Positions 1 through 64,000 of a stretch of DNA of 64,000 bases are shown piece by piece; position 1 is the first letter of the stretch, and each line of letters opens with the position of its first letter. Position numbers and translations under genes: made by a program. The stretch is from Halocafeteria seosinensis (Eukaryota): assembly GCA_001687465.1 (NCBI GenBank), contig LVLI01000101.1:310001-374000 (forward strand). The letters run 5' to 3'. The notes beneath the pieces were generated by a model that made no database searches, was not told the DNA's origin, and saw only the letters and a list, made by a program, of their open reading frames with translations.

Positions 1-2423
1 ACAGGCACCAATGGTTCGGAACTTACTGAGATTCTACAGGAAATTGTTTCTATCCTCAGCCCACATTCAAAGCACGGGCCAGGGGAAGATGAAAACTCGA
101 GTGATTCAGATGCCGTAAAGTTTGCGAAACAATATGCCCAAGAAGCCGCAGAGCAGATCACTGAGTTGCAGGTATATCTTTCATCTCATAGATATTCTGA
201 GTAACCTATTTTATATTTTTTCTTGTGTCGCTTTCCTCGCAGCGCAACCTGTCTGACACGAAAGAAACGCTTACAGAGACGAAGGAGTGGTATCAAGCGG
301 AGATGAAAAGGACTATGGATAGTGCTTCTGGAGAGAAACAAAAGCTGCAACAGGAACGAGATAGCTTACAAGAGCAGTTAGTGAGTACTTTGTTTGACGG
401 CCAGTTTCTAGTCATTCTTTACCTTGGTTTTTGTGAAATGCAGAATGCCTTGGAAAACGACAGAAAGAAAGTGGAGCAGCTGGAAGAGCAAGTGCGCCAG
501 TTCAGGAACCAAGAAAAGGATCTGAAAGAGGATATACAGAATCTAAAGAAGAGGTGCAACAATTTGGATACCACCAACGAAAGCATGCGCAAACAACTGG
601 AGGAGAAAGAACAGCAATTGAAAACGTACCAGGAGAGATCGGATGAGGAGAACACGGCGTCCAAGAAAAATGAGGACCTAAACAAGAAAATCCAGCACCA
701 GCGAAAACTGCTGCGACAACAGCAGGGAATGATAAAGTCACTCCAAAAGGAATTATCCCTTATCAATGAGCCGCCTGTCTTATATGACATGCTTCTAGAG
801 ATTAGACTTCCCAGTTTGGAGAGTGCCAGAAACAGCGAATACTGGGAATCGTGGGGATACATACTTGAAGTGCGTTCTATGGATAAAGCGAAGAGAAGGG
901 AACAAAGTGGAAATGCCCTGGATACTTTGGAAGAACAGAGTACGGACGCCTCGGTTGCGTCGCATACTTCGAAGTGTAGATGGGTGCCATTTTCTGAGCT
1001 ACTGCGGTGGGATCCGGCACTGTGTGCTAATACAAAATGGAGAAGTAGACTCAAGCAGGACCGTGAGCGTCTTGGGATCGCGGCTTCTTCGTCGACTGTT
1101 TCTTCTGAAGACTATGACAGAGGGGTCTCAGAGCTTTCTTCTGCACGATCGGAGCTGCTAACGTTTTTGAAGCAATACTCAGCTTCAGATACCAAACAGC
1201 TTACGCATGTCCTGTCGAAATTAGGGTTAACTGATTCTGAATCTAGGGAGATCCCAGAGACCGTAGGAAAGCTTTTAGAAGGCACCAATGAAGCCATTTT
1301 TTGTGCCCTTTTGGATTCGGCCACTACAGGGTCAAACGATAACCAAAAGTCTAAAGTCTCTAGTGTCAATTCCCTGCTACAGATGCTGTTGACGTCTATT
1401 TACGATTCGGCTCACGGTCAAGCATCAGGGCATTTGGAACAAGAGTTGTCCAAAGTAAGAGACGAACTAGACCAACAAAAGGAAGAGAATACGCAGTTAC
1501 GGCACCAAAACGAAGAATTGAGGGAAGACTTTAAGAAGCATAAACTACGAGCCAAGAAAGCTGTGCACTATGAACGGAAGAAGTCAAGAAGCAATGAGCA
1601 AAAAGAATCGCAGGAACGCCACGAAGAAGAAATGGAACACAGCAGATTGTTAGAAGAGGTAGAAAATTTGAAATCGGAGGTGGAAGACTTACAAAACAAG
1701 AACTCTCAGTTGAGAGAAGAAAACAGCTACTTGAAAAAGTCGAAAGATGAGCTGCATTCGGATTTCTCCTTGTTGGAGAAGGACTACGAGAGTCTCCAAA
1801 GAAGTTTAGCTCAGATGCAAAATCGCTCCTCTGGACAACATGATACAGAAAAACTTCTGAAAGACAAGGATTCGGAAATAGAGAAATTGGAGCAAATGTT
1901 AGATACTCAAAGAGAACGTCTAAAATCAGTTCAGGAGGAATTGAGGGAGAGCCGACGCAAGTTGTTGGAATCGCAAAGCAAGGTTGCTCAGTTAAAATCT
2001 GAAAATTCATCACTACGTCAGGACATTCATTTTGAAAAACAGAAGAACACAAACCAGTCAGATGAAAGCGAGAAGCAGGCTGACAACATCAAACGGATCG
2101 ATGAGCTCCTCGAGGAATGCCAAAGCAAAAACGAAGAGATCACTTCGCTACGTAAGGCTCTCGATGAAGCTTACCAGAGTGAAAAGTGTGCGAGACAGTA
2201 TAGTTCTTCTGCCGCTGGCGAGGATGGCTTGGTTAACATCCAGTACATGCGGAACATCGTTTACAACTTTATCACCACTCCTGGCGAAAGCGAGAAGAAA
2301 AAGATGATCCCAGCCCTAGCAGCCCTTCTCGGCTTAACCGAAGAACAGAAAAATTCCATCGAAGCCGCTATTGAGAGCGGCAATCAAGGGTTTCTTGGAT
2401 CCATTTGGTCTTCTGTCATGTGA
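1..2423 (+). CDS. GRIP-domain golgin (long coiled coil), 5'-partial, spliced
   Basis: Heptad-rich coiled coil ending in a GRIP-like motif (NIQYMRNIVYNFIT...KKKMIPALAALLGLTEEQK). GT-AG introns at 172-242 and 381-443. Confidence 0.85.
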
Positions 2424-2864
2424 CCACGGGTCCAACTGAATCTGACTCGAACTCTGTCGAATGCACGCGCCGCTCCCTGCGGAATGCGTCCACTTCATAT
2501 GGGTCATCTGATTTCGTTCCCCACTTTCCGCAAGCGCCCACTCCCACTCCCTAGGGTAGACGTGTTTGATGTACTAGGGTTGACATTCTGTAGGTCTATT
2601 GCTCCCAATATACTTAAACACAGGAGACATTTCCCACCATTTGTGCCGTTTAAGCTTGTGTCAATAGAGGTAAGCACAGCATCGAGACGCGTTTTTCGTT
2701 GAAGTTTGTGTCTGTTCACCTCCTATACCCCAATGGGATCCGCGAAAGAGCTGAAAGCTTGTCGGCACTTTCTAGTCATAGTTATGTCTCCTTGGAGATA
2801 CTTGTTTGGTGGGCTATACTGCTGTCCCATTACAGTGCTTTATTAACTCCGCAGTTTCCCTGAA

Positions 2865-5800
2865 ATGGCAACTCCGACCAACACCTTCCAGGATGAACAC
2901 CATCATGGCAATGACGGAGCCAAGGCTCCTCATGAAAATGGATCTGCCATGAATGGTCGAAATGGGAACGGTAACGTCAATGGGAACACCGAGGAAAATG
3001 GGAAAATTGGAAGTGACACCACCGACACGTCAAAGTTTGGTCGCTTGGACTCATCCACTATTAAATTAGAACACGGCTACGAGACGCTGTTGCGAGAGCA
3101 ACGGCAAAGGATGCCAAAACTTCCCGATATACCTGTAAGGTGCAGCGAAGAATGGATTTAGCGTTACTTGAGAAGACGGAACAGCGAAATGGTAGTCCTT
3201 TGCAGGTATCCTTTAAGAATTTGACCCACACAGTTGAAATTCCTATAGAAGAACATGGCATTCCCAACATTTTCAAATCAGCAGTCAACACTTTTAAGTG
3301 GCTTTTGCCAACCACTTGGTGGTCAGCGATTCAGGCCGCCAGGAAGAAGGATCACGTGTACCCGTTTTACACGATCTCGAACTGTACTGGTACGCTGCAT
3401 CCCGGAACCATGACATTGTTAGTCGCACCTCCAGGTCAGTTCCTCACTAGTGGTACAACACGGTGGCAGCCATATATGGAACTGTGGTAGCCATGTGTTT
3501 GTTTCAGGTCATGGAAAATCAACTTTTCTGCGAGCGTTGGCCGGTCGTCTTGACAGTTCGCAGATGGAAGGAGAGGTACGTTGAACGCCCAATACAAGAG
3601 TGAGTGCTCAATGCACGAGGACTCTTCTCTCTGTACAGGTTTACTACGATGGGAAAAAAAGGGAAGAGCTAACTGCGACTTTGGAAAAACTAGTTGCTCA
3701 CGTTGATCAAGTTGATCTTCATCTGCCATTTCTTACCGTGCGCGAGACCCTCCAATTTGCATTAGACTCATCAGTAGTGGTAAGAACTCAAACACAGCTA
3801 TGAACTTTGCCGTACATTGCCATAGAAGTAACTAATCTGCTGCAGAGTGAGGAAGAGGTGAAATCTGCGGGACTCGACGAAGCAATCCGCCGACGTGTGG
3901 ACACTTTCCTGAAGCTTCTTGGCCTGGAAGAATGCGCGGACACACTGGTGGGCAACGAAATTGTGAAAGGGGTATCCGGAGGTCAGAAAAAACGTGTAAC
4001 GATCGGTGAAATGCTCATCACAAACGCCCGTGTCTTTCTCTTAGATGAGGTGAGAGCCTTAAGGAACTTGAACGGAGTGTAGCTTCTCTAATCCCACCTA
4101 TTCATGCAGGTAACAACTGGTTTAGATTCCGCTGTAGCTTTCGAGGTACGTTGCCCTTATACGATAACTACGTTATGGGTGAAATAACAAGCTGGTTTTT
4201 ATTTCCTACGCTATACGCAGATTATGGACTCTATCCAAAAGTGGTGCAAGGAGCTAAATGGAACAGTGCTCACTTCATTGCTACAACCACCTCCTGATGT
4301 ATGTAACACAGTGGCGGTATCTGCCTGATAACAGTTATTCATTACTCATTGGTCCGCACAGGTGTTCAACCTGTTTGACGACCTTATGTTGATGAGAGAG
4401 GGCAAGATTATCTACCATGGCAAACGCGAACGCGTATTTGAATATTTAAGCCGTCTGGGTATTGAGAAGAAGGAAGAAGAAGGTATGAACCTACGTCGGG
4501 ATAAGAATTGATCACTTGTTCCACCGAAATACGTGACTTTATTCATTCTTGCAGAAGACGCTGATTTCCTGACGAAGTTCATCACCGATCCGAACGTCAT
4601 AAAGGCAGAACGTGGTAACGGCGAGGACGGAGTAGAATGGGATACGGACTTTCTCGTCAAGAAATGGAGTGAACTTGGGGCCTCTTTTTCAACCGATGCT
4701 CCTTCTGATTCCAACGCTTCCGACGATGAAGTTACTATTGAGCGCAACGATGACCTGCTATCAAGAAGCAATTTCTTGGTGTCCCAGTACACGCACGAAT
4801 ATGCTCATAGTTTCCTGCACCTGACGAAACTTTGTGTCTTTAGGCAATTTAAATTGATGTTTCGCAATGCCCAAGTGAGTAAACGTGCTACGATCTGCTG
4901 TACTCTGAGTAGGACATACTTCTCATATTTTCGCAGTTCATCGGATCACGGCTGGGACAAGCTGCATTTATTGGACTTGTGTTGGGATCTTTGTTTTGGG
5001 ATTTGTCACTTGAGAACTTCTCTCTCAAAATGGGGGTATTAACCTTCTCAATTATTTTTCTGTCTTTTGCAAACCTCGTAAGCAAATTAGGTGAAAGTCG
5101 GCTGCCGGATGTTTTGACATACAATAGCGCTACGTGCAGGCTGAGATTCCCGTCATTATTGAGCAAAGGCAGGTTGTTCAGAAGCAAAGCACGGCCAAAT
5201 TCTACCCGTTGTCTTCCTATGCCTTCTCTGCGTTTCTTACCGCCGCTCCTATTTCAGCGGCGGAAGTTACAATACTGGGAACAATCTTGTATTGGATGAC
5301 GGGTTTAGCAGATGAAGCAGGGCGATTTTTCTTCTTCCTACTCCTCCTGTTCGCTGTGAGCATGACGCTGAGTACACTTTTTCGCGTAGTGTCTGTCGCC
5401 TCCACCAACATGGAGGTTGCGCAGTCGCAAGGTCCGTTTGCGTATTTACTGCGGCTTCATTCAAAAAACTGTTGACATGCGCACGATTTTAACATATCTG
5501 CAGGTGGCCCTGTTATCGGTGCGATGTTGCTCTTTGGAGGGTAAGTAGGCCTTCTCTTCTCGGCTGAGTTGCCGTAGGTGCTGGTAGTTCAACTTATCAT
5601 GTTTTTTGCAGCTTCTTGATCACTCGCGAGAATATTCCTATCTGGCTGCGATGGCTATATTGGTTGTCACCGTTTAGGTATAATTTACCTTCTTGTTGGT
5701 GTTAGCACACTGGGTATATTATTGTTTCCACGTGCGTGCAGCTGGTCGATCACGAGTCTAATGCAAAATGAATTGGGTGCCGAGAAGTATGATATCCCGG

Positions 5801-8112
5801 TAAGAGGGAGTAACCTGACCCTCGGTGAAGTGGGGCTTCAAAGTTTCGACGTGCCAACGGAAGATGAGTATGTGCATTGCACCTTATTCCAGAACTGGTC
5901 AGAAGCTGTCAATTGGCCGAATGAATGCAGGTTCAAATGGGGAGCAATTGGGCTACTGCTGGGATACTTCTTCTTGTTTAGCGTGGTGATGACGCTAATC
6001 CTGAAATACAAAATTTTCGACTCAAACATCGGCTCCACCAGAATCTCTGGGAGCGAAGGAGCCAAACTTACCAATGCCGCCGATGATAGCCCGTCAAAGT
6101 CTTCCAGCATGCCGTTCACGCCACTGACATTGGCATTCAAGGATATTAAGTACGATGTGCAGCTTCCTTCGAAGGAATGGAAACGTTTGCTGCGCGGTAT
6201 CTCTGGTGTAGCACGACCAGGGAAGTTGACAGCACTAATGGGCGTTTCTGGTAGCGGGAAGACAACATTGATGGATGTTCTTCTTGGCAGGAAAACTGCG
6301 GGAAATTCTGAAGGGGAAATATTTGTCAATGGCTATCGAAAAAATGAAAAGTATTTCCGTCGCACGACGGGCTACGTAGAGCAGTTTGATTATCACATGC
6401 CACACTGCACCGTTGCGGAGAGTTTGCTCTACGCTGCGGAACTTCGTCTTCCCCCGTCGGTCGGTGTAGAAGAGCGATCCGAATTTGTTGAAGAAGTTCT
6501 TCACCTAATGGAACTAAATACAATTCGTGACAATCTCGTTGGTATGCCAGGCGAGATGGACGGGGGCCTATCGCCCGGAGAGAGAAAGCGTCTAACCATT
6601 GCTGTGGAGCTGGTGGCAAACCCCTCGATCATTTTTCTTGACGAGCCGACCACCGGTTTGGATTCTCGTGCGGCAATATCGGTGATGCGTGTAATCAAGC
6701 GAATAGTCAATACGGGCCGCACTGTTGTATGCACTGTTCATCAGCCTTCTTATCAGTTGTTTTCACTTTTCGACGAAATTGTTCTGCTTCAGCGTGGAGG
6801 TTACCAAGTGTATGCGGGCTCACTAGGTGAACAAGGAAAAGATATGATTGAACATTTTACATCTGCGGGCATTAGAAAACCCTCTCCAGATGTTAATCCC
6901 GCTGATTGGGTACTAGGAGTATTGCTTCAGAACACGTTGACAAATGAAACCGGAGAAGAAGTGGTCGATGAAGAAAAGCCCTCGTCTTTGGTAGATTTTG
7001 CATCCGTGTATGCTAATTCTGAATTGAAGTGTAAAACAGATGAAGATGTTCAGGCAAACTCTGAGGTCTCAGGAACAGATCCTTTCAAGGATTTCACCAG
7101 CCCGTATCCCCAAGGATATTCAGCTCAGTTTTCTGTGGTACTCAGGCGAACGTTTCTTAACTACTGGAGGAATGTCTCGTACAACTGGGTTCGGACGTTT
7201 GTATTGGCTGTAAACGCTCTGCTGTTTGGTGTTCTCTTCTATGACATAGAAAGTGATGCCACGGATGTAGCCGGCGTACTGAGTGCGATAAGCTTAATTT
7301 TCCTTGCTGTCGGCTTTCTTAGCGTGAACAATTATTCCACTATCTTACCGGTTCTGTCCAAAGAGCGGGCGATATATTACCGGGAGAGATCGAGCAATAT
7401 GTACGCTTCGTGGATATATTCTCTTGTGCTGACCATTGTTGAAATCCCTTTTGCTGGCTTCCTCGTCGTAACTTTCATGTGCATCTACTACTTCATGGTA
7501 AGTGTTGTAACGGTTTTCTGCATTGGTTAAACTGGTCTATTTATGTTGTTCGACCAAACAGGGAGGATTAAGTACCGATGCCGGAATATTCTTCCACTAT
7601 CTTCTCGTTCATTTTATCAGCACTATGGCTCTCATATATCTTGGAATGTTTTTCTCCGCGGCGTTCCCTGACGTGGAAACTGCCCAGATTTTTGGATCAG
7701 TATTGTAAGTACGACTAGCTACCTCCTACTACAGGTGAATGATTTGTGACGGTTTTCATTATTGTATGCGCACAGTATTACCATGTTTTTCCTTTTTGGA
7801 GGTGTATTCATCTCGAAGCCCGAAATTCCAGACGGGTGGATCTGGTTCTACTATATTAACCCTGTTGCTTACGCCACAAATGTTATGGGATCGCTACAAT
7901 TCTACTGTGAAGGGCCAGATTGCCCTACGGTAGAGGTTGTAGATCCTGATCAAGGGATGCAAACGATGGATAGGTATGCGTTCGTAAAGGACGAATACGG
8001 ATTTGAGTATGACAGACGTTGGGAATTCACGGGGTACCTAGTGATTATGATGGTGGCGATCCGGGCCGTTGGGATGTTATCCCTGCGATACATCAACCAC
8101 ATGAAGCGGTAA
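2865..8112 (+). CDS. Full-size ABCG/PDR-type ABC transporter (NBD-TMD-NBD-TMD), multi-exon
   Basis: NBD1: APPGHGKSTFL, LTVRETLQFA, VSGGQKKRVTIGE, LLDE. NBD2: MGVSGSGKTTLMDVL, LSPGERKRLTIAVELVANPSIIFLDEPTTGLD. Two ABC2 membrane domains (ERAIYYRE). C-terminal INHMKR. Many short introns join the ORF fragments. Confidence 0.96.
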
Positions 8113-8392
8113 TTCATCCGTTGCGCTATAGACAGTTGTATTTATATCTCTATTTTATTTGACTTTTTGACCAGTTTGTCATAATTACGTTAATATGGCA
8201 GCTCACGTTTGTTCATGTGGTGCCACCTTCAGTTGTGGTCATTACGAAGTATGGCTTATGAGGGTGGCTTCGTTAGTTTGTAGCGATTGGCGCTTCCGTA
8301 TACATAGTGGTTGTGCCTTGTATTTTCGTATCGTAAACAATATATACTCCCAAGTCCTACTCTACGGAGAATCGGCTACTTGAGTACACGGA

Positions 8393-8488
8393 GTGTAGCT
8401 AATTCGTGACTTCCACGGCCAACATGGAGTGCTGTGCCCAGTGTAGGTAATCCGTGACTTCCACAGCCAACATCGAGTGCTGTGCCCA
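8393..8488. repeat. Tandem direct repeat, 2 x 48 bp
   Basis: gtgtagctaattcgtgacttccacggccaacatggagtgctgtgccca is followed directly by gtgtaggtaatccgtgacttccacagccaacatcgagtgctgtgccca (4 mismatches). Confidence 0.9.
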
Positions 8489-8760
8489 GAAACAAATACA
8501 CAGGCGATCAAGACCATACCACTATTCGCCTTTTCTCGTTTGCGGTCATGCATCGCATGATATACCTTGCCTGCTGTTCCGGGTGCGTCAACCCGAGCCC
8601 CATGTGACGTCACTGCCTTCAAGCTCCACCCCTCTAGGGCACAGTGCCACAATGATAGCGCCCATATCAGGATTGTGTGCACATATGGTTTCAGACGAGG
8701 ATCCTTTCCGTACCCTTGGGAACTTAAGATAGGCAGGCATCCCCATGAATACGCCATAGA

Positions 8761-11700
8761 ATGAGAGAAAGAGCTGCTCTGAGGGCGCCTCTCACGGGGC
8801 TGAGATACATTATATTGGGGTGTATTATCGCTTGTACAGAGATTGCTCAAGGCTCACCCCTTGCACCAGAGTTATCTGCAACTGATGACGCCCAAGATGA
8901 TCCCGGGAATACAGATGATGACAATGGGGGAGGAGGGAAAAAGAAATCGAGCAGTGGAAGTCCTGACCAAGATGACAGTGAGGTGACAATGGATGGCTTC
9001 CTGTCCTCTCTCTACGTCAATATTGTCATTTTCGTGCTCCTCATGACTCTGCTGACGATGCTGAGGCGGTGGATGCCCGAGTTCTTCCAGCCTCGAATGT
9101 ACTCTGTGGACGACAAAGGAACCGTATTTCGACTCTCAAGTTCCCAAAAAAACAGTGATAGATATGAGAGCAGTTTGAATCGCTCAAACGCAGCTACCAA
9201 CGTGATGTAGGTAGTGCAGGTCATTGGAGTATTTTGGCGTCACTCGCTCGACTCTCGTTTTGGAATTGACCATGCAGTGCGCGAAATGACGGACAGGGAC
9301 CACCCCCGATTCCTGAGAAATGGTGTGGATTTTATTGGATGTACTTTATCTGGAAAATCCCACTGAGCACTGTGTTGAACAAAGTGTACGTACACAAGAT
9401 TGAAACTATCACTCTTTTTTCCCAAGCAGATAAATAAGCCCTTAATTGTCGTATTTGTGTCATCTGGAACAGTGGTGTGGATGCGTATATATTCCTGCGG
9501 TTTGTGCAAAAGGCAGGTCAACTATTCGGAATTGTCTGCACAATACTGGGTAAGCAAAGCATTTGATCACGATAACAGATAAACTGAGGCTCCAATGGAA
9601 ATGCTGTGCGGGCCCTTTGTTACAGGATGTGGAATCATTCTTCCCATCAATGTTATCTTCGGAGAAGCCCATGAAGAGGAGTTCGAAAAACTGTCGCTAT
9701 CAAACATTGCGGAAGGTCAGCGTATCCTTTGGGTACATGCAATCAGTGTTTGGGTGTTTACTTTCGCGGTATTCGCTATTTTGCTGGAATTGGGGAGAGA
9801 ATTCGCGGTGCTGCGTCACAGGTACCTAAGGTACAATATGTACCATCGCACTACAGATAACAAAAGGCGGAACTCTACGTCTGACGGAAAGAAAAGACGA
9901 AAGTCTGCAGACGAAGGCACATCTAAACAAACTGGCATTACATCGTCCCTTGGTGGGGTCCGGATGTCTGCGCGGACAGGGAACCACGTGTCCCGATCCG
10001 AAGGGCTAGCCCACGAAAGGCCCTCCCATCTTACACAACTGTCAAGAAAATTACCACCGTGGGTAAAAGAAGAAGATGAGTCTCTCGAAGCGCCCTTCAT
10101 ACGGAACCCTCGTCCGTATTCTATAATGGTCGAAAACCTCCCTTCGTGGGTGAATTGTGACGCACAACTTTACTTCTTCTTCGATTACCTTTTCCCCGGT
10201 GAAGTATACTGTGCCTCTCTTGTGTCGTTTGCGGACAAAGCAGATGCTTTGTTCGAGGAACGCAACACCGTGCTACGCTCACTAGAGCAGACAGAGCATT
10301 TGGAGAAGAAGGCAGGCGACAAGAAAATTGAACCTGCCTTCAAGAGAAACGTATCTACATCGGAAGAAACAAAAGGTAAGCATGGCAAAAGGAGTGATTA
10401 ATTCCGTTCTTCTAGGAGGCAATTGTAAGTGTTTGGTTCGCTTGTCTTGTGGCTATGCAGACAGTGATACAGTTGCTCTTCGCGTGAAAGGACCTCGTGG
10501 CGAAGGAGAGACAGCGAGAGAAAAGAGCTCGATTACTATGGTCTTATGTCCCCCGGGAACGCAGTGGTTTATCGATTGGTTTTGTTGTGGCCCCTTTTAC
10601 CCTACTCTCTGTTGTGGTTGTTATAAGAGAATTTGCAGATGCTGCGATGACCAAGGGAGGCATGAGGAAGAAGCATTGGAACTACTTGGAGATGAATTTG
10701 AAAAAGATGATGACAGCAGTGAAGACGAAGGGGAAACCAGCTATCGTCCAAAGGGTAGGTCAAAGGAGTCGGGTATCTTGTCGCGGCGCCAGCAAGGCTG
10801 CTGTCACCAAGCAAATCGTGTTCGAGCAATGCTATATTTGGAGCGATCTTTAAGAGTAACTACGCAGAAGCTTGAACGATATAGACAAAGAGCATGGAAA
10901 CAAGTTCGCAGACGCATAAGCGAAGAGTTTGAAGCGTCCATGGAGGATGAAACTTCTTCAGGAGCAGTTTCAAGTGAAGGCGTTTTTGCATCTCCCCGTA
11001 CCTCCGATGATGACCTCGAGAGAGATAGTGAAATGCCAGTTCGTCGTAGTAGACGAAGATCGGTGACTCCTGATCAAAAGCGGGAGAAGAAACCTTCAGC
11101 AGGAAATGGGTTCGGTAGTAAAATCACTCAAGCCGGCAAGAACGTATATGACAGGGTGGCGTTTACGACTGAGGTTCTTACAGGGATTGAATGGAGGAAC
11201 AAGCTCACTGAAGGCGACGACTCGCGAGGGTTCCGTCCTTCCTCTACGGGATTCGTCACGTTTCGCACCATGACAGCAGTCTCCGAAGCGGTACGCATGA
11301 CTCTTGTTCCAGAACGAGCTGTGTTTGACCCTGCACTTGCACCGGAGTCCAAGGCGGAAAGCCATATCAAAGATTGGACAGATAATGAAGCTATCCAACT
11401 CGCGAAGTCCGTGACATCGCATATTTTTTCTCCTTTGCAAGCTTTAGGAGAAGTAGTGGATATTGGGAGGCATCGCAGTGTTGAAGCACGCCGCGCTCCC
11501 GGACCGGAAGATGTAAGCTTTGTACCTGTTGTGTGCGTGTGTGTGATTGTCCAGTATCTCACCAGTGTTCGGGTTATGCAGATACACTGGTCGCACGTTA
11601 CTGTAAAAGAGCAGCTGAGGCAATCCCGTCAATGGACCACATTCTGGCTCACTATTCTTTTGCAGTTCTTATACACGGTTTTCGTGTCGGCGGTCTCCTC

Positions 11701-12949
11701 CCTGGTAACACTAGAGAATCTAACGAAACTCTGGCCCGCTCTTGGGGAGTTTGCTGAGCAGCATCCGTTTGTCCGGGGACTGATCAGTGGGTTTTTGCCT
11801 ACGCTGATCATCGAGAGTATACTTGCTTTGGTGCCATTTCTTATGGAATGGTTTGGATACCTGGAGTATATGCCAACCTACTCGCAAATTGCCATTTCCG
11901 CTTCGTGCAAGTATTTCATGTTTAAGGCATGGCAACTTATGTTCGTCTTTTTGATTTCGGGGACAGTGATCGATACATTCGAGTTTATCCTCCATGATCC
12001 TCAGAGAATTGTCACGATGCTTGGGAAGTCATTGCCTAGTTTATCTGCCTTTTACATTAACTTGTTGATGCTTCGAACGCTTTCAATGCTTCCATTACTG
12101 ATGCTACGGCCGTTTTGGGTCATACTGCACTATCTCCAATTTCGCCCGAGTTTGTTGAGCTCGCCGCGTTACATCTCTCCTGTAGATGAGACCCAAAAAG
12201 AAGACAGTGGTACCGCCCCAATGCTGCAAGCACCACGTAATGCCGCAGCTGCTCCAGCGGAACAAACTCTTCAAGAAAAAGGGGGAAACAAGAGATCAAA
12301 GCGTACTTGGCAACTCTGGGACATGACAAGGCGAGAATATTGGGAAAATATCCTTTTATGTGGTGGAGATTTTTACTACATTTACCATTTTACAAATGCA
12401 TTGATTGCTTTTTTAATGGGAATCACATACTCATCCATCAACCCGATCATTGCCCCCGTGGCCGCTTGTTTCTTCTGGCATGCGAGCTTCGCTTGGAAGT
12501 ACATGATTCTCTATGTACATCACAAATCGTGGGAAACTGGAGGTCTAATATGGCCCAAAATGGCTCGGCGAGTGAACGTGTCGCTTGTTGTTTATCAACT
12601 GACAATGATGGGAATACTTGGTCTCAAGCAGAGTCCAAGCACTGCGGCTGTTTTCCCTCTTCTGTTCATTACGTGGTTCTTTGATAGATTCCTACAGAAG
12701 TGGCTTGAGAAACCTGCAATGTCTTTATCGAAAGAGGAATGCCGCCAGATTGACGATTCCTATCCCTCAAGTTGGTGCGCTGGTATGACGGAACCTGTGT
12801 TTCGATCGTTGAAAGAATTAAAGGAGACACCCATGCCAGATAAAGCACGAAGAATGTGTTCTAATTCAGCGTATGTTCGTCCTAGCTTGGACCCCAACAA
12901 CGACTGGAGTGCCCATTCCATTTCGACGAAGAACGTGCTCTATTACTGA
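8761..12949 (+). CDS. OSCA/TMEM63 (CSC1/DUF221) mechano/osmosensitive cation channel, paralog 1
   Basis: Signal-peptide-like N-terminus, TM0 followed by FFQPR, GVDAYIFLRF, ILPIN, LWVH, YSIMVENLP, GFVTF, APGPEDIHW, ITYSSINPII, ETGGLIWP. Five GT-AG introns. Confidence 0.93.
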
Positions 12950-13378
12950 ATTTTACCAGTGGCACTTCGATGACATAAGAATTTCGATCACCCACTATCG
13001 AATGTACTGCAATCATCGAATTCTATGCATACTCGTACCACTCGTACTTGACTACCATTACGTAACCTCCAGACAGTATCTTGAACTCGTCAGTGGNGGT
13101 AGTTGTTTTATCGACGCGGGTCCTTTGACATTTTACCGTACCATCCAGGCAAAAACGTCGTTCGTGGTTCTTCACCGACTGACGCCTCCTGTGGCGTCAG
13201 AGGCTCGTGGAACGTGGAATCGGCGATATCGTAGGTTGTACAACCCTGAAGTTGAAGTTGTCCACTACCACGTCACAGTTGTTCTTCGTTCTTGTCCGGG
13301 TCTTTTAGGGTGTATTCGACTGCATTTGTCGGTTCAAACCCGTGAGAAACACTATTCAACGTGAACGGAGCAACAGGA

Positions 13379-16300
13379 ATGAAAACGGAAGCGGCTATGG
13401 TGGCGTTGTGGGTGCTCTTGGCCTCGGGAACGACAGCCGAAGAGCACTTTGAGGATTCAACTGGGCGTCGATTGAGCGATGAAGACAACAGTGATGAGAA
13501 TGTGCCATTGGATGGGTTCATCTCGTCCATTTACGTGAACCTTGTCCTGTTCGCAATCGCCATTGTGTTGGTTTGCGTGCTTAGAAGAATCTTCCCGGAA
13601 TTCTACCAACCTCGATCTTATGTCCCAGATGACCACGGAGCCATCGAACGGAGGGAGCTTCCAGGGCAACAACACCATCATCATTACAAGAGAGAAGAAG
13701 ACTATGTGACCGGGGAGGCATCTACCAGCCAGTTGGAAGATGCGCCGATCTCGAGGCGGTCATCCGGGTAAGTACTTTCCGAGTGACTTACTAAGCATGT
13801 TGTGATCTCTTACAGCTTTGTAATACTGTTTCCCACAGACAACGAATCGACAAAGGTGGACCTCCTATCATCCCAGAACGTACTCGCGTTAGCTGGATTT
13901 GGTATGTATGGAGCCTACCACTTAATACGGTTTTGAACAGGGTGTAAGTAGTGATGAATCATATCAGTCAAGTTGATGACGTTTACGTGTTTGACTACGG
14001 CAATCGTGCAGTGGTCTAGACGCGTATATGTTCATGAGGTTTGCCCAAAGAGCTGCGCAACTCTTTGTTGTATTCACTATTATCGGCTGCGGGATCCTCC
14101 TCCCGCTCAACATTAAGGGTGGAACCAATAATGAAGACGGGTTTGCCCATTTGTCGACAGCGAATGTAGCATCACGTCAAGGAATTTTGTGGGTACACGC
14201 GCTGAGTGTCTGGGTTTTCACGTTGGCAACCTTTGTCCTACTCCTTGAACTAGGCCGGGAGTACGTCGTGCTTCGTCATCGCTATCTCCGTTACGGAGTA
14301 TACCACCGCACGACATCGCCTTCACGCCTCGATGTGGAACAAAGGTCGAGCTCTGCTGCCGAAAGCGGTAAATCTACCGGTGCCGAAGCCCCTGAACAAG
14401 AGGCCGCGAGTGGAAAGTGGAACTCTCGGGAACCAACAACAGACCCGATCAAGAAGAAACTGCCGCTGTCTAATTGGTCATTTGGCGCAATTCCACCACT
14501 ACAGCAATCACAGATACCAAGTACCGTTTCCGCTCCCAACCAACCCATGCTGTACAGTGTAATGGTAGAAGACCTTCCGGCTTGGATCAGCTGCGATTGG
14601 CAGCTTTACCAGTATTTCGACTTCCTATTCCCGGGCCAGGTGCAGTCCGCGTCACTAGTCCCTTACGCGAAAAAGGTTGATGGACTCCTTGATGACAGGA
14701 ATTCTACCTTGCAGCTGCTGGAACGAGCAGAACATTTGCGCACATATAGTGACGATAGCTCTGACACAAGTTCTGAAGCAAGCATCGAAAAACCTTTGAA
14801 AGACAATGAACAGCCAGCTAGCCTTCCGGCTTACGGCGGGACGAGCTCAACATCAGAAGAAAAATCGGCTGAAGAAACGGACTCATCTCCTGCAAGTGCT
14901 GAGAAAGATGTCCATATGGTTCTTTTCCCACCGCTGTTGCAATGCTGCACGGACTACGCATGCTGTGGTCCCTTTCCACGTACGCTTTGTGGTGGCATGT
15001 ACAATAAGTGTTGTAGGTGCTGCGACGACGAAGGCAAGCACGAACGTCAGATTCTTGACGAGCTGGAAGATGAATCCCCCGACATAAGTGAAGACCCGTG
15101 TTGCGATCTGGGAGATGACAGACCCGGGGCCCCAAAGAAATGCTGTTACAAGGGTCGTCTTGTTAAAGCATCGAACTATCTAAACAAGGTCTTGAGCATT
15201 CAGTCGGAAGAGCTGAATTCCTTCCGCTCTCTTGCGAAGCATCAACGGCGACGAAGGCTCTCACTTGATGTGGGCGCTACTGAAACTGGAGCAGAAACAA
15301 GTCAAAAGCGCCATGCAGCTAGCTTTAACTCCGTGAAGAAGCACATGAACCAGGGGCTTTCTTATTCTACGGAGGTTGTTTCCGGCCCTCAAAAACGTGC
15401 TCTGGATGCGAAGGAGGGGTTCGCTCCATCAGCTACCGGCTTTGTTACGTTTAATAGCCTTCGAGCAGTTCGAGAAGCCGCCCTGTATGGGAAAAAACAG
15501 TTCAACCCCATTCTATGTGATCGATTTTTTGAGCTTAACAGCGATCGGCAGAAGAACTTACGAAGAAATACGAGAGCAGTACAACTTGAACATGAAGCAG
15601 CGGTGGTGCGGCCAGCACCTGGTCCTGAGGACGTAAGCATCATCTCGCATATCGCTATTGTTTGGACAATTCTCTGATATCCTTGATTCCTTTGTTAATG
15701 CAGATCTATTGGCCCCATGTGGCCGTAAAGGAACCAGTAAGAATAACTCGTCGATGGATTATGTTTGGTGCTACACTTGTTCTCCAAATATTCTATTCAG
15801 CCCTTGTGATAGCCATATCTTCGCTGGTAACGGTTGAAAACTTGGAAGAGGTAATCGGAGGTCTGAAACCTTTGATGGAAAGTAATAGTTTCATTCGGGG
15901 ATTTGTTACTGGTTTCGTACCTCCGTTTGTCATTCAGTACATTCTTTCGTACTTGACTCCTCTTCTACAATGGTTCTCAACTCTTGAGTACCCACCTACG
16001 AACTCTGAGATTGCCCTGTCTACTTCTGCGAAGCTGTTTCAGTTCAAAGCTTGGCAATTGATGTTCGTGTTCACTATATCTGGCACTGTTTTGGACTCCC
16101 TAGATACCATTATACACCACCCTGGTGACATTGTTAACATGCTGGGAAGGTCCTTACCGCGGCTCTCCGCCTTCTTTATTAATCTGCTGATGTTGTGGAC
16201 GCTGTCTGGAATGCCCTGGGAGATCCTGAGAATTTATGATCTGGGATGGTTTTATCTTTACTTCAGAAAGCAGATGCTTTTACCCGTATTAAACTATATC

Positions 16301-16990
16301 CCCCTGGTAAACAAACTGCACAAAGGGAACGGCAAGGTAGCGAGAGAGAACACCTATCAACTATGGAACATGACCCGGAGGGAGTTTTGGGAGCAAGTTC
16401 TGCAGTACGCAGGGCCATTCTCCTGGCCTTCTCAACTCACTAACAGTTTGCTTGCGTTTCTTATTGGGATCACTTACGCATCGATAAACCCAGTGATCGC
16501 CCCTATCGCCGCTCTCTTCTACATTAGCGCGGGTTTTAATTGGAAGTACTCATTCCTCTATGTAAACCACAAGTCTTGGGAGACTGGTGGGACTGTTTGG
16601 CCTCTAATGGCTCGTCGGATAATTGCTTCATTGATAGTATATCAGCTCACACTTATCGGGCTGCTCGGGTTAAAAAAGAGCGGCAGCTCTGCACTTGTAG
16701 TTCCGCTACTATTCATCACAATTCTCTACGACCGCTTCCTCCAGCGGAAAGTCGAAGATCTTGCCGAAGTTCTCAGCCCTGCGGAGACTGAGCAGGGCGA
16801 TGCTGAAGAAACAAAGTCGTCTGCGGTTAGCGAAAATTCTTTTGAGTCTTTGGAGCAGTTATCTCAATATCAGGTTCCAGAAGAAAAGCGGGCGATGTCA
16901 ACAGATTGTGCGTATGTTAGGCCCAGTTTGCTCCCGAAGAGCGACTGGAAGCCAAATGCTATCCCTACTAAGAAAGCACTCTACTTCTAG
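13379..16990 (+). CDS. OSCA/TMEM63 (CSC1/DUF221) channel, paralog 2 (tandem duplicate)
   Basis: Same motif series (FYQPR, GLDAYMFMRF, LLPLN, LWVH, YSVMVEDLP, GFVTF, APGPEDIYW, ITYASINPVI, ETGGTVWP). Three introns. Confidence 0.93.
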
Positions 16991-17117
16991 CCCGTTATGA
17001 TGCGGTATACCGGTGTAAAACATGGAACGGAGCATTTCCGGCTGTTTTATCTTGATTTATGCTGTCATTTACGATGAATATACGGACTTGTCGGTGTTGT
17101 ACTTGGGTTGTAGGATC

Positions 17118-18355
17118 TTAGGCATCGTCATTTTCTGAGATGTCAGTACGCATCGTAGGAAAACGCTTCACCATTGTCTTGAACGTTTGCCTGAATGGAA
17201 TGGTCACGAGGGATGCTTCTTCAAGTAAGGTGGAAGTGCATGCTATATAACTAACCTTTCACGGAAGTGTGACAGAAAAAGGCTCAGCTTCGGGAAGCTT
17301 CTGAAGATTCCTTTGAACTCATTGTCCAATAGAATGAGAAGACCAGCAACCGATGAGGACGCCGCTAAGTAGCCGTAACCCCAGTGCAGAACTTCAGATT
17401 TCATATGCTCTTGCAAGTGCTCTAGGGATGGACCCAGAAATTTCACTATCCAGTCCCTCTCCATCTGAATGGCAATGCCTAGAAATCACAATCTACCGGT
17501 ATGTCGATATGTACAAAGAACTTTGCTTACCTGGTGCCGAATGTTCTCCGTGATTTCACCCTTGAAGATATAGAAATGTTGTCGAAAGAGTTCTTCCCTA
17601 CTGCGGCAAAACAACTGGATACTGAGTTGGACTCCCAGCAGCACCTTGTCACTTACATCAGATCTGCCAGTGCATTGAGTTGGATCACCGCGACCCACCT
17701 ATGGTTTTGTTGGGGACATGTTGCTTCGACAACGACCCCAAGAATGTGAAAAATAGCTGCAATCAAAGTTGTAGAAAGTTGGGTTCTCGATTCTCTATTT
17801 CTTTGCCGACAATGCATTCCAGACCTTGCGTATTTTCGCATTCGCAAATCAAGGACCCATCATTTTGGCTTCTGACTTCTAAAACTGGTCGTATAATACT
17901 AGGATGCTTCCTGAATAGCGTTGCACCACCCAGCATAAATACCAATCATCATGGTTCGAAACAGCATGAGGAATTCTTACTTATCAGCCAGGAAGGTTGC
18001 GCTCTCGTTCCATTCAATAAAGAGGCCAAGTTCCCACAGAAGAATTCTAATTTTATCGCAGTCCCCGTGTGCAGGAAGGTACTTGAAAACCAGTCTGTAT
18101 TTAGTCGCTGCATCGTCCCTTGTATTCGTGTCTAAGAATTCGTGTAGAATGGAAAATATGGACTTCGAGAATTCTTCTTTTTCCTTAGTGGTATCCATTG
18201 CTTTCAAAATACGGCGCAAGGTACCAGGCACTAACAAGTCTCAAGGGAGTTTTTAAAGATTAGCTATCGTATGCTTGCAAACCAAAACGAACACAATAAC
18301 AGTTGTAATACGAACTCGAGAACTCAACAGAATCCCCGACGGGGTTTCTTCCCAT
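17118..18355 (-). CDS. Divergent glutathione S-transferase-fold protein (multi-exon; start uncertain)
   Basis: Manual splicing gives YRLVFKYLPAHGDCDKIRILLWELGL...RPVLEV...AIFHILG...LADLIREEL...FPKLSLFLSHFRER. This resembles GST N- and C-terminal patterns. Confidence 0.55.
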
Positions 18356-18485
18356 GCAACGTGGGTACAAAATATATGCGGGTTGTTTGCAAGCATAATT
18401 TTGTTTTATGAGAATTAGGTGTCAACAGTCTGGCCATTGTCGTCTCTTTATCTCTTCTTCGCTCTGTAGAAAACAGGAAGTCAAC

Positions 18486-19520
18486 ATGGACGAGAATTCT
18501 CCCGCTACGAATTTGGATTCTTGTATCTCTTATTACTCCAAATTAGTAGATCAAGTAAGTAGTATAATACGATGCTATAGTGGAAATAGCTCCTTGCAAC
18601 TTTGGTCTGGTACATACGGCAGCAAAAGCATGCCTACGATAGCAGTCTAAATCAAGTAAACGAAAGTAGAAATGCGCTGAAACGCTTCCGTAAGTAGAAG
18701 AAACGCACCACTGAAGGTGTACAGGAGTGTATTTGACCATTGCCGAGCAGATACGCAAGCATTCTTGCCTGTGGTACGAACGTATTATTCCACTTTGCAC
18801 GAGCTGACCACATTGTGTCTGGAAATCAGCGATACCTTGAATAAACTAAGGAAACTCAAGGATTCCTCGTCCCAGTTTATCAGGGTTAATAAGGCTGCAA
18901 CTGATTTACTAACGGAGCAGTCTTATTCTCATATGGCATCGAAACTGGACACATATTGCATCGTGCAAACACTCTTCGAGTACAAAAAGAAGTGTGAATA
19001 CCTAGCAAAACGTCTAAATCCTGGTAGCGAAGCTCAAGAGCTTGAGGTAGATGATCCGGATAGGACTTCTCGGTCGTCTTCCCTGTCAAATATGCAAGTG
19101 TTATGACGGTGCAGACATTACAAGTCGAAGTGCAACAGTTGGAGAACAGTGTAACGAGGCGGAGGAGCCGGATTCGCGAACTGGAAGGCACAATTACCGA
19201 AAGTCGATCAAAACTGCACACTGCTAATACCAGGATAGTCACATTGCAAAAGAAGGTACAGGACCCGAAAGACATGGAGTTCATTATGATCGTCAGAAAG
19301 CATTCCTTGTTTGTCCGACTTCTGTATCTTGCAGTGCCGCGGGAAATATACACATGTAAAGAGGTTCGTTCCGCAGGTCGTCATCTAGGTGCTGTCTCAC
19401 AAATACTCTTTGCCAAGCAGCCTAAAGGAGGAGAAGTCATCAAAAATACAGTGCCTGCGAAAGTACTGCTCAACCCTGAAGTCGCGGAAACAGACTACAG
19501 ATACAGCATATAGACTATGA
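18486..19520 (+). CDS. Hypothetical coiled-coil protein, multi-exon
   Basis: ORF pieces can be joined in frame via GT-AG introns (e.g. 18555-18622). Heptad-rich sequence (LQVEVQQLENSVTRRRSRIRELE). 3' end uncertain. Confidence 0.55.
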
Positions 19521-19622
19521 TACAGCTCATAGAGGGAAAAAAGCAACTACGCAGCTTAGCACGCTACAAAGTATCGTTGACTGGGTCAAACGGCAGTAAG
19601 AAACATCTCCACAATTTTCAAT

Positions 19623-22600
19623 TCAGCCATCAGTATAGTCTATGTCGTTGGACTCACTGCTTTGGTTTACACTGTTTGAATACCTTCGTCGAAACGCTTT
19701 TTGAACACGGTCCAACGAGTATTGCGACTGCGGCCCACGCCACTTCACATGATACACAGGTTGCATTCCATAGGCCTTCGCTAGGGGGACATTCCCTACA
19801 TAGCTGCACTCAAAATTCGCCGGAAGGTTAGCAGCGACAGCTGCAAAGGCTTGGCTGCAGTAAACACTGCCTGGAGGCGTGATAGGCTCGATGCGGGCCG
19901 CGCGGGACGTATGCACTCCTGTATAGTTTTTCACTCCTGTTATCGGATCAACGAGAGCATAGACTGGTGCAGCATGCAATGAAACCCTAATTTTAAGATT
20001 ATCCGGCAAGCCAATTGATTTCCATTTTACCTTCGACACTAGGTCTGAGAGAGTCAAGGCAAATTCTCCCGCATCGGAAATTCCAAAGAATACAAAGTAA
20101 AATGCATCTCCCCATGTATTCTTGACACACGGTCTCTTTGAACTGGGTAGATCTTCAATCATTGCAGCAACTGATCCCATAAAGTTTTCAACAAAACTGA
20201 GAACCTCGTGCTCTCGGAGCTTTGAGTATCCCACGATATCGGCGAACAAAATACCCATGATCAATCGTGGCCTCTCGGCAGGTCCACCAACGACTTGCAG
20301 GCTATTCGTCCGCTTATTTAAGCTGGCGGGGCGCTCGTCACTCTCTTGACTCATGCTCCGACTCCGTGTGATAGATTTCTCCCCGGAAGATGTCCGGCGG
20401 AATTGGGTGTCCAAAGGGTTCTCGTAGCAGTCCATGAACAACACTCTGAACGGAACATCGTAGTGCGCCCATGCTTGCACGGCAGAAGGCATTTGCGAGG
20501 ACGAAAGTCCGCTTAATAGGTAGCTCTGTGATACACTCGCACCTGAGTCGCTACCGTTTTCAGCTCCAAACTCATCGTCTTGCAACAGGCGCTGCAAGTG
20601 ACCGAGCCTGGCCCTCAGTATAGTGCCTGACGAAGAGCCCCTTGGGGAGCCGGTAGATGAGAACGATTCCCGTAGTTGCAATGCAGAGTTTTCTGAATTC
20701 TGCTCGTGGCGCGGGGGAAATGCACTGGCAGTACTAATAGCTCGCTTCCTTCCTGTGGTGCTTTGTTCCGTTGTGGCGAAATTGATGCCGCCACTGCTCT
20801 CATTCACGTCCGTAGTTGGGGAATTGGACGGACGAATATAGCTTGATGAATCAGCAGCGCTTGCAAAAGGTGAACTTACACTAGGCAGGACCGGTGCGAG
20901 TCTCTCGACACCACCGTCCGAGAGGTTCTCACGAGACTGGTGCGATTGACCAGGAGATTTTTGCGATTGAACGTATATGCGCTGGATGGACGTGTCCAAT
21001 CCTTTAGCTCGCATTGTTGCGAGCCCGTTGAGCATCAACGAACAATAATGATCATTAATTTCCAAAGTAGCCGGCACTAAGTCGTTGGCAATGTCCACTC
21101 TCACGGCTTTGCTTAACAGATTTGACACCCGCGAAAGCGGATTGTTTTCATCGGCTTGTTCTTCCTCTTCCTCATCATAAGGACTGGAAGACGAGAGATC
21201 CGAATCTTGACGAATGGCATCACCTCCACCCGAAAGGCGACGTATTAGTTGTTTCACGTGAGCATTGCTCTTTGGCTTCGCTGTGACTACTTTGCGAACG
21301 CTGTTCGGTGCGAGAGTGGGCAACCCTCCTGAGCTATTATCAAACCTCTTGGAAAAATATTCATGCAAGACATCCATATGTTCCTTCTCAGGAATAGGTA
21401 GGACTATGTAAATTTCACCACCATGATCAAGGACCTCTTCCAAAAAGAAAACGTCACTCAGGGTATTGACGGTCGCAAATGCAAATTTGATATTTGATCG
21501 TGTTATGATTCTCCTCAACTGCTTTTGGAGCTTTCGCACGCCCTCTTTCGAAGGAACATAGGAGGATTTCTCGCTCGACAGCAGTACTCCTACTGAGGGC
21601 AGGCTAAACAGGGAATCAAAACTCCTTGCGTATTCATCTGCTTCAGCACCCACATACGCATAGCGCAGCAACAGCATTAACTGACGCCTGGATGAAGACA
21701 GTTTGACGTAATCGTTTCCGACGAGGTTTACTGCCTTTTCATAGTACTCCCTTGCCTGTTCAAAATTTCCACGTATTATGTTCGCTTCTCCAATCGTCGC
21801 GTATACCCAATATCTCGAGGCACTGTTTTGATCATGAAATTTGAGCTCCTTTTGGCAGAGGCGCAGTACATCATGGGCAAGTTGTTGAGCAGTGCCATCT
21901 GATCCTCCTAACAAAGCCGTTGTTGCAGCATTGATGCCCAAATAGTAAGACGTCTTTCCCCCTCGTTCATACGCTTCGCGATATATTTGATGTGCACGGT
22001 CCACGTTCAACTTCCTTGTTTCTTCTTCTTTCGCTTGAGTTGCCAAATCCTTGTATGCCCGGGCTAGTAAACCAGCTGTTTCGTCCGAGGTATCACCATT
22101 TGTTCGAACTTCTTCGAGTATCTTGATGGCTCGCTCGACAGATCCCGCCTGTGTAAGGAAGCACGGTAACAACCAAATATCAAAAAGGAAGGCGAACTAT
22201 TTCTCCGATAACATCCTTTGCCTTACTTGTGTTAAGGACCTCGCGTGTAGAGTGCACAGTCTTCGTGAATTCTCATATTTCTTGCAGCCATGATATAGGA
22301 CATCCTCCGCCATAAGCGGTTCACCTTTAGAGATTAGTTGCTCTCCAATCACGTGATAAAATGTTTCCGTTCGAAGCGAAGGTAGTGTGTGCTGATAAAT
22401 GCGTTCTATATCAGCTGCACTGAGGTCTGTCATCCGTAATTCCTGCATTGCCAGCAAAGAGACGTGAGGAGCCCGCGTTCGATAATCAAACACCTCAGGA
22501 TTACGAACAGTAAGTAACCTATCAGCGGTATCCCGTTCACTTTCGTCCCCAACCTCATTATCAAAAATAACTTTATTAATATTTCGGCCCGTTAGTTTCG

Positions 22601-23059
22601 GCATCTCACGCTCACGATGCTGGTCGTCACCATTCTCGGCAGGTGGGCCAAGGGCTTTGGCAGAAAACGTCATAGATTTCTTTAGAGCGCCAGGTTTTGA
22701 CGGTGAAGGCTCCCTATGACGCAACTCGGGGTCTGAACATATATTGAGGTTCTTGAGCTGCAGTCAACAGCATTCCTACATTGAAGAAATGAACAAGAAA
22801 GCAAAACCCTAACCGGCGCTTACGTGAGAGGACAGATAGTCATCCTCATGAGGCGCAGTACGCCTTGGATGCGAACAGCCTGTGGACCAAGACCCATTAT
22901 CTTCTGGGTCTGTATCAGAAATATCAAAGGAATTAGAATATCTCCCCAACTGAGCCTTTCGGAACCAAACTTACCTCGTTGTCCATTTTGAAGCGGCACG
23001 ACGCTTTGATGGTCTGAACGTCCATTCAGACGACTGGGTTTGGACGACTCGCAACCCAT
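19623..23059 (-). CDS. TPR-S (MAP3K TRAF-binding/DUF4071-like) + SLOG-like + class III nucleotide cyclase protein, about 1075 aa, 4 exons
   Basis: Exons 23059-22975, 22909-22824, 22757-22227 and 22148-19623 splice in frame. Motifs: MGC N-terminus; GLLARAYKD, YYLGINAAT, YWVYATIGEA, SSSRRQL; SDVFFLEEVLDHGGEIYIVLP; cyclase LFADIVGYS, NTWGDA, RVSLHAAPV, SRAARIEPITPPG, YVGNVPLAKAYG. Confidence 0.9.
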
Positions 23060-24580
23060 TCCACTAGCAAATCTGGATATCCAATGCTCCCATCTGTACA
23101 GCGACTTAGGGGTTGAGCTTCAGCTCGCACTTGGTCAGCCACACCGTATAGCACCAACTCAGGAATTCAACGATTTTTCAGCCAACGGAAACGAGCAGTG
23201 TCTGCATCAGTGGTTGACGAATCAAAATGAACCAGCATTGCAGCCATACACCGTTTATCTTCTTCAATAACAGAGGGGAATTTAACAGCGCAAACTTGAA
23301 GTCACCCGCATCCCTTGAGGACCCCCTCGCACGTTGCGACAAAAAAGACGAAGATGCTGTCCGATTCTCTACAGCATAGAGGTCTTCCGTGAAAATCCCT
23401 TTCCCTCCATACCAAAAAGTAGCTAACGCGCCATCCAACAGTGGGGAACTCGGTCAACTTAGTGCACATGAATGAAGCAAATGACAGTGGTGTGGTTTGC
23501 TTGCCCTGCCACACTCCACTCTCCTCGCAACCGAACCCAGTTGTTTGCCACATAGAAAAAGTAACACGTCTCCCTCATGAAACCCAGCGTATGGGACATT
23601 GACGCACATAATGGAGCTGAATGTACAGTCCTCTTGCCTTACCTCTCAAGAATGGTGCTTCCGCCGGGGGAGTCGTTGGCTGGGGAGTAACTGTCTCCCT
23701 CCACACACAAAGTGAAGGGAAACGTCGAAAAATCTGACAAATACCACTGACAAAGTAGTCAATCTGCAGTGGACCAAACAGACAAACAAGTCTGCCTACG
23801 CGGTGTGCTGCTGTGTGTATCGGCTAACAACCGGCGTCGGTACCCGCGAAACCGGTCGCAAAGGCCCCACCCCGCGGTCCACCCGGTGAGCCACAGGGTA
23901 GAGGAATTTACATTGTACCTCGCAAAATTAAAGACAAAGAAGAAGAGATTCATGTGTTCTCTTTCTCATTGCACAACATTCTGGCCTTCCACGGTGAACA
24001 ACGAAACGGCGAAGAAACGCCACACTACCGGGTACACCGAGTTTAGCCGCCGAGATGATAAACCGGACACACTCATGATGGCAAAACTTCTACTCGTCTC
24101 TGCACGGCACAAAGTTAGTTTACAAGATGGGTATTCATTCCTGAAGCACCAAAGAGATGAGCAATATATGACCGACGTTCCTCTCCGTCCACATACAACT
24201 GTCTACGGGACATGGTGACCGTAAAAGCCAGTTCCAGCCCGACAGTGTGACCAGTCACGTTGATGCGCCGCAGCGTGAAGATGTTGGAGCGGTTCCGGGT
24301 AGGGTTCACTCCTCACACGGCGTAGCGTAGCCTGTGGCATACACGTCTTCCGTTAGGAGCAATACGAATACACACACATACACACAATAGAGTTATGCGG
24401 TGCTGGGTCTGCCGCTTGCGGGCAGACCAGAGTGGTGCTCCGTTGTCTGAGTCCCACTTCTTCTCCAGTAAAGTTCCAGTTTCCCATCAAGAGTCTCCAA
24501 ATTCGCAATCCTATTCAGTGTCGCCTATGATCATCACAGAATGATGGTCCAGATTTACTCAACAAGTTGACAACAACGTG

Positions 24581-24617
24581 GTTGTGAAGTTGGGGTTGTG
24601 AAGTTGGTGTTGTGAAG
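24581..24617. repeat. Short tandem repeat, 14-bp unit (gttgtgaagttggk), about 2.6 copies
   Basis: gttgtgaagttggg gttgtgaagttggt gttgtgaag. Confidence 0.8.
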
Positions 24618-24772
24618 CCACGCAAGAAAATTCATTGTCGTGTTTTCTTATTCATCCAAGTTGAGCAGTGCATGAATTCGTATGGTTTGTCAATGCGCAT
24701 TTAGTAAAGAATGATAAAGTTTATTAACTGACTTAAACGTTTCAAGAGCCTTAACGAGCACGCAACTAAGAT

Positions 24773-26456
24773 ATGGCTGCGGCAGCTGCAACGGAGGGAA
24801 ACAGCAATGACCCATCACATAATGCTGAGAAATTGAGCATACAGCAGTTTTCTGCGGACAAGTCACTGTATATACGTCGCGGTAGTGATCAAACGCGTGG
24901 CTATATTGTGATCTTCACCAACAGTGGAAGTTGCTTCGGCATAGTGCCCTTCTTTTTCACGTTTAAGTTGGACAACGATAATCCTGAAGTACCACCGATG
25001 TTTTTCCCACTAGTGGTCGATGCTAACCATGCACAGCTTTACACAACTGTAAATGAAAGGGAGCAATGGAAACCTCAGGCTTCTCAATGGAATGCTTCCA
25101 AGACTGTCTACGATGGGTGCGTATTGTTCACTGGACACAGTGTTGACTGTGGCACGACTGAGAAGATTGCTTCTTGATTGTCAATGCAGAGCTGATGAGT
25201 TAAGGAATTTTCTTAACCAGAATCCGAGGAGTTCGACTCAAAATGGCGCAGACGATACGTCGAATGACAAATCAAAGCAGTTTTCAAAATTCCTGGAAAC
25301 GCTCTCTATCTGGCAATCGGCAAGGAAAGCGTATGAATTCGTCGATAATTTCGGCATAGCCGACAGCGATGCACGCAAAGATCTCAAACGCTATATTGTA
25401 GAGTTCCTCTCAGACTCACAAGTGTACAATTCTGTCATTTCCTCGTTTAACGCACTCTTTGACAGAGTAACGCTTCATCAGGTCACTTCCTCAGAACTGG
25501 CCATTGAACCCCTAGAGAATCTCTCAGCCGCAGACTTGGGCCACGCATTCAGTACCCTTCTCAACACTGTAGAGGATATGAGCACCTCCGAAAACTCGTC
25601 GGAAGGGGGCAAAGCAACAAGTGCCGATGGCTCATTGGCGCTAGGAAAGTCCGACAGTCAGGGTTCGAATGACTGGGAAGTCGGGAGTGGTGGTCCCGAT
25701 TACGGATCAGGTGAAGACCAAAGTGGTTCAGACATAATGAGCTTTGGCAACACTATGGGGCGAGGAAGAGGCCGTGGGCGTGGACGGGCAAGTCTGCTGG
25801 AACTGTTTGAGGGCAATGGCCACGGATTCGGATACCCCCCGAGCTACGGTCGCGGTAGCGGGGGAAGAGGGTTGTCGTCAGCGCCTGATCTGCACGACGA
25901 AGATGACATGGGATATTTTTATGGTGACAATGGCCGTGGCGGCCTGTCTGGATCTGGTCGAGGGGCTATGCGGGGTCGTGGACGCGGACGTGGTGGCCTG
26001 TTTGGATCTGGGCGAGGTGGAGGAGCCATGCGGGGTCGTGGACGTGGGCTTACAGGCCACGGTTCAGGCGGTCTGTTCGACCCAGGTGATTCTCCACATT
26101 ACGGTCCAGATAGTCCACAATACCTCTACAGTCCCACTCCAATTTCGCCCGAATTTTCCCCCGAAATGAACGGTCATGAGCACGACTATGCTGCTTCTGA
26201 CGAAGACGAAGACGCGGGGCCTGGTACACCAGATACTCTTGACGAACTCGCCATGTTGCAAGGGAATTACAGCACAGGAACGGGGAAGCCTAACTCCTTC
26301 CCCAAAAAGCTTAAAGCACGTAGCGGGCCACCAAAAGGAAGAGAAGAAGTGTTGGTAGATAAAAACTTGCAACTTTCAGCACCCGACGCAATGATTGTCC
26401 TGTTGTTTATCATGGTCTCTATCATCTTCGTTCGCGACGTTATAGGGGCAAATTAG
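24773..26456 (+). CDS. Hypothetical protein: N-terminal UBC/UEV-like segment, RGG-rich region, C-terminal hydrophobic tail
   Basis: Two ORFs joined by an intron near 25117-25189. GYIVIFTNSGSCFGIVPFFFTFKL...PEVPPMF resembles the E2 fold. Repeated GRGRGRG. Tail MIVLLFIMVSIIFV. Confidence 0.6.
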
Positions 26457-26683
26457 GCTACCTTTGTAGATAATTGGTATATGAAGTAATATAATATGAA
26501 ATATGGGTACCGTGGCGTGCATGTAACCTGCCAGTGTCAACATTGTAGAGCGCAAAAATCTGTGTCAGCCCACTCTGTTCCTTCTCCCAAAAGGACATTT
26601 GTGCTGGTCGATTACTCATTCCAGAGGCCAAATATTTGGTATATCAGTAAATAAGTGTCAAAATCATCCAGTGAACAACCAAA

Positions 26684-27715
26684 ATGCCTCCTAAAAAGAG
26701 CGGTGGCGGTGGGAAAAAGGCCGAAAAAAAGGCTGAGAAGAAGAAGACCGAAAAGCTTATCGAGGACAAGACGTTTGGTTTAAAAAACAAGAAGAAATCC
26801 AAGCAGGTAGGGCGTGTATGCTCTTCAAAATCACACCTGTTAGTATGTGACTGCATCCGTGCGCGGTTATCCCTTGCAGGTTCAAAAATACATCCAGAAA
26901 GTTGAAAGCTCGGTCAAAAATTCACAACAGAGTGCCAGATCAAACACTGGAGGTGGCGGTGGTGCCAAACAGAACAAGAAGGAGAAGGAAGCAGCAGCCC
27001 GAGAAATGGCATTGTTGCTTCGTCAGGCTCCTGGCAAGAACAACAAGAAAACAACGAAGAGCAGCGAAAACAAGTCGACAGGAGAAGGAGCTGCCGAGGC
27101 CGGTGCAGCAGCGGCGGCTTCTGCTCCCTCCTCGGTAGCTAGCAGCAAAGAATACGCTGAACAGGAAGATGAAATGTATTATCCGGATGAGGAAGAAACA
27201 ACCATCGAAGAACAGATAGAAGCAGAGGTTGGTATATGAACTCTACAAATATTTATGTTGCGGGGCTAATACCATGCTTTCACTGTTGGTCGCAGAGGGC
27301 TCAACTAGATCCCGCGAAGCTCACACCGGTTACACATGAAACATTTAAGAAATGGCTAGAAGACCGAAGGAAGCGTTGGGAGGATGCTATTGACACCAAG
27401 CTCAAGGATAATGTATCCAAAGGCAAAAATAGCAAATATGGTAAGTTGTTCTTCTGCCCCTCTATCGTCAGTGCACTTTCTTGCTACCGGCTCGTTGGTT
27501 TTCCCCATTCAGCTGGACTTACTGGTCGTGAAATACTCACGGCGGATGCGTCAGTGGGCGTCGATGATGCGGCCGCCGCTGGCAGTATGGATTATGAAGA
27601 AGAGACCCCGAAGGAAACAAGGAATGCCGATGGTGATGCTGAAAAATTAGCGGAGAAGGCTGATGCGAGCTTATACTTGAATGAGGAAGAAGACGATCTC
27701 AGTGATATTGAATAA
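26684..27715 (+). CDS. ZC3H15: ZC3H15/Tma46 (DFRP1)-like DRG-regulatory protein lacking CCCH fingers
   Basis: MPPKK...IEDKTFGLKNKKKSKQVQKYI N-terminus and TIEEQIEAERAQL...LTPVTHETFKKW...GLTGRE DFRP region. Three introns. Confidence 0.85.
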
Positions 27716-27870
27716 ACATGACATAATCCAAGGGTGTGCTACGGCTTATTTCATGCTGCCAGCTCCACATTTTCATAGCAAAGAGATTTGAGATTAATAA
27801 ACAGTTCGTCGCAGAGGTAGATGCAGTAGAAATTGGATTCACGTAGATAGACACGATATATATCCTGAGG

Positions 27871-28491
27871 TTATACATCGTTGTTTTCTAGTTGCTCTAT
27901 CATTTCTCTTTGTTCTTGCTCGACACGGACAAGCGAGTCGTACTCAGCTTGCAGCCTGCACCGTCAAATCAACAACAGCCCTCATAGCATGCTAAATGTT
28001 GAAAAAATGGAGCAAATCATCTAAATCTGGCATACCTTTCATATTCTTGACGTTTCTCCTCTATTTGAGCCTGTAATTCTTTCCGCCGCCTCTTCCTGTT
28101 ATCCTGTTCTGATTCTACCATATTTCTTGCTCCTACCGCCTGCGGGAGGCAGCGCCAAAAACCTCAGTTATTGCAAATACACTAGCCATTGTAAAATTAA
28201 CTTACTTTTAGCTTCGCTCGCTCAATCTGTTCAGCTTGCGCATTCAGTACTTCCAAGACGGTAGATACCCCTTCACTAAACTCACTTATTTCTGGATAGA
28301 ATCACAAAAAGCAAGAGCCATGATATATACACATAATCAATCAATTCGAAATCTTCTTGATACAGCTTGTACGCACTTGATACGAACTCTCGACATTGTG
28401 TTTGGAGTTCCTCTGTTTGCTTAAATTTTTCAGGTTCAAGGACTCGTACTTTGCCTTCGCTATCGAAGGAAATCGAAGGCTTATTTTCCAT
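27871..28491 (-). CDS. IFT20: Intraflagellar transport protein 20
   Basis: Spliced product FDSEGKVRVLEPEKFKQTEELQTQCREFV...IERAKLKAVGARNMV...EYERLQAEYDSLVRVEQEQREMIEQL. Confidence 0.92.
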
Positions 28492-28774
28492 TTCCTATTC
28501 TCCTATTAAATACTGTATTAACCAATCTATGCAAGTATGATGCCACGCATGAAAAATACACTGCACAATACACAGAAAAGAGGCTGCTAACTGGTGGAGT
28601 CCAGCCGTGGCTGCGTGGAACTCAACTTCAACAAAACCGTTAACGACGCCTTTCCATTGGTAGTCTATGCGTTGTGACCCGTATTGCTCGATGAAGGGCT
28701 TTTTGTCAACGGTCGTGTAGTGTTACACTCATGAACCGAATCATATGCTCTGACGAAACTGTTTAGTGGTGAAA

Positions 28775-31714
28775 ATGTCGGACCTTTCGAAGGATAATAA
28801 GGACCTGGAAGAGGCCAGTATACGGCTGCCCGAGTCAGACAACTTCCGTAATGAAGAATCCTTGTACGAAGAAAAGGATGAGGAAGAAAGACAGTCAACA
28901 AGACGAGACGACTCACCTGAGACGAAGCGCAAAGAATCTCCCGATGGACGACCTAAGTCAGGGCAGAGCAAAGGAGGAACAAGACCGGGGAGTCGTCCGA
29001 CAACGGGAGCCAGCAGTAAACGAACTCGCACAAGACCCGGGACGAAAAGTAGCAGAAGGCCAGGGACAAAGCAATCATCCGCTCGTCCAGACTCAAAGCA
29101 GTCTACCGAATTACAGAACTATCAAATGCACCGGGCTAACGTCTTTGGTGAAGTACCATCGACTGCGAAGACTGGTACTAAAAGGTCCTCGCAGGAGGAA
29201 GGTCGAGGTGACAAAGGAGAGGGAACCGTTCGAACACAGACGATCCAACCTAAGGCTGCTCCAGAAAATGCTCAAAAGTGGCGGACGGAAACCACGAAAG
29301 ACGGACGGATTATAGTGTTCAATTGGTGCCAGGAAACATCGCCAATTGGCGATAAATATATTGGGGAAAAGGTGAACGACCAGTACCATGGGTTCGGCAA
29401 AATGTATTTCGCCAATGGAGACAAGTATGTGGGACAGTGGAAAGAAGGACAGTTTCATGAATATGGGGAGCTCATGAAGGCAGAGTTTGTGGAGCTGGAT
29501 CGACGTATTGTTGGCAGGACATACAAGGTAAGATTGCACAGTTGTAAACGCGGATCCAATTTATTAACTATTTCATTTCCTAGCCATAATTTTTACAGGG
29601 TTACTGGAAGAACGGATACCAGCACGGTCATGGCATTTACTTCAAAGGAAATGGAGATATTTATGAAGTGCGTTACGCACGGTAGACGGTCATTGTCACG
29701 CACTCACTCAGTTCTCGTTTCCTCCATCTTACAGGGATATTTCAAGTACAATGAGTACCATGGCAGAGGAAAACTTATTTATAGAGACCATACTGAGTAC
29801 GATGGTTTCTGGAAGTACGGTGTACATCACGGACCCGGAATTCTCAAGTATCCTTCAGGTGCGTACTACAAAGGAACTTTCAAAGCGGGAATGTTCCACG
29901 GTCAAGGAATTTACAAGTGGTCCAACGGAAGAGGAAGCTATATAGGAGGATGGAAACACGGCATGAAACATGGTGTAGGGAAGAGAATCTTTAGTGACGA
30001 TACTCGCTTCGAAGGATGGTTTTACAAGGACCATATGCAAGGCGAAGGAGTCTTACATCGAAGCAACGGGGACTCATACAAGGGCTCCTTCTGGGAGGGT
30101 TTGTATCATGGGAGTGGTACTATGCATTATGCAAACGGAGACAGGTATGTCGGACAGTGGCAACTGGCAAAACCTTGCGGAACTGGCAGATTTGACTATC
30201 AGTCTGGAGGATATTACGAAGGAGAGTATTGGGCGTTGTGCCGTTCTGGAAATAAGGCTCAGCTTGAGCAGCAGGATCTGGATGACGTGTACGGTAACGT
30301 CTCTGACCTTAAATGGAAACATGGTGGCCAGCAACTTACTAAAGTGAGAGTAGAGCTATTGAAAATGAAAAAAGACGAGGAGGTCAGGGAGAGACAATCC
30401 TTGATCTCTCACGCGAGTCACGAGTCGTCAAACCAACCAGGGGATGAAGAAACGAAGGATGACTTCTTTTCTCAGCAAAAGAGAAAAGAAATGAGAAGAA
30501 AGCAACTGCTCGGTCCGTACATATCGCGCAAGATTCGGCGTCTTCTCTATGATAAGCGGAGAGCTTGCGGTAGGGTTGTAGTGGGAAGCGATTATGACCA
30601 TCCTGCTTCTCGAGGTGTCTTGAGACCGTTGGCTGACGGGAAGCGGCATGGAAAAGGTGTCCGGGTTTGGGCAGATGGAAGCCGTTACGAAGGAGATTGG
30701 TTCCAAGACGAAATTCATGGATTCGGTATATATATCCAAGCAGGAGACCTCGGTGAACGATATGAGGGCTCGTTCAAGCGCGGAGTGAGGGAAGGACGAG
30801 GAATTGCCAGTTGGGGAAACAACTCAGGCGGAACTTACATAGATCCATTTAATCGAAAAGTAGTAAGTCTCTTAATGCCACGCATAGGCACAGCCTTCTT
30901 TACCTATAGGTGTTTTCACTTCATCAGGACGGAGGGGCCGGACGAACCATATACACCGGTGAATGGCATCATGGGCTGTTTCACGGTATTGGAAAGATGA
31001 CATCCCCTTACGGATTAGACTACGAAGGCGCTGTAAGCAAACACTTTATACATTTCCTAGAAACGAGTCTCATAAGCTGGACTTGGTAATGTTATCTGCA
31101 GTTCCACTTTGGTGCGAGACATGGCTATGGGACGATGATACTACTCAACGAAACCAAGAAGGCAGAGGCGCTCCATCATAGCCGCCAGAGCGATCTTGAA
31201 GCACCATGGAGGTGAGTCGTTTCATCACTGCGTATAAAAGGAGTCTGTTTCACAGCTGTTCCCTGTCCGTTGGGACACTGCAGATACGAAGGCCAATGGA
31301 CGAAGAACAAGATGACCGGGGTAGGGAAAGTCCTGTTAGTAGGCGGTGATACCGTTTCCGGAGAATTTGACAACGGCAGATATCATGGAAAAATGCAGTG
31401 GCTGAAGAAAAGGTTAGTAGTCCTGGCACATTCCTCATTTCCAGACGAAGACAATTTTCGATAAACCCTCCCATTGCTTCTGTTTCTCCAGTGGACGGAT
31501 ATACTATAGAGAATACAGACTGGGCAAGCTTGTCAGAGAGATAGAGGGCGAAGAGCTAAAACAGCTTCTCCAGAAGGACCTTGCGACACGCGTAAACGAA
31601 CGTGATAAGCAGAAAGGAAAGAACGTCTCTTGGAAAGACGCGGAAAATATTCCCAATACAGCTGGATCCAAACCCGCCGAAGAATTCGACTATTCGACTA
31701 CAGATGAGCAATAG
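28775..31714 (+). CDS. MORN-repeat protein
   Basis: Many YxGxWxxGxxHGxG repeats after a low-complexity N-terminus with RP(G/D)(S/T) repeats. Several introns. Stop TAG at 31712-31714. Confidence 0.9.
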
Positions 31715-31777
31715 CAAGCTGATACTCCAATTTCAACTCCACCTTGACGGCATGAATGTAAAGCGCGTTTGAGACAT

Positions 31778-32991
31778 TCAAGCCAGTGGCTTTTTACTGG
31801 GAGAAGGAATGGCTTCGCGTTGCCTTGAATATCCATCCAATTGATTGACGCAGTCAAGTCTCTTATAGAGTGAGGGATCATAGGTTCGAAGTACGTTGAC
31901 GTATTGCAGTTCCAGATAGAACGGACCGTCTTGTCCATCGGCTACCGAGATCCCAAACTGCATTGGCACAAAGATGTACAATTCAGTCGTGAACGTTTTC
32001 AGCGGCTACTTACACCATGGAGACATTCGCGATCTAACGGCCTCTGATATGGCGTGATGATACCTTTTCGAATTGTCATGAATTCATCGAAAGGACAAGC
32101 AATAGTCGCCCATTCATATGGCAGAACTTGAAATTCTCTGCATGTACAGCAAGTTGAGTGCAGTATTGTGATGTGTTCTATGCGAGATGACGTCCTTACG
32201 CTCTAAATATGTCAGGTGTAGCTTCTTCATTTGGTAAATCACTGAGGTACACTTGATATCTGCACCCGATGGAAACCATAAGAGGCCCTGTGGAGAGATG
32301 GTCCTAGGTGACGAAATACCTACCGTCGCCCATCCGACCTGAGACGCATTTCCAGAGCCGAGTAAACATGGAAGTTTTTGAGTTTCTCGCTCGGCTGCAA
32401 TCACGCAATACACACTCTCATTCCATTTGAGTTAATGTGCTCATACGAGTATGTACTTACCTTCGTCCGAAAACTGCAGAAACTATTACTGGAGCCGAAA
32501 CTCTTATTTCCTCGTAAAATGCCCTGAAAGCATCCTGTTCAAAGTACGGTTCCAATAGTTTCCCCAAATGGTTGAGCTTCCCTGGTTTCTACTCTTTCAC
32601 TGCTGAGTTTACTTACCAGTACTGAAGTTTTCGTATTGCTTAATGCTGAACGAGCACACAGAGGAACCTGCACGTCCCAAAGGCTACGTATATCATGTCA
32701 TAGGTACATGCGAAATCGAAATGGCTACCCACCTCCCATAACTCTATCAGAGTGTACATGGAATCGGTCGATATCCTCGTATCTCTTGAACTCGAATAAC
32801 GGAGCCTTCTCATCCGGGCTCATACCAAACATAAAACCTGCAATATACATCAGATTCACAAATACGGGATGCTCCCTGTGGGCTCAATCCCAAGGCGCCT
32901 TACTTGACTTGGCGCCCAAAATGTACTCCTGCCATATGGATTGGGTCTTGCGCAATGCCTTGCGCATGTAGTAGCGGGTCAAAGAAGCCAT
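31778..32991 (-). CDS. NDUFAF1: Complex I intermediate-associated protein 30 (CIA30/NDUFAF1)-like
   Basis: Basic presequence-like N-terminus, LFEF...HVHSDRVMGG.SS, FQG.L...FCSFRT, and C-terminal FGISVADGQDGPFYLELQYV. Internal exons only partly resolved. Confidence 0.8.
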
Positions 32992-33459
32992 GATGGCCTG
33001 CGTATAGCACTTAAACGCAGAAATTGTTGCTCGAGCATGAATGTCCTCGCCTACCGTGATCTATATACAACTCTCAGTTCTGGTGCATTGAACAAAAGTT
33101 AATTGTAATTCATCTATTCTATACATTAAGAAACAGTCGAAACTAACAAACATTAGGGAGGAAAGAACTGGTAAATACCACTGTCTGGACCGAACTTCAC
33201 ACACACTGTTCACAGTAGCCGCAACCGTGTTCGACTGTTCAACCTTGACAACTACTGCGAACTTGTGTGTCAAATAGATTTTCAACGAGAGGTCACTGCA
33301 ATCACACATCTAAACTCGTTTCATGGAATGGTCAAAGTTGCTCATATTCTACTTTTCCAATACGGCCTCCTCTGAGATGGTAGCCTACGGATAGCATTAG
33401 CAACATTCAACGGTGGGGGGCCGAAGCATTATTTCGCGAGCGTACCAGGAGAAACGAGT

Positions 33460-34816
33460 TCAAGAAGCCGTTATTGCTGTTGAAGGGCGTCTCCTGGCTC
33501 GCGATGCTCTTGCACGTTCAGAAACTTTCTTGTTTAACCGAATGAAAGTTCCACTAGCACGCTTACGAATCAAGACAATGACAGCTCCAATAGCGTCACG
33601 AACATGGAAAGCCGCAGGTAGCGGACTCTTGCCAAAGCGGTAGCGGAACTTGTTCTCTAAGTATGCTCGATCCACCTCCTGGTAACGGACTTTACTTAAT
33701 CGTTGTTGTAGCTCCCTTCTTCCCTCTTCAATATACTTCTGCAATTTTACACTCTGAGAACACGTGCATGGAAGAAATAAGCTGAGAATGAAATTCACAT
33801 AAACATTCAGATAGCCGATGCACGTACGTTTGGAAGCGTAACCCAAAAGTCTTGATGCTCTGAAACCGACGTGTGGCTTCGGCGCATTAGAACTCCTAGA
33901 TGTAGCAGTTGTCTGATAACATCTTCAGTGTTCAAGAAAGACTCCAAATGCTGCTTCTTGACGTATTGGTTGCAAAACAACCTGATGCGATCTACGTCAT
34001 CATTTGAACACAGAGGTGTGCTATCAGTTTTTTCTCCCGACCACTCGACGAACGCATCGGCAACGACTTGTCCATAAACAGATGATTGTAACGCCTGGCT
34101 CAATCTCCTCACCTGCGAGTTCTCTAAAGCACTTTGCCTTTCGGTTATGGTATCAATCAGCTTGAAGAAAGGACTTACGTAGGCTTGATACTCCTTTTTC
34201 CTGATGATACCAGGCTGATCTTGAGTCGCCGGGAGATGAACGCGCATATACATCCCAGCGCGACAGATTTCGTCAATGTCATTCTCTATGCGAGTTGGAT
34301 CGCTATCGAAATCATACCTGCAAACCATTCATGCCCCGGTTTATATCATACCTGCCTTTACATATGCCGTATGAAGCCCACATACAGCTGTGTTTGTAGA
34401 GCGACGTCAACTGGCGCTATATCAACTATTCGGCGCTCTGCATGGGAGCCAATTCTCCGGGATTCTGTTTTCTTCTCAATAGAGATAGTCCGTGGGAACT
34501 CTTGCAAGAGCTTTTCGATGTTGTACTGGGTGGTGTTCAACACATCTAGTCTAGGAGAGCCTTCAATGGCTTCCAGAAGTTGCGCATCCGTGAGTCCTTG
34601 CAGACTTTGACCTTCGACGCCTTCTTCTTGCTCTGCATTCCCACGGACAGAGTTTTCTACTACCTCTGTATTATCAGCATGCTGGAGTTCTGCTTCTTGG
34701 TCTTGCTGAGGGGAGTCCCCTGGCACAATTCCATCCAGTAGGGTAGCGACTCGCTGTTGTTTGTTTTCGAGATCAGCACCATTACTTCCACCCAATTCTT
34801 CACGAGATCGCTTCAT
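33460..34816 (-). CDS. STK19: STK19-like winged-helix protein
   Basis: LQTQLY, IRQLLHLGVL, FWVTLPNV, YIEEGRRELQQRLSKVRYQE and FHVRDAIGAVIV...SGTFIRL match the STK19 C-terminal pattern (YHVHDLIGAQLV...SGTLLRL). Two introns. Confidence 0.85.
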
Positions 34817-35738
34817 CTTCCAGAATATGGCACCTGATAGCTGACATGGCAATTCATTCGCCTCCACAAATAAACAATACAAGCTCTTTTCCCTAGGAAT
34901 CCCCCTTGCGACGTGCGTCACGGCACGTACAATCCAGTGTGTAAACTGGAACTTCTCAGTCTGGAAGCTATGGACAGCATAACGGTATATGTGGAATCAC
35001 TGATGCACACTGATCTCGTCTCACTCTTGTAGACGAGCCATCAGATTAGCTTCAGTGTAAGTTGTGGATTGTCTGTAGTAGTACAACCTGTATAGTTCTG
35101 TTGGAATTTGTACAACGTTGTACACTGTTGTACAAGGTACACGTGTACCGTGTGACCGTCGGAGTAAGAGAGTACAGCGGAAACTTGCATTTTATTCAGA
35201 CAAATGAACTTTGTTTCGGGTAATTTTCAAATAGTCGGAGCTACAGTACGTTGTATAAGCTACCCGGGGTGACATCCAAAAGTTCGTTCTCCAGTTGAGT
35301 TCCGATTCCTCCAGGATTCCAGGAACTGTGGAACCCCGGTGGGCGCCGGGGGTGCATCAGATGCCCATTCCCACTAATGTTCTAATATCAAGTGAAGCAT
35401 TTTCTTACTGCACCTGTTTGTACCTCCCTTTAATCAACATGAAGCGCTTAAGGACTGTTGGAACTCGCTGTACGGCGTCCCCGGGGGTGGGAAAAAGTCC
35501 GCGACAGAGACGGTTGAGGCCGGAATCCCCGTGCCCCGCAAGATCCGTTGACTTTTCAATTCAGTTTCCGAAGCACATACCGTGTTTTCCCAGAGGATTA
35601 GGTTGCCTTTATCGCTCCTTTTAATGTAAAAGAGTCTGTACAAGAGCGTGAAGCAGCTCCTGGGTCTCTATGTGCATTGGAAATCAAGTTTAACGCGACG
35701 GCTTCAACCGTGGCACTGTCTTTCCAACAGCGTGGAAG

Positions 35739-38553
35739 ATGTCAGCCTCTAAACAGGCCCATACAGAACAACTGAGAACCTCTGAAGGAGGGCAAAGTAC
35801 AAGCGAACATATCGAGTATCCGCCAGGCCTTCATCATTCTCACGAAATGTATCCACTCCCACGTCGTCCTCCGCCGCCAGTACAAAATCATAGTGCTGAA
35901 GACCACACGGCTAAGGAAGAAGCACCTTTGGAAGAAGAGGAAGCAGACCAAAGCAATTCAGAGGAAGAAGAATCGGTAACTGAAGAAAGACAACCTTCGC
36001 AAAGGGCGTTTGGGCTGAGTGGAAAGGCCAATTCCTTAACCCAGGAATTACTCAATATTCGTGAAGCAAGCATTGTAAGTATCTTGGTCAAGTAAGATGG
36101 GGCAATTACCTGTTTATTTTTGACGAATTTTCGTTGCTTCTTAACAGTCTGTGGGGCAACAGATTGCCCATACCAAGTCTGCCTTAAGACGAGAGGAGCA
36201 GGAAGAGGCTGAGGCCCGGCAGGACGCAGAGAAGGCAAGACGGGAGGCTGAATCTCTCCGAGAAGAGGAGCGTCAACTCGATGGAAGACTGTCTCGGTAT
36301 CCAGAACAGGGGAAAGAGCTGCAAAGGGTAAGTTTGCTATTTTGTAGCTTTCGGCAGCACCGTCTTCCACGTCTGTAGTTGTCAATGTCCTTGCAGAAAA
36401 TTGAGAGTATCAAGAACAAGATCCATACAACGAAGCAGATGGCCCAATTAGCCAAGGAATCTCTACTTTCACGGAACGACTCATTTAGGACTCAAATAGG
36501 TGAATTGCAATCTTATTTGGAAATTCGTGATCGCCTTCTAAGCCAGAGACTCAAGCAGATGACCGTAAGAGAGCGGTCCCTGCGGGAGCGATTGCAAGAA
36601 GTCGACGAAGAGGTACGGCGAGGACGCTCCCTCAATGGTGAAGACTGGCGTCTTGAGCTTCAAAGCATGAAGTCTAGTTTACACATTTTAAAGGTTCAAA
36701 GCTTAGAAGGAATGAAGGAGAGGGTATCGAAAGCGTCGTATCGGCTCCAGCAAAAGTACAAGGGCATAATCGTTGCAAACGAGCGCTGCCGCCGACAGCT
36801 TTGTGACGGTCGAAACAAGTACCAACTCTCTTCCAAGCTCCTGAAAGAGCACGTGCAGACGTTCATCAATAACACAGCATATCCCACCAAGGATAAACTT
36901 ACAGCGTTGCAAGAGATTCCTGAGAATGTGGTGAGTCAGTGTGCCCATATTTTGGAGCGATGTGAAGAAGATAACGCAAACTCCGCAATTGAACCTTGGC
37001 TGTGCTTTGAAGCAACGTTGGAAATTCCAATGATATCCAGTGTGTTTGATGATTATCTTAAGCAACTGCTTTCTCAATCGAAATTACCTCAGGAATCGAT
37101 GTCCCCTTTTGTGGAGAAGATCGTTGAAACGTTACCGAAAAAAGAGGAAACCGGATCGACTCACCAGCATTCCGAGAAATCAGAGAAGATCCCTCACCAT
37201 CTTCAAGGAACAGTGAATTTCAAGTCGTACTGTCAGACTCGTCCGGGGAATAAAACACAAGAACTTCAGCTCTCAGACAGGAATGTTCCTTGGAATACTG
37301 GGATCGACAGGCGGAAAAGAGCAGTTGGCACAAATTCCAAAGTTCGCGAGGTAGCGTTAGCGGCTGTTTACGCGGATAGGAATAATAGCAAAGGAGTTGA
37401 GTCAAACAATGATTGGAGCGAAACTGATGTGTTACCGAACGGCACTTCAGGGGGAATGCACACTAGTCCAATAAAAAAAGTGTCGACGAAGAAAGGGCAG
37501 GACCAGGGGCGCTCCTCCTCTCGGCGAAGAGGGTCCTATTTCGGCACCTACCCTTCATCTCCCCCTACCTCCTCGGAATCCAAGAGCTTTAAAGAAGATT
37601 TTATGATAACTGAAGGGGATCGTTATAATATTGGTGCCCAAGTACAAATGAAAAAGTGGGGGTTACGGGAATATGGAAGTAGCCAGGAAAGTACCAGTCA
37701 ATCGACTAGACAGGAAGGTGGACTTCGCCGTGCAAGCTCTGCCCGGATAAACCAGCTTTCCGAGCCGAAGAAATCTCTTCCAGGGGAGAATGAGGATGTT
37801 CCCTTGGTAGACACCAGTGCTCAGAGCCAACAAAGGCATCTTCGCTTAAGAGAAGGGATGCCTTATGGCCCTCGTCCGTCCACAACTTCTCAGAGGTCTT
37901 TCCCATCGGACAGAGAGAGTAGCTCTGTTGCTGCCAAAGACGAGGATGGCAACTGGATATTGAAGAAAACGAGTGCCAAAAAGATTAAGCAGCTGTCCCA
38001 ACCGAAAAGACCTTCTGTATCTCCTGGCAGCGGAAGTTCGTCTCCGAGTATGGATGAAACCGAGCTTTCCCGAACGCTATCCTCTAGGTGGTTCTATCAG
38101 CTGCGGAGTCCCTCAGATGCCACTCTAGGTACAGACAAGCGTTCGCATGGAAATGGGTTACAGCGTGAAGAGTCCTGGAACGAGTATTTTTCCACAAGAC
38201 CTTCCGGCCAGAATCTGTCCCGGAGACTTTCGAGGAAGGAGCTTCAGCAGCAATCGTTCCGATCCTCGTCTACTCCGCGTGGTGGTCGACATGGAACTCC
38301 GATATTGGATGAAGACATTGATGAAGTGTTGGACTCCGATGACGGGAGTGAGGACGATGAGAAGGGCTCGAGAGATGTGCTAACTCGCTCTACCAGTAAC
38401 GCGCCGACTAGATCACGGAAGAATCACTCGTCTCGTAGCCGGAGTTCCATGAAGCCTCGGAAATCCTTTCTGCAACAATTACAGGCGGGGAAAATTCCAG
38501 AGGAATTGATTCAATTTGGAGACGCAGGCAACGGTGGAGAACAGCGAAGATAG
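35739..38553 (+). CDS. Hypothetical protein, N-terminal coiled coil plus long S/R-rich disordered tail
   Basis: ORFs 35739-36095, 36151-36378 and 36379-38553 are joinable by GT-AG introns. No recognisable domain. Confidence 0.75.
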
Positions 38554-39140
38554 CGTTGTTGTACAGCCAATGGAGGGAATCACGTATATGCTGGTAACTT
38601 GCTTTTACACCGACAGGGAAATCTACTGGGTCAACACCCACGAGGTATGCGTTTACTTTAAATATATATTATTATTCACGCATGCTATCTAGGGGCCTAG
38701 TAAGGCGGTGTCTTTGCTATGAAGCAGCTACCACCCTCCGTTGACTCGTGTTTCAGGCTGAAATCGTATCCCAAGGGTCCCACTTATCTGTAGTCTAGTC
38801 AACACTCATGCCCTCAAGCAATCCATGCTTCCATGCGGAATCTCCAAAGATACCCCTGTAACTAGTCGTTATACAAAAGCGACGAAATTCCCGTTTCTTT
38901 TGTGCCTCCAAGTTTGATGACAATCACATACACATATGTACAGCTCTTGGGAGCTTCTCACCCACTTTCCTGTTTTTTGAAGACTTGCGGGAACTCCAGC
39001 CACGCGGCACGAACCTCCCGTACATATTGTATAGAAGCTACGTCACCACAGATTCTTAGAGCCCCACGAGTTGTCTTTAGTATCGTATTAGTGGTAGTCA
39101 AAGATAGAGAGTTATGGTATAGGAAGGTTTGTATTTGGGA

Positions 39141-41495
39141 ATGTACTCTCACCAGCGCTCAAGCCCCCATCATGCAAGAGGCTCCTCCAGGGTGCCCCCT
39201 CCTCCTCCCCCTTCTACAGCCACTCATGAACGTTCTCCGAGGTACTCCCACCAGCCACAGCAGACGTACTACAATGGAGACATGCCGTATTTGAGCTTGT
39301 ATCACCACCAGCAGAAGGACCAGCGGCCGCCATCTAGTCAGACCAGTCAGCTTCAAGATACGAGTTCTGCCATGGCCCAACAGCATGCACAGCACTCGCG
39401 TTTCGATGATACCACGGGTGCTTCCTCGTCCTTGATTACGTCCGATATGCCCGTCCAAAGCATGATACAGAAACTGGATGGCGAAATCCAGGTGCTGCGA
39501 GAGAGACTGCAGCGGGGTGGAATCGTCAACCAACATACTTTGTCATCACGTTTGGCATTGGTGGAAACCCACGTACAGCATGAAGCGGATGACTTGAAAG
39601 CGTTTAAACAGAAAGTTATGAGGCACCTACGGGATATATCAGAGCGAATAACGGACATATCTGCTGGCCGCACGCAAGACACTTCGCAGTCACAAGCGGC
39701 ATTTTCATACTCTCATAACCCGCTGGTGCTGTCTCCGGGTGAGCAAAGAGCTATCAACAGATCGCGAAACAGAACATATTACTCAGAGGATAGCAGTGGT
39801 GCAACCGCATTTTCACCCATACAAGAGCAACCGCCACAACAGCCGATCAACCAGAATATTGAAATGGATTTCGTTACCCAGTTAAAGAAGAACCGAGAGA
39901 ATCTAGAAAATCTAACACGGGAGTTTGAACAACTAAGGGTTGTTTTAACGGAATTTCCATTTTCTCATACGCAATTGTCTGACCTGCAACATCAGCTTTA
40001 CAATAGGATTTTGAGCGTGCTGGACTCATGGGGCGAACTCCTTCAGCAAGAAGTAAATAGGAACGTTGTGCGATCCAATCAAGGCATTCAAGAAAAGATA
40101 AGCTTCCTGGAACAGTCTCTGGGCCAAAGGGTGAATGCATTAGAAAAAGAGTATCAAACTATCCGCCTGATACAAAATCAGTATCAGTTCGATATGGAAG
40201 ATGAGGAGTACATGTACCAAAGAAATAGTCGAATAAACGATATCGAAGAGCTCTTCAATAGAGTACAAAGATTGGAAGACAATCAAAAACAACAACACGA
40301 AGAAATGCTTTTTCGCCTTTCTAAGTTGGAGCATTCAGTGGATAAGAAGCTAGAAGCAATGTTCAATTACTTTCGACAATCTGGTGCATCACACAAGGAC
40401 ATGTATCAACAAACTGCAGCAGGAGCCGAAGCACAGTCTAACGAAGAGGAAGAGGAAGTGGTGAACCAACTTCGGCAATCGCTCGGGAGACCCGAGGAAG
40501 GAGAAAGGAAGATTGCCGAGAATGGTAATGCAACAGAGCTCCAGCAGCCGCGTCAGCCTATAGGACGAGTAGCGCAGCGTGCCAATACGGTTGAGAGCAA
40601 CGAGGCTGATCATGGCCAACCGACAATGCAAGGGCGTAATGCAAGAGCTTCACTTGATACCTCCCAGGCAAACCCTGATGCTACTTCCCAAAGATCTGGG
40701 ACACTGGGTGAACATGACTCAACCCTCGACGCACCAAGTCGCCAACATGAAACAAACAAGTCAAGCTCGATGGCAAGAGCCGATACTAATGCTCCCAGCG
40801 CAAAGAACGCTTCCCGAAGATCTGAGACACAAGACGGACATGACTCAAGCTCGACGGCACACTCTGATACGAATGCGACCAATTCCCAAAGATCCAAGGC
40901 AGAGTATGAACATCACTCAACTCCTTCCCTACCGGGTCATCAGCACCAAACAAACAACTCAATATCCTCGCCTAGAACAGATACGTTTGCAACCAATGCG
41001 AAGTCTGAGGCAGACGCAGAATCAGACACTCAACAGGATTCAAAACACAAGACTCCTGAGAGCACGAGTGAAGCCAATAAAACTGCCACGACCATAGATA
41101 TGACTTTCCCTTCTGTTTCAGACTCCTTAGAGGGACAGTTCCAGACGGGTGAGCCAATAAACGATACTCCTAACGGACATGGAAGCAGTGAGGCCATAAC
41201 TCACACACACGATACGACTGCCGCAACCACCACCACAACTGCAACCACGGCACAGGAACGACTTAAGCAGCTTAAAGAGAGGGTGGGTGCAAACGATGAA
41301 GAAGAAAAACGCAAATTGGAAAGTATGACTCCGGAAGAGCAAGAGGAATATCACCGAAAAAAGGAACAGGAGCGACGACATAACGAGAGATACAAGCAAA
41401 CGCTGAAAAAGGGGCTAAAGCAGTATGCGTCAGCAAATCCTCTGAAACCTGGTAGTGGACGCGGAAGCAAGAGAAGTGGGCGATTTGGAAAATAG
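39141..41495 (+). CDS. Hypothetical coiled-coil/low-complexity protein
   Basis: Uninterrupted ORF of about 785 aa, Q/E-rich coils, charged C-terminal helix. Confidence 0.8.
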   Translation: MYSHQRSSPHHARGSSRVPPPPPPSTATHERSPRYSHQPQQTYYNGDMPYLSLYHHQQKDQRPPSSQTSQLQDTSSAMAQQHAQHSRFDDTTGASSSLITSDMPVQSMIQKLDGEIQVLRERLQRGGIVNQHTLSSRLALVETHVQHEADDLKAFKQKVMRHLRDISERITDISAGRTQDTSQSQAAFSYSHNPLVLSPGEQRAINRSRNRTYYSEDSSGATAFSPIQEQPPQQPINQNIEMDFVTQLKKNRENLENLTREFEQLRVVLTEFPFSHTQLSDLQHQLYNRILSVLDSWGELLQQEVNRNVVRSNQGIQEKISFLEQSLGQRVNALEKEYQTIRLIQNQYQFDMEDEEYMYQRNSRINDIEELFNRVQRLEDNQKQQHEEMLFRLSKLEHSVDKKLEAMFNYFRQSGASHKDMYQQTAAGAEAQSNEEEEEVVNQLRQSLGRPEEGERKIAENGNATELQQPRQPIGRVAQRANTVESNEADHGQPTMQGRNARASLDTSQANPDATSQRSGTLGEHDSTLDAPSRQHETNKSSSMARADTNAPSAKNASRRSETQDGHDSSSTAHSDTNATNSQRSKAEYEHHSTPSLPGHQHQTNNSISSPRTDTFATNAKSEADAESDTQQDSKHKTPESTSEANKTATTIDMTFPSVSDSLEGQFQTGEPINDTPNGHGSSEAITHTHDTTAATTTTTATTAQERLKQLKERVGANDEEEKRKLESMTPEEQEEYHRKKEQERRHNERYKQTLKKGLKQYASANPLKPGSGRGSKRSGRFGK

Positions 41496-42769
41496 AGACG
41501 CAGAATTAGATTATGTTTCCTACAAAACCTCTTGTTCCGCATCGCCTCCGGACTTGGCAGGCTGATAGCAGCGGTGTTATGATCCATCAGCTCACGAATG
41601 CCGAGTTCCAATTTGCTCGGAAATGTGCTTCTAACTCTACCAAACTGTGCTGTCCGCAAGTGCGGCTTAGGCATGTGTTGTCATGATTGCTTTTAAACCT
41701 GGTCGCTGGCATTGTCAATGAGACCATCGTTGGAACTTATGGCGGCTGGAAACATAACATCCCTTTGACACGCATCACGCGGGACACTATGGTCATTTTA
41801 TTTAATTGGAGATTATTCCAACACCTCATTTGGTTTACTTGTCCAGTGCGGCCGTCATCCCTCGAACTCCCAGGGAAGCACGAGCGTGTGGACCCTGTCA
41901 GAACAGATCGTCTTCCAGCAGCAGGAGTGAATTTCAATCCTTGTTTAAGCGATTCCCACCACCGCCTGATGACTCGAAGTAAATCGTATTTGCTTGATGT
42001 TATCTCACTGATGCTGATATGTGCTAGAATCTTGGCTCAAGAGCACACTCCGTCGGGACTCCGACTCGAGAGTACTAGTACCGGGCTCTGTGATGATTCA
42101 CTGCAGGCTCGTTCTGATGGCTCAATTTTAGAGGCGCAAGCACCAGCAATCCTAATCTTCAGTATACATTGAAATCAAGCCATGTTCGGGTATGGTACTA
42201 ATTTCCGTAGCCGCAAGCGGCGCAGTACGATCGCATGGTGAGGCATTTACAGAAATTTTACACATGGGACTACAATGCATGCAAGTTTCCATAAAACTTT
42301 TTCAGCAGATTCGATTGTAACACCTTTCCATAGAGTCGACGACTTATACACATTCAACAATGACTTAGAACTTGTGTTGCCAAAGTACCACAGTCACGTT
42401 AGCGTATTGGCAAATTGTTTCTTCGATAGCTCTGTCTTGGAAGTTTAGTGGTATCCACGTTTTGTTGTCGCGGTTGAACGTATCCAGCTTTTGTTCACTA
42501 GAGCTGATCTAGTTGAATACACACAATGAAGTGGGCTGATCTCGTCATAAACTTCCGAAGTTGAAGTACGCTGAAGTTGAAGTTGCTCCAAGCGCACACT
42601 GTGCGCTCGATGGCACTGCTGTACATATTATTCAATTCATAAGTGGGAGTATTGACGCGATAAAATTGATTCTTACACTTGTGTTGAGGGTACTGATACG
42701 GTTCGACAAGAGATTGAAAAAGCTACGAGAAGCGATTCTCCGGCCGTTTAGCTACCAACTTAAACAGCC

Positions 42770-45700
42770 ATGGCGGATGATACGGAAGCTTCAGGGGCTA
42801 ATTTGCATCTCCCTGTTCCTCGCGGCGACATTCGCGGTATACAGGAACTTGCGTCGAGCGCCAGAAGTGCACGTGAATCCGTCAATGAAGGGGAAAGCTT
42901 GTCGGATGAGGAACTACTGCAGCTCTATCGACAACACCGCGAGGAATTGCATGCTTTTCTGAGCCAAAATGGAGATACTTTTTTCGAGCACATGGCAGAC
43001 AGTAATGGCCCCGGAGCTGTGGGACTGAATAATCAAGGTACTTTACCTCGCTTTCAAGGGTAGCTTCTGAGGAGTTGTCATGCTTGTAAATTTGTACCTT
43101 CGGCGTTACATGCAGGAGCTACGTGCTACTTGAATAGTATGTTGCAACTCTTATTTTTCACGAGGGAAATCCGTGAAAATATCCAATCATGGAGATTCGA
43201 AGAGCATAACGCTAGCGGCATCCCGGAGCAGATTCAAAGGCTGCTATGTAAAATGAAGTACACCAAGTGTCCGTGGGTGGATACAACCAATCTTACAACC
43301 GCATTCAAATGGAATGAGGATGATGTTGCACAACAGCAAGATTCCAACGAATTGTTCACTCTCTTACTCGATACCTTGGATGTGAGTATGAGATCGATTT
43401 CAGATGAGTACACACCGCTTCAGTCTGTGTACGAAGGAGTGGAGGCGTCGTCGTTAACGTGCCTTTCCTGCCGAAACTCTAGATGGAAATCAGAGCGATT
43501 TCTGAGCCTTTCATTGCCAATTCCCGTATCGAGCGAGCAAGCGTCTTTGCCCCATAACGAGAAAGTCGTCGAGAGTGCCGAAAATGATGTGAAATCATCC
43601 CAGGAAGTTTCTGTTGAAGAATGCTTAGGTGGACATTTCGAAGAGGAAACGTTTATGGCGGAGAACGCTTTAGAATGCGAGCACTGTGGCCAAAAACAGC
43701 CAACAGTGCGGAACGTCTATATCAAAGATGCGCCAAAGATACTCTCAGTTTCATTTCAAAGGTATGTCGCTTCTCAATTCCAAGTGCTTCCGCTGTTATA
43801 CTATAGGAACCTTCTCTGGTACTCAGGCTTATTTTTAATATGAAGACACTGGAACAAGAGAAAATCACATCCCCAATCCATTTGAAAAGATATTTGAATA
43901 TATCAGATTATCTCTTAGAGTCGGAGGGGAATAATGGCCAGTACGAGTTGTTCGGGCTTCTGGTTCACATTGGGGGATCTCACGGAGGACACTACATTAC
44001 GTATGTGAATCCCAAAGTAGGACTCGATCTGGAAAGGGACGGGGAACATGCGTGGCTAGAATTAAACGACGCGGTAGTTTATTCTCTCGATCGAGAGCAG
44101 CAAAGCGTACTGTTCGGTGAGCACACGCACTCCGATAATGATTCCTCAGCCGGCCGTATCGCCGATCGCCAACGCCAACGCCGAATCGAAAATGTCAAGG
44201 CAAATGTATATTCTGCTTTTTACCGCCAGGTGGGCAACGAAGATCCATCGGCAGCAGTGGGTTTTCCTTCCGCACTAGTCAAGGAGGTAGAGGAAAATAA
44301 CGGTTTTTGTGAAAAACTGAGAGTAGCCCGAATGGTTGAGAAAAAGTTATTGGAAGTATCCATGTTTACATGGGACTGCCGCTATCCGCAATGTGGAGAG
44401 TATTTTGATGTCCATCGGCTTAAACAGCGTAGGAAGACACCGCTTCGAACATACACATGTTTCAAACGGTGGTGTCTGAGGGATTTCTTGCAAAGGATCA
44501 GCCCACTAGTGGGTACTTCATTTACACTGAGACTGTTCAACAGTAATAGTGGTGAGCTTGGTATGTGCCTACGTGAAATTGACGGTGACACCTTGTTATC
44601 CGAAGTATTTCAGGAATCTTCGGAAGCTTCAGTCCTCCTGCAACCTCGCATAGTTGATCTAATAGGATATTCTTTATCCAAGGGTAAAGCGGCAAAGCGT
44701 TTAACGTTACTCACTGAATACAGTTTCAGAGAGGAAGATCTCTTTGAATGTGCGAACATGGTGAATTCAGAATTTACGAGCTCCACTCTTCCTTCATGTG
44801 TTTTAAGAGCCTTGGAGAACGCAGCAGCTACAGTGATACAAATTGACGACGATGGAACAACAGTAAAAGGCACCTCGATCCTCGAGGAGGTTTGTAGGAA
44901 TGTCCCTACTAGAATTCAGCCGGGACAAGTCGCTGCGGCTTATCTTTCACCCCCTGGTGACTTTCTAAATATTGTTTCTTCCCTTCAAAGGAAAAGACTG
45001 CCCCAACCGAAGGCGCTTACTGAGCAATTCTCTGTGGATTCTGACGATGTGCCAAATTATTCAGTAATAATAGCTTCCGTTGTGTCAAATCAGGACTCTC
45101 CCACTATTCTCAACATATTCGAGCGTTTGGCGAACATGATCACCATTGAATTCAATTCACTTGGAGGGCAATCGGAGAACGGGGTCCGGTATGAAAACTG
45201 CATTCAGTGCCATCGCTCTTGCACTCTAGTCCAACTGAAGCAGTACATGCTACCGTAAGTTCGTACTCATGAGCCAGTTTCTCGCACGAATAACATCGTC
45301 CTGAATACAGGTACTTCGAAAGGCCATACCAGGATGTGAACAAGTTTCATTGTAAATATAATTCCAATGGAGCTCAAATTAAAGCCGAGAATAAAACCAT
45401 TGAGGAGCTCGGTTTGAAAGATGGTAGTATTCTTCATGTATGTGCTGGCGCGCCCCTTCAGGAGGGTCAACATTTGATTAAAATTCTTAGGTTTGACCCT
45501 CATGCGGAGAAAAGGAAACTGTCGCCGTACAAGAAGCTTGCTGTAAATGAGAGCGATACGTAAGTAGTTCGCTCAAATGTATGACAGGGGTGATATGTAT
45601 AAGACTATCAACTTGTATGTGTGAGCTCCACAGCGTAGAAGTCTTAAAAGAACGCCTATGGAGAATAAAATGGTCTAAAGAATTGCTCCAAAAGTCTTTC

Positions 45701-46399
45701 CGTCATCTAAGGCTTCGAGCATTGAGCGGGTCCGTTCAAGGGAAAGTGTTGTGCGATGGAGCTACTCTAGTCAAGAGTATTCCGGCATTATCTGATGGGA
45801 TCGAACTTGCTGTAGAGATTCTTGAGCAGCCTGAAACTCCAAACGTGCATGACATTCTCATCACTGTCGCGTTTATGCGTAGGAGTAAGAACGGTTATTC
45901 GTGCCTCCAAGTGGTACCTGACTTGCTGCTTAACAAAAAAATTACTGTAGATGAGCTGTTGAGACTACTTGAGCAAAGGAAACGAGAATGGTTGCCCGGG
46001 TCTTTTGTGGAAGTAGAAAACACGGAGAAAGGTATAGAAGAGAAGTTCCAGTTGGCAAAATGCAACAAGAACGTTCTAGCAAATCCAACTAAACCTGCCA
46101 TCAAACGTCTGCGTTGGTGCTTGGTGAGTTTATTCGTTCTGTGATAAGTGTGATCTTTACGTTTCTTGAGTCTCTTATTTGTCGCACAGCCTCCTCTTGA
46201 AAACACCGTGTTTACCTTCCCTTTGGCGTTACGGGACCAATGCGCATTACTCGTAGAAGACGCGGATCTACTCGGAGACGAGGCATCAACGGCAAGTACT
46301 TCTAAGGGCAGCGAGTACACCAATGGTATTCGGGCACAATCGCCCAAAGTAGCCCAACTTAAGCATCCAGCCCAGCACAACACTCTACGGTTAGGTTGA
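42770..46399 (+). CDS. Ubiquitin-specific protease (peptidase C19; USP40/USP47-like) with C-terminal ubiquitin-like domains
   Basis: Cys box GLNNQGATCYLNS (spliced), QQQDSNE, CxxC pairs, His box LVHIGGSHGGHY, WLELND. UBL-like KTIEELGLKDGSILHV. Confidence 0.92.
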
Positions 46400-46442
46400 G
46401 GAGACTTGCCTGAGTCTTCAGCTTCAGTCGTTAACTACTGAT

Positions 46443-47298
46443 CTACTGATTATCATCTTCCGCATCATCAAACTGTCCATCTTGGAAGTCGTCCCCAATC
46501 TTATCCTGCATCAAACAGTCATCAGAGTGTTGCCCCGTCTATTGCTTCGAAAAATGAGGCAATCTCTTACACTTATCTCTTCGGAGCCTTCCAGGTCAAG
46601 TTTAGAGTCCAAATCAGCTAGAGCATCATTCTGCTCTGGGGTCAAATTCACTTCATCCTCGTTGAAGATAAAATTGCCGCCTTCTCCGTCATCATCTGCA
46701 CGTTTGGAAGAGGGTGTAGAATGAAGCCAGTAATCAGTCGATCAACCAAGTGCATATATGCACCTTACCTTCCATATCACTGTCTGGGTGAAGTTCGGCT
46801 CCTTTGGAAAGCGCTTCAAATAGGGAGTTTACTGCATCTACGACCAAGTGTATGAGGGCATTTTCTCATCATATATACAACCAGGACGGACGTACATTGC
46901 TCTGGATCATCGGGGATTATGAGCATGACTTCATCGATATCATCATCATGGACGAGAGTGGTTCCATTATCGTCTTGTAGGAGAAGATGGCAGTAAATAC
47001 AGGGCTGAGAGGAGATATTGGGGTCCTTTGACGTGGCATGAAGAGACAGCATGCGGTAATTCATCTGAAATCCGGGCATGGAGCCACTTTGGGAAGGGTT
47101 TTCATGCCGGAAATAGATGTATTCAGAGGTGATAAATAGCTTCCCGTGGCCTAGGTCCTTGTCCGAACCCGTGCGTATTGTCACACATGCACTATGGAAG
47201 ACTTCCTCCTCGCCGTGGAGCGTGATATCCTGAGCATTGGTACCATTATGTGTGAATAGGGAGTCCTCTGAGACATCCAATCGCTGAAATAAAGCCAT
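46443..47298 (-). CDS. CLNS1A: pICln / methylosome subunit (Voldacs domain)
   Basis: GHGKLFITSEYIYF, GFQMNYRMLSLHATSKD...PCIYCHL, LFEALSKGAELHPD, acidic tail. Two introns. Confidence 0.88.
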
Positions 47299-47410
47299 TT
47301 TTGCGCCTGTGGTTTGTGTTGTGCTGTAATAAGAACGTATCAAATCAAAACCTGCATATACTTCTGTATTGTTAGTTAATTAGTTTAATCAGACATTGTG
47401 TTTGTCCACA

Positions 47411-48778
47411 ATGCATTTAGGAAGGTTTCATTTGTCCTCATTACGACGCTCATGCTGCCCATGGAGGTGGTATACATGCCAGACAAGGGGACATTGCAGC
47501 CATAACGTGGTGTCAAAGCCGCCATTACAGCGTCCCAGAGTCATACAGATACCCACAACAACGATACAGACAACTTCAAGATGTGGGTACTTCTCAAGCG
47601 CCATTTACGAGCAACTCGAAGCACTCAAGCGAAGGTACGAGGAATTAGACCATCAGTTGACAACCAACCAGCTGCAGCCGGAGGAATTGCCCAAAGTATC
47701 GAGGGAACATAACGAACTGTCAAAGGCAGTGGAAGTAATTAATCGACTCGAGAATAAGAAAGCCGAAGAGGAGGAACTAAACCAACTCATAGAGAATAAG
47801 ACTGAGCAAAGTGAGGAGGACCAAGAGTTAGTCGCCATGGCTCACGATGAACTCCCCGGTGTGCAGGAAGAGGTAGCGGAATTAGAAGATGAGGTGCGGC
47901 GTTTGCTGTTACCAAGGGACGAAATGGACCGAAGAGATGCTATTCTAGAAGTGCGTGCTGGAACGGGAGGAGAGGAAGCCTGCTTATTTGCGTCAGAACT
48001 TTTTCAGATGTACGCGGGCGCCTCCAAACTACAGGACGGATGGTCGTTTAAGGAGATGGAAGTCCATGAGTCATCCGAAGGAGGAGTACGGGAAGCATCA
48101 GCAGAAGTATCGGGGACTGTTTACGGCAAAATGAAATTCGAAATAGGTACTCACCGTGTACAAAGAGTTCCGAAAACCGAATCAGGAGGAAGATTACATA
48201 CGTCGGCAGCTACTGTAGCCGTGTTGCCCCGAGCAGAGGCTGTAGAAGTCGAAATAAGGGATGCAGATCTCCGGATAGATACATTTCGTTCCTCCGGAGC
48301 GGGTGGGCAACATGTGAATACTACGGATTCTGCAGTTAGGATAACACATTTACCCACAGGCACAGTGGTCGCTTGCCAGAGCGAGCGCTCTCAACATCGC
48401 AATCGTTCACGAGCAATGCAAGCGCTTCGTACTAAAATATTTGAGGAAGAAAGAAGAAAGCAGCAACAGCAGAAGGCGGATATGCGGCGCAGTCAATTGG
48501 GTAGTGGTGATCGCTCGGAAAGAATTCGGACGTACAACTTTGCGCAAGACCGCGTCACCGACCATCGGATCGGATTAACAAAGTACGTTCGTATGAAACC
48601 TTACCAGAAATTTAGTGTATCTCCTTTTTGTATACCCCGAATTTGCAATTTCTATCATTACAGGCATGGTATAGAGCGCATGCTCCGAGGAGAGATGATG
48701 GATGAGTTTTGGACCGTGTTGCAAAAAAGGCACGAAGATGAAATGTTGGCTCAATTAGAAGATGAGGGAACAAAGTGA
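47411..48778 (+). CDS. prfA: Mitochondrial peptide chain release factor 1
   Basis: [22 protein letters not shown] (PxT motif), GAGGQHVN (GGQ), [12 protein letters not shown]-rich presequence. In-frame intron 48583-48663. Confidence 0.95.
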
Positions 48779-48917
48779 TGTACTAACGGATACAGCAGAT
48801 TGTATAAGGTCGTACATTCGCACTATTGAACGCCAAACTAACTAAAGAAGGAAGCACCGCGAGTAAGCGTAATTAGTGGGCATATAACTACTCGTGAAGG
48901 AGCAGTGGCTGGACGTT

Positions 48918-49931
48918 TTATCGCTTCATATCATCAACCCATTTTTGTATCAAGTCCTCAAACGCTTTTTTGTTGGACCGGACTAACTTTTTGCATTCTT
49001 CAGCAACCGAACCACTCGTTTCTGTGCTAACCTCCCACTCGTAATCTCCTCCGGCATCATCTGCCAAGTCGGGGAACTCTACACTTCCCTTTGCTAAAAT
49101 TTCTTGATCTTCATCATCCGTATCTGCTTTCTCCTCCTGAGATGGTTTCGCTACGCCCCACTTTAGTTCGACGTGATATTCGAATCCAGGTTTACACTGC
49201 CAGAAGGAAGCAATAGAGTAAAGGTATCAGACAGTTTGCAAAATACGCATATAGTCGCTAATCCTACCTTTTGTCTAACGTATACAACGGATGCGGATCC
49301 AGAACAGCGTATCACCTTCCGGACGAATGCTACACATTCTCCATGCTCGTTTAGTGTAACGGGAAATCGAAGACCTTTGAGCCTCTTCTTCAGCTCCGAT
49401 GTGGCCCACGAGGAGACGTCTCTATCTTCCCTGTGTCACAAAGTTAAACAATCAGACGCATATTGTCGGAACCACCAAGCGTGTAGCTGTTTGGGTTTAT
49501 ACATACCAAGTACCAGCAGTATTCCACACACTGCCTCCTTGAGCTTGCGAGAGAGGGATCCCTCCGTAGGACGACATGGACTCAGCCTGCGTCATTCCGT
49601 TGTTGGGACTCGGGCTGGCTCCTGTCGAAATCGGTTTGGGTGCCGTCGATACCCCTAGTCGCTCTAATTCTTCCCCACGTTGCTTCATTTCGGCCGCCCA
49701 CTGGTAATGGCGTGATTCCTTGGGGGCCTTTTGTCCCTGTTGTTGCTTAGATCCATCCTCTAGCTCCTCATCTGCATCATCACTGTCCTCTACTGTATTC
49801 TCCATGTTGGTATCTGCCTTACTGGCTGCCTTAGCGCCGGTGTCGGCCGGCGAAGAGGCTCCTGTTTCGGCTGCCATGGCTTCGCCACTGGTGGCTTGAG
49901 GAGTGTCTGTTTGCTGCTCCGTAGACGCCAT
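48918..49931 (-). CDS. Aha1 (Hsp90 ATPase activator) N-terminal-domain protein
   Basis: GGSVWNTAGTWEDRDVSSWATSELKKRL...CSGSASVVYVRQK...GFEYHVELKW after splicing two introns. Confidence 0.8.
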
Positions 49932-50207
49932 TATACCACCCAACCAATGACGAATGTACCACTCTACTATGCTCAATAAGTGCATAAATAACTAACCTAA
50001 CTATGTAACTTAAAACGGAGAGAACAGAGGCATCAAAACAACCACTTTTGAGGAGTAAATGAAGTAAGGGAGCGAAAGTTGTAGAACAATCGAACACTAC
50101 TTGGTCTCAGACCACAGGGGTTGAATGATTGCTACCATATGATAGATATTTTACCTGAGGATTTAATTTGCACGTAGTCGGTCGGTTGGAATCATGGTGG
50201 TTCCACC

Positions 50208-50937
50208 ATGAGGGTGATGAATTATACAGCTGTATATACGGCGAAAAAGTCATGGAAAGTCCTGAAACCTCAGTGGTTTAGTCGACATTGTATGCCCCAA
50301 CCCACATAACAGTAGCTGCAGCACATGTCACTGTTCCAATAAATTGTCTACCGTATTGGTATTGGTTTGCAGATGCTGCTGGTGGAACTACAGCGCATTC
50401 GTTGGCTGAAGCGTACCAACTTCGCCATAATGTGACCAACTTGGAACTCAAAGGTCATAGTGACCTCATGTGCCAAAACTTGATGTGTGAGAAAGTTGGA
50501 CTCGCATGTGCGTGTCGCTTAGCCCTGAGAGTTACGCAAATTCCTCAGTTGAAACACCTGGATGTTTCTGACAACGGGTTAGACGTGCTGCCGGATGCTA
50601 TATTCGACTTGGCCAACTTGGAAACGCTGCGTCTACGTGGTATGTACAGCTTGCAGCAGCGAGGACACCATTTCTGCTCCGTTCCTCAACGTTTTAAGGT
50701 CACATTTTTTCTTCTTCTGTAGCAGGCAACAAACTGAGGGAAATAAGCCCGCTTGTATCAAAGCTAAACAACTTGCGGACGCTGGATGTGGGTTTCAACC
50801 AGCTTACAGCATTGCCCTTGAATAGCTTATCTTGCTTACCTGCCCTTGAAGAAGTAAAAGCTGACAATAATTCTGTTGAGCTTGCAAATTCACTACAGGG
50901 AAGTGGACTGCTGCAAAATGGCGTCATCAGACTGTAA
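50208..50937 (+). CDS. Small leucine-rich-repeat protein
   Basis: LKHLDVSDNGLDVLP, LETLRLRGNKL and LRTLDVGFNQLTALP repeats. Two introns. Start uncertain. Confidence 0.8.
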
Positions 50938-51680
50938 TAATGTTTCGGACGTAGCGAGTCCAGTCCCCTGGTATTTTAAAAAATGCTCTGGAGAACCGCG
51001 CACTAATCAGTGTCTAATATTGGAATAGACTTGTATTATTTAAGTATTTGATGATGCGTATGCGCTTGGTTTAGAGCTTTTGTGACTGCTCGTTGTGTAG
51101 GCTCGAAGACGTCGCGAGAAACCTTGAAGTTCGTCATTCACGGTACTAAAGCACATACCCAGCACTGTTTCACCGGGAGCGATGGACAACCATAATGAAT
51201 GCACTTGCTTTCGATATGCGTTTGCGTCAGTGATAGATAGGAAAATAGTACTTCTTGTATGAGCATACTAACAAACTGCATTCAGATAGCAGCGCTTTGG
51301 GTTCGGGAAGTTAACAAAAGTACTATTACGTACGTACAGTTAGTCTTTTGTAGGGAACGCGTGAGCGGAGGTCATCCTTACTCAACTGTTCATATAGCCA
51401 GAGTTACCTTGACTTGCAACGATGGGCCGGCCATGGACCTCCAAACTCCGGGTGCGGGAATGACGGTACGAGGCAACAATATCCTTGTTTTTGAGTAATT
51501 AAAAGAATTGATAGAGAATGACGTACATGGTCCTTATGCACGTTACTAAGGCATTTCTAGAAAGCCCATTTGTGACAAGCGATGCGTATATGACCCGTTG
51601 TGTCCCGTAGTTGGAGTCCATTGCGCAGAGAACAATAGCGGCATTAGGGAGTCTCTGATAGTACCGGAAGCCTACTAGTC

Positions 51681-53153
51681 ATGGGGGCGTGTTTCTCGGC
51701 TGTTGATGAGGCCAAGGAGGAGCTTATCATTGTTATGCCCCCTGAAGAGTGCAAGAAGGTCCTGGAGATGTATGGCACCTTTTGTGAGAGGCTGAAATTC
51801 ACCCAGCGGGAGACGCTGTGGATGTACCAAAAAGTAAGCCATATTGGTCCATTCCACAGCACACACTAATATATGCTGATGGAATAAAATATGCGGATCC
51901 GTCGCAGTACAAGAGAGTGGACAGACATAAACGAGGGATGTTAACAGCGGCAGATCTTCGTTTGTATTTCGAAGTTACTGACAAAGAATTTGGAGATAAA
52001 TGTAAGCCATGAATGTTAATGCAGCCTTCGAATCCCTGGATGATGTGTGTTACATTGGCTTATAACCTTCCAGTCTTTTCTGTGTGGCTACAAGAGGACG
52101 AATATGTAGTAAGTATGGTTCGGAGTATGTTTCCAGCGTACAACTTGGTGGCAATTTTTTTGCAGGATTTCAAAGGGTTCATGTTTTGGGTATGGAATAT
52201 CTGTACGGCCTCTAGGTCAGAATTGAAGTACTTTCTTTACTTAACCTATGATTCGGAGCAATCTGGAACACTGAAGGCAGATGATGTCATTGCGATATTT
52301 CAAGATGTATGTGTAACAGCGGTATATTGGGTTGTTTATTCGAATTTCATCTACCGTATATTACGTGCAGACGTTTGGTAAATCTTGGGAAAGTCATCGA
52401 GGTGCCCAAGCTATTATACCGTTATTTCTGCAAGTAAGAGTTTCAATCATTTGTCCTCGCCGTTTCACATGAGCTCAACATGAGATAACTGATTCCCAGA
52501 CGTCACTGCATCTTGAATACGTAACGGAGGACCTAACGGCGGACAAGTTTGCTTACCTATGCGATCGGGCAGATATCCTGGCCTATCCACTCTTCAATGT
52601 GATGTCAAAGATAATCGGCCTGTTGGGCGGCACTAGACATTGGAATATGAAAATTGCGACGAAACGGCAAATTCTGCAAGACAAAGAGGCAGTCAAGAAA
52701 TTGAAGCAGAATTTAGAGGAACTTAACGGAAACAAATCGAAATTAAAGTCTCTTACCATTCTCCCATCAGGCGTCATTGGGCCTAGCTATCTGAGTTTGA
52801 CGGAAGCCGAAATATTAATTGAAAAATTGAAGCGAGAGAGGTTTAAGAATACCAAAGCGATAGCGGACGACCAAAAGGAAACTGGTGGTGTGAGCCCTGA
52901 AGGCAGCCAGGTATCTCAGATCAGCTTCGCGTCAGCACCGAATCCTCGAACATCAGGAGTACCTAAATCTCAAAGATTTCAGTTACTCCGAGGAGGCTTC
53001 TCTCAGAGAAATATGAAAGTTTCGCCCATTTCTGATAAAGGCAAGGGTCCTGAAACCCGTGTCGGCAGATCAACTTCGCTGAAAGAGCGACAGAGAACTC
53101 AGGCAAATAAGAATGTGGAAGCAATGAGACAGGCAACGATGATGCGCCGCTGA
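51681..53153 (+). CDS. Putatively N-acylated EF-hand Ca2+-binding protein (divergent CBL/recoverin-like)
   Basis: MGAC N-terminus. EF-loop-like VDRHKRGMLTAADL and YDSEQSGTLKADDV. Several introns. Confidence 0.7.
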
Positions 53154-53207
53154 AGCAATGAGTCGCAATGGGTGATATTTGAGAGGTGTCGTGATCAATT
53201 CAAGCGG

Positions 53208-55325
53208 CTACCCAAAAGGATCAAGTATGTGTAGCCACCTGGAGGCAGATTCCTTCACCAACCTTGGAAGATCTACAGTGGGGGAGTCCACCCCGTTCCA
53301 TCCAGTGACTACGTACTGGCCTTGCTCATTTGTTTTCACAGCTTTCACAACACTTTCGTGGGTTTTGCTAGCGTTTGCTTGTAATTCCTCGGGAGATATT
53401 TTCAGAGCAACCAAAATGTCTGCCCCAGTTCGCATAGAGACTGCTGCCCGGAGCTCAATCTTATCGATAATGTCGGTAGATCTGTTAGCTGGGAGCAGTC
53501 TCTCACTAATGCTTCTAGCTACTATGGGTACTCCGCCAAAAAGTCTCTGCAACAAAAAGTTGAATCCAGAATAGGGAGGCTGGCGACAAAGAACAGGATC
53601 CAACTGACCATCTTCCAACCCGAGTTCTGAACCGAACTTCCTCCTATGCTCAAGCTCGTTTGCGTGTCCGTCTGCAGGGAGTCAATTGGTGACAGACCTT
53701 CTTCAGGGGCTTTGCTAGCCTGGGAGCGAGAGTTCCGGATTGTAAATGGGTCCTTTTTCTTTAATGTTAGGAATGAGACCATCTCAGGGTGTAACCTGCA
53801 GCAAGTTGATGGCAGGAATGTGGCTGATTTAGGCAGTTACCGCTCCCCCATTGTTCATGTACTACGTACCAGGTACCTTCTTCTAACCATCTCAATGAGT
53901 ATCGATACGATTTCATACTATAATGAACTGGAAGTGACACTGCACATCCAACTGAAGCACGTATAGCTTCTCTTCTCAACACTTCGTTGCCTCTCAACAG
54001 TACGAAACCGCTGGTTTCCTCAGCTTCTTCCAGCAGCCCCTTTTTCAAGCCATTCCACAACGCTCTTTTGCGATTAAATCCAAGCATCGCCTGTGCGGTT
54101 GCATTAAGAGAATGCGCACTCGTCGAGTCTAGATGCAGCGCCCCATAGTTAACCCGAACGATTTGGATGCGCGGATATAGCTCGCCCAGCCGCGGCCAGT
54201 GTTCTAACACGTTGGGAGCCCGCTCATCCGTACTGCCAATAGAAGAAGAACCTTCAACTATCACAATCTTCTCTACAAGAGGCAACGCCTCATGGACAAG
54301 TATGGGGAGAACAGCCAGGTCACTTGAGGACTCTATGGCAATTCCGAACAACACTTTTCGCAATCCTCCTTTCCGAGGTTTAAGTTTTAGTTGCCCACAA
54401 ATTTGTTGCCAATCTGTTCCATTGTGGTTGCTGTCTATTTCAGTTCGAATATTTTCCAAAGTTGTTTGCTTTTCGGGATTTATAGTGCTCTGTAGCTCCA
54501 GTGCTGCTGACACTCTGTCGGCCGATGTATCTAGCTCTGTTGGAATACTATGTTCGTCGTTCACAATCGAGCTATCCTCTCCAATGGTAAGACTCTCTGT
54601 CACATTGCGGTGGCCTGTGTTTCATAAGGGTCAGCGAAGTTTGACAAGCGATTGAATGGGACAAACACTATCGTTGACGTACCTGGTTGGCCCACATCCT
54701 CAGTATTATCACGTTTTCCTTTCGTGCGTGTATTGCTTTCCGGTTCTTGGTTGTCCGACGCTGGCTGTGAGCTACGTACTGTATCGTTTAAAGTGGATTC
54801 ATCTATATTATTGGTGGCCTTGGCGTCTTCCAACACCGCTTCCTGAGCCGAGCGCTTATTGGATTCCTCTTGACTTTCTGTCTCTGGCGTTGCACTGTCT
54901 TCATCATGAGCGATGGGCTGATCGGGAGAAACCTCATCATCCCCCAACCTTTGTGCTTGCTGGCTAGTTGCCTCTACAAAACCTGGTTCCTCTGTGGTAT
55001 CTTTGCTTGTTTCGCTATCTGAAGAATCAAATTTTTCCACAAAGATATCTTCTTCGGGATCAGCTCCTATTGGAGTGCATTGATTCCCACTAATATCCAA
55101 GTCTTGCTTCAAGACTGCAGCATATAATCGTGCGTACGCTTCGGTAATCGCTTCTGTTAACGCATGATCACCAATCTGACTTTTGAAGCGTTCAAATGGC
55201 GTCAAATCTCCTGCTCGTGGGCATAGTCTTTGCTGATGTGATGGAACGAAAAGAAGAGGAACTGCTCCTAATAGGGTGACCAGAAGTATGGCAATGAACG
55301 CACATGTGCAGCGCATACAGGCCAT
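53208..55325 (-). CDS. Type II membrane protein with degenerate glycosyltransferase family 17 (MGAT3-like) domain
   Basis: N-terminal signal anchor and acidic stem, then DLAVLPILVHEALPLVEKIVIVEG, RKRALWNGL, YRYSLRW, SGWKM. Spliced. Confidence 0.55.
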
Positions 55326-56037
55326 TTTCTCTCTCTCTCTCTAAGCGGGCAATGGCTTGACCAATATTGCACGTATACAACCAAACAATACTCCTGCTTG
55401 ATACCAAGCAGCTTTCCTGGGTCGAACACACCCTCGCTCCCTTTAATAGTGTAGCAATGTTGATTTATTCGGTCTCAATAGTGCGAACAAGTTGTGACAC
55501 ATCCGGGACAACGGGTCACATTTGAATTATAGACGGAGCCACCGGAGTCCAGCACGGGGGAAACAAAGAAGGTGATACATATCCGGAATATTTTATGGTT
55601 TGCGAGTTCATTGTAAACTTAAATGGTATCTAAAATTAACTTGCTTGTTACTGCGTCAGCTAGTTCAGTCCAGAACCCGAGCTGTTAAGTTCTCCAAGTA
55701 CACTTAGTTGGAATTTTGGCGAACGGAGATGTCTTGAACTGAGTATTTGCACTATGCCTGTTGACTCAGTTGCCGACTTAGCATATAGCTAGTACGACCA
55801 TTTCGACAAGTGACGGAGCCATTCTGGGGTCCGTTGCTACCAATCGTTCCAGAAGCACGTCTAGCGTCCAGTGCTCTTCATAGGAGGAACCGATACCTAG
55901 CCGTCCGAGTTTTCGCCTACCACCCGTCGCCACGGCCTACACATAGTTTCACTAATGTCTCTAGCATAGCTCCAATCGGTTCTGTGTAAAGCATAGACTT
56001 TAGTAGGCACTCCACTCATTTATTTAGGGCCGTCCTC

Positions 56038-56645
56038 TCACTTCTCGTCAGACTTTAGTTTGGTTTTCAGACGCTCCCATAAGATAGCTACTGGGCCGGG
56101 TTTATCAGGATCATCAATGTTAAGCTGCTCGGGCGGTACTTTGCTAGGATCGTCCCATGTGCACGCTTTCGTAGGGCGATGGAAAAAATACTCGCGGTCC
56201 CATGGAGGTTGCGTGACGTACTTTTCCCATAGACGTCCGTCCAATCCACGCACCAGTTTCGTTCCAGGAGGAGGCAGTTCATTCGCATCTACCTTTTGAT
56301 ATTTAAACTCTGTTGGCATTTTATCTCTGCGATGGCCGTATGAATAGTGCAGCTCAGAGTGATTGCCCAGTTTCATGGAACTCACCTGTGCTCCATTGTT
56401 CGTGTATGGAAGTAAAAAGTATGGCCTGTTCCCGGGTCGATTTGCTCCACCCAAATCCCTTTATCCTCATCGCCTTCCGTTTCTTTGTCCTCTGCTGGTT
56501 TCTCATCGCTTTTATCAACCTTACCACTGCTGGTACACATCCATTGCAAATGATAGACGGATGGCAACATTCTGGGTTGCAGAGCGAAAGTTCCTCCTAG
56601 CCGCCGCCTCCTCACCACCCTGATTGACCGCACACTACGCATCAT
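56038..56645 (-). CDS. Small protein with two WW-like domains and a presequence-like N-terminus
   Basis: WVEQIDPGTGHTFYFHTRT and WEKYVTQPPWDREYFFHRPTKACTWDDP. Intron 56385-56327. Confidence 0.8.
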
Positions 56646-56943
56646 CGTTCACCAGCAGTACTGGTATTGGATCGGCCATCTATTGAAAAACAATGCACAA
56701 GATGGGCTAATTCCGCCAGTCGACTAGTCATACCGTACAAACTTTTCTGCCATAAACAGGCTGCTTTTTGTTGTTTTTCTCAGAGGGTCCATGTAGGGAA
56801 GCTCGTGTCCCTTGCTCCATACTTCAACTTCAACGTTACTAGCAAGGCATGTGACATGACCACACACTATGGCATGGTTTACGCCGTCTTGTATAGTACT
56901 CTGCCCGTTTTTTAACAGGGAAAGATAGTATACCGATAACAAG

Positions 56944-57961
56944 ATGGTGTGTGGTTTACGGAGGGGTGTGATAGTGGCGTCATCATGCGTATGCATGATG
57001 ATAATCTCCATGACGCCAGGAGCTGAGGCCTTTCCACCACCCTGTACATTGGATAAAGATAGTAAAAACACGATTACCAGGTTCGATAAGACGCCCGTAT
57101 GCGTCTCGCTCAACCAACAGAACTACGCGCTCTTTGACCCGGAGGCGGATGAATACAGCATGTTCCAGTTAAATGGATGTAGGTGGCATCATCTTATCAG
57201 ATTCTATGCACCTATATATATGACCACATTTGGTTTGCTATGCAGCTTCGAGAGCTGTACCTACAGGAACAGGAGTGATAAAGGAAGGAGAACCCAAACC
57301 CAAGACGGACTTTACCCTAGCGGATTGCAAGGACAAAGGTGTAACAGGCCAGTACTTTGTAACTGTGGATGCCTTCTCGTTTGATGCCAAATCAGACTAT
57401 TCGAGGATATATCAGTTGTGGGATTGCGAAAAGGAGGGGGGAAAGAATACGTTTGTAACATATTTCAACGTCTTGACCGCTATCGTACATGCGGACAATG
57501 GGGAAGCAAAGTTTATCTCCTATGACGATGGTTGCTTCTTCTGTGACAGCAGCGACAGGAAGAAATGCAAAGAAATTGGTTTCAACACGTCTGCGGCATT
57601 GGCGCCTAACGATGGCACAGATCGAAGAAGCTGTGGCATAAAATGCTCGATTTCAGATCTTGAAAACGGAAGGTGCAGTGCTTGTGATGATGGAAAGTGC
57701 GATTTGAAGGTTAGTGAGAATGTTTACCCAGAATGTGCATCTACAGTGAGAACCGTATCATTGCTGCTTGATTCACAGGTTTATGTAGTTTGGACGGGAG
57801 AGGATTCTGATGGTCAATTTTTTGAATCTGCTGGCCTCCGCTTCAGCCGATTCAGACAATTCGGTCTTGGTGGTTTGATGAAGAACGCGCGGACCAAAGG
57901 GACACAGGGATTTTCAGGGGCTGAGCAAACTGCGGGCGACGCCGAAAACTTGTTTTCGTAA
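56944..57961 (+). CDS. Secreted cysteine-rich hypothetical protein
   Basis: Signal peptide (…TPGAEA|FP), many Cys, C-terminal LKVYVVWTGEDSDGQFFESAGLRFSRF. Two introns. Confidence 0.75.
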
Positions 57962-58053
57962 CAGCATGACGATGTAGAATGAAACAGAATTTCCCTCTTA
58001 TATTTTCGTAGTATAGCATGTATCGTAGTTAGTTGTCTTTTCGGAGTTGGCAA

Positions 58054-61000
58054 CTATAGATCCCACGCATCCTTACTCCTGCTGGAAGTTCGCCCTGCAG
58101 GTGGAGGTCGAGAAGCGCTTTCGATGCGGCCAGCTTTCTGGTCCCCTTGGGAGGGGTAACCCACTGGAGCTGTGGCCTTCGTCCCCGTAGACTTCTCACG
58201 CTTCATGGCCGACGCTACACCAACACCCCAGTGGCGGATTTGAGTAGTGAAGGGCCAATCCAGCCTACCTGCTGAAAGAGCAACAGTAAGCAATTGCATT
58301 GCTCTGGCTGCAACACCCGGGGAACCGAACTTGACTAGTACGTTGTCCTCGTCAAGGCGTTTGATAGTCTTTACTTGAGAACTGACGTGGATTCCTGCGT
58401 TGTACATACTACTGACAACATCATCACTCTTGTATTTCTTAGGCATGCCGTGGAGAAATACCCAGCATCCTCGTTCATCTTCTGGTATGTCAGCGATGTC
58501 TGGCTCCATGGGGTGGTGGCTTACCACGCGAAACGCATGGGTATCCGCTTTCCGAATGCGTATTGCATCTTTCAGCTGCTGCGTCGGGAGGATAGGAACA
58601 GGATAATATTGGTCAGGGCCATCAATTGCCAGCATGTCCCCCTCACGGGTGTAAAGCGAAAGCGCAGATTGCACTAACAATTCGGTAAACTCAGAAAAAA
58701 TCAACGACTTCCGCTCCGGTTTAATGTTTCCAAGACTATCGCTCAAGAACGACTCCACATGCACGCGGTTTTCATCGAAGAGCGTCTTTGGGCCACTCCA
58801 CCGAAGGGTGAGAGGGAGGCTGGGGTGGGAATTGAGACTCGTAGGAACAAAGCCGTACACTTCTCCCAATTGAATCGCAAAAGCTTTTTCACTCTCATTC
58901 ACCTTTCCCACATTGATAGTCCACGGCTGAGCATCGCTACTTAGAGGGTCTCGCTGTCTTATTAAAGCTAACCGCTCGGCAAAGTCTCGAAGTTGGTCGT
59001 CAAGTTTGCAGGCCCACGAAGCATGACTCTGGGCAAACGATATAACCGTACCGGGAAACGGACAGTAACCAATTCTACCGTCGTCCCATGAGGTCCCTGA
59101 CCCCGGCGTGACACCCACTGCTTCTCCAAAGGACCGAGCAAAACTAGCGGAAGAACAATAGTCGTTGCATGTCAGACGGCGAGACAACAACAAGGACTCA
59201 AGAACGCTTCCAGGGCAAGGTATTTCAAAATGGGTATACTGGCAGTCTTGCTCGAGCCACAGCTTATTCAGGACACTCGATTCGGACTTCTGTTGAAGGC
59301 TGGCAGAAAACTTGGATTTTAGCTGCTCCCATACTTCTGATATGTCAACCTTGGCGACCAACGTGGAGTCAGGGGTTCCATGGAGGCAGTATACCCAAGA
59401 GAAAAGACGATTGCAGCGACAGAACAATTTCAAGGGTTCCTGGCAAGCTGTCAGCGGGCATTCAGACGAGGGGTGACACACTTGGTTGCATGTATGAGAA
59501 CAGTGCTTTCGCTTCTTTCCACACCTATGGCCGCAAGAAACGGCTTCATCCAAATGTCTATCAACGGTAGGTTGACATGGACCTGAGTGGCATACGTTCT
59601 TACAAGTGTGGATACCACAAGATAACGGCTTTCCACAAAGCTGGCCACATGAGACATGCTGAACATTGCACGGAACATTTTGGACAACAGTATGTTCCCC
59701 AGCACAGGTTTTGCTTGTGGGAGCAGTACAAGGAGGGCACTCCCCAGGATGGCATTTGTGGCCAGACTGCTGCGGATGTCCACAGGACCGAACTTTTGTA
59801 CAGGGATAAGGACATGTAGGCATCTGCGTTTCACATGGCACTGGTGGTTCCACCCTGGTTTTTCCACAGTCGCAGACCATTGCTTCCGAAGAGAGAACTG
59901 GGCAAGGGTTACAGGTGCCTCTATGACAGATGTCCGGACAATAATGGAGTTTACATCCCAATAAGCGGTTGCAAGTACGGAAACACATATGATCCGGTCC
60001 CTGAGACGGAGAAAATTCATCCGGTGTCGGATTCGTAGCTGTGGCACAGTCTAGGAACGAGTGCACCCTAGAGTCATGATCAACTTCGCTCACATTCTTT
60101 AACGTCACCGTCCGGCCTTCAACCCCACGAACACTGACGTCGCCACTTGTTAGGAGAGAGTGGATATGTTGCGCGTCGTTGACCCCGCTACGGGAAAGAA
60201 GAAAGAGAATTCTCCTAAACGCACCAGATTGTTGCACCACTTCTGGTTCGCTAGTGGCTGCATTCTGTTGCGACTGGTTCGCCGAAGGCTGAGTCCTTCT
60301 TGACCGCTGAGATCTCCTTGAGCGTTGTCCGATATTCAAACCTGAAAGCTCCTCGTTTAAGCCCTCAGAGGCAGCTGACGCTGCTGATTGCAAGACGCCA
60401 CGAATAGGGCAGCATATCTCTTCGCACTTATGGCGACCACAGCCTGCAACCGGGAATTGGATGAATATCATTTACAATGACTCAACACTAGCAGTACATA
60501 CTCAGTGATCTACGGCATTCACTCAAGCAAGCCAGCATAATGTCGATGATGTGAACTCTTGATACTAGGGTTACCTCTTCGCCTTCTTCGAACGCCACAT
60601 TTTGTCTTGAACAGTATTCTCTCACTGAAGTGGTAGGCGGGAGCGTCACTTGTAAGTCTATCGTAGACTTTTTGGCCCGCTGAAAGTCAGCACACGACGG
60701 TTGAAAGGAGGTAGCGCGACAGGCGCATGAGACGTGTGTGACTTTGGTGCATGTAGGACACTCTCCATTATGGCATGTCAGATCGCATCTGTAGTGGACG
60801 CAAGAGACACATGACCGATTCTGGTAAACAATGGAAGCCAGTTGTATATACCGGGACGTACGAATGGCCACATGGCTTCAGCTTCCCACATTTGTTATCG
60901 CATGTCGGTACAGGGTCAGTACAAGAGGAGCGACCTGACGCATGAACTGTTTCCAATCGTCCTTCTCGTACAATGTTACAGGAACCCTTGGTACTTAACC

Positions 61001-62688
61001 TCCCCAATGGTGTTACGCCGCAGGGACAAAACTCGACTCTCCCCGGAAGAAATCTGCATCCAACGCAGTCACCCGCATGGCACCTACTTTTGCATCTATG
61101 AATGCCACAATCCTGCGGCATAAGGATTGACGTGTATCAGCCAGCCAAAGAATGACATTCCGTCGACGTACCAACAAGGATCCACAAGTTTTCTCACATG
61201 AAAAGTATCCATATTGAGCTGTCCCTAATTCTTCCTGAAGCTGTGTAGGGATCTTATCTTGTCTTTCCTCGCCACATCGCACTTCGTTTTGTGTTTTCGT
61301 GCAATAGCATCTTCTTGACATGTACTCCTCACATGGGGGGCAAGGTTTTCGATGACAAACCTCGCTACAATAATGCTTGCCGCAACTCAGCAGCTTCCCA
61401 CACTGTTTTCCACAACTCGTTAGAGTGTCTTTTTCCGCGCATCTTAGGCGATACTGCTTTTTTCCGCAGCCGCAATTTCTCAGTGGTCCCATCGCCGAGC
61501 ACGGGGGACATGGTCCGGGATGACATGGTAAGGGGCACCTGCACCGAAGATTGTGAGGTGGATTCATCTCACGACATTCCGAGGCAGTACCTGACGTACT
61601 TGTGAGGGCAATCTTGCCCTCGGCGTTTACCGCAAACTTCATCACAGCAGTGAGGGGTGTTGTATGGGTTTACCTCAGGACTCTTCGTCTTGCCACAAAA
61701 ACAGAAGTACACAGGATTATAGGTGTACTGAGTCCTACAAGTCGGGCACTGCCAGGGGTCCGCTGCACAGCGTTAGAGAACAATAGTAGCCATGGATGCG
61801 AAATTGAAGACGTTGAATACCTGCTAGCTTACATGGCTTTTTTGCTCCGCATTTTGATCTCCATCTCTTTAGGCACCCCAAGTGCAAGATTCTATAACAG
61901 TGCTGGCAGTGCCAAATAGGATCTTTCCGTCGAACATATTCGGTACACACCAGACACTCATAGCTCTCCTCGTTCAATTCCTTCGAAATGTCATTGTTGT
62001 GAAGCGGCTGGTTGGAGGTAGTTTGACGACTTTGCAGAGGCCTCTTCGATTTACTTTGCTCCGTGTATTGGGCAGTTGCACTTGCAACTGCACCACCATC
62101 ACCTCGTGAATCCACTTCATCTACGGTTAAAACTCGCGACACTTGTCCCTTGGACTTGTTGCCGCCCCTATGGCGACTAGGTTTTCCATTTCGATGCACG
62201 TGCTCAGCTGTGTCGGGATTGGAAGTTCCAGCGGCTACCCTTTCTGCATTGTGACCTCCTCTTTCCCCTCTACCTCTCCCTCTGCCACGGCCTCTACCAT
62301 TGGAGGACCGTCCGCTTGGTATGTTTGTATCTGATTCGACACTTCCTCCATTCGTCGTATTATCTGCATTGGGCGTACTGGCTCCACGTCCGCCTCGTTT
62401 GCTACGATGTCCTCGACCTCGACCACGGGGGCCGCCTGCTCCTCTTTTATTCCCCGACGAAGACGACCTAGAATGGGCCTTTGCCGCCGCTCCTGCTCCG
62501 GTATCTCCAGAAGGCACGAATTCTTCTGCCACGGGGCGAAATTTTGAAGTCTTATCTGGCCCACTTCCACCTCTTTTCGAAGAGGAAGACGAGGAGTTCT
62601 TGCCACCGCGATTCCTCTGTTGCTTACCACCAGTAGCTCCTGAGCCACTGGCATCGGAAGATGCTGCAGAAGCCCCTTGATCAGCCAT
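58054..62688 (-). CDS. NFX1: NF-X1-type zinc finger protein (RING + NF-X1 repeats + R3H-like + RRM-like)
   Basis: RING CLVCTEYV...IWHCQHCYRILHLGCLKRW; many CG.H.C...CH.G.C.PC repeats; PAM2-like KFRPVAEEFVP. Multi-exon. Confidence 0.92.
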
Positions 62689-63056
62689 TATGTAGGTATT
62701 ATTTTGGTTGAAGGCACTCCACCCAAAAACTTTGTGAAGCTTTTGATGCACTATGGGGAACTAAACTAACTGGCTATTCACTTCGACCGGTCACACGAAT
62801 CCTAGCACTATCACAGCGGTCAAACACTTGGGAAACTAATGTATGTCACAGTATTATGTGTATCATATAAATGCACGGGAAAATGAAAAGTGTGCGAAAA
62901 GTTTGTCGTCTCAGAACTTCAAGCCTCAGAGCACGATCATCCAAGATGCACTATTGAATTATGGGTCTGAATGGCTTATTTTCACTCAAGTTGGATGCTT
63001 GAAACCTAGATATATGTGAAAACAAGATCGTCCGCTTGATAAAGAATCGCGGGAAT

Positions 63057-64000
63057 ATGTCAGAGAGGAGTGACAATGAAACAACGGCAGCCGACGGAGC
63101 TTGTGATGCTGGCTTCCAGGATGCTATACACAATGATACACTAGCCCCTGGCTTCTCTTCGGCAAAGGGGAACAACTGTGATGAATCACAACACAGTGCT
63201 GAATCTTCCGCTATAACGGGCCTTGTGGATAGTAGCAAAAGCTCGTACTTGTACGCATCTGTCGAGTCGGCGGAGGCCCCTTTCGATGAAGAAGATGCTG
63301 AATTCCCCGAAGACGGTGACGGCTCTTCGGGAGCGGGTTCGCGTAAAAAAGGTTGCTGGGAGAATTTTAACTGTCTTTGCTTTGTGAAAGATGACGCGTT
63401 CAGTAAGACTTCTGTACCCACGAATCGGGTTATCCGCTTCTTCAAAGAACCAGAACTGCGGGAAACGATTTCGGACAACAATGCGGTCAACGAATTATTC
63501 TACGATATTGTGTTTTCTCTTGCGCTTGCAAGTGCCAGGACGGAATTTATTGATTCATTTCTGGCGTGCCCTTCTACGGATCACAGCTGCAGCACTGGTA
63601 CGTCCACAGCTACCGTCAGAGGTATTGTACTTAACTATGTTGGGTCTTGTTGCAGGCGAAAAGCTTTGGGTATTCGTTCTTATGTTTGGACAGTTTTGGT
63701 TTCACGCGTTTCAGCTAGTTCTATACACGAACAGGTTTACTACAGAGGAATTTTCTTATAACATAGCGTTATACCTACACATGGCTTCTAATGTAATTAT
63801 GGCAGTCAACGGCAGCGCATGTACCAAAACGGATATAGAGGGACAGCAGTTGTGCATGTCTGTCTTCGATGCTCCCACGTCCCAACTGAGTGCGTTTCGT
63901 ATCTTTGGTGTAGGTAGCGCGTTGGCACAGGCGCTGACTGCAGTTCAATTCTTTCGAGTTTCGCGCATTTATTCTGCCCGTGCCTGGTGTTATACCTACG
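63057..64000 (+). CDS. Low temperature requirement A (LtrA)-like membrane protein, 3'-partial
   Basis: NELFYDIVFSLAL, then (spliced) VFVLMFGQFWFHAFQLVLYTNRF...LHMASNVIMAVN, matching the LtrA ELFxDLVF / YxNRF pattern. Confidence 0.7.

Follow-up and report, generated by a model that had tools for sequence, protein, structure and literature searches.

The question posed by this locus is whether a protist has taken over a bacterial signalling protein and, if so, what use it makes of it. The window (the whole stretch of 64,000 nt analysed here, positions 310,001 to 374,000 of Halocafeteria seosinensis contig LVLI01000101.1) carries on its reverse strand, at 19623..23059, a gene which a first-pass annotation had described as a four-exon fusion of a TPR region, a SLOG-type alpha/beta domain and a class III nucleotide cyclase, acquired horizontally and domesticated in a eukaryote. 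A Pfam scan of the window ORFs shows the surrounding DNA to be eukaryotic, with housekeeping genes containing introns as neighbours.

The three introns initially recognised are genuine, with GT-AG borders at 22910..22974 (65 nt), 22758..22823 (66 nt) and 22149..22226 (78 nt). Removing these three alone leaves an open frame of 1075 aa; EukProt protein P0001 (gb/GECG01000025.1) is 22 residues shorter, and this exposed a fourth intron, in frame and stop-free, of 66 nt at 22443..22508. A further GT-AG intron of 441 nt interrupts the 5'UTR at 23202..23642. The four-exon model, which had overlooked both, is ruled out by P0001 and the spliced contigs, and the final model of five coding exons plus a 5'UTR exon yields a protein of 1053 aa, identical to P0001 save for E414D. 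In order of transcription the gene consists of a non-coding first exon (23643..23807, its 5' limit being the end of a contig and not a mapped start), exon 2 (22975..23201) with the remainder of the 5'UTR, the CDS start at 23059 and a Met-Gly-Cys N-terminus, exon 3 (22824..22909), encoding an N-terminal region of low confidence in the AlphaFold model, exon 4 (22509..22757), supported by the P0001 match and the contigs, exon 5 (22227..22442), in which model, contigs and Pfam place the beginning of the TPR-S helical domain, and exon 6 (19623..22148), with 841 codons and the stop. An out-of-frame upstream ORF of nine codons (23064..23093) stops 4 nt before the start codon.

Splicing, for which the first-pass annotation had proposed a transcript check, is visible in contigs X2–X4 from one sample, where the 78-nt, both 66-nt and the 441-nt introns are absent; the 65-nt intron is skipped in X2 and X3, and X4 shows no joint there. 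Contig X1 is unspliced across the gene. The runs behind X1–X4 carry no library record, and we infer the RNA nature of X2–X4 from the splicing itself. Coding differences among the contigs are synonymous in 9 of 12 cases, and a pseudogene reading of the spliced cyclase gene was rejected. The gene has a GC3 of 0.466, with nine neighbouring ORFs at 0.447–0.506, and contamination is excluded because of the introns, the splicing and this host-like GC3. A 25-residue insertion in homologue P0002, at the position of the 78-nt intron, is likely a read-through of that intron.

The N-myristoylation pattern calls for Gly2 with a small residue at position 6, and the protist protein has both. Met-Gly starts occur among the eukaryotic proteins P0001, P0003, P0128, P0239, P0268 and P0374, five of these six matching the pattern as compared with 1/301 bacterial-type proteins. 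The models of P0121, P0373, P0273, P0002 and P0272 start otherwise, some of them likely being truncated. From this motif, the Met-Gly-Cys protein is predicted to be N-myristoylated and palmitoylated.

The region that follows (residues about 141–392, 21609..22442) was initially taken for an ASK1-like TPR-S/MAP3K_TRAF_bd module, and both Pfam families bear this out: TPR-S (PF20308) matches at E 5e-15 with 56.3 bits against a gathering score of 27.6, and MAP3K_TRAF_bd at E 4.5e-8, above its curated cut-off. The top-ranked TPR structure for the AlphaFold model is that of ASK1 (5ulm; Z 19.2, rmsd 3.2, 239 aligned), which together with the TPR-S match rules out a generic TPR. Six residues (K245, Y268, N285, W326, T330 and E333) are conserved in 9/9 eukaryotic rows, and K245, Y268, N285, W326 and E333 are also invariant in 6/6 rows of a permuted bacterial family described below; this conservation may be structural.

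The middle alpha/beta domain spans residues about 395–785 (20430..21602), the extent of about 21600–20990 originally given being too short, and includes two low-confidence inserts rich in Ser and acidic residues, delimited from the alignment and the AlphaFold model. Insert 1 covers residues about 484–541 (21162..21335); the Ser-rich insert 2 covers residues about 614–755 (20520..20945) and replaces the bacterial WDG..GGT loop. The assignment of this domain to SLOG is upheld by structure, though Pfam is silent: no Pfam SLOG family matched it or any of 64 bacterial middle domains, a PDB sequence search with the middle domain returned no SLOG match, and the best that Foldseek offered was a weak match to YpsA at E 0.005; the fold was resolved by VIA-align only. 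In the full-length model residues 395–785 match YpsA at Z 14.9. Folded alone, the domain ranks YpsA first (Z 13.3, rmsd 3.4, 157/178 aligned), ahead of DprA, TRPM2, ShosA and LOG proteins, with MoCo-carrier proteins also in the top ranks, and on this ranking we consider the SLOG call correct. The isolated model was built with the bacterial-family alignment, and the profile of that domain matches P0001 at E 1e-15.

The strand-1 loop, which the available part of PMC9503650 describes as the nucleotide-contacting loop of the SLOG fold, has lost its G and H in all eukaryotic rows (0/9), and no replacement motif is shared among them; G, H and D are all kept in 351/425 bacterial rows. The GxD/E motif, a predicted substrate-binding element of YpsA (PMC6459960, available part), has its D in 8/9 eukaryotic rows, among them the window protein, where the G is lost and D444 kept, and the eukaryotic SLOG domain may therefore still bind something.

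At the C-terminus (residues about 836–1020, 19725..20279) lies a class III cyclase, as had been proposed. Guanylate_cyc (PF00211) matches at E 3e-5, above its curated cut-off, and in the AlphaFold model (mean pLDDT of the whole protein 66.9, 339 residues at ≥90) the domain superimposes on CyaB at Z 20.6, rmsd 2.5, with 179 residues aligned. The metal-binding D849 and D893 and the transition-state R964 align with canonical cyclases, and R933 is also kept. The base-specifying Lys position is occupied by N889 and the catalytic Asn position by S960, in place of the Lys of canonical AC or the Glu of canonical GC and of the Asn; the bacterial family has N in 86% and S in 72% of cases at these positions. 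Foldseek gives Rv1900c as the top match, and that enzyme, too, has Asn at the base-specifying Lys position. Rv1900c works without the catalytic Asn and has some guanylyl side activity, according to the available part of PMC4886424, which suggests that the protist enzyme is likely active, with cAMP as our best guess of its product and base choice possibly relaxed. Its dissimilarity from eukaryotic cyclases was rightly noted at the outset: it groups with the bacterial NTWGD family, at about 50–57% identity, and apart from canonical bacterial cyclases, whereas identity to solved cyclases, eukaryotic ones included, is only 12–27%.

The protein is in fact homologous throughout to a bacterial family with the same three domains in the same order, roughly 42% of residues being identical across 597 core columns, and the combination of TPR-S, SLOG and an NTWGD/RAARIEP cyclase is indeed a prokaryotic architecture. 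It is of a type reportedly predicted by Burroughs in 2015 to act in conflict systems. The family numbers 946 clusters at 50% identity (E ≤1e-30); its named members belong to Acidobacteriota, Cyanobacteriota, Verrucomicrobiota and other groups, many with an N-terminal RyR domain, and are labelled at NCBI as 'TRAFs-binding domain-containing protein' or 'DUF4071 domain-containing protein'. Its cyclase is present in 20/401 genomes of one set and 1/251 of another. An A/G cyclase is named in a legend to a YpsA-family figure in the available part of PMC6459960.

Searched with our own profiles, 79 bacterial loci, mutually non-independent, have a TIR gene within the flank in 44/79 and nSTAND1 in 21/79 cases, and in 35 of the 44 TIR-bearing loci the TIR gene lies within 500 nt. 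The background, estimated from 18 TIR_2 matches in 26.3 Mb of five genomes, is about 0.01 expected per 12 kb. This linkage differs between lineages (Acidobacteriota 34/42, Verrucomicrobiota 3/9 and Cyanobacteriota 2/16 loci), and one bacterial homologue, P0262, is fused to nSTAND1. A permuted family in Pseudomonadota (L124–L129) has the cyclase followed by TPR-S, with no SLOG match; TPR-S is therefore the constant partner of the cyclase.

Among named eukaryotes the protein occurs in Cafeteria roenbergensis/burkhardae (four assemblies) and in Platysulcus tardus, which has two paralogues, one of them (P0128) without the metal aspartates and thus cyclase-dead. Within the best 120–150 matches of each search, Cafeteria, Platysulcus and EukProt P0001 were the only named eukaryotic matches. 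About a dozen further proteins, environmental ones among them, carry the motifs of the eukaryotic branch; for those without a taxon name, motif and clade decided whether they were counted as bacterial or as eukaryotic. A putative RyR-like insert in the Platysulcus proteins is a weak match (E 0.02–0.03). The notion of domestication in a eukaryote thus stands as far as a spliced protist gene is concerned, but has to be widened from one protist to a clade that includes Cafeteria and Platysulcus.

The eukaryotic proteins were monophyletic with support of 100 in a first tree (11/186 rows), and formed a clade with support of 99 in a second tree (9/44 rows). In a third tree, built on TPR-S and cyclase columns and rooted on the permuted family, the eukaryotic clade (9/55 rows, 100/100) is nested within bacterial nodes of 100/98 and 98/94, and the protist protein groups beside Cafeteria (86/91), the bootstrap being incompletely settled. 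All of these are subsets (175 and 35 bacterial rows from 424; 29 plus 11 divergent ones); some exclude the partial rows P0197, P0080 and P0261 as well as the cyclase-dead P0128, and later-found homologues other than P0372 were omitted. The first cyclase-only tree hinted at nesting; an AU test on that set gave no support for it, keeping the sister position at p 0.946 with the constrained tree 59 lnL better. On a better set, enlarged by divergent members from Pseudomonadota and given a closer outgroup, eukaryotes as sister of the sampled bacteria were again kept, at p 0.0975. Of the proposed horizontal acquisition, then, the nesting within bacteria holds in the best tree, and the AU result leaves the sister position standing. 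Because of that tree, the lopsided distribution and the 50–57% cyclase identity, and short of a formal rejection of the alternative, we conclude that a single transfer from a bacterium to an early heterotrophic flagellate lineage very probably took place. None of the outcomes that had been named beforehand as counting against the initial reading was found, whether generic TPRs and no SLOG fold, grouping with vertically inherited eukaryotic cyclases, or, in the literature consulted, a description of the family in eukaryotes.

Selective remodelling appears to have followed. Of the positions where 425 bacterial rows show conservation of 80% or more, the protist protein retains 62/66 in the cyclase (bacterial median 61) and 39/49 in TPR-S (median 45), but 21/39 in SLOG (median 36). 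As judged from the sequences, the cyclase and TPR-S would have been kept after transfer, while the SLOG pocket decayed and a lipid-anchor motif and introns were added.

How would such a protein work? In the reading we prefer, for which we consider the case evenly balanced, the spliced TPR-S, SLOG and class III cyclase protein descends from one bacterial acquisition and is now lipid-anchored and switched through TPR-S. N-myristoylation and Cys3 palmitoylation would keep it at a membrane, on the cytosolic side. Binding to TPR-S of a small molecule derived from NAD, most likely a signal of the cADPR type, would then release the cyclase. The SLOG domain would now be chiefly a structural coupler bearing disordered, Ser-rich regulatory inserts, and two cyclase domains would pair head-to-tail in the usual way. 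Their product would be a 3',5'-cyclic nucleotide, cAMP being the most likely, though base choice may be relaxed. We are a little less confident of the ligand step itself, namely that TPR-S senses an NAD-derived, cADPR-type signal. In the available part of a preprint, a TPR in ThsI (Thoeris VIII) is proposed by way of suggestion to perceive cADPR (bioRxiv 10.64898/2025.12.03.692087), and the available part of PMC13455253 reports that cADPR activates Ask1 signalling in flies and suggests Ask1 as a possible receptor. The Pfam scan of the window ORFs found neither a TIR nor another source of cADPR.

Alternatively, a protein of the same bacterial origin could by now be fully domesticated and serve as a membrane-anchored housekeeping cyclase that uses no nucleotide ligand, its activity being set by proteins that bind the TPR and by the phosphorylation state of the Ser-rich inserts. 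We regard this as possible but doubtful. It would suit a single, slow-evolving copy (the P0001 and P0002 cyclases are 90% identical, and the Cafeteria copies come from four assemblies), the housekeeping neighbours, the large disordered inserts and the absence of TIR near most cyanobacterial copies, and the cyclase-dead P0128 suggests regulatory pairing. Against it, the polar K, Y, N, W and E of TPR-S are invariant in both the eukaryotic and the permuted rows, as expected if the same ligand is bound.

Giant viruses of Cafeteria are known and the host can be grown in culture, and the TPR-S-switched cyclase could form part of an antiviral relay. Infection by a giant virus would then cause a TIR or ADP-ribosyl cyclase of the host to produce a cADPR-type alarm, which this enzyme would turn into a cNMP signal leading to defence or death. 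The adjacency of TIR and STAND genes to the bacterial relatives and the nSTAND1 fusion in P0262 point that way, as do STAND NTPase-linked cyclase clades described as immune in the available part of 10.64898/2026.08.12.744502. However, neither expansion nor fast evolution is seen, the window ORFs scanned include no defence genes, two exon translations gave no PADLOC match, and the bacterial family is of a predicted conflict type with no experimentally established defence role in the literature consulted; we consider such a relay unlikely. Still less probable is that SLOG, with an altered ligand, is the sensor in place of TPR-S. Its fold is intact, D444 is kept, and 44/425 bacterial rows likewise hold only 0–1 of G, H and D, but the eukaryotic strand-1 loop has no new shared motif and the WDG..GGT loop has given way to variable inserts. 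The most improbable readings are contamination and an old vertical inheritance followed by loss from most eukaryotes. Vertical inheritance is compatible with the AU tests, the presence of eukaryotic-branch members without a taxon name and the limit of 120–150 best matches, but is opposed by the few named eukaryotes among the matches listed and the nested clade of the best tree; contamination is excluded by introns, splicing and GC3.

The preferred TPR-S-switched cyclase is closest to the bacterial (RyR-)TPR-S–SLOG–cyclase family, from which it differs in its introns, Met-Gly extension, degenerate SLOG loops, large inserts and lack of an N-terminal RyR, as well as in having no linked TIR or STAND gene among the window ORFs scanned. 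Like type I Thoeris ThsA (SIR2-SLOG) and type VIII ThsI (CMP hydrolase plus TPR), it would fuse a sensor for a TIR-made ADPR signal to an enzyme; unlike them it is eukaryotic, its SLOG pocket has decayed and its output is a cyclase, which makes it a relay as opposed to a killing enzyme. ASK1/MAP3K5 is a eukaryotic precedent for control of a C-terminal enzyme by a TPR module, but the output there is a kinase, and at 17% identity it is much more distant from the protist TPR-S than the bacterial family is. The best fold matches of the cyclase domain, Rv1900c and P. aeruginosa CyaB, are only 15–23% identical and have other domain partners. Pycsar and Pucsar, immune class III cyclases with changed base pockets (10.64898/2026.08.12.744502, available part), score lower in the structural comparison (Z 13.8–15.1) and contain no TPR-S or SLOG. 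Neither PADLOC, searched with two exon translations, nor NCBIfam gave a match.

Membrane guanylyl cyclases and phosphodiesterases have been described in a halophilic bicosoecid, the available part of that report making no mention of this type (PMC5447177). We found no literature treating TPR-S, SLOG and cyclase jointly and no description of the eukaryotic branch; the text or supplements of Burroughs 2015 and Table S1 of the Pucsar preprint may list the family or some of its members.

What is new here is a type of eukaryotic cyclase with no relation to the membrane and soluble forms already known, together with a clear example of how a TIR-linked bacterial signalling protein was remodelled after transfer. 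More tentatively, flagellates such as Cafeteria may possess a relay in which a cADPR-type signal read by TPR-S is turned into cNMP at the membrane, possibly to antiviral effect. If so, this would be an NAD-to-cNMP converter of a kind undescribed in eukaryotes. With TPR-S wired to a cyclase, cADPR sensing by TPR domains of the ThsI/Ask1 type could be tested by cAMP assay, and a true relay would provide a simple enzyme read-out of whether TPR domains of the ASK1 type act as receptors for cADPR.

At the Platysulcus tardus homologue P0128, both cyclase aspartates are missing while the TPR-S and SLOG fold is intact, and the protein begins with Met-Gly. P0128 is a predicted pseudo-cyclase paralogue, present alongside the presumably active P0003 of the same species. 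Both proteins carry an insert between TPR-S and SLOG that is weakly RyR-like. Members from Cafeteria and a relative (P0121, P0372-P0374) have Gln instead of the Asn typical of the family at the position that specifies the base, and reach ~1900 aa in length owing to inserts.

Among bacterial-type proteins, P0262 combines nSTAND1, TPR-S, SLOG and cyclase in a single chain. The bacterial cyclase gene is repeatedly adjoined by a TIR_2 + DUF4062 gene (L002:2012-3529, L022:8043-9614 and 17 further loci), and in many cases an nSTAND1-TPR/WD40 gene comes after it. In Pseudomonadota genomes (L124-L129), a permuted sister family of ~500-aa proteins places an NTWGD-type cyclase at the N-terminus and TPR-S at the C-terminus, with no SLOG match between the two.

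Elsewhere in the window, two similar membrane-protein genes lie in tandem on the + strand (8749-12949 and 13346-16990), and the first, which was the one scanned, matches RSN1_7TM (OSCA/TMEM63-type channel). Upstream of the TPR-S-SLOG-cyclase gene and divergent from it is a 467-codon ORF with RGG-rich repeats (25053-26456, + strand), for which Pfam gave no match. Closer in, a 9-codon upstream ORF (23064-23093, - strand) stops 4 nt ahead of the start codon of the cyclase gene, and may act in its translational control.
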